64,000 nucleotides of DNA. Source: Haemophilus parainfluenzae. GTDB taxonomy: Bacteria > Pseudomonadota > Gammaproteobacteria > Enterobacterales > Pasteurellaceae. Below are positions 1 to 64,000 of the stretch, in pieces. Both the position numbers and the translations under genes were made by a program. The DNA lies in NCBI GenBank assembly GCA_963516375.1, contig CAUQBI010000012.1, positions 6,562 through 70,561 on the forward strand, read 5' to 3'. The notes under the pieces were generated by a model. The model worked only from the letters and a program-made list of their open reading frames with translations, made no database searches and was not told the origin of the DNA. Positions within the stretch are counted from its first letter, which is position 1. Each line of letters begins with the position of its first letter.

Positions 1-1
1 G

Positions 2-274
2 AATGAAGGTCGTATGGGTGTAGCATTAGTGATGGAAAACCAACAACTTAAAGGCATTATTACCGATGGTGATGTGCGCCGAGCATTAACGGCTAATGGT
101 GCAGATACCCTTAACAAGACTGCGAAAGAACTGATGACCTCTTCACCAAAAACGATTCATGAAAATGAATTCTTAGCGAAAGCAGAAGACTTGATGAAAG
201 AGAAGAAAATCCACTCTCTTGTTGTGGTCAATGATGAAAATAATGTTGTTGGTTTAGTGGAGTTCTCAAGCTAA
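2..274 (+). CDS. kdsD: Arabinose-5-phosphate isomerase (KdsD/KpsF family), C-terminal CBS domains; truncated by the window start
   Basis: CBS-pair motifs GIITDGDVRR and KIHSLVVV; overlaps kdsC by 1 nt as in the conserved kdsD-kdsC pair. Confidence 0.88.
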   Translation, partial: NEGRMGVALVMENQQLKGIITDGDVRRALTANGADTLNKTAKELMTSSPKTIHENEFLAKAEDLMKEKKIHSLVVVNDENNVVGLVEFSS

Positions 275-819
275 TGATTAACGAAAAATTAAAGAAAATT
301 AAATTGGTCATCACCGATGTTGATGGCGTATTAACTGACGGACTACTCCATTATGATGCAAATGGCGAAGCCATTAAAAGCTTCCATGTGCGCGATGGAC
401 TTGGTGTCAAAATGTTGATGGATGCAGGTATTCAGGTAGCCGTATTATCGGGCAGAGATTCTGCGATTCTGCGTAAGCGAATTAATGATCTCGGAATTAA
501 ATTGTTCTTTTTAGGCAAACTTGAAAAAGAAAGCGCTTGTTTGGATCTCATGAAACAAGCAGGTGTTACCGCAGAACAAACAGCCTATATTGGTGATGAC
601 AGCGTCGATCTCCCTGCTTTTGCAACCTGCGGACTTTCTTTTGCTGTGGCAGACTCTGCACCTTATGTGCAAAATGCCGTGGATTATGTACTTGCCCTTG
701 GCGGCGGAAAAGGTGCATTCCGTGAAATGTCCGATATGATTTTACATGCTCAGGGCAAAGATGAAGTCTATACTTCAGCCAAAGGCTTTTTAAAATCAGT
801 CAAAAATATGGGACAATAA
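274..819 (+). CDS. kdsC: 3-deoxy-D-manno-octulosonate 8-phosphate phosphatase (HAD family)
   Basis: HAD motifs DVDGVLTDG and YIGDDSVD; GGKGAFRE. Confidence 0.95.
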   Translation: MINEKLKKIKLVITDVDGVLTDGLLHYDANGEAIKSFHVRDGLGVKMLMDAGIQVAVLSGRDSAILRKRINDLGIKLFFLGKLEKESACLDLMKQAGVTAEQTAYIGDDSVDLPAFATCGLSFAVADSAPYVQNAVDYVLALGGGKGAFREMSDMILHAQGKDEVYTSAKGFLKSVKNMGQ

Positions 820-849
820 CACCTATAACACTATTCAAAATACCTAAAA

Positions 850-888
850 AAATAACCGCACTTTGATGATTCAAAAGTGCGGTTATTT
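850..888. terminator. Bidirectional terminator built from an inverted USS pair
   Basis: aaataACCGCACTTt...aAAGTGCGGTtattt between convergent kdsC and letB. Confidence 0.8.
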
Positions 889-899
889 CTTTTTATGTT

Positions 900-3557
900 T
901 TATTGATTTGCCGGTAAAGCACCCGAATTCCAAGTTGGTGCTTCAGCGGGTTTCTTCACTTGCAACATAAAGCGCTGATTTGCCGTTGCTTGTGGTTGAA
1001 CGATCGTACCCGATGGAGTCGAGAACGAAATGCCCCCTTTCAACAATTGCTGTACGCTACCGGTATTAAATTCAGCCCCTTTCCAGCCAAGGTTAAAATC
1101 ATAACCTGATGAAACCCAGAACTCTGAATTTTTACGTACTAAATGTTGATACTTCGGCGTAATCGCAATATGTACCAACACACGATCACCTAAAGAATTC
1201 AATTCAAACTTACGAACGGTTCCCACTTCAACACCGCGATAAAGCACTGGTGAGCCTTCCGTTAAATTCATCGCATCACTGGTTTCCAAAATAAATGGCA
1301 CGCCATTGCTGTATTTATTTCTAGGCTGTGCGGTTTGCGCTAAATTAAACTGTGTTTTTGATGGACCTTTGCCTAACTCAATATCAATGTAAGGCTGTAA
1401 AAGGCTATCTAAGTTTTCAATTCCACCTGCTGAGATTTGTGGGGAAATCACTTTAAATACCGTACCTTCTTTTGCAATCATCCCCATATAACTTGGGTTA
1501 ATTAATGCTTTTGCGGTGATGCGATTTGTTTTTTGATCAAGGGCAATCTGCTCGACTTCACCCACATTCATACCTAGATAACGCAAACTCATTCCTTTAC
1601 TTAAAGCCGTTGCATCATCTGTGAGTAACGTAATCACTTGTCCTGCTGATTTGGCTCGCAGTTCACTTGGATAAAGGGTTTTATTTTTGCCTGATCCTGT
1701 ATTATCAAAACTAATCGCCCCTTTTAATGAACGAGCAACCGGAGAAGCCTGAATACTAATGCCTTTCGGCGTAATATCAATTTGTGCTGCACTTTCTACC
1801 CAGAATACACTTTTATCTGTAAGAAGATTTTGATAAGCCGGATAAATATACACATCAATATCAAAGTTATTGGCTTTCGGTCTTACGTTAATAATTTTAC
1901 CCACTTCAAACTGACGATAAAGCACCACAGAACCTTTACTAATACTTGGCAAATTAGTGGAGTGTAACACAATACTTGGATTCACTAAGTTACCCGTAAT
2001 GCCCGTTTCTGCACTACTGATATCTTTATAAAGTGGATAGCTTGAATGTGGGGCGCCACTTCCTTTTTTAGGTAATACTCTCACCCCACCTTGTAGCCAT
2101 TTTGATGGTGTTGCTGATTCAAAACGTAATCCGTCGATACCAAAACTTACATCAAAATTAGAGGCAGCCACAAATTGAGTGTTCTCATGAATAAGATTGC
2201 GATATTCCGCCGCAATTGCCGCTTCAAATTTCACACCATCAACATTTAAGTGCTGCTTCACAATTTGACCAATAGCAATATTGTTATAAAACACCGATTG
2301 CCCTTCAGTAATACCATAAGTTTCTGGTGCGGTTAAGGTTAAAATCAAAGTATTCGGTGCTTTGAGCAATAACTCATGTTCTCGAATCACATCAAATTGT
2401 GTTTTGCTTTCTCCGCTACCCGGAATAATTTCAAAATAATCTCCGCGGAAGAATTTTTTCGGATTAGCCACATCACCCAAATCTAACTTACGATTTTTTA
2501 ACACAATACGTGTATTCGTTTTTAAGAGGTTAGCTTGGTTTGGATCGATTAATAATGTGCCTTTTAAAATTTCTTCATTATTTTCATCCGTACTTAAAGA
2601 TGAAAGAAGACCCACTTGCTCATCACCATAATAAACCGAGGTTTGCCCTGCATCTAAACCAGCACTCACCGGAATGGTCACCTCAACTTCAATCCCGCGT
2701 TTAGCCGCTTGCAAATTAGAATAAAGTGTATAGTGGCTATTAGTCACAGCTTGTGGGCTATCTGATGGCGAATCAAATGATACCGCACCTTGCACTACTG
2801 CATTTAAACTATCAACCTCTACATTCACACCTGATGCATTAATGTTGGCGTTGATACCACTAATATTCCAGAAACGTGAATCTTTCTTCACAAAATGCGC
2901 GAAGGCTTTATCAATCACCACATCAATTTCAACTTTATTGTCTTTATTGAATCGGTAATCATAAATTTTCCCGACTGGCATTTTTTTGAAATACACAGAA
3001 GCCCCAATCGAAATCGAACCTAAATCATCAGAAATTAAATGAATTAATAAATCACCCGGATTTACTTGCGCAATAGGGCCTTGTTCTTCTGCAATAAATT
3101 CATCCTCAGAATCACCATCACCTGGTTGAAGTGTAATGTAATTTCCTGACACTAAAGAGTCTAAACCTGAAATCCCCGCAAGAGATACACTCGGTTGTAC
3201 AAGCCAGAATTTGGTATTTTCCTTTAACACATCCGTGGCTTCAGAATAAATGTTAGCCTCAACTTTCACTTTTTGCATGTTGTCGGTAAAGTTAACCTTC
3301 TTCACAACACCAATTTGCAAACCTTGATAGCGTATAGGCGTTTTATCTGCAACGAGTCCTGCACCATTAGAGAATGTTATCGTAATGGTCTTTCCTCGTT
3401 CTTGTACAATTTGGAAAAATAAAATGGCACCAATACATAATGCGATAAAAGGTAACAACCAAAACGGTGAGATGCGTTTATTCTTACGTAATAACGCTTC
3501 TACATTGTTAGATTGCTCATCAATAGATTGAGATTCTGGTTTATTGTTTTCTGTCAT
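900..3557 (-). CDS. letB: Multi-MCE-domain lipid transport protein LetB/YebT (PqiB family)
   Basis: N-terminal TM (SPFWLLP) followed by repeated MCE domains (TPIRYQGLQIG, SPVLYRGVEVG); 885 aa. Confidence 0.92.
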   Translation of the reverse strand: MTENNKPESQSIDEQSNNVEALLRKNKRISPFWLLPFIALCIGAILFFQIVQERGKTITITFSNGAGLVADKTPIRYQGLQIGVVKKVNFTDNMQKVKVEANIYSEATDVLKENTKFWLVQPSVSLAGISGLDSLVSGNYITLQPGDGDSEDEFIAEEQGPIAQVNPGDLLIHLISDDLGSISIGASVYFKKMPVGKIYDYRFNKDNKVEIDVVIDKAFAHFVKKDSRFWNISGINANINASGVNVEVDSLNAVVQGAVSFDSPSDSPQAVTNSHYTLYSNLQAAKRGIEVEVTIPVSAGLDAGQTSVYYGDEQVGLLSSLSTDENNEEILKGTLLIDPNQANLLKTNTRIVLKNRKLDLGDVANPKKFFRGDYFEIIPGSGESKTQFDVIREHELLLKAPNTLILTLTAPETYGITEGQSVFYNNIAIGQIVKQHLNVDGVKFEAAIAAEYRNLIHENTQFVAASNFDVSFGIDGLRFESATPSKWLQGGVRVLPKKGSGAPHSSYPLYKDISSAETGITGNLVNPSIVLHSTNLPSISKGSVVLYRQFEVGKIINVRPKANNFDIDVYIYPAYQNLLTDKSVFWVESAAQIDITPKGISIQASPVARSLKGAISFDNTGSGKNKTLYPSELRAKSAGQVITLLTDDATALSKGMSLRYLGMNVGEVEQIALDQKTNRITAKALINPSYMGMIAKEGTVFKVISPQISAGGIENLDSLLQPYIDIELGKGPSKTQFNLAQTAQPRNKYSNGVPFILETSDAMNLTEGSPVLYRGVEVGTVRKFELNSLGDRVLVHIAITPKYQHLVRKNSEFWVSSGYDFNLGWKGAEFNTGSVQQLLKGGISFSTPSGTIVQPQATANQRFMLQVKKPAEAPTWNSGALPANQ

Positions 3558-4794
3558 AAATTTTCCAAATTAATCGACTATCAAACTGAGAAGTTGAAAT
3601 CATAGTTAAAAACACTGCTGCACCGAAATAAAATGCCGCAGGGCCTACAGTAAAATTAATAATCTGTCCGCGTGTTACTAGAGACATCATCAAGGCTAGC
3701 ACAAAAAGATCCAGCATTGACCAACGTCCTACAAAGTGAACGATATGTAATAATCGCATTTGCCATTTAATTGAATGTCGCCATTTAAAATGCACGCTTG
3801 CCAGTAAATACAACATAATCAGGATTTTGCTTACGGGCACAAAAATACTGGCGAAGAATACCACGAAAGCAACAAAATAGCTGCCCATGCTTATAAATGA
3901 CATTACGCCCGACATCAAGGTATCTTGTGACAAACTTCCTGTCAAATAAACGCCAGAGATTGGGAGCAGGTTTGCAGGGAAAAGCATGATAATCCCCGCC
4001 ACTAATGTCGCCCAAACACGTTGTAATTTTACACTCTCTGGTATTTCAATAAGCGACGCACAACGTGGGCAAATGGCTCGATGACGGTGATCGTATTGTT
4101 GATCTTCTTTTAAAAAAGTGTAATCGCAAGCAGTACAAAGCTCTAACGGTTTATCACTTTTGGTAACCGGTTTCTGATCGGGATAAAAATCATGCCATAA
4201 ATCATCTAAATTAATTTTAATGAATAATAAAGTGGTTAAAAGCGCAGTAAAAACAAAAGCAATTAAATACACCTCCACTTCTAATGTGGCATATTCGCGC
4301 ACTTTAAACATGGTGACACCCAGTGCAACTAAATAGACGTCAAACATGACCCAAGGCTTAATATAACCCACAAAGAATAAGACATTACGAGGCTTAATTT
4401 TGAGTAATTTAGAAAGCTGCAACATAATGACTAAAATCGCAAAAGATACAGGCATTAAAACAGCACAGATAAAAATCATAAATGCAGTATAGGAATATCC
4501 CTCCACTGCCATTTTCCAAATTCCTTTCCAAACAGAAGCATCAATTTTAGTACCCAGTAAATCTAAGCTCAATAAAGGATAGCCTAAAGCAAATGGCATT
4601 AAAATTAAGATAGAAAGGGCGATTAATGAACAACGTTTAAGTGACCAACGACTTCCTGATTGCAATTTATGATGGCAACGCGGACATTGCGCGTATTCCC
4701 CTTCTTGCGGACGACGAACAGACACTGTTGCATCGCATTCTATGCAACGCACTAGTCTATAAGTGGCATGAGTAAAATCAGGTGTTTTTGTCAT
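3541..4794 (-). CDS. letA: Inner-membrane protein LetA/YebS (PqiA family)
   Basis: CxxC zinc-ribbon pairs, PANLLP and GRWSMLDLFV motifs; overlaps letB. Confidence 0.92.
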   Translation of the reverse strand: MTKTPDFTHATYRLVRCIECDATVSVRRPQEGEYAQCPRCHHKLQSGSRWSLKRCSLIALSILILMPFALGYPLLSLDLLGTKIDASVWKGIWKMAVEGYSYTAFMIFICAVLMPVSFAILVIMLQLSKLLKIKPRNVLFFVGYIKPWVMFDVYLVALGVTMFKVREYATLEVEVYLIAFVFTALLTTLLFIKINLDDLWHDFYPDQKPVTKSDKPLELCTACDYTFLKEDQQYDHRHRAICPRCASLIEIPESVKLQRVWATLVAGIIMLFPANLLPISGVYLTGSLSQDTLMSGVMSFISMGSYFVAFVVFFASIFVPVSKILIMLYLLASVHFKWRHSIKWQMRLLHIVHFVGRWSMLDLFVLALMMSLVTRGQIINFTVGPAAFYFGAAVFLTMISTSQFDSRLIWKIYDRKQ

Positions 4795-4895
4795 TATGTT
4801 TTCAGAAATTATAAAAGTGGACTATTTTAGCCTGAATTAAGGGAATTTGTGAAGTTATTCATTAGAATTAGAAACGGAATTATTCTGTCCAACCA

Positions 4896-4925
4896 TTGTC
4901 AATCCTTATAAAAGTGCGGTAAACT
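4896..4925 (+). promoter_or_regulatory. Candidate sigma70 promoter for proQ-prc
   Basis: TTGTCA-N18-TAAACT with a USS in the spacer. Confidence 0.4.
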
Positions 4926-4963
4926 GTGCAAGTTTTTATTTTTTATCCTAGGAAAACTCAGAA

Positions 4964-5611
4964 ATGACAGATTCTCAAGTTGAAGCCCAAGTTGAAAATA
5001 ATGCTGAAGGCGTTCAAAAATTAACTGATACAAAAGCGATCATTGCATATCTTGTAGAAAAATTCCCACTTTGCTTTATTGCTGAAGGTGAAGCAAAGCC
5101 ATTAAAAATTGGGCTTTTCCAAGATCTTGCTGAAGCATTAAAAGATGATGAACGTGTCAGCAAAACTCAATTACGTCAGGCTTTACGTCAATACACTTCT
5201 AACTGGCGCTATTTACACGGTTGCCGTGAAGGTGCTGAGCGTGTGGATTTATACGGCAACCCTGCTGGTGTATTAGACGCAGAACATGTTTCTCATGCGA
5301 CTCAACAATTAGCAGATGCAAAAGCTAAATTTGCAGAAAAACGCAAAGCAGAATTAGCAGCCAAAAAAGCACAACAAAAACGACCTGCTCGTAAACCAAA
5401 TTCAAATCAAGCAACTCGCAAACCAAAAGCCCCGCAAGTAAAACTAAGTGCGGTTGATTTCACAACACTTTCTGCAGGTAGCAAAGTGAAAGTGAAAGTA
5501 GCAGAACAAGCGAAAAATGCGACCGTATTAAATGTGGAAAAAGATGGCGCACGCGTAGAACTTGAAAATGGTTTAGTGATGACAGTCACCGCAGATCGTT
5601 TATTTGCCTAA
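4964..5611 (+). CDS. proQ: RNA chaperone ProQ
   Basis: FinO domain (KPLKIGLFQDL, LRQYTSNWRYL) plus C-terminal Tudor-like domain; upstream of prc. Confidence 0.97.
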   Translation: MTDSQVEAQVENNAEGVQKLTDTKAIIAYLVEKFPLCFIAEGEAKPLKIGLFQDLAEALKDDERVSKTQLRQALRQYTSNWRYLHGCREGAERVDLYGNPAGVLDAEHVSHATQQLADAKAKFAEKRKAELAAKKAQQKRPARKPNSNQATRKPKAPQVKLSAVDFTTLSAGSKVKVKVAEQAKNATVLNVEKDGARVELENGLVMTVTADRLFA

Positions 5612-5639
5612 TAATTTATTTCTTATCGGGAAAGGTTAA

Positions 5640-7709
5640 ATGAAATTACATACAACCAAAAGTCTTATTGCGACAGCAATTTTAGGTGCGTTATTTCTTC
5701 ATTCGTCTGACACATTTGCCGTGCAGCCGAAATTAAAGCAAAGCGATATTACGACTCCTTCGGCAACTGATGCAAATCAGTTAGCAACAAAGCGTGCAAC
5801 AACACGTTTAACCCAATCACATTATCGTAAATTTCAGCTTGATGACGCCTTTTCCGAAAAGATTTTTGACCGTTATATTAAAAGTTTAGATTACAGCCAT
5901 AACACCTTTTTAAAATCAGATATTGATGATTTACGTGCTAAATATGGTTCTAAATTAGATGATCAACTTAATGAAGGCGATCTTTCTGCGGCATTTGCTA
6001 TTTACGATCTGATGATGAAACGCCGTTATGAGCGTTATGCTTATGCATTATCTTTATTAGATAAAGAACCTGATTTAAAAGGTAATGATCAAATTGAGAT
6101 CGATCGTGAAAAAGCTGCGTTCCCAGCAACGGAAGAAGAAGCCAATAAGCTTTGGGAAGAACGTGTCAAAAATGATGTAATCAGCCTGAAATTAAAAGAT
6201 AAAAAATGGCCTGAAATTAAAGAAAAACTGACTAAACGCTACAATTTAGCCATTCGTCGATTAACTCAAACCAAAGCTGATGACATTGTTCAGATTTATA
6301 TTAATGCCTTTGCTCGAGAAATCGATCCGCATACAAGCTACCTTGCTCCGCGTACTGCAAAAAGCTTTAATGAAAGTATGAATCTTTCCTTAGAAGGAAT
6401 TGGTGCGACATTACAATCTGAAGAAGACGAAACCAGCATCAAGTCTTTAGTACCAGGAGCACCGGCTGAACGCAGTAAAAAATTACAAGCAGGCGATAAA
6501 ATTATTGGTGTGGGTCAAGAAAAAGGCGAAATCGAAGATATTATCGGTTGGCGTTTAGAAGATATCGTTGACAAAATTAAAGGGAAAAAAGGAACAAAAG
6601 TTCGTCTTGAAATTGAACCTGCAAAAGGTGGAAAAAGCCGTATTGTCACTTTAGTGCGCGATAAAGTACGTATTGAAGACCAAGCAGCAAAACTCACTGT
6701 TTCTAAAGTAGAAGGTGAAACAGTTGGTGTCATTAAAATCCCAAGTTTCTATATTGGTTTAACTGATGATGTGAAAAAATTATTAGTAGATGCTGAGAAG
6801 AAAAAAATTGGCGCTTTAATTGTGGATCTTCGTGAAAATGGCGGTGGTGCTTTAACAGAAGCCGTCGCATTGAGTGGTTTATTCATTACTGATGGTCCGG
6901 TGGTTCAAGTTCGTGATGCTTATCAACGTATTCGTGTACACGAAGATGATGATAATGCTCAGCAATATAAAGGTCCATTATTGGTGATGATTAATCGTTT
7001 CAGTGCGTCTGCTTCTGAAATCTTTGCTGCAGCAATGCAAGATTACAACCGTGGTATCATCATTGGGCAAAATACCTTTGGTAAAGGTACGGTACAACAA
7101 AGTCGTTCATTAAACTTTGTTTATGATTTAGACCAAACACCACTTGGTGTGTTGCAATACACTATCCAAAAATTCTATCGAATTAATGGTGGTTCAACCC
7201 AATTAAAAGGTGTAGCAGCTGATATTAATTTCCCTGAAATTATTGATGCCAAAGAAATTGGTGAAGAAAAAGAAGATAACGCCTTACCTTGGGATAAAAT
7301 TCCGCCGGCAACTTATTCTGAAACCAATAAAGCGCGTAAAGATGTTGAAGCATTAAATGAAAAACATCTAGAGCGTATTGCAAAAGATCCTGAATTTATT
7401 GCTTTAAATGAAGATCTTAAGATTCGTGATGAACGCCGTGAGCGTAAATTCTTATCATTGAATTTCCAAGAGCGAAAAGCGGAAAATGATAAAGATGATG
7501 CGAGACGTTTAAAAGATCTCAATGATCGTTTTAAACGTGAAGGTAAAAAAGCATTAAAAGACATTGATGATTTGCCAAAAGACTATGAAGCACCTGATTT
7601 CTTCTTAAAAGAAGCGGAAAAAATGGCAGCTGATTTAGTGAAACTTAGTGCGAATCAACAAAAAGTGGATGCTGAAATAAAACAAGAAGCGGCAAAAGCA
7701 ACAAAATAA
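5640..7709 (+). CDS. prc: Tail-specific periplasmic protease Prc/Tsp
   Basis: Signal peptide, PDZ domain, S41 motifs DLRENGGG, SASASEIFA and TFGKGTVQ. Confidence 0.97.
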   Translation: MKLHTTKSLIATAILGALFLHSSDTFAVQPKLKQSDITTPSATDANQLATKRATTRLTQSHYRKFQLDDAFSEKIFDRYIKSLDYSHNTFLKSDIDDLRAKYGSKLDDQLNEGDLSAAFAIYDLMMKRRYERYAYALSLLDKEPDLKGNDQIEIDREKAAFPATEEEANKLWEERVKNDVISLKLKDKKWPEIKEKLTKRYNLAIRRLTQTKADDIVQIYINAFAREIDPHTSYLAPRTAKSFNESMNLSLEGIGATLQSEEDETSIKSLVPGAPAERSKKLQAGDKIIGVGQEKGEIEDIIGWRLEDIVDKIKGKKGTKVRLEIEPAKGGKSRIVTLVRDKVRIEDQAAKLTVSKVEGETVGVIKIPSFYIGLTDDVKKLLVDAEKKKIGALIVDLRENGGGALTEAVALSGLFITDGPVVQVRDAYQRIRVHEDDDNAQQYKGPLLVMINRFSASASEIFAAAMQDYNRGIIIGQNTFGKGTVQQSRSLNFVYDLDQTPLGVLQYTIQKFYRINGGSTQLKGVAADINFPEIIDAKEIGEEKEDNALPWDKIPPATYSETNKARKDVEALNEKHLERIAKDPEFIALNEDLKIRDERRERKFLSLNFQERKAENDKDDARRLKDLNDRFKREGKKALKDIDDLPKDYEAPDFFLKEAEKMAADLVKLSANQQKVDAEIKQEAAKATK

Positions 7710-7789
7710 CGATTATTTTGACCGCACTTTAGCAGATGAAAAAAACTGAAGTGCGGTTATTTTTTATGAATATTTTTAAAGGTACAGCA

Positions 7790-9259
7790 ATGTTAAAAGG
7801 AACAATGAAATTAAGCGCATTAGTCTTATCATTATCAATGATGACGTCAGGTTGTGCGTTAGCTGAATGGGCCAAAACAGTTGGGCAATCTCAACAAGCC
7901 GAAAATAAAGGCGTTGATATGTCTAAATTAAGTCCTGAAGAGCGAGCAAAACTTGAAGCTGAAATTAAAGAAGATCAAGCTCGTTTAGCCGCTGAAAAGC
8001 AAGCGATGTTAGAGATGTCATTAACGCATGAAATTGGTGAACAAAATCTACAGTTCAAACCAATTTTGGCTAAATTATATGCTGATAATAAATATGACTT
8101 AATGTGGAAAGACAAGACGGCAGAGAAACAATTCCTACGTGAATATGCCGCCATGGTAGCATCAGGCATTTCTAAACGTTCAGCGCAATTATTAGTTAAT
8201 TTATATAACGCTGAAAAAACGGGCGGACTCACCTACGATGTGTTGTTAAGTGATGCTTTCCTTGATTACTTGTATTACAGCAAGAATGTAAATCAACAAG
8301 CACAACGTTGGTTATACGGAACGAATGCTTATAAACCTGAATTACCAAATCAAGAAATGATTGACCAATGGCAAAGTGCGGTTAAAAACAATGCTGTTTC
8401 TGGTTTTGTAAACGGATTATCTAACCATAATCGTTTATACCGTGAAACCGTACAAGCACTCCCATCAATGATTTCAGCTTCAGGTATTTCTGCAATGGGT
8501 AAAAAACTTGCCCTTAATGCACAACGTTTACGCGTTATTCCTGATTTTGAAAATGGAATCTTTGTTAATATTCCAAGCTATCAATTGAAATATTATCGTG
8601 ATGGCAAAGCAATTTTAGAATCTCGCGTTATTGTAGGGAAAAATGAACGTCGTACACCGGTGATGTACAGTCGTTTGAGCAATGTAGTTGTTAATCCACC
8701 TTGGAATGCTCCAACACGTTTAATCAATGAAGATATTTTACCGAAATTAAAACGTGACCCTGGCTATGCGGCTGCACACAACTACTCTATTTTGGATAGC
8801 AAAGGTAATACTATCGATCCTTACTCAATTAATTGGAGTAGCATTGGTGATAAATTCCCGTACCGTATCCGTCAAGCCGCTGGTGACAGTGCATTAGGTA
8901 ACTATAAATTTAATATGCCAAGCTCTGATGCGATTTATCTTCACGATACACCAAATCATAGCTTATTCAGCAAAAAAGACCGTGCATTAAGCTCAGGTTG
9001 TGTGCGTGTAGAAAAATCCGATCAACTTGCCTCTATTCTGTTACAAGAAGCTGGCTGGTCAGAAGATAAAAAACGTAACGTTTTAGAAAGTAAGAAAACA
9101 ACGTCTGCAAACATTCGTACAAATGATCCTGTATTCTTGTATTATGTGACTGCATGGGTTGAAAACGGCCAAACACAAGTTTTACCGGATATTTATAAAT
9201 ATGACGATACCGCGACTTTTAATGGTATTGACTGGGCTGTTGTAAAAAAATATCTTTAA
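7790..9259 (+). CDS. ldtD: L,D-transpeptidase YcbB/LdtD (start 7790 or 7805; the ORF-track start runs through a USS hairpin)
   Basis: YkuD motif IYLHDTP...SSGCVRV and VVNPPWN; ycbB-ycbK-ycbL synteny. Confidence 0.9.
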   Translation: MLKGTMKLSALVLSLSMMTSGCALAEWAKTVGQSQQAENKGVDMSKLSPEERAKLEAEIKEDQARLAAEKQAMLEMSLTHEIGEQNLQFKPILAKLYADNKYDLMWKDKTAEKQFLREYAAMVASGISKRSAQLLVNLYNAEKTGGLTYDVLLSDAFLDYLYYSKNVNQQAQRWLYGTNAYKPELPNQEMIDQWQSAVKNNAVSGFVNGLSNHNRLYRETVQALPSMISASGISAMGKKLALNAQRLRVIPDFENGIFVNIPSYQLKYYRDGKAILESRVIVGKNERRTPVMYSRLSNVVVNPPWNAPTRLINEDILPKLKRDPGYAAAHNYSILDSKGNTIDPYSINWSSIGDKFPYRIRQAAGDSALGNYKFNMPSSDAIYLHDTPNHSLFSKKDRALSSGCVRVEKSDQLASILLQEAGWSEDKKRNVLESKKTTSANIRTNDPVFLYYVTAWVENGQTQVLPDIYKYDDTATFNGIDWAVVKKYL

Positions 9260-9334
9260 ACAATGTTCACGCTAGAACTTTTTAAAGAAAAAATTGTCTA
9301 GGGTGAGAGATGGGTAATAAAAGAGACTAAAAAA

Positions 9335-9895
9335 ATGGGTAACATTGACAAAAATCGTCGTAAATGGCTTTCATTAGGCGGCATCGTTTTAGGCGCAAGC
9401 ATGATGCCGAGTACGGTGTTAGCGATGGTCTCTACCCCTAAACCGCGTATTCTCAGCTTCTATAATGTCAATACCAATGAACGATTAAGCGGTGAGTTCT
9501 CTGCAACGACTGGATTTAATCGTTCATTACTTGGTAAACTTGATTACTTCATGAGAGATCGCCGTACTGACCAAGTACGCCGAATGGATCCGAATCTCTT
9601 CATGAAGTTTTATCATTTACAAAGTAATTTAGGTTTACGCACTGCGCAAATTGATGTGATTTGTGGCTATCGTAGTGCTGCGACAAATGCCATGCGCCGT
9701 AAACAAAGCCGTGACGTAGCAAGCAACAGCTATCATATTAAAGGCCAAGCGATTGATTTTAAAATCCCTGGTGTACCTTTAGCAAGATTACGCCAAGCGG
9801 CTGAAAACCTTGATAGCGGTGGTGTAGGATATTACCCATATAGTAATTTTATTCACGTGGATACTGGCCCTGTAAGAACATGGCGTGGTGCATAA
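9335..9895 (+). CDS. mepK: Tat-exported peptidoglycan endopeptidase MepK/YcbK (M15 family)
   Basis: Twin-arginine NRRKWL; CGYRS, SYHIKGQAID and FIHVDTGPVRTW. Confidence 0.92.
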   Translation: MGNIDKNRRKWLSLGGIVLGASMMPSTVLAMVSTPKPRILSFYNVNTNERLSGEFSATTGFNRSLLGKLDYFMRDRRTDQVRRMDPNLFMKFYHLQSNLGLRTAQIDVICGYRSAATNAMRRKQSRDVASNSYHIKGQAIDFKIPGVPLARLRQAAENLDSGGVGYYPYSNFIHVDTGPVRTWRGA

Positions 9896-9959
9896 AAAAC
9901 AGTTTAATTTTAGACCGCACTTTAGTGCGGTTTTTTGTTATCAACGATAAGGAAAAAAG

Positions 9960-10589
9960 ATGAATATTGAAATTATTCCAGTTACAGCCTTTCAGCAAAA
10001 TTGCTCTCTTATTTGGGATGATGAAAAAAATGCGGCAATTATCGATCCTGGTGGCAATGCGGAAAAGCTTATTCTACGCATTGAGGAATTAGAATTAAAC
10101 CTAAAAGCAGTCTTATTAACACATGGCCATCTTGATCATGTAGGTGCTGCAGAAGCGATTCGTGATCATTTTAATATTGAAATCTGGGGCTCACAGGAAG
10201 AAGATCGCTTTCTGTTTGAAAGTCTACCACAACAATCTCAGCAGTTTGGCTTACCTTATATTTCTGCATTTACACCCGATCGCTGGTTTAATCAAGAAGG
10301 CGAAAAAATTCAAATTGGCACATTTACCTTTGAAATTCTTCACCTTCCTGGTCATACACCTGGCCATATTGGTTTTATTGAACACGAAAAAAACATCGCC
10401 TTTACCGGTGATGTCCTTTTCCAAAACTGTATTGGTCGTACGGACTTCCCTCGCGGGGATTTCAACACATTGATCTCATCAATCAAGAATAAATTATTTA
10501 CGTTAAATAATGATATGGTTGTCATTGCGGGACATGGCCCTTACACAACTATTGGACAAGAAAAACGAAGCAATCCGTTTTTGAAGTAA
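9960..10589 (+). CDS. gloC: Metallo-beta-lactamase-fold hydrolase, glyoxalase II-like GloC/YcbL
   Basis: THGHLDH, PGHTPGH and IGRTDFP motifs. Confidence 0.9.
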   Translation: MNIEIIPVTAFQQNCSLIWDDEKNAAIIDPGGNAEKLILRIEELELNLKAVLLTHGHLDHVGAAEAIRDHFNIEIWGSQEEDRFLFESLPQQSQQFGLPYISAFTPDRWFNQEGEKIQIGTFTFEILHLPGHTPGHIGFIEHEKNIAFTGDVLFQNCIGRTDFPRGDFNTLISSIKNKLFTLNNDMVVIAGHGPYTTIGQEKRSNPFLK

Positions 10590-10606
10590 AGAGCTGAATT
10601 TTGGAT

Positions 10607-10701
10607 AAAAAAAAGCTCCTAATTTCTTAGGAGCACCAAAAAGGAATTTATGAATAAAATCTCTAAAGTTTAGCTTTATCAAAGGAATCTCGATAAAACG
10701 C
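10607..10701 (-). ncRNA. Candidate ~95-nt small RNA downstream of pepT
   Basis: Minus-strand TTGCAT-N17-TATAAT promoter, 5' hairpin, and terminator gctcctaa/ttaggagc with a U8 tail; no credible sense ORF. Confidence 0.65.
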
Positions 10702-10706
10702 TAACG

Positions 10707-10768
10707 ATTATATTGACATATTCTGACAAATGCAAGCTTTTTCTTTACACTAATTTACAAATCTTTAC
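10707..10768 (-). promoter_or_regulatory. Sigma70 promoter with triple CpxR-type box (GTAAA-N5-GTAAA-N5-GTAAA)
   Basis: -10 at 10707-10712, -35 at 10730-10735; TTTAC at 10744, 10754 and 10764 (10-bp period). Confidence 0.65.
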
Positions 10769-11990
10769 AGTTTGCTATTTTTATGACCACTTCGACGGCT
10801 TTTTCCATTCCTTCAAGGGTCACTAATTCATGTTTACTATGGAAATTATAGCCACCAGTAAAAATATTTGGACAAGCTAATCCTTTCTCTGCTAAAAATG
10901 CCCCATCCGTTCCGCCCCGTATTGGTTTATGATTTGGAGTAATACCGCAAGCTTTCATTGCTGCGTCCGCGAGTTCAATCGCCTGTGGAACATTTTTGAC
11001 TGTGTCATACATATTTTTATAACTGTCTTCAATGACACATTCCACAGGCTCTTTCAGGCTTTTCTCTCTATTAAATTTTTCTACAAGTTGATAAATAAAC
11101 GCTTTACGTTGCTCAAATTTAGCTTGGTCAAAATCTCGGATGAGATAATATAGCTCAACTTTCTCAATATCCCCTTTAAAATCATCTAAATGGAAAAAAC
11201 CCTCTTTTCCTGATGTTTTTTCGGGGACATCATCTTTTGGAAAACCTTGTTGAAACTCACAAGCTAACGTAAGCGCATTCACTAATTTATTTTTAGCATA
11301 CCCCGGATGAATACCTCGCCCCTTAAAGGTTATTTTTGCCGTTGCTGCATTAAAATTCTCATACTCGAGCTCGCCCACTTCTCCTCCATCAATGGTATAT
11401 GCCCAATCACAAGGGAAATCATCCAATGGGAAATAATGCATTCCTAAACCAATTTCTTCGTCAGGCGTAAATGCAACCCGAATATTGCAATGTGGTATAT
11501 TTTCCCGTTGCAAGACAGAAAGTGCGGTCATAATTTCTGCGATTCCAGCTTTATTATCTGCACCAAGTAAAGTGGTTCCATCTGTCACAATCAAGGTTTT
11601 GCCAATAAGCTGATGTAAAAATGGATAATATACGGGACTAATAAACTCTTCCCCTAAACCTAATGCAATATCTCCTCCCCGATAATTTTCGATCACTTCG
11701 GGTTGAACATTTTTACCACTGCATTGAGGGGAAGTATCTAGGTGGGAAATAAAACCTATGGTTTGTGTTAAATCAGGATGATTGGAAGGTAAATAAGCTG
11801 TAACGACGGCATGCTTAGTCACATTGACATCTTGTAAACCAAGTTCAATTAATTCTTGCTGCAAGTGCAAAGCCAACTTCATTTGCCCTGCTGAACTGGG
11901 TGAATGTTTTGCAGACGATTTAGATTGCGTATCAAACGCAACATAAGTTAAAAATCGCTGTAATAATTCATTGTTATTATGTTCTTCCAT
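10755..11990 (-). CDS. pepT: Peptidase T (M20B tripeptidase)
   Basis: SHLDTS, LLGADNKAG, FTPDEEIG, PIRGGTDG and GGYNFHS. Confidence 0.97.
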   Translation of the reverse strand: MEEHNNNELLQRFLTYVAFDTQSKSSAKHSPSSAGQMKLALHLQQELIELGLQDVNVTKHAVVTAYLPSNHPDLTQTIGFISHLDTSPQCSGKNVQPEVIENYRGGDIALGLGEEFISPVYYPFLHQLIGKTLIVTDGTTLLGADNKAGIAEIMTALSVLQRENIPHCNIRVAFTPDEEIGLGMHYFPLDDFPCDWAYTIDGGEVGELEYENFNAATAKITFKGRGIHPGYAKNKLVNALTLACEFQQGFPKDDVPEKTSGKEGFFHLDDFKGDIEKVELYYLIRDFDQAKFEQRKAFIYQLVEKFNREKSLKEPVECVIEDSYKNMYDTVKNVPQAIELADAAMKACGITPNHKPIRGGTDGAFLAEKGLACPNIFTGGYNFHSKHELVTLEGMEKAVEVVIKIANCKDL

Positions 11991-12017
11991 TTTTAAATTC
12001 TCCTTTATATCAACCCT

Positions 12018-12059
12018 AGTCTAATCCCAAAATTCGTTACAGTTCTTGATATATAACAA
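12018..12059 (-). promoter_or_regulatory. Class II FNR-dependent promoter of pepT
   Basis: TTGAT-atat-AACAA at 12046-12059, centred -41.5 relative to the minus-strand -10 TAGACT (12018-12023). Confidence 0.65.
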
Positions 12060-12268
12060 GAAAGTGGAGAGTTATAAAATTTTCTGAAAAAAGTGCGGTC
12101 AAATTTTCGATAAATTTTTTCCTAAAAACACGATTAAATCCTTTTCATCATTAACAATTCGCTATATCATATCTGCTCAATTTTATGTCGCCCCTGCATC
12201 ATTTTTTGCAGGTTTATTTCTACTCAGTACCAATCAAATTGGTGAAATTAGGGAGAAAACCAAAGCTA

Positions 12269-13387
12269 GTGGAAAATCTGGTTCAAAACAAGCCTATTAT
12301 TGAGCTTCGTTCTATCAAAAAATCCTATGGTTCCAACACAATCATTAATGATTTCAATCTAACCATTAATAACGGTGAATTCGTCACAATTCTTGGCCCT
12401 TCAGGCTGTGGTAAAACTACAGTTTTGCGTTTATTAGCGGGTTTAGAAGAATTAGATGAAGGTCATATTATTTTGGACGGTGAGGACATTACTAATGTTC
12501 CGGCGGAAAAACGCCACATTAACACCGTATTCCAAAGTTATGCATTATTCCCGCATATGACTATTTTTGATAACGTGGCTTTTGGTTTGCGTATGCAAAA
12601 AGTGGCAGAAAGCGAGATTAAACCTCGTGTTCTGGATGCATTGCGTATGGTGCAATTAGAAGAAATGGCCGACCGTAAACCAGCTCAACTTTCTGGTGGT
12701 CAGCAACAACGTATCGCGATTGCTCGTGCTGTTGTGAATAAGCCAAAAGTGTTGCTACTGGATGAATCTTTATCTGCGCTGGATTATAAGTTACGTAAAC
12801 AAATGCAAAACGAACTTAAACAATTACAGCGTCAACTTGGCATTACCTTTATTTTCGTTACCCACGATCAAGAAGAAGCGATCACTATGTCTGACCGTAT
12901 CGTCTTGTTGCGTAAGGGTAAAATTGCACAAGATGGCTCACCACGTGAAATCTATGAAGATCCAGCCAACTTATTCGTCGCTCGCTTCATTGGTGAAATT
13001 AACGTGTTTGATGCCACTGTGATTGAACGTAAATCTGACGATGAACTACTTGCTAACGTAGAAGGTCGTATATGTGATATTCACACCAGTATCTCTGCTG
13101 AAAAAGGTCAAAAACTACAAGTATTGTTACGTCCTGAAGATATTGTGATTGAAGAGCTTGACGAAAATGAGCACTCAAATGCAATTATTGGTCGCATTGT
13201 GGATCGTACCTATAAAGGGATGACACTTGAGTCTACAGTCGAATTTGATCACAACGGCAAACGCGTATTAGTGAGCGAGTTCTTTAACGAAGATGATCCA
13301 CATATGGATCACAGCGTTGGTCAACGTGTAGGTATTACATGGCACGAAGGTTGGGAGGTTGTACTCAACGATGAAGATAATCAATAA
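12269..13387 (+). CDS. potA: Spermidine/putrescine ABC transporter ATPase (GTG start at 12269, alternatively 12242)
   Basis: [27 protein letters not shown] and TOBE C-terminus. Confidence 0.95.
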
Positions 13388-14231
13388 TAAATTCCAGAAA
13401 ATTACTGTTGCAATTATCTTCAGTTGGTTAATCTTCTTTGTGCTAATTCCAAACTTATTAGTATTAACTGTAAGTTTTTTAACCCGAGATGGTAGCGACT
13501 TTTATGCTTTGCCATTTACTTTAGATAACTACACTAACCTGTTTAATCCGCTTTATGCGCAAGTAGTGTGGAACTCATTGTATATGTCTGGCATTGCGAC
13601 GATTATTTGCTTACTCATTGGCTATCCGTTTGCCTTTATGGTCAGCAAAATTAATCCGAAATATCGTCCATTTTTGTTATTCCTCGTGGTATTGCCATTC
13701 TGGACAAACTCACTTATTCGTATCTATGGAATGAAAGTCTTCCTTGGTGTGAAAGGTGTGTTAAATACCATGTTAATGGATATGGGCATTTTGAGTGAGC
13801 CTATTCGTATTTTAAATACCGAAGTAGCTGTAATCATTGGTTTAGTGTATCTCCTTTTACCATTTATGATTCTTCCACTCTACTCTGCTATTGAAAAATT
13901 AGATGGACGTTTATTAGAAGCGGCAAGAGATTTAGGCGCGAATGCGGTTCAACGTTTCTTCCGTGTTATTTTGCCACTAACCATGCCAGGTATCGTAGCA
14001 GGCTGTTTATTAGTATTACTACCCGCAATGGGCATGTTCTACGTAGCTGACTTACTTGGTGGTGCGAAAGTATTATTAGTCGGTAACGTGATTAAGAGTG
14101 AGTTCTTAATTTCTCGTAACTGGCCATTTGGTTCAGCGATCAGTATCGGTTTAACCATCTTAATGGCATTGTTGATTTTCGTTTACTATCGTGCAAATAA
14201 ATTATTGAATAAGAAAGTGGAGTTAGAATAA
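13371..14231 (+). CDS. potB: Spermidine/putrescine ABC permease
   Basis: PFWTNSLIR and EAA loop [10 protein letters not shown]. Confidence 0.95.
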
Positions 14232-15001
14232 TGAGTCGTTTACTACGTAATATTTTTATGTTTGTGGTATACGCTTATTTGTATATCCCAATTATTATCT
14301 TGGTGACTAACTCCTTTAACGAAGACCGTTATGGTTTAAGTTGGAAAGGCTTTAGTTGGAACTGGTATGAGCGTTTATTTAATAACGATACCCTAATCCA
14401 AGCTGCGTTCCACTCTGTCACGATTGCTTTCTTTGCTGCAACGTTAGCCACTATTGTGGGTGGTTTAACCGCGATTGCACTTTATCGCTATCGTTTCCGA
14501 GGTAAACAAGCAGTAAGTGGTATGTTATTTATCGTCATGATGTCACCAGATATCGTAATGGCGGTTTCTCTACTTGCCTTATTCATGGTTGTAGGGATTT
14601 CGCTTGGTTTCTGGTCATTATTATTGGCGCACGTAACATTCTGTTTACCTTATGTTACCGTGACGATTTTCTCGCGTTTAAATGGCTTTGATGCAAGAAT
14701 GCTTGAAGCGGCAAAAGATTTAGGTGCGAGTGAAGTCACTATTTTGCGTAAAATTATCCTACCACTTGCCTTACCTGCAGTGGTATCAGGTTGGTTATTA
14801 AGCTTTACTATTTCATTAGATGATGTTGTTGTCTCCTCTTTCGTAAGTGGTGTAAGCTATGAAATTCTACCATTGCGTATCTTCTCTCTTGTTAAAACAG
14901 GGGTAACACCAGAAGTAAACGCGTTAGCAACGATTATGATTGTGCTTTCATTAGGATTAGTAATTTTAAGTCAATTAGTTACACGCAAAAATAATCATTA
15001 A
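14231..15001 (+). CDS. potC: Spermidine/putrescine ABC permease
   Basis: EAAKDLGA, SFTISLDD and PEVNALAT. Confidence 0.95.
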   Translation: MSRLLRNIFMFVVYAYLYIPIIILVTNSFNEDRYGLSWKGFSWNWYERLFNNDTLIQAAFHSVTIAFFAATLATIVGGLTAIALYRYRFRGKQAVSGMLFIVMMSPDIVMAVSLLALFMVVGISLGFWSLLLAHVTFCLPYVTVTIFSRLNGFDARMLEAAKDLGASEVTILRKIILPLALPAVVSGWLLSFTISLDDVVVSSFVSGVSYEILPLRIFSLVKTGVTPEVNALATIMIVLSLGLVILSQLVTRKNNH

Positions 15002-15048
15002 ACATTGATATAAAAAGGTTTCACAAATCTTTTAAGATCAAATAAAAT

Positions 15049-15079
15049 ACGCCTTGACGCACAATCAAGGCGTTTTTTT
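15049..15079 (+). terminator. Intrinsic terminator between potC and potD
   Basis: acgccttga-N7-tcaaggcgt followed by a T-run. Confidence 0.65.
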
Positions 15080-15135
15080 ATACCTGCATTAATGCAGGTG
15101 GTTTTTTACCCCTCTTTTACGGAGAACAAAGAAAA

Positions 15136-16218
15136 ATGAAAAAATTTGCAGGTTTGCTTACTGCCGGTTTAGTTGCCGCTACATTAACTGCTTGTAACGA
15201 CAAAGAAGCCAAGTCTGATGCAACAAAAGCACAGGCTCCAGCAAATGATACTGTGTACTTATATACTTGGACTGAATACGTACCAGATGGTCTTTTAGAT
15301 GACTTCACAAAAGAAACTGGTATCAAAGTTATCGTAGCAAGTCTTGAATCCAATGAGACGATGTATGCTAAAATGAAAACCCAAGGTGATGCAGGCGGTT
15401 ATGATGTTATTGCTCCATCTAACTACTTCGTATCTAAAATGGCACGCGAAGGCATGCTACAAGAATTAGATCACAGTAAATTACCTGTTATCAAAGAATT
15501 AGACCCTGATTGGCTCAACAAACCTTATGACAAAGGCAATAAATACTCGCTTCCTCAGTTGTTAGGTGCGCCAGGTATTGCATTTAATACCAATACCTAT
15601 AAAGGTTCTGACTTCACTTCTTGGGGTGATTTCTGGAAACCTGAATACGCAAACAAAATCCAATTATTGGATGATGCGCGTGAAGTATTCAATATTGCGT
15701 TATTAAAAATTGGTCAAGATCCAAACACCAAAGATCCAGCAATTATCAAGCAAGCTTATGAAGAGTTATTGAAATTACGTCCAAACGTACTTTCTTTCAA
15801 CTCTGATAACCCTGCAAACTCTTTCATCTCTGGTGAAGTAGAATTAGGTCAATTATGGAATGGTTCTGTACGTATCGCGAAAAAAGAACAAGCGCCATTA
15901 AATATGGTGTTCCCAAAAGAAGGTCCTGTTCTTTGGGTTGATACTTTAGCGATTCCTAAAACCTCTAAAAACCCAGATGGTGCACACAAGTTAATTAACT
16001 ACTTGTTAGGTGCAAAAGCAGCGGAGAAATTGACTTTAGCGATCGGTTACCCAACAGCTAACCTTGAAGCGAAAAAAGTCCTTCCAAAAGAAATTACAGA
16101 AGATCCATCTATTTATCCACCAGCAGAAATTCTTCAAAAAAGCTACTGGCAAGATGATGTAGGTGATGCGATTCAATATTATGAACAGTATTACCAAGAG
16201 TTAAAAGCAGCAAAATAA
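15136..16218 (+). CDS. potD: Spermidine/putrescine-binding lipoprotein
   Basis: Lipobox LTAC; YTWTEYVP, ESNETMYAK and PKEGPVLWVD. Confidence 0.93.
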   Translation: MKKFAGLLTAGLVAATLTACNDKEAKSDATKAQAPANDTVYLYTWTEYVPDGLLDDFTKETGIKVIVASLESNETMYAKMKTQGDAGGYDVIAPSNYFVSKMAREGMLQELDHSKLPVIKELDPDWLNKPYDKGNKYSLPQLLGAPGIAFNTNTYKGSDFTSWGDFWKPEYANKIQLLDDAREVFNIALLKIGQDPNTKDPAIIKQAYEELLKLRPNVLSFNSDNPANSFISGEVELGQLWNGSVRIAKKEQAPLNMVFPKEGPVLWVDTLAIPKTSKNPDGAHKLINYLLGAKAAEKLTLAIGYPTANLEAKKVLPKEITEDPSIYPPAEILQKSYWQDDVGDAIQYYEQYYQELKAAK

Positions 16219-16236
16219 TGCGCTTTTAAGTGATAA

Positions 16237-16270
16237 CAAAAAGTGCGGTCTAATTTGACCGCACTTTTTT
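16237..16270. terminator. Bidirectional USS-pair terminator (potD/rarA)
   Basis: aaaAAGTGCGGTc...gACCGCACTTtttt. Confidence 0.8.
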
Positions 16271-16293
16271 ATATTTACCATTTTAGAAAAAAA

Positions 16294-17634
16294 CTATTTA
16301 TAGCGTTTTTTTGATGCGTTTTTATCTTGCTCTTGTAAACGTTCAAGTTTTTCTTTAATTTGAATTTCCATACCACGATTAGTTGGGGAATAATACTGAG
16401 TATCTTTCAGTTCCGGTGGAAAGTAATTTTCCCCTGCGGCATAAGCATTTGGCTCATCATGTGCATAGCGATATTCAGCGCCATAACCTAATTCTTTCAT
16501 TAAAGCCGTTGGCGCATTACGTAAATGAGGTGGCACATCGAAATCAGGAAACTCTTTTGCATGTTGTTTAGCTGCATTAAATGCGTTATAAACCGCATTA
16601 CTCTTCGGCGCTACGGCCAAATAAATAATGGCTTGCGCAATGGCTCTCTCTCCTTCATAAGCGCCCACTCTCGTAAAACAATCCCAAGCTGCTAGAGCCA
16701 CTTGCATTGCACGAGGATCTGCATTTCCCACATCTTCTGATGCAATCGCTAATAAACGTCTTGCAACATAAAGAGGATCACCGCCTGCAGTGATAATTCG
16801 CGCATACCAGTAAAGCGCAGCATCTGCTGCGGAGCCTCGAATAGATTTATGTAAAGCAGAAATCAAATCATAAAAACGATCGCCTTGTTTATCAAAACGC
16901 GCTTGTCGTTCACCTAATACTTCTTTCAACAAAGTGCGGTCTAATTTTTTACCGTTTTCTGTTTCAGAAGCCATGTCCACCATCAGTTCAAGGCAATTTA
17001 AAGCCAGGCGCGCATCACCATTCACATATTCGGCTAATACCTGTAGCAAATTCTCTTCTAAAACTAACCGCTCTTTACCTAATCCCCGCTCAGGATCAGA
17101 AATCGCTTGTTGTAGAACTTGTTCGATTTCAGCAACTGTCAATGACTTAAGGAGATAAACTCTCGCACGAGAAAGTAAGGCATTATTTAATTCAAAGGAA
17201 GGATTTTCTGTTGTCGCACCAATAAAAATAATCGTACCATCTTCAATATGTGGCAAAAACGCATCTTGTTGGCTTTTGTTAAAGCGGTGTACTTCATCCA
17301 CAAATAAAATCGTTTGGCGATCCGCGAGTCGATTTTGTTTCGCTCGCTCAATTGATTCTCGAATCTCTTTCACGCCGCTTGTCACCGCTGAAATTCGTTC
17401 AACTTCTGCATTAATGCGCTGGGCTATAATTTCCGCCAGCGTTGTTTTACCTGTACCTGGCGGTCCCCACAAAATCATAGAATGAACATGTCCTGCTTGA
17501 ATTGCTTTACGAAGCGGCTTTCCTTCCCCAATTAAATGCGTCTGTCCATAATATTGTTCCAAATTTGTTGGACGCATACGGGCTGCTAAAGGGCGAAAGT
17601 CATTTTCAGCAAAATCAAAATTAAGATTAGACAT
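16294..17634 (-). CDS. rarA: Replication-associated recombination AAA+ ATPase RarA/MgsA
   Basis: [37 protein letters not shown] and APKSN. Confidence 0.97.
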
Positions 17635-17687
17635 ATTCTTTCCTTAATAAGCAAAAGGTGTGAAGATTATCATTCACACCTTATGGA

Positions 17688-18314
17688 TTATTTTTTACCT
17701 TTACGTTGGTCATCCAATTCCACGCCTTTCGGTACGCTAAATTGGAATAAGCTATCAGCTAGTGTTTGATTCGTAATGTTACGCAACACATAAAGATTGG
17801 TTTGGCCATCTTTTTCTGTGGTGCTGAAATTTTTTAACACACCATTTGTATCTACGCGAATATCAAATTGTTTAATATTACTATTTTTCGCCTTCGGTTT
17901 TAACACAAACGTATCCGCATTCTGCGTCACTGAATACTGATTCCAGTGGCTTTTATCGTTACTGGTTAAAAGCACGAAAGGGGTATTATTTACCGCGTCC
18001 TTCACCCATTGAGCGGTGACTTGTTGCACGAATGGATCGTAATACCAAAGGGTTTTACCATCTGCAATAATTTGTGTTTCTTGCGGTGATTTGGTATCCA
18101 TACGGAAAAGATTTGGACGTTTAATTTGAAGTTTTCCACTTCCTTGTTGAACGTTTTTACCACCAGCAGAAGTCACAGTTTGCGAGAAATCAGCACTTAA
18201 TACCGTTACTTGATTTAAGCGATTTTGTAGCTCATCTGCGGCATCAGCAAAGGCAAAGCTACTTGCGCTTAAAAGTGCAGTAAGTGCGGTCATTTTTAAT
18301 AATGTTTTTTTCAT
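17688..18314 (-). CDS. lolA: Outer-membrane lipoprotein carrier LolA
   Basis: Signal peptide, IKRPNLFR and [10 protein letters not shown]; ftsK-lolA-rarA synteny. Confidence 0.96.
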
Positions 18315-18350
18315 TCTACTTTCCTTTTTGTAAAGTGAAACTTAAGAGAA

Positions 18351-21140
18351 TTAATATTCGGAACGTCGAGCTAAAATTTCTCGTTTTCCATTTTTCATTG
18401 GGCCTAAAATACCTTGTTCTTCGAGCTGATCCATAATTCGAGCCGCTCGGTTAAACCCAACACTAAATTTACGTTGAACATAAGAAGTCGATGTATTGCC
18501 TGTGCTTAAGACAAACTCAACGACTTCATCAAATAATGCATCAAGATCGCCACTACTTGCCGTTGATTTCTCATCTGAGTCTTCATCATCCGCGCCATCT
18601 AAAATGCCATCAATATAATTTGGTTTACCACGTGCACGCCAATCATCTGCTACACGCGCCACCTCATCATCACTCATAAAGGCACCATGTACACGAACAA
18701 GATCCGAAGAGCCTTGTCCTGAATATAACATGTCACCTCGGCCCAATAAGGCTTCTGCACCGCCTTGATCCAGAATCGTTCTAGAGTCAATTTTACTTGC
18801 TACAGTAAAGGCGATACGGCTTGGAATATTAGCCTTAATCAACCCAGTAATTACATCTACTGAAGGGCGTTGTGTGGCTAAAATTAAGTGAATACCAATC
18901 GCACGAGCTTTTTGTGCTAAGCGCGCAATTAACTCTTCAATTTGTTTACCCGCAACCATCATTAAGTCCGCAAACTCATCAACGATCACGACAATATAAC
19001 TCAATTTTTCTAATGGAGGCGGCATCTTATCCATTGTATCGCCAGGCTTCCAAATTGGGTTCGGAATTGGCATATTGAGTTTTTCATATTCTTCAATTTT
19101 TTCGTTATACCCTTCAATGTTACGCACACGTAAGGCTGACAACAATTGATAGCGACGTTCCATTTCTTCTACGCACCAACGCAGTGCATTTGCCGCTTTT
19201 TTCATATCCGTCACTACTGGAGTAAGCAAGTGTGGGATATCGTTATAAATAGAAAGCTCAACCACTTTCGGGTCAATCATAATAAATTTCACTTGATCCG
19301 GTGTTACACGGAAAAGCAAACTTAAAATCATGGTATTCACCCCAACAGACTTACCTGAGCCTGTCGAACCTGCCACAAGCAAGTGAGGCATTTTAGCCAA
19401 ATCAACCACAACGGGTTTTCCACTAATATCTTTACCCAAAGCCATTGAAAGCAATGATGTTGATGAACGGAATTCATTACTATCGAGCACATCACGCAAT
19501 GGCACCATTTGACGGTGCGCATTTGGCGTTTCAATACCAATATAAGGTTTGCCTGGAATCACTTCTGCTACACGAATCGCGCGGAACATCAAGGCACGTG
19601 CTAAATCGGTATCAATACTTGTTACTTTAGATGCTTTTACACCCGGTTGTAATTCAAGCTCATAACGAGTCACCACAGGGCCAACTAACACATCTTGTAC
19701 CGTTGCTTTGACATTAAAATTCTTCAATTGTTGTTCTATGCGTGCGGATGTGTCTAAAATTTCTTCACGCGTAATGTCTTGAGCCTGCGTTGGACGATGC
19801 TCAAGTAAATCTAAACTTGGTAATGGTGTCGTTGGTTTTTCACGTTTATTCGTTGGTTGTTGGAATGCGGGATGAATAAGCGTATCTGAATACGGCTTAT
19901 AGGTTGTTTCAGTAGCATTCTCAATATGAATTTCACGCTCTTTAGGTACTGAAACCACTGGTTCATTCAAGATCACTTTCAATGCATCTTCAGCATTTGA
20001 GGCTTTTGCACGCACTTCCATTTCTTGCATACGTGCTTGCTCTTGCGCAGCAAACTGACGCGCCAATTCATCTTCTAAACCATCATTTTCTGATTCTAAA
20101 GGTTCATCATAAGTTGGATAAAGTGCGGTTGTATTTTCAGGTGTTTTAAGTGACACTTTTGGCATCACATTTTCTTCAAAAATGTCATCTGACTCATCCA
20201 CACTTTGAGCATTCACTTGCGGATTTTTCCATGTTGCTGAAAAATCTTCTTTTGTTGGCAATTCAACGGAAGAAGTAGCCGAAATTGACACATTCGGTAA
20301 ATTGTCAGATTCAACCGTGAAGCCTTTAAACTTATCTTCTAATTTTTCAACATCTGTAGGTTCTGAAACGCTCGGTGAAGATAGCCCGCTGATATTTATT
20401 AGTTGCTCTGGCTTAACAAAGTTATTTTCAGACACTTCCTCTTTTTTATCCTCTGTAGATTCAGTTTCTAATTGAGAATCAGAGAAAGCGAGTTGTTGAG
20501 GTGCCTCTATCACAATTTGTTCAAGATCATCTACAGAAGTATGTTCTGCATGCTCCTCTTCTGCCGGCTGATTTTTCATGGTTAGCCAATGATAGAATTT
20601 CACAATTAAACGAATTAATGATGCACCGGAACAGAAAATAAAGCCTATAACTGCACAGATAAAGCCGACTAAAATACAGCCAAACTTACCGAGTGTAGGA
20701 TATAAATTCACCACTAAGCTGCCACCAAATACGCCGCCAGCTAAATAGTAGTTTGTATTTGAAAGCAGCAATGTTGCCATCATGGTTAAACCAATAATAA
20801 GAGCAATAAAGCCAAAGGAACGTAATGCAATACGGGTTACAGAGAGAGAATGAACCGCTTTGGTTTTCAGTAAATAAATCGGTACGATAAAAATGACAAA
20901 CGGAATGAGATGACCGACATAGCCGAGGAAAACAAAAAACGCATCAATTAGCCAAGCACCGAAAGCACCAGCTTTATTAATAGTTTCAGTTTGAAAACTT
21001 GCTGTAGACCAAGAGTTATCTAATGGCGTATAGCTTGACCATGCCACGATTAAATATAAACCTAAAAGTGCGGTCAATCCGAGTAATAATTCTGCTAAAT
21101 ATTGTTTCGGTGTAAATCGTTTTGTAATTCGTTTAATCAT
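18351..21140 (-). CDS. ftsK: DNA translocase FtsK
   Basis: N-terminal TMs, acidic linker, PHLLVAGSTGSGKS, LATQRPSVDV and gamma domain GFNRAARI. Confidence 0.97.
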   Translation of the reverse strand: MIKRITKRFTPKQYLAELLLGLTALLGLYLIVAWSSYTPLDNSWSTASFQTETINKAGAFGAWLIDAFFVFLGYVGHLIPFVIFIVPIYLLKTKAVHSLSVTRIALRSFGFIALIIGLTMMATLLLSNTNYYLAGGVFGGSLVVNLYPTLGKFGCILVGFICAVIGFIFCSGASLIRLIVKFYHWLTMKNQPAEEEHAEHTSVDDLEQIVIEAPQQLAFSDSQLETESTEDKKEEVSENNFVKPEQLINISGLSSPSVSEPTDVEKLEDKFKGFTVESDNLPNVSISATSSVELPTKEDFSATWKNPQVNAQSVDESDDIFEENVMPKVSLKTPENTTALYPTYDEPLESENDGLEDELARQFAAQEQARMQEMEVRAKASNAEDALKVILNEPVVSVPKEREIHIENATETTYKPYSDTLIHPAFQQPTNKREKPTTPLPSLDLLEHRPTQAQDITREEILDTSARIEQQLKNFNVKATVQDVLVGPVVTRYELELQPGVKASKVTSIDTDLARALMFRAIRVAEVIPGKPYIGIETPNAHRQMVPLRDVLDSNEFRSSTSLLSMALGKDISGKPVVVDLAKMPHLLVAGSTGSGKSVGVNTMILSLLFRVTPDQVKFIMIDPKVVELSIYNDIPHLLTPVVTDMKKAANALRWCVEEMERRYQLLSALRVRNIEGYNEKIEEYEKLNMPIPNPIWKPGDTMDKMPPPLEKLSYIVVIVDEFADLMMVAGKQIEELIARLAQKARAIGIHLILATQRPSVDVITGLIKANIPSRIAFTVASKIDSRTILDQGGAEALLGRGDMLYSGQGSSDLVRVHGAFMSDDEVARVADDWRARGKPNYIDGILDGADDEDSDEKSTASSGDLDALFDEVVEFVLSTGNTSTSYVQRKFSVGFNRAARIMDQLEEQGILGPMKNGKREILARRSEY

Positions 21141-21142
21141 TT

Positions 21143-21622
21143 TTATTTTAGTACGAGATAATTAGTTTGTTTCACTTCTTCCATGACGACATAAGTTCGG
21201 GTGTCATTCACACCAGGTAAGCGCAATAATGTGGTACCCAATAATTTTCGATATGCGGCCATATCTGCTACACGTGTCTTGAGTAAATAATCAAAATCAC
21301 CTGATACCAAATGACATTCGAGAATTTCATCAAGTGCTTGAATCGCGGCATTAAACTCTTCGAAAACATCCGGTTTACCACGCACAAGTGTAATTTCAAC
21401 GATCACCAATAAAGGCGCATCCAATAATTCAGGATTTAATAGCGCCCGATAGCCCATAATCACACCTTGTTTTTCTAAGCGTTTTACCCTTTCTAAGCAA
21501 GGCGTTGGCGATAAGCCAACTTTCTTTGATAAATCGATATTAGAGATTTTACCGTTGCGTTGTAATTCATTTAAGATTTTGATATCAATGCTATCCAACG
21601 CTTTATTTAATTTCTTTTCCAT
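21143..21622 (-). CDS. lrp: Leucine-responsive regulatory protein
   Basis: GLSPTPCLERVKRLE, ECHLVSGDFDYLLK and DTRTYVVMEEVK. Confidence 0.97.
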   Translation of the reverse strand: MEKKLNKALDSIDIKILNELQRNGKISNIDLSKKVGLSPTPCLERVKRLEKQGVIMGYRALLNPELLDAPLLVIVEITLVRGKPDVFEEFNAAIQALDEILECHLVSGDFDYLLKTRVADMAAYRKLLGTTLLRLPGVNDTRTYVVMEEVKQTNYLVLK

Positions 21623-21704
21623 AACCTTTCCTTATGTACGGCGCATATTCTATCTAATTTATCAAAAACTTGCAGTAATCAGACAACAATAGGACAACGT
21701 TTTT

Positions 21705-23084
21705 TTAGAAATTATCCAAAATGGCAAGCGCATCAGCGAGTTTTTTCACCGTAAAAACTTCCATATTCTCAACCGCACTTTTCGGCTTATTGGCAAAAGG
21801 GACAATCGCGCGTTTAAAACCATGTTTTGCAGCTTCACTGATGCGTTCTTGACCACTGGTTACCGGTCGAATTTCACCTGCTAACCCGACTTCACCAAAG
21901 ACAACTAAATCTTGTGGTAACGGTCGATTACGGAAACTCGAAATTAATGCAAGTAATAATGCAAGATCCGCCCCTGTTTCTCCGACTTTTACACCGCCAA
22001 CTACATTCACAAAAACATCTTGATCCGACATTTGTAGTCCACCATGACGATGTAATACCGCAAGCAATAAGGCTAAACGATTTTGTTCTAGTCCTACTGC
22101 CACACGACGCGGGTTAGCGAGCATGGAATGATCCACTAATGCTTGAATTTCCACCAAAAGCGGACGCGTTCCTTCCCAAAGTACCATGACTGAGCTACCA
22201 GGCGTTTGTTCATCTCCACGGCTTAAGAAAATTGCCGATGGATTTTTCACTTCGCGCAGGCCTTGCTCTGTCATACCAAATACCCCTAGCTCATTCACTG
22301 CGCCAAAACGGTTTTTATGGCTACGTAACGTACGGAAACGGGAATCTGCCTCCCCTTCCAGCAATAACGAACAGTCAATGGCATGTTCCAATACTTTCGG
22401 ACCTGCGAGGGTACCGTCTTTCGTGACATGTCCAACCATAATGATGGCAACTTGTCGGGTTTTCGCATAGCGAGTCAGGAACGAGGCACATTCACGCACT
22501 TGCGCTACACTACCTGGGGAAGATTGAATATCTGAAAGGTGCATAACCTGGATCGAATCCACCACAATAATTTGAGGTTTCAACTGATCCGCCAAATTAC
22601 AAATTTGCTCGACGGAGGTTTCAGATAACATATTTAATTTATCTGTCGGCAAATTTAAGCGATTAGCTCGCATAGCCACTTGTTGAAGTGACTCCTCCCC
22701 TGTTACATAAAGTGCGGTCATATTTTTTGCTAATCCACACATCACTTGAAGTAACAAAGTACTTTTCCCTGTACCAGGATGCCCACCAATTAAAATGGCA
22801 CTCCCTGGTACGATCCCGCCGCCTAATACGCGATCTAATTCTTTAAATCCACTGGTGAAACGCGGTGTTTCTTGTAAGCTAATTTCAGAAAGTGTTTGGA
22901 TTTTTGCACGAGTTTCTCCTGCATAACCACTAAAACGATCATTTTTTGCGGAATTTGAGGCTGAAATTAACCGCACTTCACTAATCGTATTCCAGGCTTT
23001 ACAGGCAGAACATTGCCCTTGCCAGCGCGAAAATTCAGCGCCACAATCATTACATACATAAGCGGTTTTAGGAGCTTTTGCCAT
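21705..23084 (-). CDS. radA: DNA repair protein RadA/Sms
   Basis: C4 zinc finger, Walker A GHPGTGKST, KNRFG motif and Lon-like C-terminus. Confidence 0.97.
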   Translation of the reverse strand: MAKAPKTAYVCNDCGAEFSRWQGQCSACKAWNTISEVRLISASNSAKNDRFSGYAGETRAKIQTLSEISLQETPRFTSGFKELDRVLGGGIVPGSAILIGGHPGTGKSTLLLQVMCGLAKNMTALYVTGEESLQQVAMRANRLNLPTDKLNMLSETSVEQICNLADQLKPQIIVVDSIQVMHLSDIQSSPGSVAQVRECASFLTRYAKTRQVAIIMVGHVTKDGTLAGPKVLEHAIDCSLLLEGEADSRFRTLRSHKNRFGAVNELGVFGMTEQGLREVKNPSAIFLSRGDEQTPGSSVMVLWEGTRPLLVEIQALVDHSMLANPRRVAVGLEQNRLALLLAVLHRHGGLQMSDQDVFVNVVGGVKVGETGADLALLLALISSFRNRPLPQDLVVFGEVGLAGEIRPVTSGQERISEAAKHGFKRAIVPFANKPKSAVENMEVFTVKKLADALAILDNF

Positions 23085-23110
23085 TTTTATTATCCTTTCG
23101 AGAAACTGTT

Positions 23111-24133
23111 TTACGCCATCAACATCATTAAACCAAGCATTCTTTCAAAATACGCACGGCTCTTTAATAACGCTTTTAACTTCTCAATAGTTTGAAAATT
23201 ATCTTTTGTTTCGCTATGAAAGGTAATCAAGCCTTTTATTTCATTAAGGAAAAATTGATTACTTGCTAATAACTCAGCTGATCGATTTTCGTCCAGTTTT
23301 TCAAACAAAGCTTTATTGTCATCATAATAATGATAAAGATTGAAAAATGCGCCGACACGTTCAACGGTCTTCATAAAATCAAAAGCAAACACATCCGTTG
23401 GGAATGAAAGGGTTTCCTCAATCAATTGCTGCTCCATTTTTATCACTGCACTTAATTGTTCGCGAGAATCAACCGCACTTCCCTCTCGTTCCTCTTTTAA
23501 GAAATCACGCCATTTATTTAGCCAATCAATCAGAAGTGGTTTGCTGCCTAATTGATAGCCGCGTTTTGCTTTGCTTGCTGAACTAAAATAAATATCCTGA
23601 TCAAAAGGTAAAAGTGAGACAAAATGGAAAAGATCTGAAACTAGCCCTTCTTTTAATTCGAATTCAATTTCACAAATAGGCTGTGTTTTTTCCCCTGATA
23701 AAATTTTCCCTTGATCGAAGGCCACTTCAATTTTTGATGCGCCAAACGCAATCAACCAAAAAGTGCGGTTAAAATCTGTTGAGAAAATCAGTTGTAATGT
23801 AGCGGAAGGTAAGTTTTCAAATGGATACAATGAGGTTAATTGTTCCGTTGTGGGTACTGAATCATCAGGTATAGATAAATTATATTCTGGACGACTATGC
23901 AATCCGCCAACCACTTTTCCGTCAGTTTTTAAGGTAAGTGTGAAATCATTATTTTCTCGACGGACACGCAATCCCATTTTTTGTTTAGCCAAAAAATGGT
24001 CGGGATAATCGAAATAGGCATTTCCCAGAAAGACTGTATTTTGTTCTAAGATATTGAATTGATTGAGATGTGTTTTTAGGGTATCGAAAGCATCAGAGGT
24101 AACTGCGAGCTTTAATTCAACTTCATTACTCAT
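23111..24133 (-). CDS. ygiF: CYTH-domain inorganic triphosphatase (YgiF-like)
   Basis: N-terminal EVELKL (ExExK), GLHSRPEY, ICEIEFELK and SKAKRGY; start taken at MSNEVELK. Confidence 0.85.
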   Translation of the reverse strand: MSNEVELKLAVTSDAFDTLKTHLNQFNILEQNTVFLGNAYFDYPDHFLAKQKMGLRVRRENNDFTLTLKTDGKVVGGLHSRPEYNLSIPDDSVPTTEQLTSLYPFENLPSATLQLIFSTDFNRTFWLIAFGASKIEVAFDQGKILSGEKTQPICEIEFELKEGLVSDLFHFVSLLPFDQDIYFSSASKAKRGYQLGSKPLLIDWLNKWRDFLKEEREGSAVDSREQLSAVIKMEQQLIEETLSFPTDVFAFDFMKTVERVGAFFNLYHYYDDNKALFEKLDENRSAELLASNQFFLNEIKGLITFHSETKDNFQTIEKLKALLKSRAYFERMLGLMMLMA

Positions 24134-24155
24134 TTTATTTTTCCTTATCACTTTT

Positions 24156-24175
24156 AACTGTTTAAATATACAGAT
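24156..24175. promoter_or_regulatory. LexA (SOS) box upstream of ygiF-radA
   Basis: aaCTGTttaaatatACAGat matches CTGT-N8-ACAG with an AT-only spacer. Confidence 0.65.
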
Positions 24176-24271
24176 AATTTTATACAAATCAAGATCTTTT
24201 TCGTGTATTTCCTTATAAAATCAGGTAATATGCAACCGAAATTTTAACCCTTGTTATGGAGTAAAACACCT

Positions 24272-24952
24272 ATGGCAATGAATAATATTCTCGGATTATT
24301 TGCCCATTCTCCTTTAAAACCACTGCAGAAACATTCTGACAAAGTGACTGAATGTTGTGATTTATTAATTCCATTCTTCCAACATACCTTTGTAAAACAA
24401 TGGGATGATGCCGAAAAAACACGTCTAGACATTTCTCAATGTGAACGTGAAGCAGATAGTTTAAAACGCGAAATCCGTTTGAAATTGCCTCGCGGTTTAT
24501 TTTTACCCATTGATCGTACCGATTTACTTGAACTAGTCACCCAACAAGACAAATTGGCTAACTATGCTAAAGACATTGCTGGCCGTATGATCGGTCGCCA
24601 ATTTGGCATTCCTGAAGAAATGCAGGAAGAATTTTTGCATTATGTTCAACGTAGTTTAGATTCTATTCATCAAGCTCATTTAGTGATTGAAGAAATGGAT
24701 AAACTACTTGAAACCGGTTTTAAAGGCCGTGAATTAAAGTTAGTGAACCATATGATTCAAGAGCTAGACAGCATTGAAGATGATACGGATCAAATGCAAA
24801 TTAAATTGCGTAAAATGCTCTACACGATTGAAAGTCGTTATAACCCTATTGATGTGATGTTCTTATATAAAATCATCGAATGGGTAGGCGTATTAGCCGA
24901 TCAAGCTCAACGTGTTGGATCTCGCATTGAATTAATGCTAGCCCGTTCCTAA
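24272..24952 (+). CDS. DUF47/TIGR00153 PhoU-like phosphate transport regulator
   Basis: FAHSPLKPLQKH, EREAD, PIDRTDLL and QDKLAN; upstream of a Pit transporter. Confidence 0.88.
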   Translation: MAMNNILGLFAHSPLKPLQKHSDKVTECCDLLIPFFQHTFVKQWDDAEKTRLDISQCEREADSLKREIRLKLPRGLFLPIDRTDLLELVTQQDKLANYAKDIAGRMIGRQFGIPEEMQEEFLHYVQRSLDSIHQAHLVIEEMDKLLETGFKGRELKLVNHMIQELDSIEDDTDQMQIKLRKMLYTIESRYNPIDVMFLYKIIEWVGVLADQAQRVGSRIELMLARS

Positions 24953-24987
24953 TTCTGACGACATTAACTACAACATAGGAAATCACT

Positions 24988-26250
24988 ATGGAAATTATTA
25001 ATGCATACGGTTCGTGGTTAGTCTTAATTACCGCGGTATTCGGTTTTTTTATGGCATTTGGTATTGGTGCCAACGACGTATCAAACTCAATGGGTACCTC
25101 AGTTGGTTCGGGTACCATTACAGCTAAACAAGCCATTATTATTGCCCTCATTTTTGAATCTGCCGGGGCTTATTTAGCCGGCGGTGAAGTAACAGAAACC
25201 ATCAAAAGTGGTGTGATCGATCCCTCTCAATTTGTCGAGATGCCAGATGTATTGGCATTAGGGATGCTTTCTACTCTCTTTGCATCAGGTGCTTGGTTAT
25301 TTATCGCCACAAAAATGGGTTGGCCTGTTTCTGGTACTCACACCATCATCGGAGCTTTAATTGGTTTTGCTTGTATTACGATTGGTCCAAGTTCTGTTGA
25401 CTGGTCTACTATCGGTGGGATCGTTGGAAGTTGGTTTATCACCCCCGTGATCGCAGGACTTTTAGCTTATACCATCTTTGCAAGTATCCAGAAACTCATT
25501 TTCGATACCGAAGAACCGCTTAAAAACGCACAAAAATATGGGCCTTACTACATGGCGATTACCGTATTCGTACTTTGTATCGTTACCATGGCAAAAGGTT
25601 TAAAACACGTTGGTTTAAATCTTTCCAACAATGAAACCCTCGTTATTTCATTGCTTATCAGCGTTGTTGGTATGATCTTCTGCCATTTTTACTTCCGCAG
25701 TAACACCTTTACAGCAAAAGCAAGAAAAGGCTCCTTCGGTTCAGTAGAAAAGATTTTTAGTATCTTAATGCTTTTAACCGCTTGTGCAATGGCATTCGCA
25801 CATGGTTCTAATGACGTAGCTAATGCAATTGGTCCGCTTTCTTCTGTGGTATCAATCGTGCAAAATGGCGGGAAAATCCTGAGTGGTGGTGATTTAGCCT
25901 GGTGGATTTTACCTTTAGGTGCATTAGGTATCGCCGTTGGTCTTATCGCAATGGGACAAAAAGTAATGGCAACCGTAGGATCGGGTATTACCGATTTAAC
26001 CCCTAGTCGTGGTTTTGCCGCACAATTTGCAACTGCGATGACTGTTGTTGTCGCATCAGGTACAGGTTTACCAATCTCCACGACACAGACTTTAGTGGGC
26101 GCAATCTTAGGTATCGGTTTCGCACGTGGTATTGCGGCGCTTAACTTGACAGTTATCCGTAACATCATTAGTTCATGGATTGTAACGTTGCCTGCTGGTG
26201 CATTCTTTGCGATTGTGATTTTCTACATCCTTCGCGCGATTTTCCACTAG
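24988..26250 (+). CDS. Inorganic phosphate transporter (PiT family)
   Basis: GANDVSNSMG, HGSNDVANAIGP and LPISTTQ signature motifs. Confidence 0.92.
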   Translation: MEIINAYGSWLVLITAVFGFFMAFGIGANDVSNSMGTSVGSGTITAKQAIIIALIFESAGAYLAGGEVTETIKSGVIDPSQFVEMPDVLALGMLSTLFASGAWLFIATKMGWPVSGTHTIIGALIGFACITIGPSSVDWSTIGGIVGSWFITPVIAGLLAYTIFASIQKLIFDTEEPLKNAQKYGPYYMAITVFVLCIVTMAKGLKHVGLNLSNNETLVISLLISVVGMIFCHFYFRSNTFTAKARKGSFGSVEKIFSILMLLTACAMAFAHGSNDVANAIGPLSSVVSIVQNGGKILSGGDLAWWILPLGALGIAVGLIAMGQKVMATVGSGITDLTPSRGFAAQFATAMTVVVASGTGLPISTTQTLVGAILGIGFARGIAALNLTVIRNIISSWIVTLPAGAFFAIVIFYILRAIFH

Positions 26251-26318
26251 TATAATTATTATAAGTGCGGTTTGTTTCATTTTCCGACCGCACTTTCTTC
26301 ATGAATCTAGGAAGTATT

Positions 26319-26927
26319 ATGTCAAAAGTGAGCAAACTTTTATTTTCTTGCGTTCTATTGGGATCAACCATTGGAACAGTACAAGCTGAAACGCAATATG
26401 TGACAGAAAATCTGAACACATATTTACGTCGTGGTGCAGGTGATCAATTTAAGATCGCGGGTGCAATCCAATCAGGCGAAGCGGTAACAGTCTTAGGACA
26501 AGAAGGAAAATATACCCTAATTCGTGATAATAAAAATCGCGAGGCATGGATTTTAACCTCGGAACTAAGTTCTACGCCAAGTAGCCGTGAAGAAAATCCA
26601 AAATTAAAAGCACAGGTACAAGAGTTAACATTAAAGCTGAATCGTGTCGATTCAGATTGGCAACAACGCACAAACGAAATTCAACGCCGTAGCAAACAAG
26701 CTGAACAACAAAGCAGTGAATTGCTTGAACAAAATTCACAGCTTAAACGTGAATTAGAAATGACGAAAAATAAAAATCGTGATTTAGAAGCCATGCTTGA
26801 TGCCAATAAACGTGAAATTGCAATTCAATGGTTTATTTATGGTGGTTCGGTGTTGGGCGTAGGTTTGTTAATTGGTCTTGTATTACCTCACATTTTACCT
26901 AGACGTAAACGCCGTGATAACTGGTAA
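26319..26927 (+). CDS. ygiM: SH3-domain, coiled-coil and C-terminal TM protein (YgiM/TIGR04211)
   Basis: Signal peptide, YLRRGAG, QWFIYGGSVLG and basic tail; upstream of cca. Confidence 0.88.
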   Translation: MSKVSKLLFSCVLLGSTIGTVQAETQYVTENLNTYLRRGAGDQFKIAGAIQSGEAVTVLGQEGKYTLIRDNKNREAWILTSELSSTPSSREENPKLKAQVQELTLKLNRVDSDWQQRTNEIQRRSKQAEQQSSELLEQNSQLKRELEMTKNKNRDLEAMLDANKREIAIQWFIYGGSVLGVGLLIGLVLPHILPRRKRRDNW

Positions 26928-26988
26928 TGATTCATCATTGAGGTAGGCATTTGCCTACCTTTTCTTTATATATTGATGGGAGAGTAAA

Positions 26989-28233
26989 ATGGACATTTAT
27001 CTTGTCGGCGGTGCTGTACGCGATCAACTTTTAGGTTTGCCAATTAAAGATCGTGACTGGGTTGTCGTGGGTGCGACACCAGAAATGTTGTTAGCTCAAG
27101 GTTACCAGCAAGTTGGCAAAGACTTCCCCGTTTTTCTCAATCCTGAAAACCATGAAGAATATGCACTTGCTCGTACAGAACGAAAATCAGGCAAAGGCTA
27201 CACTGGATTTATTTGTGATTTTTCAGATGAGATTACGCTTGAACAAGATTTAATTCGTCGAGATCTTACCATTAATGCCATTGCCCAAGACAAAGATGGC
27301 AAGCTGCACGATCCTTATCATGGTGTAGAGGATATTCATCAACGTATTTTACGTCATATTTCACCTGCTTTTGCTGAAGATCCACTGCGTGTATTACGTG
27401 TTGCACGCTTTGCGGCTCGCTTTCATCATTTAGGTTTTTCTATTGCCGAAGAAACCCTTAAATTAATGGCTGAACTCACTGAACAAGGTGAACTCGCCCA
27501 CCTAACGGCTGAGCGAGTTTGGATGGAAACAGAAAAAGCATTAAACGAACCTCATCCTGAAATTTATTTTGAAACGCTACATCAAGTCGGCGCACTCAAA
27601 GTACTTTTCCCTGAGATTTCCGCCTTAGACGGTGTACCGAACCCAGCCAAATACCATCCTGAAATTGACAGCTTTATTCATACCATGCTCGTATTGCAAC
27701 AAGCCGTTAAACTCACAGAAAATACCAATTTGAATAAAAGTGCGGTTCGTTTTGCTGCGATTTGTCATGATCTTGGAAAAGCCCTTACACCAAAAGAAAT
27801 GTGGCCTAGTCATCATGGACATGAAAAAGCGGGGATTAAACCGACTCGTTCATTATGCAAACGTCTTAGAGTCCCTAATTATCTTCAAGAATTAGCTGAA
27901 TTAACTTGCGAATATCACACACATGCACACAAAGCATTAGAACTTCGCCCAGAAACAGTAGTGAAACTCTTTAATACTTTTGATGTTTGGCGCAAGCCTC
28001 AGCGATTTGAGGAATTTTTATTGGTATGTTTATCTGATACTCGCGGGCGAACTGGATTTGAAAATAAAGAATACCCGCAAATTGATTATCTCAAATCGCT
28101 CTACCAAGCTGCTCTTGATGTTGATGTACAGCAAGTCATTGCAGATGGTTTTGAAAAACAAGGTATTCGAGATGAGTTAACGCGTCGAAGAATTGCCGCG
28201 GTGAAAGCAGAGAAAACACGCTTAAATGCTTAA
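26989..28233 (+). CDS. cca: Multifunctional CCA-adding tRNA nucleotidyltransferase with HD domain
   Basis: [31 protein letters not shown] and HDLGK. Confidence 0.97.
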
Positions 28234-28297
28234 TCCAGCTTTACTAAAAGTAAACTAACCCTTACAATATGTGCAATTTTTTAGTAAATATTTTGTT

Positions 28298-28921
28298 ATG
28301 AAATTATTAAAATCTCTTCTAGCATCTGTATTTGCAAGTGTGATCTTATCCGCTTGTACTCTTGATACAGAGCGCCCAACAGATGTTCAACATATCGATA
28401 AAAACGATATTACGTGGCAACAGCACCTCAAAAAAATCAAACAAATTCAATCTTATAGCACAAAAGGACAAATTGGTTACATCAGTCCACAAGAGCGTTT
28501 TTCTAGTCGCTTTGAATGGCAATATCAAAACCCGAAAGCCTATAAGTTAAAACTTTATTCTCTGATCAGCAAAACAACGCTAACCATGGAAATGCATCCA
28601 AATGGCATGACCATTTCAGATAATAAAGGCAACCAACAATCTGATAAAAACGCCAAATTATTGTTACGCGAAATCATCGGAATGGATGTGCCATTAGAGC
28701 ATTTATCTTATTGGTTAAAAGGTCAGCCAGCGGATAACGCCGATTACCAAGTTGGAACTAATCATCTTTTATCCGAATTTAGCTACCCACTTGATGGCTC
28801 GATGTGGACAGCCGATTATCTGAGCTACCATCCGGATAATTCGATGCCTGAAAATATTCTATTAAAGAATAAAAGTACATCACAAACCCTAAAAATTCGT
28901 GTGGATGAATGGGCGTTCTAA
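28298..28921 (+). CDS. lolB: Outer-membrane lipoprotein receptor LolB
   Basis: Lipobox LSAC, WQQH and LSYWLKG; lolB-ispE-prs synteny. Confidence 0.92.
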
Positions 28922-29844
28922 TGAAAAAACATCACTTTTCGACCGCACTTTCAACTTCTCTTGGAAAGCCTAACCGCTTTCCAAGCCCCGCAAAACTCAA
29001 TTTATTTCTCTATATAAACGGTAAACTGCCAAACGGCTACCACGAATTACAAACCCTTTTCCAATTTCTTGATTTCGGCGATTGGCTCACTATTGATATT
29101 TGCCAAGATAAACAAATCCGCATCTCTCCTGAAATTCCAGGCTTACCTCTAGAACAAAACTTAATCTATCGTGCAGCGACACTCCTACAAGAAAAAACAG
29201 GCTGTACACTCGGCGCGACAATTCATTTAGATAAAATTCTGCCCATGGGCGGTGGGATTGGCGGTGGCTCATCCAATGCTGCAACGACTCTGCTTGCTTT
29301 GAACTATTTATGGCAAACCCATCTATCCATTGATGAACTTGCCGAACTTGGGCTAAAACTCGGGGCTGATGTGCCTATCTTCGTTCATGGCCAAGCTGCT
29401 TTTGCCGAAGGGGTGGGTGAAAAAATCCAATACTGCGAACCACAAGAAAAATATTATGTGGTACTAAAACCTGAAACTTCGATTTCTACTGCGGTGGTTT
29501 TTAGTGATCACGATTTGCCTCGAAATACAGAAAAAAGATCCCTTGCAGAACTTCTGAATCAACCGTTTGCAAACGATTGCGAAAAAGTCGTGCGAACTCA
29601 ATATCCTGAAGTTGAAAAAGCCCTACTATGGTTGCTACAATATGCACCAGCCAGATTAACCGGAACCGGGGCTTGTGTTTTTGCTGAATTTGATGATGAA
29701 AAATCAGCACAAGCTGTTTTCCAACAAAAACCGAAGGAATTTTTCGGCTTTGTTGCTAAAGGATTAAACGTTTCACCATTACATGCGATGTTGAAACAAC
29801 TCTCGACCAACCAATCTATCTACACTCAACCTGAGGTTATATAA
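28921..29844 (+). CDS. ispE: 4-diphosphocytidyl-2-C-methyl-D-erythritol kinase
   Basis: [29 protein letters not shown] and LTGTGACVF. Confidence 0.97.
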
Positions 29845-29845
29845 A

Positions 29846-30793
29846 ATGCCAGACATTAAACTCTTTGCTGGAAATGCTACGCCTGAGCTAGCGAAAAAGA
29901 TTTCTGAACGTCTTTACATTTCATTAGGCGATGCCACTGTTGGACGCTTTAGCGATGGTGAAATCCAAGTGCAAATTAATGAAAATGTGCGTGGTGCAGA
30001 CGTGTTTATTATTCAATCCACTTGTGCACCAACGAATGACAACCTGATGGAATTGATTGTAATGGTTGATGCTTTACGTCGTGCATCTGCCGGCCGTATT
30101 ACTGCTGTTGTTCCTTATTTTGGTTATGCTCGTCAAGATCGTCGTGTGCGTTCTGCTCGTGTGCCAATCACTGCAAAAGTGGTAGCTGATTTACTTTCAA
30201 CTGTAGGAATTGACCGTGTATTAACTTGTGACTTACACGCAGAGCAAATCCAAGGTTTCTTTGATGTACCAGTTGATAACGTATTCGGTTCACCGGTTTT
30301 ACTTGATGATATCCTGAAGAAACCCGATCTCGTCAATCCTATTGTTGTTTCTCCTGATATCGGCGGTGTGGTACGTGCACGTGCAGTCGCGAAATTATTA
30401 AACGATACAGAGATGGCAATTATCGACAAACGTCGTCCACGCGCAAACGTATCACAAGTTATGCATATTATCGGGGATGTTGCAGATCGTGATTGTATTC
30501 TTGTTGATGATATGATTGATACAGGTGGTACATTATGTAAAGCAGCTGAAGCATTAAAAGAACGCGGTGCAAAACGCGTATTTGCTTACGCAACTCACGC
30601 CGTTTTCTCTGGTGCAGCCGCACAACACTTAGCGAGCGATGCCATTGATGAAATCGTAGTAACGGATACTGTGCCACTTTCACCGGAAATGAAAGCGCTT
30701 GGTAAAGTGCGCGTGCTGACTCTTTCAACGATGCTTGCTGAAGCAATTCGTCGTATCAGCAATGAAGAATCTATTTCAGCAATGTTTGAATAA
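29846..30793 (+). CDS. prs: Ribose-phosphate pyrophosphokinase
   Basis: [19 protein letters not shown] and DDMIDTGGT. Confidence 0.98.
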
Positions 30794-30815
30794 TTCTTTC
30801 GCTTAGCATTTATTT

Positions 30816-30861
30816 TAAAAGTGCGGTCAGAAAATCCAGTGTTTTTTGACCGCACTTTTTT
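30816..30861 (+). terminator. USS-pair terminator of prs
   Basis: AAGTGCGGTca (30819)...tgACCGCACTT (30849) plus T-run. Confidence 0.75.
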
Positions 30862-30883
30862 ATGCAGCAACTAAAAATAAGGC

Positions 30884-30962
30884 AAAAAAAAGTGCCCCAC
30901 TGGGGCACTACTCGGAAAGCAAAATAGATGTCGGCTATTTAAAAATAGCACTTGTTTTTAGT
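30884..30962 (-). ncRNA. Candidate ~80-nt CRP-regulated small RNA between prs and mdh
   Basis: Minus-strand TTGCAA-N17-TATTCT promoter; hairpin gctattt/aaatagc; terminator agtgcccca/tggggcact with a U-run; both flanking genes have their own terminators. Confidence 0.65.
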
Positions 30963-31010
30963 GATTTAAGAATACGGCAAAGTCCTTTATATTGCAAATA
31001 GCAATGTTCA

Positions 31011-31034
31011 AATTTGTGAGCTAAATCACGCTTT
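31011..31034. promoter_or_regulatory. CRP site upstream of the candidate sRNA promoter
   Basis: TGTGA-gctaaa-TCACG at 31015-31030, centred about -60.5/-61.5. Confidence 0.65.
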
Positions 31035-31068
31035 TTCTTCACTTTTTTATGTTTAATCGTTTTCGTAT

Positions 31069-31097
31069 AAAAAAAGAGGAGCTGACTGCTCCTCTTT
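31069..31097 (-). terminator. mdh terminator
   Basis: aaagaggagc-tgact-gctcctcttt with an A-run (U-tail on the minus strand). Confidence 0.8.
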
Positions 31098-31115
31098 ACT
31101 AGAAATAGAATTAAA

Positions 31116-32051
31116 TTAACCGTTAATAAATTTTTCGCCTAATTCAATATCTGCACGCAATGTTGGTAACATTGCTTCTAAAGCCTCTTCTTCAAATTTG
31201 CTTAAGGTACCGATTGGTAAAATTTCTTCTACACCTTCTTTACCTAAACGTACTGGTTGAGAGAAGAAACGTGCATATTTACCGTCACCTTCTACATAAG
31301 TACATTCAACGACAGTTTCACCACTTAAGCCTTTCACTAATGAACGTGCAAAACGCGCTGCCGCTTGAGCCATAGAAAGTGTCGCAGAACCGCCACCCGC
31401 TTTTGCTTCAACTACTTCAGTACCTGCATTTTGGATACGTTTTGTTAATGGTGCGATTTCCTCTTCTTTCCACTCAGCATATTGAACTTGTGAAAGTAAT
31501 GGAAGAATGGTTACACCTGAGTGACCGCCAATTACTGGTACGCTTGTACGAGAAACATTTAAGCCTTTTAATTCAGAAACGAATGTTTCAGAACGTAATA
31601 CGTCTAAAGTGGTGACACCGAATAATTTACGTTTGTCGTAAACACCTGCTTTTTTCAATACTTCTGCAGCAATTGCAACAGTTGTATTCACAGGATTAGT
31701 GATAATACCTACACAAGCTTTTGGACAAGTTTTTGCAACATGTTCAATTAAGTTGCGCACAATACCCGCATTGATATTGAAAAGATCTGAACGATCCATA
31801 CCAGGTTTACGTGCAACCCCTGCAGAAATTAAAACGACATCAGCACCTTTTAGTGCAGGTGTTGGATCTTCACCCGCAAAACCTTCTACTTTAACCGCTG
31901 TTGGGATATGACTCACATCTTTAGCAACACCTGGTGTCACTGGTGCGATATCATAAAGTGCTAATTCACTTTCAGCGGGTAATTGTAATTTAAGTAATAA
32001 GGCTAATGCTTGACCAATACCGCCTGCTGCGCCTAATACTGCAACTTTCAT
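31116..32051 (-). CDS. mdh: Malate dehydrogenase
   Basis: [30 protein letters not shown] and GSATLSM. Confidence 0.98.
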
Positions 32052-32091
32052 AAAATACTCCTCATGTATTAATTAATCCTAACTAGGTAGA

Positions 32092-32153
32092 ATTTTAAAG
32101 TCTTAGTCATTAAATTACAAACAGAGAAATTCAATAATGCGATCTAGCTCAAA
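32092..32153 (-). promoter_or_regulatory. mdh promoter with upstream CRP-like site
   Basis: Minus-strand TTGTAA-N17-TAAAAT; TGCGA-tctagc-TCAAA at 32138-32153 (class I position). Confidence 0.55.
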
Positions 32154-32187
32154 CTTTTCAAACGGCAAATTTATTTTAATTGCCTAA

Positions 32188-32205
32188 AATGAATTTTTAT
32201 GCAAT
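32188..32205. promoter_or_regulatory. ARG box upstream of argR (autoregulation)
   Basis: aaTGAAtttttaTGCAat resembles the ArgR operator consensus. Confidence 0.55.
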
Positions 32206-32237
32206 TCTTATGCAAATCCCCCTATACGAGAATAACT

Positions 32238-32693
32238 ATGTCAGATCAATTAACTAAAGCATTTAAAGAACTGCTCAATCAAGAACGATTTGCTTCTCAA
32301 AGTGAAATTGTTGAAGCCTTAAAAAACCAAGGATTTCAAAGCATTAACCAGTCTAAAGTTTCACGCATGCTAAGTAAATTTGGCGCAGTTCGTGCAAGAA
32401 ATACGAAAATGGAAATGGTGTATTGCTTACCAAGTGAATTAAGTGTACCCGCTACTAGCAGCCAATTAAGAAATTTGGTTTTGGATATTGATCACAATGA
32501 TTTCGTTATCGTCATTAAAACCTCTCCAGGCGCTGCACAGTTGATTGCTCGCTTATTGGATTCCATTGGTAAACCCGAAGGAATTTTGGGCACGATTGCA
32601 GGAGATGACACGATATTTGTCACCCCAACAAAAAATACAACAATTAAAGCGCTTTTAGCACAAATTCAAGCACTCTTTGAAAGCAGCTTATAA
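32238..32693 (+). CDS. argR: Arginine repressor
   Basis: [22 protein letters not shown] and GTIAGDDT; divergent from mdh. Confidence 0.96.
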
Positions 32694-33577
32694 TGAATAT
32701 CTTAGTAACCGGTGGAACAGGATTTGTTGGAAAAGCTTTAGTTACAGCACTACTGTCACGTGGTGATAGCGTTACAGTATTGACTCGCTCTATTGAAAAA
32801 GCCCAATCTGTTTTTCCTGAAAAAACACTTCAATTTTTGACCGCACTTTCAATACTCAAAGACTTAAATGCCTTTGATGCGGTTATTAATCTTGCCGGAG
32901 AGCCAATCTTCGATAAAAAATGGACGGTTCAACAAAAAGAAAAACTGCGTCATAGCCGAATTAATTTAACACAACAGCTTGTCCAACTTATTAACCAAAG
33001 TGAATATCCCCCAGCTCTGATTTCAGGTTCTGCAACTGGAATTTATGGAAACTGCGGTGACGAGCAGATCACTGAAAACACAAATCCAAGTACTCAATTT
33101 ACCGCACAGCTTTGCATTGATTGGGAAAATGCGGCAAAGCAAGCCAACACAAGAGTCTGTTTAGTGAGAACCGGATTAGTACTTTCTCCAAAAGGCGGGG
33201 CTTTTGCTAAAATTCTACCGCTCTATCGCTTTGGATTAGGCGGCAAATTAGGGAATGGTGAGCAATATTGGAGTTGGATCGCGTTAGAGGATATGGTAAA
33301 AGGCCTTCTCTTCTTACTTGATCATAACTGTTGCGAAGGAGCATTTAATTTTACTGCGCCACATCCTGTTAAAAACAATACCTTTAACCAATTATTAGGT
33401 AAAGCATTACATCGTCCTTGTTTTGCTCAAGTACCTCAATTTTTATTAACTACTATTTTAGGCGAGCGCGCTTGCATTCTTTTAGACAGCCAAAATGTCT
33501 ATCCAAAACATTTGCTGGATTGTGGGTTTACATTCAAATATTCAGAAATAAGTGATTATTTCCATAATATATTTTAA
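32693..33577 (+). CDS. yfcH: TIGR01777/YfcH family NAD-dependent epimerase-like protein
   Basis: TGGTGFVG, VINLAGEPI, SGSATGIYG and GLGGKLGNG. Confidence 0.88.
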   Translation: MNILVTGGTGFVGKALVTALLSRGDSVTVLTRSIEKAQSVFPEKTLQFLTALSILKDLNAFDAVINLAGEPIFDKKWTVQQKEKLRHSRINLTQQLVQLINQSEYPPALISGSATGIYGNCGDEQITENTNPSTQFTAQLCIDWENAAKQANTRVCLVRTGLVLSPKGGAFAKILPLYRFGLGGKLGNGEQYWSWIALEDMVKGLLFLLDHNCCEGAFNFTAPHPVKNNTFNQLLGKALHRPCFAQVPQFLLTTILGERACILLDSQNVYPKHLLDCGFTFKYSEISDYFHNIF

Positions 33578-33623
33578 AAACAAAAGGCTGGCCAAAACCA
33601 GCCTTCATTATTTTTCATATTCA

Positions 33624-34940
33624 TTATGCTAAATATTCTAAAAATTCCCCTACGGTGTGGAAAGATCCAAATACCAGCACAATGTCATTTTTATCCGCAG
33701 TTTTAACCGCTCTTTTCACACCTTCAACAACAGAATCTTCAGAAACACTTTTTGCAGATGAGCAAACAGTTGTTAATTTTGCATTTAAGTCATCACCAGA
33801 TTGACCGCGGTAACCGCCTAATGTGACACAATACCATTGGTCAATAATGGAAGTAAGCTGGGTAAACACCGACTCGGCATCTTTATCTTTTAACATTCCG
33901 CAAACGGCAATAATGCGACCTGATATTTGTGCGTTAAGTGCGGTCAATTTCTCGGCTAAATATTTTGCTGCATGAGGATTATGCCCTACATCGATGATTA
34001 CTTTTGGTAACTGTGTATATGATATATTCAAGCGTTCTGCCAATTTTTCTAATTGATTACCTTTTAATTGTTGGAAACGACCTACCAATTCCACTTCAAT
34101 TAATGAACGTTTGATTGTATCGACAGAAATATCAAAAGGCAGCTGTTCAACGGCAGCCAAAGCTGTTGCGGCATTAGCTAATGGAATTTGGCAAAACGGC
34201 AAATTTTCTAACCGCACTTTATTACTCTGCCACATCCAAGTTTGCTCATTGGCTTTAAATGACCAATTAACATCTCGACGTGAAACGTGGCAATGTAATT
34301 TCTCCGCTTGTTCTAGCATAGGGTGCGGAATATTCGGCTCACCAATCACAACGGGTATATTCGCTCGAAAAATGCCTGCTTTTTCAAAGCTAATTTCTTC
34401 ACGCGTTGAACCCAGAAAATCCGTATGATCAATATCAATACTGGTGATAACCGCTAGATCATTATCCACAATATTCGTTGCGTCCAAACGCCCACCCAGC
34501 CCCACTTCCAAGATCACGACATCAAGCTTCGCTTGTTTAAATAAATGTAAAGCCGACAACGTGCTAAATTCAAAATAAGTAAGAGACTGCGTTTTATGCT
34601 TTTCGATAAAATCAAAAGAAGCGGTATGCATTTCATCCGGCAAGTCTTGATTTTGAATACGAACACGCTCGTTATAACGCAATAAATGCGGTGAAGAATA
34701 CACACCCACACGCAAGCCGTGATTTAACAAAACGGTTTCAAGCAAACGGCAAGTCGTGCCTTTACCATTTGTGCCCCCTACCGTGATCACATAAGGTGCG
34801 GGATTCAAAAGGTCCAGTTCTTCTGCTACTGACTTAATACGCTCTAGCCCTAAATCAATCGCTTTGAAGTGACTGTTTTCCAAATAAGAAAGCCACTCAG
34901 CGAGTGGCGAAGTGGCTTTTAAATTCATTGTATTAGGCAT
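33624..34940 (-). CDS. folC: Bifunctional dihydrofolate/folylpolyglutamate synthase
   Basis: [35 protein letters not shown] and VFGSF. Confidence 0.96.
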
Positions 34941-35823
34941 TTTCAACAACTTCTACTTCAACAAAAGGTGAAGGTTGATTGGTGAGTTTGCTTAAAAGGT
35001 TTCCAAGGGTTGAACGCATTTCTGAACGTTTCACGATCATATCAATCGCCCCTTTCTCGAGTAAGAATTCACTACGTTGGAAGCCTTCTGGTAATTTTTC
35101 ACGTACGGTTTGTTCGATAACACGTGGGCCCGCAAAACCGATTAATGCTTTTGGCTCAGCAATGTTTACATCACCTAACATCGCAAAACTTGCAGATACC
35201 CCACCTAATGTTGGGTCAGTTAAGACAGAAATAAACGGTACGCCTTTTTCACGCATTTTTGCTAATACTGCACTAGTTTTTGCCATTTGCATTAAGGAGA
35301 AAAGTGCTTCTTGCATACGTGCACCACCACTTGCAGAGAAACAAACAAACGGACAATTTAATTCCATTGCTTTTTCTGCTGCTTTCACAAATTTTGCACC
35401 CACAACCGATCCCATTGAGCCGCCCATAAAGCTAAAGTTTGAAGCAGCAACAACAATCGGCATATTGTAAAGTGTACCTGTCATTGTGATTAACGCATCT
35501 TTTTCGCCCGTTTCTTTTTGAGCTGCAGAAATACGATCTTTATATTTTTTTAAATCTTTAAATTTAAGAATATCTTTTGGTTCTAAATCAGCCGATAATT
35601 CTTGGCTTGAACCTTCATCTAACAAGGCTAAAAGGCGCTCACGAGCATCAATACGCATATGATGACCGCACTTTGGACAAACATATAAATTACGTTTTAC
35701 TTCTTCGCCGTAAAGAACTTGTTCACAAGAGGTACATTTTGTCCAAACCCCTTCTGGTACGTTAGCTTTACGTGATGCAGAGGAAGAGGTTCCTTTGCTA
35801 AAAATTCTATCAATCCAGCTCAT
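34933..35823 (-). CDS. accD: Acetyl-CoA carboxylase carboxyltransferase beta subunit
   Basis: C4 zinc finger, [16 protein letters not shown] and [11 protein letters not shown]. Confidence 0.98.
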
Positions 35824-35888
35824 TTTTTACCTTTTTTATTAACTAGAAAAGTTTGCGTATTTAATCATAATTTAGCGAAATTTGCTAG

Positions 35889-36683
35889 TCAGATGAGATT
35901 ATCTTCTAAAAACAACGGCCCTAAATTTTTCTGTGGAATCGCAAATTTTTCAGGGTAAATGACATTCACTAAATATAAGCCTTCGGGTTTCGCTGTTGGA
36001 GCAGCTAATTTACGATCTTTTTGCTCTAACAACCATTTCATCCACTCAACAGGTTGATTGCCTGCGCCGACTTCAATCAGGCTTCCCACAATGTTGCGTA
36101 CCATATGATGCACAAAGGCATTCGCTTGAATATCTACAATAATATACTGCCCTTTTCGCACCACATTTAAATGATGCACATTTCGCCAAGGGGTATTTGA
36201 TTGACACTGTGCCGCACGGAAAGAAGAAAAATCATTTTCGCCCAATAAAAACTGCCCCGCTTGGTGCATTTTCTTTTCGTCCAAATCTAAATGGCAATGG
36301 GTAATTCCTTCCGGCAAAATGGCTGAACGTAATTTATTACAATACAAAATATAACGATAGCGACGTGCGGTTGCCGAGAAACGAGCATGAAATTCATCAT
36401 CCACCACTTTTGCCCAACTCACTGAAATATCATCAGGTAAATTTGCATTGGTACCAAATGCCCAGGCTTTTTCAGGGCGAACTGCTGTAGTTTCAAAATG
36501 CACCACTTGCCCCATGCCATGCACACCAGAGTCTGTTCTGCCTGCACAAAACACGTCAATTTTTTCATTTGCCACAAAAGATAACGCTTTTTCTAATTCT
36601 TCTTGTACACTACGCACTTTCTCTTGTCGCTGCCAGCCACAATACTGTTTTCCGTTATATTCAATGCCTAAGGCTATCTTCAT
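35889..36683 (-). CDS. truA: tRNA pseudouridine(38-40) synthase
   Basis: [16 protein letters not shown] and [12 protein letters not shown]. Confidence 0.97.
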
Positions 36684-36786
36684 TGGAAAATACTCCTAAA
36701 ACGATTTCAAATTTGACCGCACTTTGCCCGAAAAGAAAAAACACCAATAACTCATCATTATTGGTGTTCTTATCACAAGCTAAAAA

Positions 36787-37074
36787 TTAAGCACGTTTGA
36801 AATCAATGTGAACCAATTTTGGTTTGAATGGGTGACGTTGCATTGCTTGAACTTTCACTGCAACTTCTTTACCTTCAACCACTAAAGTGATTACATCGCT
36901 ATAGAAAGAATCGTGAGCTTGTGCGTTGTTTAATTCATCATGATTTAAGATGATTGAAACAGGTGCTTCGCTGCCACCATAAATGATTGCAGGGATTTGA
37001 CCGTTGTGACGCAGGCGGCGGCTCGCACCCTTACCTTGCGCTTGACGAACTTCAGCGTTAAATTTAAATGCCAT
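36787..37074 (-). CDS. rplY: 50S ribosomal protein L25
   Basis: [22 protein letters not shown] and HIDF. Confidence 0.98.
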
Positions 37075-37199
37075 TTTAATGTTCTCTTGATTAAAAGTTT
37101 AAAATAAAAAATTGCAGGCGACCCAGCAATTTTCCTAAATTTGCTCAAAGACAAACTTTGAGAGCGACGGATTATAAAATATTCAGCCCCACAATGCAA
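37075..37199 (-). promoter_or_regulatory. rplY promoter and structured L25 autoregulatory leader
   Basis: TTGCAT-N17-TATAAT (37199-37171); leader hairpin aattgctgggtcgcctgcaatt (~37108-37134) resembling gammaproteobacterial rplY leaders. Confidence 0.65.
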
Positions 37200-37300
37200 A
37201 TTTACACAGCAAATTTTTTCTAGGCTTTTCAAGGCAAAGCGATTAAAATAAGCCCCAATTTTTAATTAATTTTAACTAACTGATTGTAAGTGGGTTTCAA

Positions 37301-37909
37301 ATGGAATTTCTTATCAGCTTTTTTACCGATTACGGTTATTGGGCGGTGCTGTTTGTTCTTATTATTTGTGGCTTTGGTGTACCCATTCCAGAAGATATCA
37401 CGCTCGTATCCGGTGGCGTAATTGCTGGTCTTTATCCTGAAAGTGTCAATTCCCACTTAATGTTAGTCGTGAGTATGATTGGCGTACTTGCTGGCGATTC
37501 AACCATGTACTGGCTTGGTCGCATTTACGGGACGCGTATTTTACGTTTCCGACCAATGCGTAAAATCGTCACATTAGAACGCCTTAAAATGGTACGTGAA
37601 AAATTTGCCCAATACGGCAACCGCGTTTTATTTGTGGCTCGTTTCCTTCCTGGATTACGCGCACCAATTTATATGGTTTCAGGTATCACCCGCCGCGTCA
37701 GTTACACTCGCTTTGTATTCATTGATTTCTGCGCTGCGATTATTTCCGTGCCAATTTGGGTTTACCTTGGTGAATTTGGTGCGAAAAACTTAGATTGGTT
37801 ACACGAGCAAATTAAAAAAGGCCAACTCGTGATTTATATCCTAATCGGTGTTTTAGCTCTATACCTATTTTGGAAATGGAAAAAAGCGAAGAAATCCAAA
37901 GCCAACTAA
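37301..37909 (+). CDS. dedA: DedA family membrane protein
   Basis: GVPIPED, AGDSTMYWLGR and ARFLPGLR. Confidence 0.88.
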   Translation: MEFLISFFTDYGYWAVLFVLIICGFGVPIPEDITLVSGGVIAGLYPESVNSHLMLVVSMIGVLAGDSTMYWLGRIYGTRILRFRPMRKIVTLERLKMVREKFAQYGNRVLFVARFLPGLRAPIYMVSGITRRVSYTRFVFIDFCAAIISVPIWVYLGEFGAKNLDWLHEQIKKGQLVIYILIGVLALYLFWKWKKAKKSKAN

Positions 37910-37923
37910 TCTCATACAATTCA

Positions 37924-37971
37924 ACAAAAAGTGCGGTAAAAAACAACATCGTTTTCTACCGCACTTTTTTC
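37924..37971. terminator. Bidirectional USS-pair terminator
   Basis: AAGTGCGGTa (37929)...tACCGCACTT (37958) between convergent genes. Confidence 0.78.
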
Positions 37972-37978
37972 ATTCCAA

Positions 37979-38590
37979 CTAAGCTTTAGCTGCTAAATAT
38001 CGTTCCACAGTATCCACAATCGCTTGCGTTTGCGGATCAATTTCAATATTCACTAAATCGCCAATTTGGCGTTTGCCAATCAGAGTTCTATGTAAGGTTT
38101 CAGGGATTAAATTCACGCAGAATTCATCACCTTTCACTTCACCAATGGTAAGGCTTATGCCGTCAATGGCAATAAATCCTTTGGTGAGTATATATTTCAT
38201 CACGTCTTTAGTAGGTAATTTAAACCAAATCTGACGATTGTTTTCACTTTCGATAATCTGTGAAACGCTTGCAGCACAATAAACGTGGCCCGATAAAATA
38301 TGCCCACCAATCTCTGCGCCCATTTGCATTGCACGTTCGATATTCACAAAATCCCCTGCTTTTAAGCTGCCGAGATTGGTGATACGCAAGGTTTCCTGCA
38401 TTAAATCAAAGCTTACAAGATCGTCGTGAATTTCAGTCACCGTTAAGCACACGCCATTATTCGCCACGGATGCACCGATTTCTAAGCCTTTTCGCATTTC
38501 AGCTGGTAATTTTACGATCTGTGTTCTAAAATTATCGCTGTCTTTAATTGCATAAATTTGGGCGATGCCCTGTACAATACCTGTAAACAT
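37979..38590 (-). CDS. ribE: Riboflavin synthase alpha chain (ribC in E. coli nomenclature)
   Basis: N-terminal [28 protein letters not shown] and DGISLTI. Confidence 0.95.
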
Positions 38591-38620
38591 TATTATTCCT
38601 TCATTAAAAATTTTTCCAAT

Positions 38621-38629
38621 ATTATAGCA
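38621..38629 (-). promoter_or_regulatory. Extended -10 promoter for riboflavin synthase
   Basis: Minus-strand TGcTATAAT 30 bp upstream of the ATG. Confidence 0.5.
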
Positions 38630-38635
38630 AAATTT

Positions 38636-40033
38636 ATGAATTCTCGTCTTTTTTCTCAATACCGTATTGATATTCAAAAACTTATCCGAATTGCAACACC
38701 TATCGGTCTTGCCCAGTTAGCTCAAACTGGCATGGGTACCGTGGATGTGATTATGGCGGGGCGTGTGAGCTCGGCTGATGTGGGTGGTGTCGGTATTGGT
38801 GCCTCTATTTGGCTACCTTTGGTACTTTTCGGACAGGGCTTATTACTCGCCTTGCCACCAACAATTTCTTATTTAAATGGATCTGGGCAGCGCCATCGTA
38901 TTGCTCATCAAGTGAGACAAGGCCTTTGGATTTCATTTTTAGTGATGATACCCCTTGCACTTATCATCTATCATAATGATTTCATACTGCAGTGTATGAA
39001 TATGGATGCCCACATGGCAGATGTGACGATGAATTATTTGCGTGCGATGGTGTGGGGATTACCTGCCTATTTATTGCTGATTAATTTCCGCTGTTTGAAT
39101 GATGGCATTGCCAAAACAAAACCCGCCATGGTGATTACCTTCATGGGGTTAATGCTGAATATTCCGCTGAATTATATGTTTATTTACGGCAAATTTGGTG
39201 CGCCTGCATTGGGCGGTGTCGGTTGTGGTGTAGCAACGGCTATTGTTAACTGGGCGATGGCAATTTTGATGATTACCTATTCTGCCAAAAACTATAATGA
39301 ACGTAGTTTGAAAGTCTTTGAAAAGATTATTGAAAAGCCTGACATCAAAACACTGAAAAAATTGACCGCACTTGGCTTGCCTATTGCTATTGCGCTGTGC
39401 AGTGAAGTCTCACTATTTGCGTTAAGTAGTTTATTACTTTCCCCATTAGGTGCAGATGTGGTCGCCAGCCACCAAATTGCCTTAAATACTAGTGCCGTAG
39501 CCTTTATGTTCCCCATGTCTATTGCCATGGCTGCCACCATTTTAGTGGCGCAAGAACTGGGTAATCATGCACCACAAAAAGCAAAAATCATGGCTCACGC
39601 CGCTATTATTCTTGGCTTGATTGCGGCAAGTGTATTGGCGTTGGTGATTTGGGTATTTAGTGCAGAGATTGCCGAATTAATTGTGGGTGATAATGCCACC
39701 GTTATTGCTCTTTCAGGCAGCTTATTAGCGATGGCAGCGATTTATCAATTTTCAGATTCAGTACAAGTCGTTGTGAGCGGTATTTTACGTGGCTATAAAG
39801 ACACTAAAATTATCCTTTATATCACGTTACTTGCTTATTGGGGCGTAGGTATCCCTGTTGGTTATATTCTTTCCCGCACGGATTGGATTGTTCCAAGCAT
39901 CGGCGCAAAAGGCTTCTGGGTAGCCTTTATCATTGCCTTAACCATTGCCGCCGCTTTACTCTTTATGCGTATGCGAAAAATCCAATCACAACCTGATGAA
40001 GCCATTATTCAACAGTTAGAAAGATTAAAATAG
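38636..40033 (+). CDS. norM: MATE multidrug efflux transporter (NorM/HmrM/MdtK)
   Basis: [25 protein letters not shown] and GILRGYKDT; divergent from riboflavin synthase as in E. coli. Confidence 0.9.
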
Positions 40034-40076
40034 TTAAAGTGAAAAGTGCGGTCGAATTTGACTGCACTTTTGTCTT

Positions 40077-41552
40077 TTACATCACCACTACATCAAATTG
40101 TTCTTGGTTGTAGTACTGCTCTGTTTTAACTTGAACCTGTTTGCTGATGAACATTTCGATCTCTGGCAATAAACCGTGCGATTCCTCTTTAATTAAGTAA
40201 TCCGCCACAGCTGGAGAGGCATAAACCACAAATTGTTCGCTCGAGAATAAGTGGTTAACGCGAATGATTTCACGCATAATTTCATAGCATACCGTTTCGA
40301 CGGTTTTCACGCGTCCACGTCCTTGGCAAGTAGGGCATTCATCACACAAAACGTGCTCTAAACTTTCGCGAGTACGTTTACGGGTCATTTCCACCAAGCC
40401 AAGTTGAGTAAAGCCATTTACATTGGTTTTTACGCGATCTTTTGATAGGGCCTCTTCCAAGGATTCAATCACGCGATTGCGATGCTCATCGGTTTGCATA
40501 TCAATAAAATCAATAATGATAATACCGCCTAAATTACGCAGTTGTAACTGCTGTGCAATGGCTTTAGTGGCCTCAATATTGGTGTTAAAAATTGTTTCAT
40601 CTAAATTTCGATGGCCAACGAAAGCACCTGTATTGATATCAATAGTCGTCATGGCTTCGGTTTGCTCAATAATGAGATAGCCGCCCGATTTTAAATTCAC
40701 GCGTTTTTCAAGTGCATTTTGAATACCACGTTCTACGCCATAAATATCAAAAATCGGCTGACTGCCCGTATAAAGCATCAATTTTTCACTTAATTCCGGC
40801 ATAAATTCATCGGTAAATTCTTTCACTTCGTTAAAACAAAGTTTGGAATCGATATGAATTTTCTCTAAATTGGCACCGATAAAATCACGCAAAATACGCT
40901 GTGGCAATGCGGGTTCGCCATAAATTTTAGAACGGGTTGGATATTTGCCTTTACGCTCAAGCACTTTACGCCATAAACGTTTTAAAAATTCCGCATCTTG
41001 GCGTAACTCTTCTTCTGTTGCGCCTTCGGTGGCAGTACGAATAATAAAGCCACCTAACTCATCACAAAAAGGCTCAACAAGCGCTTTTAATCTTGCTCGC
41101 TCTTCTTCGCTTTCAATACGTTGTGATACCCCAACATGGCTATTTTCTGGCATAAATACAAGATAACGAGAAGGCAATGTAATATCCGTGGTTAATCTTG
41201 CGCCTTTGGTGCCCAAAGGATCTTTTACTACTTGTACCACGATATCCTGCCCCTCGCGTACGAGTTCAGAAATGCTTTTTGCACGGAATTGCTTTTGTTC
41301 ATTCACATCTACACACTCGGTATGTGAAACAATATCGGAAGCGTGTAAAAATGCCGCTTTTTCTAAACCGATATCTACAAACGCGGACTGCATCCCCGGT
41401 AAAACACGGGTTACTCGTCCTTTATAAATATTCCCCACGATGCCTCGTTTGGCTTGACGTTCAATATGAACTTCTTTTAAAACGCCCGTTTCCACCAGCG
41501 CAACGCGGGTTTCATTGGGCGTAACATTCATTAATAATTCAACAGAATTCAT
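40077..41552 (-). CDS. rng: Ribonuclease G
   Basis: GNIYKGRV, PGMQSAFVDIG, IDINTG and LRNLGGIIIIDFIDM. Confidence 0.97.
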   Translation of the reverse strand: MNSVELLMNVTPNETRVALVETGVLKEVHIERQAKRGIVGNIYKGRVTRVLPGMQSAFVDIGLEKAAFLHASDIVSHTECVDVNEQKQFRAKSISELVREGQDIVVQVVKDPLGTKGARLTTDITLPSRYLVFMPENSHVGVSQRIESEEERARLKALVEPFCDELGGFIIRTATEGATEEELRQDAEFLKRLWRKVLERKGKYPTRSKIYGEPALPQRILRDFIGANLEKIHIDSKLCFNEVKEFTDEFMPELSEKLMLYTGSQPIFDIYGVERGIQNALEKRVNLKSGGYLIIEQTEAMTTIDINTGAFVGHRNLDETIFNTNIEATKAIAQQLQLRNLGGIIIIDFIDMQTDEHRNRVIESLEEALSKDRVKTNVNGFTQLGLVEMTRKRTRESLEHVLCDECPTCQGRGRVKTVETVCYEIMREIIRVNHLFSSEQFVVYASPAVADYLIKEESHGLLPEIEMFISKQVQVKTEQYYNQEQFDVVVM

Positions 41553-41669
41553 TTTTTCGACCTTAGTTTTAATGGTATAAGTCTATCGAAAAGGAAAATA
41601 GAATAATAGACCCAAATAAGGTAAAATATGACCTTTCTCAAATTTTCATGACTTTTTTTGGGGTATTTA

Positions 41670-43184
41670 ATGTTTGGTTTAGACCCAACACTTATTACTT
41701 TTAGTATTTATATTTTCGGCATGATTTTAATCGGTGTCCTTGCCTATTATTATACAAACAACTTATCCGATTATATTTTAGGCGGCCGTAAACTCGGGAG
41801 TTTTGTGACCGCCATGTCTGCAGGCGCATCTGATATGTCCGGCTGGTTATTAATGGGCTTGCCGGGTGCGGTGTATGTGTCTGGCCTGGTTGAAGGTTGG
41901 ATCGCCATTGGTTTAATCCTTGGGGCTTATTTTAACTGGTTGCTCGTAGCTGGTCGTTTACGGATCTATACCGAATTTAACAACAATGCACTCACATTAC
42001 CGGAATATTTCCACCATCGCTTTGGCACATCACATAATCTCTTAAAAATTGTATCTGCAACAATCATCTTAGTCTTCTTTACTATTTATTGTGGTTCCGG
42101 TGTGGTTGCGGGGGCGAAATTATTCCAAAACCTATTCTCAGTCGACTATTCCACCGCCATTTGGTACGGCGCATTAGCGACTATCGTCTATACCTTTATC
42201 GGTGGATTTTTAGCCGTAAGCTGGACGGACACCATTCAAGCCACATTGATGATTTTTGCACTGATTTTAACGCCGCTCTTCATCTGTTTAAGTTTGGGTG
42301 ATACATCACAATTTACAGAAGTGCTACATCAAGCTGAAATCGCAGCGAATAAAGACTTTACCGATTTATTTAGTTCTACCACGCCATTAGGTTTATTAAG
42401 TTTGGCGGCTTGGGGATTAGGTTATTTTGGTCAACCGCATATTCTTGCGCGTTTTATGGCTGCTTACTCGGTGAAATCTCTCATTAAAGCACGCCGCATC
42501 AGTATGACATGGATGGTGATTTGCCTCGCCGGTGCGATTGGTATCGGTTTCTTCGGGATTCCTTATTTCTTTGCTAACCCCAATGTGGCTGGCTTGGTAA
42601 ATAATGAACCAGAACAAGTATTTATTGAACTGGCTAAATTACTCTTTAATCCATGGATTGCTGGTATTCTACTCTCTGCGATCTTAGCAGCTGTAATGAG
42701 TACACTTTCCGCTCAATTATTAATTTCTTCAAGTTCTATCACTGAGGATTTTTATAAAGGTTTTATTCGTCCAAACGCTTCTGAAAAAGAACTCGTCTGG
42801 TTAGGTCGCGCAATGGTTTTAGTTATCGCAGGTATTGCGATTTGGATTGCACAAGATGAAAACAGCAAAGTATTAAAACTCGTTGAATTTGCCTGGGCTG
42901 GCTTTGGTTCTGCATTTGGCCCAGTCGTGCTTTTCTCCTTATTCTGGAAACGTATGACTTCATCAGCGACGATGGCTGGCATGGTTGTCGGTGCAGTGGT
43001 TGTCTTTGCTTGGAAATCGGTGATTCCTGAAACCAGTGAATGGTTTAATGTCTATGAAATGATCCCTGGATTCATCCTTGCTAGCCTGGCGATTATTGTG
43101 GTTTCTCTCCTTTCCGCAGAACCTGAAAATGAAGTTAAAGAAACCTTTGAGAAAGCAGAAAAAGCCTATAAGGAAGCAAAATAA
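41670..43184 (+). CDS. putP: Sodium/proline symporter
   Basis: [30 protein letters not shown] and AWAGFG. Confidence 0.96.
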
Positions 43185-44149
43185 TGATTGATTTTCGTCC
43201 TTTTTATCAACAAATTGCCACCACAAATTTATCTGCTTGGCTAGAAACATTGCCTTTGCAGTTAAAAGAATGGGAAAAACAAACCCATGGTGATTATGCA
43301 AAATGGTCAAAAATCGTGGACTTTCTCCCTGATTTGCAGGCAGATACTATCGATTTAAAAAATGCCGTAAAATCTGGCCGCACTTCCCCACTTTCAGAGG
43401 GCGAAAAACAACGCATTGTCCATCATTTAAAACAATTGATGCCATGGCGAAAAGGACCTTATCATTTATTTGATATTCACGTGGATTGCGAATGGCGTTC
43501 TGATTTCAAATGGGATCGAGTTTTACCTCATCTTGCACCATTAAAAGATCGTACCATTTTAGATGTGGGCTGCGGTAGCGGCTACCATATGTGGCGGATG
43601 GTTGGTGAAGGTGCAAAAATGGTAGTCGGTATTGATCCAACCGAACTTTTCCTTTGCCAATTTGAAGCCGTTCGAAAATTATTAAATAACGATCGTCGAG
43701 CGAACTTAATCCCATTAGGTATTGAAGAAATGCAACCACTTGCGGCATTTGATACCGTATTCTCAATGGGCGTGCTTTATCATCGTAAATCACCGCTTGA
43801 TCATCTCACTCAACTAAAAAATCAATTAGTAAAAGGTGGCGAATTGGTGTTAGAAACCTTAGTGGTTGATGGTGATGCCAATACGGTCTTAGTGCCTTCA
43901 GATCGCTATGCAAAAATGAAGAACGTGTATTTTATTCCTTCCGTTGCAGCTCTCATTAATTGGTTGGAAAAAGTCGGCTTTACTAATGTGCGTTGTGTGG
44001 ATGTCGCCACTACAACATTAGAAGAACAGCGTAAAACGGATTGGTTAGAAAATGAAAGTTTGATTGATTTCTTAGATCCAAATGATCACAGCAAAACCAT
44101 CGAAGGCTATCAAGCCCCAACTCGCGCAGTGATTTTAGCCAATAAATAA
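43184..44149 (+). CDS. cmoB: tRNA 5-methoxyuridine(34) carboxymethyltransferase
   Basis: [27 protein letters not shown] and DRYAKM. Confidence 0.96.
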
Positions 44150-44159
44150 TAGTTTAAAT

Positions 44160-44204
44160 AAAAAGAGCGGTCAAAAAATTCAATGTTTTTTTGACCGCTC
44201 TTTG
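44160..44204. terminator. Bidirectional terminator from a variant USS pair (AAGAGCGGT)
   Basis: aAAGAGCGGTcaaaaaa...ttttttgACCGCTCTTt. Confidence 0.75.
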
Positions 44205-44209
44205 CTTTT

Positions 44210-45298
44210 CTATTTTAAGGCAATATGCACTGTAATCTCTTCACGATCGTGATACAAATGCTTCGCCTGAATATCAAATTCCAGTTCTTTTTCTGCTAAC
44301 ATCACCGCAAGATTTTCTAAGCACAACATTACTTCTTGATAGCGTTTTTTCATTGGTAATTTCAAATTGAAAATAGTTTCTCGACACCAGCCGTTAATCA
44401 ACCATTTTCCAATTAAATTCGCAATTCGACTTGGTTGCTCCACCATATCACACACAAGCCAATCAATATGCTTACGTTTTGGTGGTTGGAATTTAAATCC
44501 ATCTTCTGGGCAATGTTCTATTCTGCCGGTATCATGCAAACTTGCCGCCATTTTGCCGTGATCAACCGCATACACAAATAAACCACGTTTCACTAATTGA
44601 TAGGTCCAGCCGCCAGGACAAGCACCGAGATCGACGCCAACCATATTTTCATTCAAGCGTTTACTTTCTTCATTTCGAGGAATAAAGGTTAAAATCGCCT
44701 CTTCCAATTTTAAAGTTGAACGGCTTGGTGCATCCGCTGGGAATTTTAAACGTGGGATTCCCATAAAGTGGGTAGAATTATTACCAAGATAGGAATACCC
44801 CACATAGCAACAATTCGGCTGCGTGAAAAAACAATGCAAAATCTGACTGCGTTTTGCATTTGGTTTACCTTGTAACCAACCTTTCTTTTTTAATGCTTGG
44901 CGCAATGGCACGGTAAATTTTCGGCAAAATGTCGAAAGCTCTTTGGCTTCATTCGTATCTGCTGTTTCAACAAATAGCTCTACCGCTTGCTTAAGATTAA
45001 TGTCTTCTGCAATGCGTTCATATTGAGCCAGAATTGGCGAGATACGATCTTGAGGATCGAGATTTTCTAAGAGATCTGAAACAACGATCATTTGACGCGC
45101 AAAAATCAAACGATTAAAAGGGATTTCTCGCGCTAAACGATCTGCATCACCCGGTTGATAACATTCAAAAATGACATAGCCGCTGTCTTCTACTACGCGA
45201 GCAAAACCAAATACGCCACGCTCAGAAGCTCGATCGGTAATTTCTGCGGCCACTTCTTTTTCAAAACCAATTCGACAATATAAGGCTAATTTATTCAT
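44210..45298 (-). CDS. rlmM: 23S rRNA C2498 2'-O-methyltransferase
   Basis: [22 protein letters not shown] and LVCDMVE. Confidence 0.96.
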
Positions 45299-46185
45299 AT
45301 TTTCCCTAATTTTATTGAATCTTTAATCCATGTTCTAAAGGCTTGAATCTGTTCATCATCTAAACGATCTAAATGATTGACTACATAGAATGATTTCGGA
45401 TCCCGTAATTCGGTTGGTAACACAATTTGTAGATGACCATTTTCAATTTCTTGTTGAGCCAAAATACGATTAGCTAGCACTACACCCTGACCATGAACAG
45501 CAGCTTGCAATGCCATAAAGGTATGGCTAAATAATGGACCTTGCTGAATATTCAAATCATCTAATTTGAGATAATCTGCCATTGCTTGCCAGTTATCTCG
45601 AGTATGCGTGTGAATCAGCGTGTGCTTTTTCAAATCATGAGGAGAACCTACCGGTATTTTTTCAAGCAATGCAGGCGCAGCCAAAATCACGAGGTTTTCT
45701 TCACCTAACCGATCGACTTGTAAATTTTCCCAATCACCTTTGCCATAATAAATGGCAATATCAATTTCTTTATTTAATAAACCTTCATCTTGATCAACGC
45801 CCTTCAAGCGTACTTCAATTTCAGGGTGTTGCTTATTAAAATCACTCAAATGTGGCACAAGCCATTGAATACCAAAGGTTTGTGGCACACTAATTGCCAA
45901 ATGTGGTTCTGCTTTAAGTGTTAATAAACGTTCGGTCGCTTCATTTAATTTTCGTAAAATTTTATTGATATCAACAAAATAGGCTTTCCCAAATTCAGTC
46001 AATTCGAGCGAACGATTTTTGCGTATAAAAAGCTCTATACCTAAAAAATCTTCTAATAATTTTATTTGATGGCTCACTGCGGCTTGTGTCACAAAAAGTT
46101 CATCAGCAGCCTTTGTAAAACTTAAATGTCGAGCAGCTGATTCGAAAGACTTCAATGAATTCAGGGGAGGCAAACGTTTATACAT
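45295..46185 (-). CDS. gcvA: LysR-type regulator GcvA
   Basis: [20 protein letters not shown] and [10 protein letters not shown]; divergent from gcvB and followed by rlmM. Confidence 0.95.
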
Positions 46186-46274
46186 AATTCTTCCCAACGG
46201 CTAAATTTTAGTTTATAATGAAAAAGATTTAATTCGGATTAGTTTTTTTTATGCATCAAATAAAAAAACATCAT

Positions 46275-46303
46275 TTGTCCTTCCATTACCTTCTACCTAC
46301 AAT
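46275..46303 (+). promoter_or_regulatory. gcvB promoter
   Basis: TTGTCC-N17-TACAAT, divergent from gcvA. Confidence 0.65.
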
Positions 46304-46311
46304 ATACACAT

Positions 46312-46484
46312 ACTTAATGATTGGTAATTCCTTACAAGTTAATGAGTTTCAGACTTAAGTATGATGTTGTGTTTGCATATAGTTCGGTTCTCCGAACTGG
46401 AGTAACAATTAAGTTACTCATTTACTTCCTGTATATATTAAACCATTCTGGTTAAGCGCTGCTCATTTCGAGCGGCGTTTTTTT
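46312..46484 (+). ncRNA. gcvB: GcvB small regulatory RNA
   Basis: Divergent from gcvA; GU-rich R1 seed GATGTTGTGTTTGCA, R2-like ACTTCCTGTA and terminator gcgctgctc/gagcggcgt with a T-run. Confidence 0.92.
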
Positions 46485-46667
46485 ATTCCCGCATTCTAAC
46501 ATAAGCAAAATTTTATTTCCTGACCAACTTCACAAATTTAAAAACCTACACAAAATTTTTGAGAAATCACAATATTTTTGTGTTTAAAGGTTTTCATAGT
46601 TGCCGTTATGGTGTAGATTAACTGCATTTCCATTCATAAAATGATTTATACAAATTAAGGAAGCAAA

Positions 46668-47699
46668 ATGAAAGACTTAGACTGGAACAATCTTGGATTT
46701 AGTTATATCAAAACAGATTATCGTTTCATCGCACATTGGAAAGATGGTAAATGGGATGAAGGTAAACTCACCACTGATAATATGTTACATATCCACGAAG
46801 GTTCAACTGCTATTCACTACGGTCAACAATGCTTTGAAGGCTTGAAAGCCTATCGTTGTAAAGATGGTTCAATCAACTTATTCCGTCCTGATCAAAATGC
46901 AAAACGCATGCAACACACCTCTGATCGCTTATTAATGCCACAAGTGCCAACAGAATTATTTATCCGTGCTTGTAAAGAAGTGGTGAAAGCAAACCAAGAA
47001 TGGTTAGGTCCTTACGGCTCTGGCGCAACATTATATTTACGTCCATTTCTCTTTGGTACTGGCGCGAATATCGGTGTAAAAACCGCACCAGAATTTATTT
47101 TCTCTGTATTCTGCTGCCCTGTCGGCGCATACTTTAAAGGCGGTTTAGCACCATCTAACTTCATTACGACTGATTACGACCGTGCTGCTCCTATGGGAAC
47201 CGGTGGCGTAAAAGTGGGTGGTAACTATGCTGCAAGCTTGCTTCCTCATGAACTAGCCGCAGAACAAGGTACACCAGAACGTAAATTTGCAGACGCGATT
47301 TACCTAGATCCTAAAACTCACACTAAAATTGAAGAAGTGGGTGCAGCAAACTTCTTTGGTATCACCAAAGATAACAAATTTATCACACCAGCTTCTGACT
47401 CAATTTTACCGAGTATCACTAAATACTCATTGCTTCACATTGCGAAAGAACGTTTAGGTATGGAAGCCATTGAGGGTGACGTGTATATTGATCAACTTGA
47501 TCAATTCGCCGAAGCGGGGGCTTGTGGTACTGCCGCAGTGATTACGCCAGTAGGTGGCATTCAACATAAAGGTAAATTCCACGTATTCTATTCAGAAACT
47601 GAAGTAGGCCCTGTTACACGTAAACTTTACAACGAGCTAACCGGCATCCAATTCGGTGATGTTGAAGCACCTGAAGGCTGGATTGTAAAAGTAGAATAA
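46668..47699 (+). CDS. ilvE: Branched-chain amino acid aminotransferase
   Basis: [26 protein letters not shown] and CGTAAVITP. Confidence 0.96.
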
Positions 47700-47737
47700 T
47701 TTTCCTTTCTATCAACAAATCGAGATTCATTTAATTC

Positions 47738-47776
47738 AAGGACTAAGTTCTATCACTATAGGACTTAGTCCTTTTA
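47738..47776 (+). terminator. ilvE terminator
   Basis: aaggactaagt...acttagtcctttt. Confidence 0.75.
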
Positions 47777-47898
47777 ATTTTTACACGCTTTGTATAACGT
47801 ATGTTTCAGTAGAAATACCCCATTAATAATATTTAACTCACGCCAAAATACTTCAAAATCAACCGCACATTTCCCCTTTTATTGTGTGCCTATATTTC

Positions 47899-47945
47899 AA
47901 ATTATGATCTTCATCACAGTTTTATTCAAACATATCGATTAGAAT
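47899..47945 (+). promoter_or_regulatory. Class II CRP-dependent promoter of oadGAB
   Basis: TATGA-tcttca-TCACA at 47903-47918, centred -41.5 from the -10 TAGAAT (47940-47945). Confidence 0.7.
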
Positions 47946-47982
47946 AAAATTGTCCATTTTTTCAAACAAATAAGGAAGAAAA

Positions 47983-48252
47983 ATGATGACTCCCTCTGCA
48001 CTTATAGGCGAAGGAATTAACCTGATGTTTTCAGGGATGGGTTTTGTATTGGTCTTTTTGCTCATTTTAATTTGGGCAATTGGAGTGATGTCTAAACTTA
48101 TCAATCGATTCTTTCCTGAACCTCAACCCGAACCAAAAACTTCCCAAAATTCAACCGCACTTTCTGCGGCACCTACTGACGATTTTGAGCGTTTACGTCC
48201 TGTGATTGCAGCGGCTATCGCACACCATCGCCGTACCCAACAGTTCAAATAA
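47983..48252 (+). CDS. oadG: Oxaloacetate decarboxylase gamma subunit
   Basis: [11 protein letters not shown], Pro-rich linker and IAAAIAHHR. Confidence 0.93.
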
Positions 48253-48267
48253 CATAAGGATTTTACT

Positions 48268-50058
48268 ATGACTAAAAAAATTAAAATGACAGAACTGGTG
48301 CTTCGTGATGCCCACCAATCACTTTTCGCAACGCGCTTGCGTCTTGATGATATGTTGCCAATTGCTCATGAATTAGATGATATTGGCTATTGGTCATTGG
48401 AAGCTTGGGGCGGTGCAACATTTGATAGCTGTATTCGCTTTTTAGGTGAAGATCCGTGGGTTCGTTTGCGTGAATTGAAAAAAGCCTGTCCAAAAACCCC
48501 ATTACAAATGTTATTACGTGGTCAAAACCTATTAGGCTATCGCCACTATGCTGATGACGTGGTAGAACGTTTCGTAGAACGTTGTGTAGCGAATGGTATG
48601 GATATTTTCCGCGTATTCGATGCGCTCAATGACCCGCGTAATATGAAAGCAGCGTTGCAAGCAGTTCGTAAATTTGGTGGTCATGCTCAAGGGACTTTAA
48701 GTTATACCACCAGCCCTGTACATACTATGCAAACCTGGCTTGATACGACTGAACAATTACTTGAAATCGGTATCGATAGCTTGGTCATCAAAGACATGTC
48801 CGGTATTTTAAATCCAATGGCTGCGGCAGACTTAGTACGCGAAATCAAAAAACGTTTCGACGTAGAATTGCATTTACATTGCCACTCCACCACTGGTATG
48901 GCAGAAATGGCGCTATTAAAAGCGGTTGAAGCAGGTGTTGATGGTATTGATACGGCAATTTCTTCTATGTCAGGTACTTATGGTCACCCTGCAACTGAAT
49001 CCCTAGTCGCCACCTTACAAGGTACTGAATATGACACCGGTTTGGATATTCCTCGCTTGGAAAAAATTGCTGCCTATTTCCGTAATGTGCGTAAAAAATA
49101 TGCCAAATTTGAAGGCCAATTACGCGGTGTAGATAGCCGTATTTTAGTGGCACAAGTGCCAGGCGGTATGCTCACCAACTTGGAAAACCAATTAAAACAA
49201 CAAAATGCGTCCGATAAATTAGATTTAGTATTAGAAGAAATCCCACGCGTGCGCAAAGACTTGGGCTACATTCCACTCGTTACACCAACCTCTCAAATTG
49301 TTGGTACACAATCGGTCATTAACGTACTTACTGGCGAACGCTACAAAACTATCGCCAAAGAAACTGCTGGTATTTTAAAAGGTGAATACGGTAAAACGCC
49401 TGCACCAGTAGATAGTGCGTTGCAAGCTCGAGTATTAGAAGGTGCAGCACCAGTAACAGACCGTCCAGCCGATCACATTGCGCCTGAAATGGCGAAAATT
49501 GAAGCTGAAGTTGCAGAACAAGCTAAAGCGAAAGGCGTGAAATTAGCAGACAATGCTGTGGATGATGCTTTAATCGTGGCGCTCTTCCCGCAAATTGCGT
49601 GGAAATTCTTAGAAAACCGCAACAACCCAGCCGCCTTTGAGCCAGCCCCTACCGGCAATGAAAGTGCGGTGGAAAATAAACCTGTTTCTAAAGCTGCACC
49701 ATCTGCTTCTGGCTCTGCGGTTTATACCGTGGAATTGGAAGGCAAAGCCTTTGTGGTAAAAGTCAGTGAAGGCGGTGATATCTCTCATGTTGCGACTACT
49801 GCTCCGCAAGCTGCGCCACAAGCGGCTACAGCTCCAGCAACCGGTGGTACGCCAGTAACGGCTCCAATGGCGGGTAATATTTGGAAAGTGGTTGCAACAG
49901 AAGGTCAAACCGTAGCAGCTGGCGATGTACTATTCATTCTCGAAGCCATGAAAATGGAAACTGAAGTGAAAGCAGCACAAGCTGGTACCGTACGTGGCAT
50001 TTGCGTCAAAGCCGGTGATGCTGTCGCCGTAGGTGACACCGTGATGACCTTAGCATAA
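48268..50058 (+). CDS. oadA: Oxaloacetate decarboxylase alpha subunit
   Basis: [18 protein letters not shown], Ala/Pro linker and biotin motif EAMKME. Confidence 0.97.
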
Positions 50059-50068
50059 GGAATAGTCT

Positions 50069-51373
50069 ATGGAGAGTATTATTGCGTTAATTAAAGGGAT
50101 GGGCATATTCCATCTGCAATGGGGGCAAGCGGTGATGATCGCTGTAAGCCTACTGTTGCTGTGGCTTGCCATCTCGCGCAAATTTGAACCTTTGTTGTTA
50201 CTGCCAATTGGTTTCGGCGGATTATTGTCCAATATCCCTGAAGCTGGTCTTGCTATGACAGCATTGGAGAATTTGCTTCATCTCGGCTCACCTGAACAAA
50301 TTGCGGTAATCGCTTCGCAATTGGGTGTACCACCCGATCCAGCCTTGATAAAAACTGCGCTAAATTCTGCGCCGATATCGATGATAAATCAATTAGAAGC
50401 GTTATCTGTGGATATGGGTTATAGCGCCGGTATTTTGGCATTGTTCTATAAAGTTGCGATCAGCTACGGTATTGCACCATTGGTCATTTTTATGGGCGTA
50501 GGTGCAATGACAGACTTTGGTCCGTTATTAGCCAATCCGAAAACATTGCTACTTGGTGCGGCTGCTCAATTCGGTATTTTCGCTACCGTGCTCGGTGCGC
50601 TAGCGTTAAATTATTTCGGTATTATCGAATTTACGCTGCCTCAAGCTGCCTCTATCGGCATTATTGGTGGTGCAGATGGCCCGACAGCGATTTATCTTAC
50701 CAGTAAACTGGCACCTGAATTGCTTGGTGCGATTGCCGTGGCGGCCTATTCCTACATGGCATTAGTGCCGTTGATTCAACCACCGATTATGAAAGCCTTA
50801 ACCACAGAAGAAGAACGCAAAATCCGCATGACACAAATGCGCCATGTGAGTAATCGTGAAAAAGTCTTGTTCCCGGTGATTTTGCTGTTACTCGTTGGGT
50901 TACTCCTACCGGATGCTGCCCCATTACTCGGGATGTTCTGTTTCGGTAATCTCATGCGTGTAAGTGGCGTAGTAGAACGTTTAAGCGACACCACACAAAA
51001 CGCCTTGATTAACATTGTAACCATTGTGCTTGGCTTGTCTGTGGGCTCTAAACTGATTGCAGATAAATTCCTACAACCGCAAACATTAGGCATTTTAATT
51101 CTTGGTGTCATTGCTTTCGGAATCGGTACAGGTAGTGGTGTATTAATGGCAAAATTGATGAACAAATTCAGCAAAAACAAAATTAACCCACTCATCGGTT
51201 CTGCTGGCGTATCTGCCGTTCCTATGGCAGCTCGCGTTTCCAACAAAATCGGATTGGAAGCGGATAACCAAAACTTCCTACTTATGCATGCGATGGGACC
51301 GAATGTTGCCGGTGTGGTTGGCTCGGCCATTGCCGCTGGGGTCATGTTAAAATATGTCGGAACGTTGATGTAA
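50069..51373 (+). CDS. oadB: Oxaloacetate decarboxylase beta subunit (Na+ pump)
   Basis: [30 protein letters not shown] and HAMGPNVAG. Confidence 0.97.
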
Positions 51374-51414
51374 GGTTAAACTGAAAAACACCTAAATGAG
51401 GTTCATAAAATAAC

Positions 51415-51445
51415 AAAAAGAGCGGTCAATTTGACCGCTCTTTTA
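51415..51445. terminator. Bidirectional terminator from a variant USS pair
   Basis: aaAAGAGCGGTcaa-t-ttgACCGCTCTTtt between convergent oadB and the aas-like gene. Confidence 0.78.
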
Positions 51446-51461
51446 TTTATGACGATTTTCG

Positions 51462-54400
51462 TTACTCAACCAGACTCATCGCCAGATTCTTCGCGCCTTT
51501 GAAATCTACTTTACCACTTCCTAACATCGGAATTTCATCCACTAAGAAGACTTGGCTTGGTAGCATAATCGGCGGTACATTTAATCCTTTAATGCGTTCA
51601 TTGATCTCATCTAAAGAAAGCGCAGACTTGATTAAAAGCACAATGCTCTCGCCTTTTTTATCATCGCTTACAGCCACCGCAACGAATTGATTTTCTTCAT
51701 CAAATGCTTGTGAAAGTTTCTCTTCCACACTACCGAGGCTGATCATTTCACCGCCGACTTTAGCAAATCGAGAATAACGATCCACAATGGTAATAAAGCC
51801 GTTATGATCGATATGGCCTTTATCGCCAGTTTTGTAATAACGCACACCATCAATTTCAACAATCACTTCTGCTGTTTTTTCTGGTACATTCAAATAACCT
51901 TTCATCACTTGCCCACCACCAATCAAGATCAAGCCGTCTTCGCCAACTGGTAATTCTTGCAAACTTTCTGGATCCACAATTTTAATAATGGTACCCGGTA
52001 ATGGCATACCTACCGTACCCGCTTGATTGAAGGTAAATTCCTGTAAGGTTTCCGGATCAAGTAAATTAGGCATATTTACACTAGCTACTGGTGCGGTTTC
52101 AGTCGCACCATAACCTTCGTAAATTTCCAAACCAAATTTAAGTTTAAAGGCTTCTTTCACATCTGCTTTCAATTTTTCGGCACCCGCAATAACCATACGC
52201 ACGTTTTGTAGCATCAACGGATGGAATTTCTTATTGCGTACATATAACCTAAAGAAAGTTGAAGTCCCAAATAAAATACTCACCCGATGTCGAGCACACA
52301 TTTTTCCTACTGTCGCCCCATCTGTTGGATCCGCCACACTCACCATTTTAATCCCTTCACACAATGGCAATAAAGTTGTCACGGTTAATCCGAATGAGTG
52401 GAAAATCGGTAAAGAATTTAAAATCACATCATCTTTATGGAAGTTTAATAATTCACCGATCTGTTTAATGTTCGTCAGTAAATTTTTATGGCTTAATTCA
52501 ATGCCTTTCGGATCACCTTCACTACCACTACTGAATAAGATGGTGGCATTATCTTCCAAGCTTACATCTGCAAAGTAGCGTAATTTAATCCACCATTGCG
52601 GCGCTAAAAACGCCGTTAAAAATGACCGCACTTTATTTGCTTTAGTGATCGATTTCCCTAAATTTTCCATAAAGAGGGCTTTATCAGCCACCACTTGGCT
52701 AAAGTCAAAACCTTTTGCGTTCAACTTTTCTAAGAATTTTTCAGAGGTAATGACTTGCGAAATGTTGGCTTTTTTCAACGCTTTTTCCATTACTTCTGGG
52801 CTTAGCGTGTAGTTTAAATTTACCGGTACTTTGCCCATCACCATTAGGGTCATATTGATAATTGCCCCGATTGATGAACTTGGTAATAACACACCAATAT
52901 TTTTTTCATTCCCTAAAGCGGCTTTCAAGGTTTTCACAAACATCAACACGGCAGCAATAAATTTCAGGTTATTCAGTTTAGTGCCTTGCGCATCTACGGT
53001 AGCTTCTTTGAATAAATTCGATTTTGCTGAACTCAACCAATGATGCATTAGCGGTTTACGTTTACTCATGACTTTTTCCCATACGGAGAAAGAAAGTTCG
53101 AGTACTTTTTGCTTCATCGCTGTCGCATCAATAAAGCCATGAATGGGTTTACCAAATGCCACTAAAATTTCACGTTTACCTTGGCGTTTAGTTAAATTCT
53201 TATAGAAAGAATCCGCACGAGAGAAGCTGCTACCCCACAATCCACGTAAATAGAAAGGAACCGTTGTGACATTCTCTAAATCTTTTAATACGTGCTCAAA
53301 GCCTTTTTGGAACTCATTGATTTGACCGTTATAACTGATATGACCTTCTGGGAATAACGCCACTACTTCACCACGCGCTAAATATTCACGAATAGTTTCA
53401 ATAGATTCACGACTTGAGCCTCCACCAATTGGGATGACTTTGAAAATACGGAAGAACCAAGTGAGATACCATTTGTTGTAAATCGGACGATACATGACAA
53501 ATTTAATCGCACGCGGGCTAGCCGCTTGTAACACCAACCAGTCAATCCAGCTAATATGGTTACCTAATAACAACACACCACCACTTTGTGGAAGATTTTT
53601 TAACCCATCCACATGAAAACGGTAATTTGCTTTTAATGCAAAGAGCAAGAATAAACGCGTAAATAAATGAGGCACTTTCGACATGGTATATAGACTCGCA
53701 GCAAAACATGCAGCAGAAGTTACTAAGAATAAACCTTGAGTCGAAACATTAAGTTGTACAAAAACAATACTTAATAGCAAAAAAACCACCATAAACACGT
53801 TTTGTACAAAGTTGTTACCTGCCATGATTTTGCCGCTGATTTTCTCCGGTGCAAAATACTGAATGGTCGCATTTAATGGCACGATTAATAAACCGCCAGA
53901 GAAACCAAAGACAAAAGAACAAAGTGCTAATACCACCCCACTTTGGGCTAGGGTTAAGAAGAATAATGATGCACAAATACCCAATGCACCAAGCGGCACA
54001 ATACCTAACTCAATATGCAAACGAGAAGCACGTCCAGCAAGATATGAACCAAGTACTAGTCCTACGCCACTTACCGCTAAAATTGCTTGAATGACAACAG
54101 CATTATCTTCATTGAACATCGCTTTATAATGTGCAGGGAACGCTGCCACAATAATTTGTGACACACCCCAAAAGAGACTTAATCCAATGACACTCAACCA
54201 AATATTTTGATCTGCTTTTAATGTGCGAACGTTATCTTTTAAATACCCTAAAGAAAGGTATTTTCTCATATCAAACTGACCATCTGTATTCTCAGCTTCT
54301 TGCTTAAAGAATGGGATTTTAAACGCAAAATAGGCTTCTAGTGCACTCAATAATACTAATGCTACACCTATCACCCAAACACTTTGTAATACTTCATTCG

Positions 54401-54911
54401 GATCATCTGATGCCACATAATGCGCTTCAAAGAAGAAAGAAAAGGCAAAAGAACTAAATAGAATAGCCACAATGGTGAGCGCTTGAATCACACCGTTTGC
54501 CATACCGATATTTTCAGTGCCCACAATCGATTTAATAATGCTATATTTGGCTGGAGAATAGACCGCACTTTGCGCCGCCAAAATCAATGTGAGTACAAAG
54601 GAAAGCGCAAACATTCCCGTCATATAACTCACTAAAATCCCCGCACTGATCACCACAGCCGCTAAACTGCTGTAACGGATAACATTGGTGCGAGAAAATT
54701 TATCGTTGATAAATGCCGAAGGGGAAAACAAGAAAATAAACGGTAATAAAATCATGGCATTAATTAACGCCGTTAAAACGACCAAGCTCTCCCCTGAAAA
54801 GCTTTTCAGTAACACATTTTGAATAGTAATTTTATGTGCCAAATCCACACTGGCATTAATAAAGGCAATGGCTAAATAAGGCACAAAGCCAGCATATTTT
54901 AAGAGTTTCAT
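51462..54911 (-). CDS. aas: Three-domain fusion of an LplT-like MFS transporter, a lysophospholipid acyltransferase and an acyl-ACP synthetase (Aas-like)
   Basis: About 420-aa hydrophobic MFS (QSAVYSPAKY); acyltransferase NHISWID and FPEG; AMP-binding FSSGSEGDPKG, EGYGATE and RFAKVGGEM. Confidence 0.88.
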   Translation of the reverse strand: MKLLKYAGFVPYLAIAFINASVDLAHKITIQNVLLKSFSGESLVVLTALINAMILLPFIFLFSPSAFINDKFSRTNVIRYSSLAAVVISAGILVSYMTGMFALSFVLTLILAAQSAVYSPAKYSIIKSIVGTENIGMANGVIQALTIVAILFSSFAFSFFFEAHYVASDDPNEVLQSVWVIGVALVLLSALEAYFAFKIPFFKQEAENTDGQFDMRKYLSLGYLKDNVRTLKADQNIWLSVIGLSLFWGVSQIIVAAFPAHYKAMFNEDNAVVIQAILAVSGVGLVLGSYLAGRASRLHIELGIVPLGALGICASLFFLTLAQSGVVLALCSFVFGFSGGLLIVPLNATIQYFAPEKISGKIMAGNNFVQNVFMVVFLLLSIVFVQLNVSTQGLFLVTSAACFAASLYTMSKVPHLFTRLFLLFALKANYRFHVDGLKNLPQSGGVLLLGNHISWIDWLVLQAASPRAIKFVMYRPIYNKWYLTWFFRIFKVIPIGGGSSRESIETIREYLARGEVVALFPEGHISYNGQINEFQKGFEHVLKDLENVTTVPFYLRGLWGSSFSRADSFYKNLTKRQGKREILVAFGKPIHGFIDATAMKQKVLELSFSVWEKVMSKRKPLMHHWLSSAKSNLFKEATVDAQGTKLNNLKFIAAVLMFVKTLKAALGNEKNIGVLLPSSSIGAIINMTLMVMGKVPVNLNYTLSPEVMEKALKKANISQVITSEKFLEKLNAKGFDFSQVVADKALFMENLGKSITKANKVRSFLTAFLAPQWWIKLRYFADVSLEDNATILFSSGSEGDPKGIELSHKNLLTNIKQIGELLNFHKDDVILNSLPIFHSFGLTVTTLLPLCEGIKMVSVADPTDGATVGKMCARHRVSILFGTSTFFRLYVRNKKFHPLMLQNVRMVIAGAEKLKADVKEAFKLKFGLEIYEGYGATETAPVASVNMPNLLDPETLQEFTFNQAGTVGMPLPGTIIKIVDPESLQELPVGEDGLILIGGGQVMKGYLNVPEKTAEVIVEIDGVRYYKTGDKGHIDHNGFITIVDRYSRFAKVGGEMISLGSVEEKLSQAFDEENQFVAVAVSDDKKGESIVLLIKSALSLDEINERIKGLNVPPIMLPSQVFLVDEIPMLGSGKVDFKGAKNLAMSLVE

Positions 54912-55549
54912 TTTGCACTCTCCGCTTGATAAAGATTAAAGGTTTTCATATTCAAGAGATAAGGTTTTAACACCAACAATAAATCAAATAAGTGTTTTAA
55001 TTTTTCATCTTTTTGTTCGCTATTAGCTAATGCTGCTAAAGTCACATTCACCTCTTTTTCCGCTAACATTTTTGCGGCAGCCAAATAAGCTTTCACTACA
55101 TCCATTTCGGCTTCATCACAACGCGCCAAGATTGCCAAAATATCTCGTTCTTTTGCGGTAAAAATGCCTTCACGAGGATTCAATAATCCTTCTGCTACCA
55201 TCTCTTCGATTTGCTGAGTAGAAAGATGAAATTCTGCAGAGAGTTGCTCCACTGAAAATACTTCATTTTCAGCGCCCATGATGATGCCTAATAATCCAAT
55301 AAGACTTTCATAAGGATTATTCCAATCAAAATGAGGATGTGCAAAAAGTGCTTTAATTTGTGAAATTGTCGCATTGAAATTGCTTTGTAGATATTTAATA
55401 AAGCTGAGTAACTTCACACAATGTTCATCATAGAGATGAAAATTCGGTTTATCTTTCACCGGCTCAGGCAACAAACCTTCTTTCACATAGTACAGCACCG
55501 TGGATTTTGGTGTCTGACTAAGCTTAACTAAATCATTCATTTTTAACAT
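54908..55549 (-). CDS. MerR-family transcriptional regulator
   Basis: N-terminal LKMNDLVK...KSTVLYYVKEGLLP...Y winged HTH; ATGA overlap with the downstream fusion gene. Confidence 0.8.
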   Translation of the reverse strand: MLKMNDLVKLSQTPKSTVLYYVKEGLLPEPVKDKPNFHLYDEHCVKLLSFIKYLQSNFNATISQIKALFAHPHFDWNNPYESLIGLLGIIMGAENEVFSVEQLSAEFHLSTQQIEEMVAEGLLNPREGIFTAKERDILAILARCDEAEMDVVKAYLAAAKMLAEKEVNVTLAALANSEQKDEKLKHLFDLLLVLKPYLLNMKTFNLYQAESAK

Positions 55550-55641
55550 CAGGATTTCCCTCTAGGTTGATTTGTTGTGTATTGTAGCGGATAAAAATAA
55601 AAAGTAAACAGTGTTACTTTACACTTTTAATTAAATTTAAT

Positions 55642-55675
55642 AAAAAAGTTGTTTATCGCATGATAAACAACTTTC
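55642..55675 (-). terminator. Terminator of the OppA-like gene
   Basis: aaagttgtttatc-gcat-gataaacaacttt with an A-run. Confidence 0.75.
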
Positions 55676-55685
55676 TTAATCAGCT

Positions 55686-57248
55686 TTAGCTTTCCACTTT
55701 TCGCCATAGATCTTTGCTATAAATGACCCCTACTGGATTTTTCTTCGCCCCCATAATAGTTAGAGAAATATAAACTGGTGTAGTGTATTGGAAAAGCGGT
55801 AACGCAAGGTTTTCCTGTTGGATCTTCTCACTTAATTTTAAGTAAATTTCTGACCGCTCTTTTTCATTTAAGCTTCTCAGTGCTTGCTCAAAAAGTTGAT
55901 CGTATTCTGCATTAGCATAGCCATTTTTATTATCGGGACTTTTAGAATAGAACAAGCCTAAAAATGCCATCGGATGATTAAAGTCTGCACACCAGCCAGA
56001 ACGAATGACTTGGAAATCCCCTTTTTGACGTTTAGTCTGTAATGTTTGCCAATTGACGGGTTGGGCATCCACGCGCAACATATCGGATTGTGTTAATTGC
56101 CCCACTAAACGTTGCGCGATATTCACATGCAAGGGTGCATCATCATAGAGCACATTTAAATGTAGCGGATGTCTTTCATCAATTTTATTTTGAGCCAATA
56201 ACTGCTCGGCAACAACGGGCTCCCATCTTGAATCTTGTCCATTTAGCATAGCTTTCGGTAAAAAATAAGAACTTGGAATTGCCGCTGGAATCTCATTATT
56301 CACAATATTCGTAACCGAAACCAACGAAGCAATCGCCTTACGCACATCTGCCTTAGCAACTTTAGGATCTTTCAGATTAAATTCATAAAAATAACCGCAA
56401 AGCTGTGGAAAATGTTGAAGATCTGAATGCACTTCTGGCACATCAACTACCACATCAAATTCAGCCAATTTAGGTTCCACAAAAGGCAAATAGGCTACGC
56501 GTTCAAAAGCCACATTATTTTTTTGCCAATAATAGGGGTTTTTCGTTAAGTGTATGCTTTTCACACTTTCACTTTCGATCATATAAGCCCCGTTTGTCAC
56601 AGGGGAATCAGGATCGCTATATTGTGGCACGAGGCTAATATGCGCCAACATTTCCGGCAAATACGGTGTTGGTTTATCAAGCTCAATGCGTAAAGTGCGG
56701 TCATTTTCCGCATAAATGCCTAAACTCTTAAAAGGTTTATTTTTTTCTAAAACGCCTTTCGCATTTTTTAGATTAAGATAAGCCAAATAAGATCTTAATG
56801 GACTATTGGATTGGGACAGTGCTTGCCAAGAAAGCATCACATCTTGAGCGACTAAAGGTTCACCGTTTGACCAACGAAGCCCTTCACGTAAGGTAAAGAG
56901 CCAGGTTTTGTTGTCTTTTGTTTGCCAACTTTCTGCGATACCTGGCACGATTCGTCCTTCCTGATCATAAGCGGTTAAGCCTTCATATAAATCGCGTAAT
57001 AAGTTTTCTTGTTCAGGATAACGCACAAACCAAGGCTCAAAAGAAGGAGAATGAGTAAACGCCCGAGTCAGTAAAGTCCTACTCGGTTTTGAAGTATTTT
57101 CTTGTTCAATAGACTGGCTTTGTGTTGGTTGCTCTTCTGATACCGTATTTGTAGATTTCGGGCTATTTAATTTGTCACAACCGCTTAATCCAAAAACGAC
57201 ACCTAAAATGACCGCACTTTTAAGCCAAGTAAGGAAAGCATTATCCAT
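55686..57248 (-). CDS. Orphan oligopeptide ABC substrate-binding lipoprotein (SBP family 5, OppA-like)
   Basis: Lipobox LSGC; LYEGLT, PGIAESW, WSNGEPL, NGAY and GWCADF. Confidence 0.85.
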   Translation of the reverse strand: MDNAFLTWLKSAVILGVVFGLSGCDKLNSPKSTNTVSEEQPTQSQSIEQENTSKPSRTLLTRAFTHSPSFEPWFVRYPEQENLLRDLYEGLTAYDQEGRIVPGIAESWQTKDNKTWLFTLREGLRWSNGEPLVAQDVMLSWQALSQSNSPLRSYLAYLNLKNAKGVLEKNKPFKSLGIYAENDRTLRIELDKPTPYLPEMLAHISLVPQYSDPDSPVTNGAYMIESESVKSIHLTKNPYYWQKNNVAFERVAYLPFVEPKLAEFDVVVDVPEVHSDLQHFPQLCGYFYEFNLKDPKVAKADVRKAIASLVSVTNIVNNEIPAAIPSSYFLPKAMLNGQDSRWEPVVAEQLLAQNKIDERHPLHLNVLYDDAPLHVNIAQRLVGQLTQSDMLRVDAQPVNWQTLQTKRQKGDFQVIRSGWCADFNHPMAFLGLFYSKSPDNKNGYANAEYDQLFEQALRSLNEKERSEIYLKLSEKIQQENLALPLFQYTTPVYISLTIMGAKKNPVGVIYSKDLWRKVES

Positions 57249-57702
57249 TTTCAACGTCTTCTGTTTTAATCCAAAAGAAAAAGAACCAATATTTTACCGC
57301 AATTAAAATCGCAATGATCGTTCGTCCCACAACACTTGGAGTAAAATAAAAACCAATTAAAAGCATCGTGGTTGAAAAGGTTAAAATAGAGATTTTTGTT
57401 TTTTTCGTTAATGAACGTCGCTCATTAAAGGATTTTAGGTATTTTTGATAAAGTTTCGTCTCTAAGAACCAACGTTCTAAACGAGAAGAACCTTGCGCAA
57501 ACGAATAAAGCGTAAGCAATAAAAAAGGTGTGGTCGGCAGAAATGGTAGAAAAATACCAATCACGCCTAAAACCAAAGAAATACAGCCTAATATAATATA
57601 AATGCCTTTAATTAAAGGATTTTTGGGAAAAAATTTAAGTGCAACAAAACCGGCTATAATCGAAAAAGTGATTAAGCCAGAAAACAATAACACGCCGTTC
57701 AT
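57241..57702 (-). CDS. YbaN/DUF454 family inner-membrane protein
   Basis: LGVIGIFLPFLPTTPFLLL...SSRLERW signature; start taken at MNGVLL after taggaa. Confidence 0.82.
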   Translation of the reverse strand: MNGVLLFSGLITFSIIAGFVALKFFPKNPLIKGIYIILGCISLVLGVIGIFLPFLPTTPFLLLTLYSFAQGSSRLERWFLETKLYQKYLKSFNERRSLTKKTKISILTFSTTMLLIGFYFTPSVVGRTIIAILIAVKYWFFFFWIKTEDVENG

Positions 57703-57818
57703 TATTATTCCTAAATAAAAGTGATACGCAATTATTACTGATTTTTTAGATTTTTCAACCTTGATATTATAGAATTTGTCGCAATTTACTAAAGAAACAG
57801 TTAGCAAAAGGAATATTT

Positions 57819-59858
57819 ATGTCTAATCCATTACTTCATATTGAAGGCTTACCTCCGTTTTCTCAAATCAAACCAGAACATATTCAACCGGCAATCCAAA
57901 AGCTCATCGAAGAAAATCGTCAAGCCATTGAACAAGTTTTAAAACAACCGCACTTTACTTGGGAAAATTTTATTGAACCGCTTTCTGAAGCTGGCGAACA
58001 CCTAAGCCGTGCTTGGTCACCAATATCCCATTTAAATTCCGTGAAAAACAGCCCTGAATTACGTGATGCGTACCAAGCCTGCTTACCACTACTCTCTGAA
58101 TACAGCACTTGGGTGGGTCAACACAAGGGCTTATACAATGCTTATTTAGCCTTAAAAAATAGTCCTGAATTTGCCACTTATTCAGTGGCGCAAAAGAAAG
58201 CCATTGAAAACGCACTACGTGATTTTGAACTTTCAGGTATCGGTTTATCTGAAGAAAAACAAAAACGTTATGGTGAGATTGTTGCTCGCTTATCAGAATT
58301 AAGCGCACAATTTAGTAATAATGTTCTCGACGCTACCATGGGTTGGGAAAAAGTCATTGAAGATGAAAGTGAATTAGCGGGTCTTCCTGAATCTGCATTA
58401 CTTGCAGCAAAACAATCTGCTGAAAGTAAAGGCTTAAAAGGCTATCGTTTTACGTTAGAAATTCCAAGTTATTTGCCAATCATGACCTATTGCGAAAATG
58501 CAGCACTACGCGAAGAAATGTATAGTGCTTATGCAACTCGCGCTTCTGATCAAGGTCCAAACGCAGGTAAATGGGATAACACAGCGATCATTGAAGAAAT
58601 CATGACGTTACGCGTGGAACTAGCGAACCTGCTAGGTTTCAATACCTATACTGAACGCTCACTTGCGACCAAAATGGCAGAAAATCCACAACAAGTGTTA
58701 GATTTCTTAAATAACCTTGCAGATCGTTCAAAAGCGCAAGGTGAGAAAGAATTAGCAGAACTTAAAGCTTATTGTGAAAAAGAATTTGGTGTAACGGAAC
58801 TTGCCCCTTGGGATATCAGTTTCTACTCTGAAAAACAAAAACAACATTTATATGCGATCAATGATGAAGAACTTCGTCCTTATTTCCCTGAAGATCGCGT
58901 TATTTCGGGCTTATTTGAATTAATTAAACGTATTTTTAATATTCGTGCAGTTGAACGTTTTGGCGTCGATACTTGGCATAAAGATGTGCGTTTCTTTGAT
59001 TTAATTGATGAAACGGGAGAAGTACGTGGCAGTTTCTATCTCGATCTTTATGCGCGCGAAAATAAACGTGGCGGCGCATGGATGGATGATTGTATCGGCA
59101 GAAAACGTAATGCTGACGGTTCAATTCAAAAACCTGTTGCCTATTTAACCTGTAACTTCAATGCACCTATTGGTGATAAACCTGCACTATTCACCCATGA
59201 TGAAGTCACGACTCTCTTCCACGAGTTTGGTCACGGCATTCACCATATGCTCACTAAAGTTGATGTGCCCGATGTTGCCGGTATCAATGGTGTACCTTGG
59301 GATGCGGTAGAGCTTCCAAGTCAATTTATGGAAAACTGGTGCTGGGAAAAAGAAGCCCTTGATTTTATTTCGGGTCACTTTGAAACGCACGAACCGTTAC
59401 CAGAAGAGAAATTAAATCAACTTTTAAAAGCGAAAAACTACCAAGCGGCAATGTTTGTGTTACGTCAACTTGAATTTGGCTTGTTTGATTTTACCCTTCA
59501 TCATACTTTTGAACCAGGCAAAGCTAATCAAGTACTTGATACCTTAAAAGCAGTGAAAGATAAAGTGGCCGTAATTAAAGGCGTTGAATGGGCAAGAACA
59601 CCACATAGCTTTAGCCATATCTTTGCTGGCGGTTACGCAGCCGGTTATTACAGCTACTTATGGGCTGAAGTGTTATCTGCAGATGCCTTCTCTCGCTTTG
59701 AAGAAGAAGGAATTTTCAATCCAGTTACCGGTAAATCTTTCTTGGATGAAATTCTCACTCGCGGCGGCTCTGAAGAACCAATGGTCTTATTCAAACGCTT
59801 CCGTGGACGTGAACCTCAATTAGACGCATTGCTTCGTCATAAAGGCATTGCGAACTAA
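57819..59858 (+). CDS. prlC: Oligopeptidase A (M3A)
   Basis: MSNPLL, KRGGAWM, FHEFGHGIH, WDAVELPSQ and YAAGYYSYLWAE. Confidence 0.97.
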   Translation: MSNPLLHIEGLPPFSQIKPEHIQPAIQKLIEENRQAIEQVLKQPHFTWENFIEPLSEAGEHLSRAWSPISHLNSVKNSPELRDAYQACLPLLSEYSTWVGQHKGLYNAYLALKNSPEFATYSVAQKKAIENALRDFELSGIGLSEEKQKRYGEIVARLSELSAQFSNNVLDATMGWEKVIEDESELAGLPESALLAAKQSAESKGLKGYRFTLEIPSYLPIMTYCENAALREEMYSAYATRASDQGPNAGKWDNTAIIEEIMTLRVELANLLGFNTYTERSLATKMAENPQQVLDFLNNLADRSKAQGEKELAELKAYCEKEFGVTELAPWDISFYSEKQKQHLYAINDEELRPYFPEDRVISGLFELIKRIFNIRAVERFGVDTWHKDVRFFDLIDETGEVRGSFYLDLYARENKRGGAWMDDCIGRKRNADGSIQKPVAYLTCNFNAPIGDKPALFTHDEVTTLFHEFGHGIHHMLTKVDVPDVAGINGVPWDAVELPSQFMENWCWEKEALDFISGHFETHEPLPEEKLNQLLKAKNYQAAMFVLRQLEFGLFDFTLHHTFEPGKANQVLDTLKAVKDKVAVIKGVEWARTPHSFSHIFAGGYAAGYYSYLWAEVLSADAFSRFEEEGIFNPVTGKSFLDEILTRGGSEEPMVLFKRFRGREPQLDALLRHKGIAN

Positions 59859-59919
59859 TAACTAAAAAAAGAGCGGTCAAATTTTTGGCCGTTTTTTTAT
59901 CTTCCAATATGCAGAAAAT

Positions 59920-59950
59920 AAAAAAGCCCTCGGTAATCCGAAGGCTTTTA
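59920..59950 (-). terminator. rpsO terminator
   Basis: aaaaagccctcgg-taat-ccgaaggctttt. Confidence 0.75.
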
Positions 59951-59970
59951 TTTTACTATCGTAATAAAAA

Positions 59971-60240
59971 TTAGCGACGTAAACCTAAACGAGCGATAGT
60001 GCTTTGGTATAAAGCAAGATCAGTACGTTTTAAGTAGTCTAAAAGTTTACGACGACGAGAAACCATACGTAATAAACCACGACGACCATGGTGGTCTTTT
60101 TTGTGCTCAGCGAAGTGAGCTTGTAAGTGGTTGATTTGTGCAGTTAATAATGCGATTTGAACTTCAGAAGAACCAGTATCTTTCGCATCGCGACCAAATT
60201 CAGCAACGATTGCTGCTTTTTTTTCAGTACTTAGAGACAT
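59971..60240 (-). CDS. rpsO: 30S ribosomal protein S15
   Basis: [13 protein letters not shown] and [15 protein letters not shown]. Confidence 0.99.
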
Positions 60241-60305
60241 TTTTTACTCCTAAAAGGTAGTGTTATTAATACATCATTCGCCGATCTCTAACTCAGCGAT
60301 GACAA
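60229..60305 (-). promoter_or_regulatory. S15 autoregulatory leader (pseudoknot)
   Basis: Minus-strand atcgctgagttagagatcggcga hairpin; its loop TTAGAGA complements TCTCTAA at the start of the CDS; promoter TTGCCT-N17-TAAAAT at 60343-60315. Confidence 0.85.
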
Positions 60306-60370
60306 GGAGCCTGAATTTTAACGATTGAGCAGGATAAAGGCAAGCTTTATTCTACTCATTCCTTAATAAA

Positions 60371-61801
60371 TTAATCTTTCAGCGCTTTAATTTTTTCAAT
60401 TACGTTTGTAGTTGAACAGCCATTTTCGAAATTCAATACGCGAACATCGCCGCCGTTCGCCCACACTTCTTTACTACCTGCAATCTCTTCAGGTTTGTAA
60501 TCGCCGCCTTTTACCAATAAATCCGGTAAAATCTCACCGATTAAACGTTGTGGTGTATCTTCATCAAAAGAGACTACCCAATCCACAGAAGCTAAACCAG
60601 CCAATACTGCCATACGTGCATTCAGATTGTTAATTGGACGACTTTCACCTTTTAAGCGTTTGACTGAATCATCCGTATTTACGGCAACAATTAAACGGTC
60701 ACCAAGTTTGCGAGCATTTTCTAAATAAGACACATGTCCTGGATGAAGAATATCGAAACAACCGTTTGTCATCACGATTTTCTCACCACGCGCTTTAGCA
60801 TGAGCTACTGCAGTTTTCAATTGGCTTTCTGACATAATACCGAAGCCCGTTTCAGAACGACCATGGATCGCATTCTCTAATTCCACAGTAGAGACTGTTG
60901 ATGTACCCAATTTACCCACTACAATACCTGCCGCCACATTGGCTAAGTAGCAAGACTCTTCAAAAGAACGACCATCTGCCAGTGCAGTAGCTAAAACACT
61001 GATTACCGTATCACCCGCACCTGTTACATCAAACACTTCTTTTGCAACAGTTGGTAGATGGAATGGTTCTTGATTTGGACGAAGTAATGTCATGCCTTTT
61101 TCAGAGCGCGTCACTAAAAGTGCGGTCAATTCGATGTCTGAAATTAATTTTAAACCTTTCTCAATGATCTCTTCTTCAGAATCACACTTACCTACCACCG
61201 CTTCAAACTCTGACATATTTGGTGTAAGTAAAGTGGCACCACGGTAACGCTCAAAATCCGTGCCTTTTGGATCGATTAACACCGGTACGTTCGCTTTACG
61301 TGCAATTTGGATCATCTTTTGCACATCTTTTAACGTGCCTTTGCCATAATCAGAAAGCACCAATGCACCAAAGTTTTTCACTTCCACTTCTAATTTTGCA
61401 AGCAACTCTTGGCATTCCACATTTTTGAAATCTTCTTCAAAATCTAAACGAAGTAATTGTTGATGACGAGACAAAATACGTAATTTCGTAATCGTTGGGT
61501 GAGTATTCAATGCCACAAAATTACAGTCAATTTTTTGGTGCTGTAGTAAATTGGTTAAGGCTGTCCCTGTTTCATCTTGACCAATTAAACCTAAAATTTG
61601 CACAGGTACATTAAGAGAAGCAATATTCATTGCCACGTTTGCAGCACCACCTGCACGCTCTTCATTATCTTGTACGCGAACCACAGGAACCGGTGCTTCC
61701 GGTGAAATACGATTAGTCGCACCAAACCAGTAACGGTCAAGCATCACATCGCCTAACACTAGTACTTTTGCTTGATTAAAATTGGCAGAATATTGAGCCA
61801 T
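60371..61801 (-). CDS. hldE: Bifunctional heptose-7-phosphate kinase / heptose-1-phosphate adenylyltransferase
   Basis: [28 protein letters not shown] and KGGDY. Confidence 0.97.
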
Positions 61802-61898
61802 TTTGAAATCTCTCTGTTGGAATAATAAAAATTTGGCGCAATTTTACCACAACTCAAATTTGCGATAAACTACACGCCGAACTAACCAGAAAAGAATT

Positions 61899-62834
61899 AT
61901 GAAAAACGAAAAACTCCCTCAATTTCAACCGCACTTTCTTGCCCCTAAATACTGGGGATTTTGGCTTGGTGTGGCGATTTGGCGAAGCCTTTTGTTACTT
62001 CCCTATCCAATTCTACGCCACATCGGCAATGGCTTAGGCTGGCTTTTCTCAAAATTAAAAGTGGGAAAACGCCGTGCCGCTATCGCACGCCGAAATCTTG
62101 AGCTCTGCTTTCCAGAAATGTCCGAGCAAGAACGTGAAGCCATTTTGCAAGAAAACTTGCGTGCCGTTGGGATGGCGATTATTGAAACCGGCATGGCATG
62201 GTTTTGGTCTGATGCGCGCATTAAAAAATGGTCAAAAATTGAGGGCTTAAATTATTTAAAAGAAAACGCCCAAGACGGCATTATCTTTGTGGGTGTTCAT
62301 TTCCTCACCCTTGAATTAGGCGCACGTATTGTGGGCTTACATCATCCTGGCGTAGGCGTTTATCGTCCAAATGACAATCCTGTATTGGATTGGTTACAAA
62401 TTAAAGGTCGCTTACGTTCAAACAAAGACATGCTGAATCGAAAAGATCTGCGAGGCATGCTCAAAGCCTTACGTAAAGGTGAAACCATTTGGTATGCGCC
62501 CGATCACGATTACGGTAGAAAAAATGCGGTATTTGTGCCTTTCTTTGCAGTAAAAGAAGCCGCAACTACGACAGGCAGTTATTATCTGCTTAAATCTGCA
62601 CCAAATTGTAAAGTTGTCCCTTTTGCTCCATTGCGTAATAAAGACGGCTCAGGCTATACAGTCAGTATTTCTCCACCAGTGGATTTTTCCGATCTTTCAG
62701 ATGAAACAGCAATCGCTGCAAGAATGAATAAAGTTGTGGAAAAAGAAATCTTAAAAGGCGTGGAACAATACATGTGGTTACACCGCCGATTTAAAACTCG
62801 TCCAACTGAAAATGAACCAAGTTTGTATTCATAA
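61899..62834 (+). CDS. lpxL: Lipid A late acyltransferase HtrB/LpxL
   Basis: ARRNLELCFPE, HFLTLE, YAPDHD and QYMWLHRRFKTRP. Confidence 0.92.
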   Translation: MKNEKLPQFQPHFLAPKYWGFWLGVAIWRSLLLLPYPILRHIGNGLGWLFSKLKVGKRRAAIARRNLELCFPEMSEQEREAILQENLRAVGMAIIETGMAWFWSDARIKKWSKIEGLNYLKENAQDGIIFVGVHFLTLELGARIVGLHHPGVGVYRPNDNPVLDWLQIKGRLRSNKDMLNRKDLRGMLKALRKGETIWYAPDHDYGRKNAVFVPFFAVKEAATTTGSYYLLKSAPNCKVVPFAPLRNKDGSGYTVSISPPVDFSDLSDETAIAARMNKVVEKEILKGVEQYMWLHRRFKTRPTENEPSLYS

Positions 62835-62880
62835 GTGCGGTTAATTTTTATCTGTTTTTGGATACTAAAACGACGAATCG

Positions 62881-62910
62881 AAAAATAAGGAAAATTTTCC
62901 TTATTTTTTT
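62881..62910 (+). terminator. Probable lpxL terminator (AT-rich palindrome)
   Basis: aaaaataaggaaaa/ttttccttattttt. Confidence 0.55.
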
Positions 62911-62944
62911 CTTGATCTTTATATAATTAAATATATAATGAATC

Positions 62945-63032
62945 TCGTTTTAGATAGTAAACTTGTTTTATTACAAACACACTACTGGCTAGTGCATTCC
63001 CCCCCACTCCTTTTGCACTAGCCATTTTTTTT
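62945..63032 (+). ncRNA. Candidate ~85-nt small RNA or attenuating leader upstream of the Nif3 gene
   Basis: TTGATC-N16-TATAAT (62912-62939); 11-bp stem TGGCTAGTGCA/TGCACTAGCCA with a 17-nt C-rich loop and T8 tail. Confidence 0.5.
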
Positions 63033-63078
63033 GAAATCTCTTACCATATCTCACCTTTTTTCTTTTTCTTAAAAAATA

Positions 63079-63834
63079 ATGAATAATCTAGAACTTGAAC
63101 GTTTACTAAACGAAAAACTTAGCACAGAGAGAATTAACGATTACGCACCTAACGGTTTGCAAGTAGAAGGCAAAGCAGAGATCAAAAAGATCATCACGGG
63201 CGTCACCGCGAGCCAAGCACTAATTGATTATGCCGTTGCACAACAAGCTGATGCGGTACTTGTCCACCACGGCTATTTTTGGAAAAGTGAAAACCCTTGT
63301 ATTCGCGGCATGAAAGGCAAACGCATCAAAACCTTGCTTGTGAATGACATTAATTTATACGCCTACCACTTGCCTCTGGATGTTCACCCAGAATTAGGCA
63401 ACAATGCAAAACTTGCTCAGTTATTAGGGATTGGCGATCTTCAACCTTTAGAAAATGGCTCAACTAGCATTCCTGTTTGGGGAACGTTAAAAGATCCTGT
63501 TAACGCTGAAGAGTTTGCGCAACGTATTGAACAAGTGCTTCAACGCAAACCGTTAATTTGCACCGAAAATAGACCGCACTTAATCCGTAAAATTGGCATT
63601 TGTACCGGTGGTGGACAAGGCTATATTGATTTAGCGGCAGCACAAGGTTGTGATGCCTTTATTACCGGTGAGGTTTCGGAGCAAACAATTCACTCTGCTC
63701 GTGAGCAAGGTATTCATTTCTTTGCGGCGGGTCATCATGCGACTGAACGCTACGGTATCAAAGCATTAGGTGAATGGTTGGCAACGGAATATGGCTTAGA
63801 TGTAGAATTTAAAGATATTGATAATCCAGCCTAA
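63079..63834 (+). CDS. ybgI: Nif3-like dinuclear metal centre protein (YbgI/DUF34)
   Basis: DYAPNGLQVEG, VHHGYFW, YHLPLD and AGHHATERYG. Confidence 0.93.
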   Translation: MNNLELERLLNEKLSTERINDYAPNGLQVEGKAEIKKIITGVTASQALIDYAVAQQADAVLVHHGYFWKSENPCIRGMKGKRIKTLLVNDINLYAYHLPLDVHPELGNNAKLAQLLGIGDLQPLENGSTSIPVWGTLKDPVNAEEFAQRIEQVLQRKPLICTENRPHLIRKIGICTGGGQGYIDLAAAQGCDAFITGEVSEQTIHSAREQGIHFFAAGHHATERYGIKALGEWLATEYGLDVEFKDIDNPA

Positions 63835-63854
63835 CTGGTACAAAGTGTGATTAA

Positions 63855-63883
63855 TTGCCGAAAGCACACAAAACAAGTATAAT
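63855..63883 (+). promoter_or_regulatory. fabI sigma70 promoter
   Basis: TTGCCG-N17-TATAAT. Confidence 0.65.
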
Positions 63884-63919
63884 CTTGTCGATTTTTTTAA
63901 CTCAAACATAGGAGAAAAT

Positions 63920-64000
63920 ATGGGTTTCTTAACTGGTAAACGTATTTTAGTGACAGGTCTTGCAAGCAACCGTTCTATTGCTTACGGGATTGCAAAAGCA
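63920..64000 (+). CDS. fabI: Enoyl-ACP reductase FabI, N-terminus (runs off the window; not in the ORF track)
   Basis: SD ggag, then ATG encoding MGFLTGKRILVTGLASNRSIAYGIAKA. Confidence 0.93.
   Translation, partial: MGFLTGKRILVTGLASNRSIAYGIAKA

Follow-up and report, generated by a model that had tools for sequence, protein, structure and literature searches.

A conserved small RNA gene behind pepT of Haemophilus parainfluenzae with a seed complementary to the start regions of ESPR-type autotransporter adhesin genes

Does the short stretch behind the peptidase T gene (pepT) of Haemophilus parainfluenzae encode a regulatory RNA of its own, and if so, which genes would it address? The stretch lies in a window of 64,000 nucleotides, i.e., the whole piece of DNA that was analysed (assembly GCA_963516375.1, contig CAUQBI010000012.1, positions 6,562 to 70,561). 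A sequence-only reading of the window had proposed here an envelope-stress small RNA (sRNA) driven by CpxR and directed against ribosome-binding sites (anti-RBS). The features of the locus are collected in Table 1.

Table 1. Features of the pepT-side locus (positions of the window)
Feature	Position	Strand	Remark
pepT (peptidase T)	10755..11990	minus	upstream neighbour; box array runs over its final codons and stop
Metallo-beta-lactamase-fold gene, ycbL/gloC-like	9960..10589	plus	convergent; other genes instead in relatives
Three TGTAAA hexamers, 10-bp period	10744..10769	minus	candidate transcription-factor array, CpxR the best candidate
-35 hexamer TTGCAT	10730..10735	minus	TTGnnn in 75/75 loci with a -10
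Spacer repeat TGTCAG-N4-TGTCAA	10713..10728	minus	in phase with the upstream array
-10 hexamer TATAAT	10707..10712	minus	TATAAT in 70/76, variant in 5/76, none in 1/76 loci
Predicted ~94-nt sRNA	10607..10700	minus	predicted start 10700 +/-1
5' hairpin, 11 bp	10673..10699	minus	covariation in relatives
21-nt seed	10650..10670	minus	antisense to AUG plus codons 2-7 in ESPR autotransporter genes
CU-rich anti-Shine-Dalgarno stretch after the seed	10638..10649	minus	predicted duplexes with adhesin Shine-Dalgarno sequences
Intrinsic terminator, 8-bp stem and U8	10607..10634	minus	stem at 10634-10615; likely Hfq handle

The three exact GTAAA pentamers at a 10-bp period that had been read across the end of pepT are present in the minus-strand letters (10768-10764, 10758-10754 and 10748-10744), each preceded by a T. 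The first overlaps the Cys-Lys codons of pepT, the second holds its stop (TTG TAA) and the third lies beyond the gene. TTGCAT follows 8 bp downstream of the triple, and the 17-bp spacer that separates it from TATAAT contains the GTCAG-N5-GTCAA repeat described earlier (10727-10713). In Rodentibacter loci a perfect TGTAAA pair takes the place of the TGTCAG/TGTCAA repeat. The promoter had been called near-consensus; the hexamers and their spacing stand, but the -35 hexamer agrees with TTGACA at just three of six positions, and the promoter was therefore missed by the promoter scan. The terminator scan gave no further terminator between pepT and that of the unit, and the pepT mRNA is likely to run on to the terminator of the small RNA. 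Elsewhere in the window (9912-9933) a terminator-like hairpin is formed by two inverted uptake-sequence-type repeats between ycbK-like and ycbL-like genes.

A unit of ~95 nt with a 5' hairpin, an AU-rich single strand and an 8-bp terminator with a U8 tail, as first described, was recovered by the terminator scan and by folding. The fold of 10605-10701 consists of the 5' hairpin and the terminator (z -3.0; 0/200 shuffles equally stable). In a model-fitted alignment 10 of the 11 hairpin pairs are changed on both sides and 95.8% of the cells are paired (0/500 shuffles); on an unfitted MAFFT alignment both-side changes are seen in 2/11 pairs. The letters of the terminator stem vary freely between genera, with a stem and a U tract persisting. 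The last 11 nt of the seed have an unpaired probability of 0.52-0.96 in 37 of 38 loci and of 0.31 in the remaining one (L084); all 38 have a -10-like hexamer and a U tract, features on which the script itself had selected them. The anti-Shine-Dalgarno stretch is variable in distant members; it is predicted to form duplexes with the Shine-Dalgarno (SD) sequences of the adhesin gene on host contig C8 (see below) and of related adhesin genes. With its own promoter, an intrinsic U-tailed terminator and a largely unpaired conserved seed between variable stems, the unit has at sequence level the anatomy of a trans-acting Hfq-type sRNA, and an hfq gene is present in the host genome.

Matches to the unit were obtained by blastn in 107 of 236 Pasteurellaceae genomes, strongly in g1 (55/56), g38 (20/20) and g60. 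Several weak matches are due to chance, so that the total overstates membership. On inspection, L080, L081 and L087 were chance matches, L082, L083 and L086 chance matches to CRISPR leaders, and L090 was an ESPR gene start. An exact 26-nt pattern identified 76 species-level loci (H. parainfluenzae, H. influenzae, H. haemolyticus, Rodentibacter, Pasteurella bettyae and others); a -10 hexamer occurs at the equivalent place in 75 of them, and these 75 without exception have a U tract and a -35 of the TTG type. Covariance model R1 added matches in 17/80 and 8/58 genomes, model R2 in 6/39 and 5/39. Among these, L108 and L109 proved to be ESPR starts, L121 is unrelated, and L384 lacks the seed and was left out of the count; alignment A2 included one opposite-strand row and one partial row. 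After inspection, members are found in about 21 of 50 genus codes. Outside the Pasteurellaceae but within the same order, R1 matched 0/39 and R2 0/4 genomes. The Rfam search named as a check in the sequence-only reading was run and gave no family at threshold on the window unit (best csRNA, 26.4 bits vs 57); over 10 homolog loci there were no matches on the unit and two elsewhere in the loci. The proposed comparison across Pasteurellaceae came out in part as expected, since the hairpin covaries and the unit is conserved, but the GTAAA boxes are confined to the Haemophilus/Rodentibacter branch. The sRNA is duplicated in g18 (L392-L401), G074 (L119/L127), G113 (L126/L128), G189 (L386/L391) and G104 (L381/L385); the additional copies, which mostly stand in tandem ~300 bp apart, have another distal seed and form a small paralog family. 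An Rfam AaHKsRNA22 match (L115:1678-1776) lies convergent to the g33 member, 84 bp behind it.

One member, and very likely a second, already has a catalogue entry. The H. influenzae copy, with the same sequence as the g38 copies, is HiB_sRNA_00855 / HiA_sRNA_01623 in Supplementary Data 1 of PMC10895043, called from small RNA-seq of cultured bacteria; the rows are anonymous among 449 (Rfam n, BLAST n), and HiB_sRNA_00855 is marked as detected in infant nasal samples. The 5' ends called there lie inside the hairpin, reverse-strand twins are included, and the rows and passages on these entries name no bacterial target or regulator. The second is Rna04 of Actinobacillus pleuropneumoniae, an Hfq co-IP candidate of 109 nt on the plus strand at rluA2-ampD (PMC9577009 Table 3), which was Northern-negative and is presented there without target, regulator or family. 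Model matches L382/L383 lie in the Rna04 context and align with both published Rna04 primers, and L394 contains the exact reverse-primer site in a 109-nt unit. The g18 members match the window unit with model E values of 0.012-0.037 and share the base of the hairpin and the seed. Rna04 has the same CGTTTTAT..ATA[AG]AGC hairpin base and seed as the pepT-side family, but differs by a second hairpin and by having no strict box pair; judged by these sequences it is very likely a distant member. Two orphan catalogue entries would thereby be tied together. None of the 124 sRNA rows for H. influenzae 86-028NP in Table S4 of PMC4144887 falls at the locus. Among contigs of RNA runs, X2 (10429-10697) ends 3 nt from the predicted start, a weak indication from one strandless study; in the same study X5 covers 10597-10768, X1 spans the region and X8 does not cover it. 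Contig X5 (185 nt, RNA-labelled run) consists of just the promoter and the sRNA, repeats 13 nt of its own end in inverted orientation, and is probably an artefact. In the openly accessible papers covered, neither the family nor its seed nor an sRNA directed at ESPR/autotransporter starts was found for Pasteurellaceae.

Low or undetected expression in two studies, and the resemblance of the seed to an inverted adhesin start (which may be its origin), would suit a non-functional scrap of such a start left between pepT and the terminator, or a cis element of the pepT mRNA. Either reading is very improbable, and an origin as remnant or pepT 3' UTR is largely refuted by the distribution of the unit. 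The seed is identical among the listed copies of 55/56 g1 and 20/20 g38 genomes, despite drift in spacer and terminator. The unit has its own promoter and a covarying hairpin and occurs in at least six gene contexts (pepT, argD-scrA, tesB-cmoB, xseA, sucD-purH, rluA-ampD). It is present where pepT is absent (L067, L070), and it is lacking downstream of pepT in all 18 other genomes inspected, six of the 24 loci (truncated or second paralogs) having been set aside. A coding role on the plus strand is more improbable still: the conserved stretch would be an SD sequence followed by a 7-codon peptide, MNKISKV, and SD, ATG and stop are indeed there, as are reverse-strand calls in the PMC10895043 catalogue. 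The listed g1/g38 copies have no synonymous change, however, g18 has an internal stop, G187 has lost a codon and no stop is conserved elsewhere; promoter and U tract are oriented to the minus strand only. A small RNA with its own promoter, as had been proposed, agrees with the -10 hexamer in nearly all pattern loci, the two loci without pepT and the small RNA-seq call in H. influenzae, and the unit is with high confidence a real, conserved sRNA gene.

What the RNA might address is suggested by its seed, the reverse complement of AUG AAU AAA AU(C/U) U(C/U)U AAA GUU. The peptide M-N-K-I-F-K-V (AUG AAU AAA AUU UUU AAA GUU) is the start of ESPR-type autotransporter adhesin genes. A degenerate seed pattern, designed with ESPR genes in mind, matched in 151 of 236 genomes; of the 30 loci returned, 26 are ESPR-type starts (one in a short broken frame) and four are the sRNA itself. 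An 'identical core' in 43/44 loci was set aside as circular, the loci having been chosen by that core. In order to escape the circularity of the designed pattern, ESPR genes were taken from Pfam PF13018, giving 94 loci (the top 30, 60 picked from 150 listed, and four own), of which three lack a start and 86 are unique. In-register pairing with the window seed of at least 17/21 is reached by 73 of the 86 ESPR starts versus 12 of 1632 host genes, and at every position from 2 to 7 the codon used most often is one complementary to the seed. With kin counted as independent and one genome as background, the mean pairing over ESPR starts is 18.03, a value reached by 0/20000 seed shuffles, 20/20000 distal-only shuffles and 0/1629 antisense copies of other real gene starts. 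When 1632 host starts are ranked by the 21 nt in register, the ESPR adhesin gene C8:95801 is first (19/21, with 10 bp more on its SD), and two further ESPR trimeric adhesins of the host (C14:9764 and C1:74868), identified by Pfam, tie at ranks 2-6.

Other members of the family gave a blind check. The seed of a g18 member found by the covariance model reads MNKIF*VIW on the other strand, pairs at 26-27 of 30 positions with 5/5 g18 ESPR starts, and places the three ESPR adhesins of the host at ranks 1-3 of 1632 (25, 24 and 24; next 21; mean 14). Two changes are matched by lineage: in G227 a similar sRNA-like element (L084), which may be an ortholog, pairs over 31/32 nt with the start of its own genome's MNKVFKV adhesin, and the G074 seed tracks the CGU Arg codon of its own ESPR genes. 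The L084 element itself (about 2930-3090, rraA-rsmG) has a promoter in which 4-5 copies of an 8-bp tandem repeat separate the -35 from the -10, a number that might be variable.

The complementarity has exceptions. With unfolding costs, C8 falls to rank 12, C14 to 66 and C1 to 90 among 120 candidates, and several ordinary envelope genes score better; for two of the host adhesins the net energy is weak. A core of only 9-12 nt puts the host ESPR genes at ranks 90-731 of 1632. These host genes have AAC or CAT codons, which do not match the seed where it is most invariant. In an unanchored duplex ranking of 4579 candidate starts, long bulged duplexes dominate and C8 is at rank 14. Over 47 ESPR starts from 23 divergent genomes, cognate seeds pair on average at 17.0 positions in register, the window seed at 18.4; the cognate seeds fit worse because several lineages have an indel or, as in g33, g37 and g35, have no more than about 11-14 nt of the seed left. 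ESPR genes also occur in genera in which no sRNA member was found. Two single cases are worth recording. The host gene at C2:128477 (L099), encoding a 2759-aa TPS-domain CdiA-like protein, has an ESPR start with seed pairing of only 12/21. In G187 (L079/L103) the seed has a deletion of just the three bases of the anti-Asn codon, the two ESPR starts examined keep MNKIFKV, and pairing with them would require a 3-nt bulge.

Such rankings might also be expected of a broader repressor, in which the 11-nt AUUUUAUUCAU together with the anti-SD stretch would act on many envelope mRNAs beginning AUG AAU/AAA AAA, with ESPR genes as one subset. Only those 11 nt are kept in all members, and the best host candidates by net energy, C7:35089 among them, are mostly genes with signal-peptide-like starts. 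This breadth is nevertheless unlikely: the match at codons 5-7, which extends to Ile-Trp in g18 and G227, goes far beyond shuffles and is invariant among the listed g1 and g38 copies. A broad repressor is compatible with an ESPR repressor and comes nearest to the envelope-stress idea of the sequence-only reading. The generic part of that idea is not supported, as it is the AUG and codons 2-7 of ESPR genes to which the invariant part of the seed is antisense, and the boxes are mostly at adhesin genes.

Sequence and comparison give the unit, its conservation, the covariation of its hairpin and the in-register complementarity with its specificity; on this basis the sRNA probably represses translation of ESPR-type adhesin mRNAs by pairing with their start regions. 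In the host strain a ~94-nt sRNA would be transcribed from its own sigma-70-type promoter, and its seed would pair, likely with Hfq, with the AUG and the six codons after it in ESPR (MNKIFKV) adhesin mRNAs. Pairing over the adhesin start would block translation. Thanks to G-U pairs, exchanges between Lys and Arg codons or between AUU and AUC would not disturb pairing with the U/G-rich seed, so that a single RNA would reach a fast-evolving gene family via its one conserved stretch. In Haemophilus and Rodentibacter a factor at TGTAAA-N4-TGTAAA, likely CpxR, would control both the sRNA and adhesin promoters in a feed-forward loop; boxes fill the promoter spacer in Rodentibacter, and we therefore lean to repression of the sRNA. 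The complete picture, a Pasteurellaceae-wide sRNA silencer of Type V secretion that reads the MNKIFKVIW codons, has a CpxR loop in Haemophilus/Rodentibacter and possibly began as an inverted adhesin start, is put at even chances.

The main adhesins other than pili in Haemophilus, Actinobacillus and their relatives are trimeric autotransporters. To our knowledge almost nothing has been reported on their post-transcriptional control, and we know of just a handful of Pasteurellaceae sRNAs with targets. If the silencer is real, whole trimeric autotransporter repertoires would be controlled however fast the rest of the genes changes. An sRNA seed antisense to the codons of a protein motif would be an unusual route to the regulation of a gene family, and the extended signal peptide, whose conservation has, as far as we know, hitherto been read at the protein level only, would gain a second constraint at the level of RNA. 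The outcome is a named family with a precise predicted target site.

Hfq-type sRNAs that cover start codons are already known; the new point is the seed antisense to ESPR codons. MicA, RybB and OmrA/B are trans-acting sRNAs of this type that repress outer membrane proteins and pair over the starts of surface-protein mRNAs. The pepT-side unit has a similar anatomy and predicted pairing place but differs in sequence, locus and predicted targets, and, unlike theirs, its seed corresponds to the codons of a signal-peptide motif conserved among Type V secreted proteins. CpxQ of enterobacteria is cut from the cpxP 3' UTR by processing; it also lies at a 3' end, has a tie to a Cpx-type regulator and acts on envelope mRNAs. 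The unit differs from it by its own promoter, unrelated neighbours, absence of an Rfam match and anti-ESPR seed. The analogy with CpxQ drawn in the sequence-only reading is not supported, given the promoter and the unrelated neighbour genes in other genera. Rna01 of A. pleuropneumoniae (PMC9577009) belongs with MicA, RybB and OmrA/B in its Hfq-type anatomy, action in trans and pairing over starts of surface-protein mRNAs, but is located at sbcB-eriC with a sigma-E promoter and has a different sequence and different targets. HrrF (PMC4144887) is likewise a Pasteurellaceae-specific sRNA of ~97 nt with its own promoter and terminator, but it is Fur-controlled, lies at the pmbA-hpt locus, is in Rfam and has no sequence match to the unit. 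Hinc4 with 92 nt (PMC4659474 Table 1) is close in size to the ~94-nt unit. Identity of the unit with Rna01, HrrF, AaHKsRNA021-023 or Arrc was rejected, for Arrc because the supplement contains no seed string.

The regulator was approached through the boxes. GTAAA-N5-GTAAA occurs twice in the window versus 0.31 expected (6/100 shuffles reach two), and the GTAAA triple once in the 1.86-Mb genome versus 0.036 expected. Genome-wide the plain GTAAA pair is not enriched at spacing 10 (27, versus 31-42 at other spacings). For TGTAAA-N4-TGTAAA there are 15 occurrences at spacing 10 and at most two at any other spacing from 6 to 30; 14 of the 15 are intergenic. Among 75 related loci 56 have the triple, and 71 have a pair upstream or within the spacer. 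A box lies within 300 bp upstream of 11 of 1632 host genes, of which four are trimeric adhesins (two ESPR, two not); these are four of five trimeric adhesin genes, where five assumes that the C13 anchor forms the end of the C8 gene, as inferred from the contig ends. In the family, 21 of 86 ESPR starts have a box within 400 bp. Boxes are found in the Haemophilus/Rodentibacter branch only and are absent from the majority of distant sRNA members.

Three OmpR-family regulators were found in the host genome (QseB, ArcA and CpxR). The CpxR profile scores 328.7 bits, slightly below the cut-off of 341, and the gene adjoins that of CpxA, which is intact and above its cut-off. The unit thus has a GTAAA-N5-GTAAA box at its promoter and cpxRA in its genome. 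In letters and 10-bp period the TGTAAA boxes match the CpxR consensus of PMC9816388, and titles of papers on H. ducreyi link CpxR to repression of virulence determinants. On these sequences, control of the sRNA by CpxR via the boxes is favoured somewhat. A little short of even chances is given to the repeats being a phased A/T UP-like element or a binding site for some other factor than CpxR, a rival that concerns the regulator question alone and leaves the sRNA and its targets standing. In its favour, three rRNA-type promoters at contig ends of the host (G000 C1:34, C7:75 and C23:34; L353, L354) have a reversed TGTAAA-N4-TGTAAA whose end lies 9 bp upstream of the -35, and boxes lie near nrdA and luxS. 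Among the 22 genes having a box with at most one mismatch, the starts of degP, dsbA and cpxR were not recognised. Boxes also persist, together with cpxR, in two of three box-bearing g38 genomes where cpxA is split in two pieces (G131:C1:116308-117682) or was not found with the query (G132), and they are lacking in the majority of distant members. On the other side stand the strict period of 10 bp, which is that of the published CpxR consensus, and the finding of cpxR in 5/5 genomes tested. Perfect TGTAAA pairs sit inside the Rodentibacter spacer, where they cannot serve as an UP element. For ArcA and QseB-type repeats the period is 11 bp. With clade-limited boxes, rRNA-type sites and no evident classical Cpx targets, the link to CpxR is therefore regarded as likely only, and as a clade-specific addition to the sRNA.

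The box list offers a candidate set of CpxR sites for Pasteurellaceae hosts. Further strict boxes of the host (G000) lie before a luxS-like gene (C2:141107), near an nrdA-like gene (C3:45300), in the gap separating a BON/LysM gene from its divergent neighbour (C4:5350), before a lipoprotein with BamE/OmpA domain (C16:23653), and before two YadA-anchor adhesins without ESPR (C8:79097 and C14:29550), together a candidate regulon.
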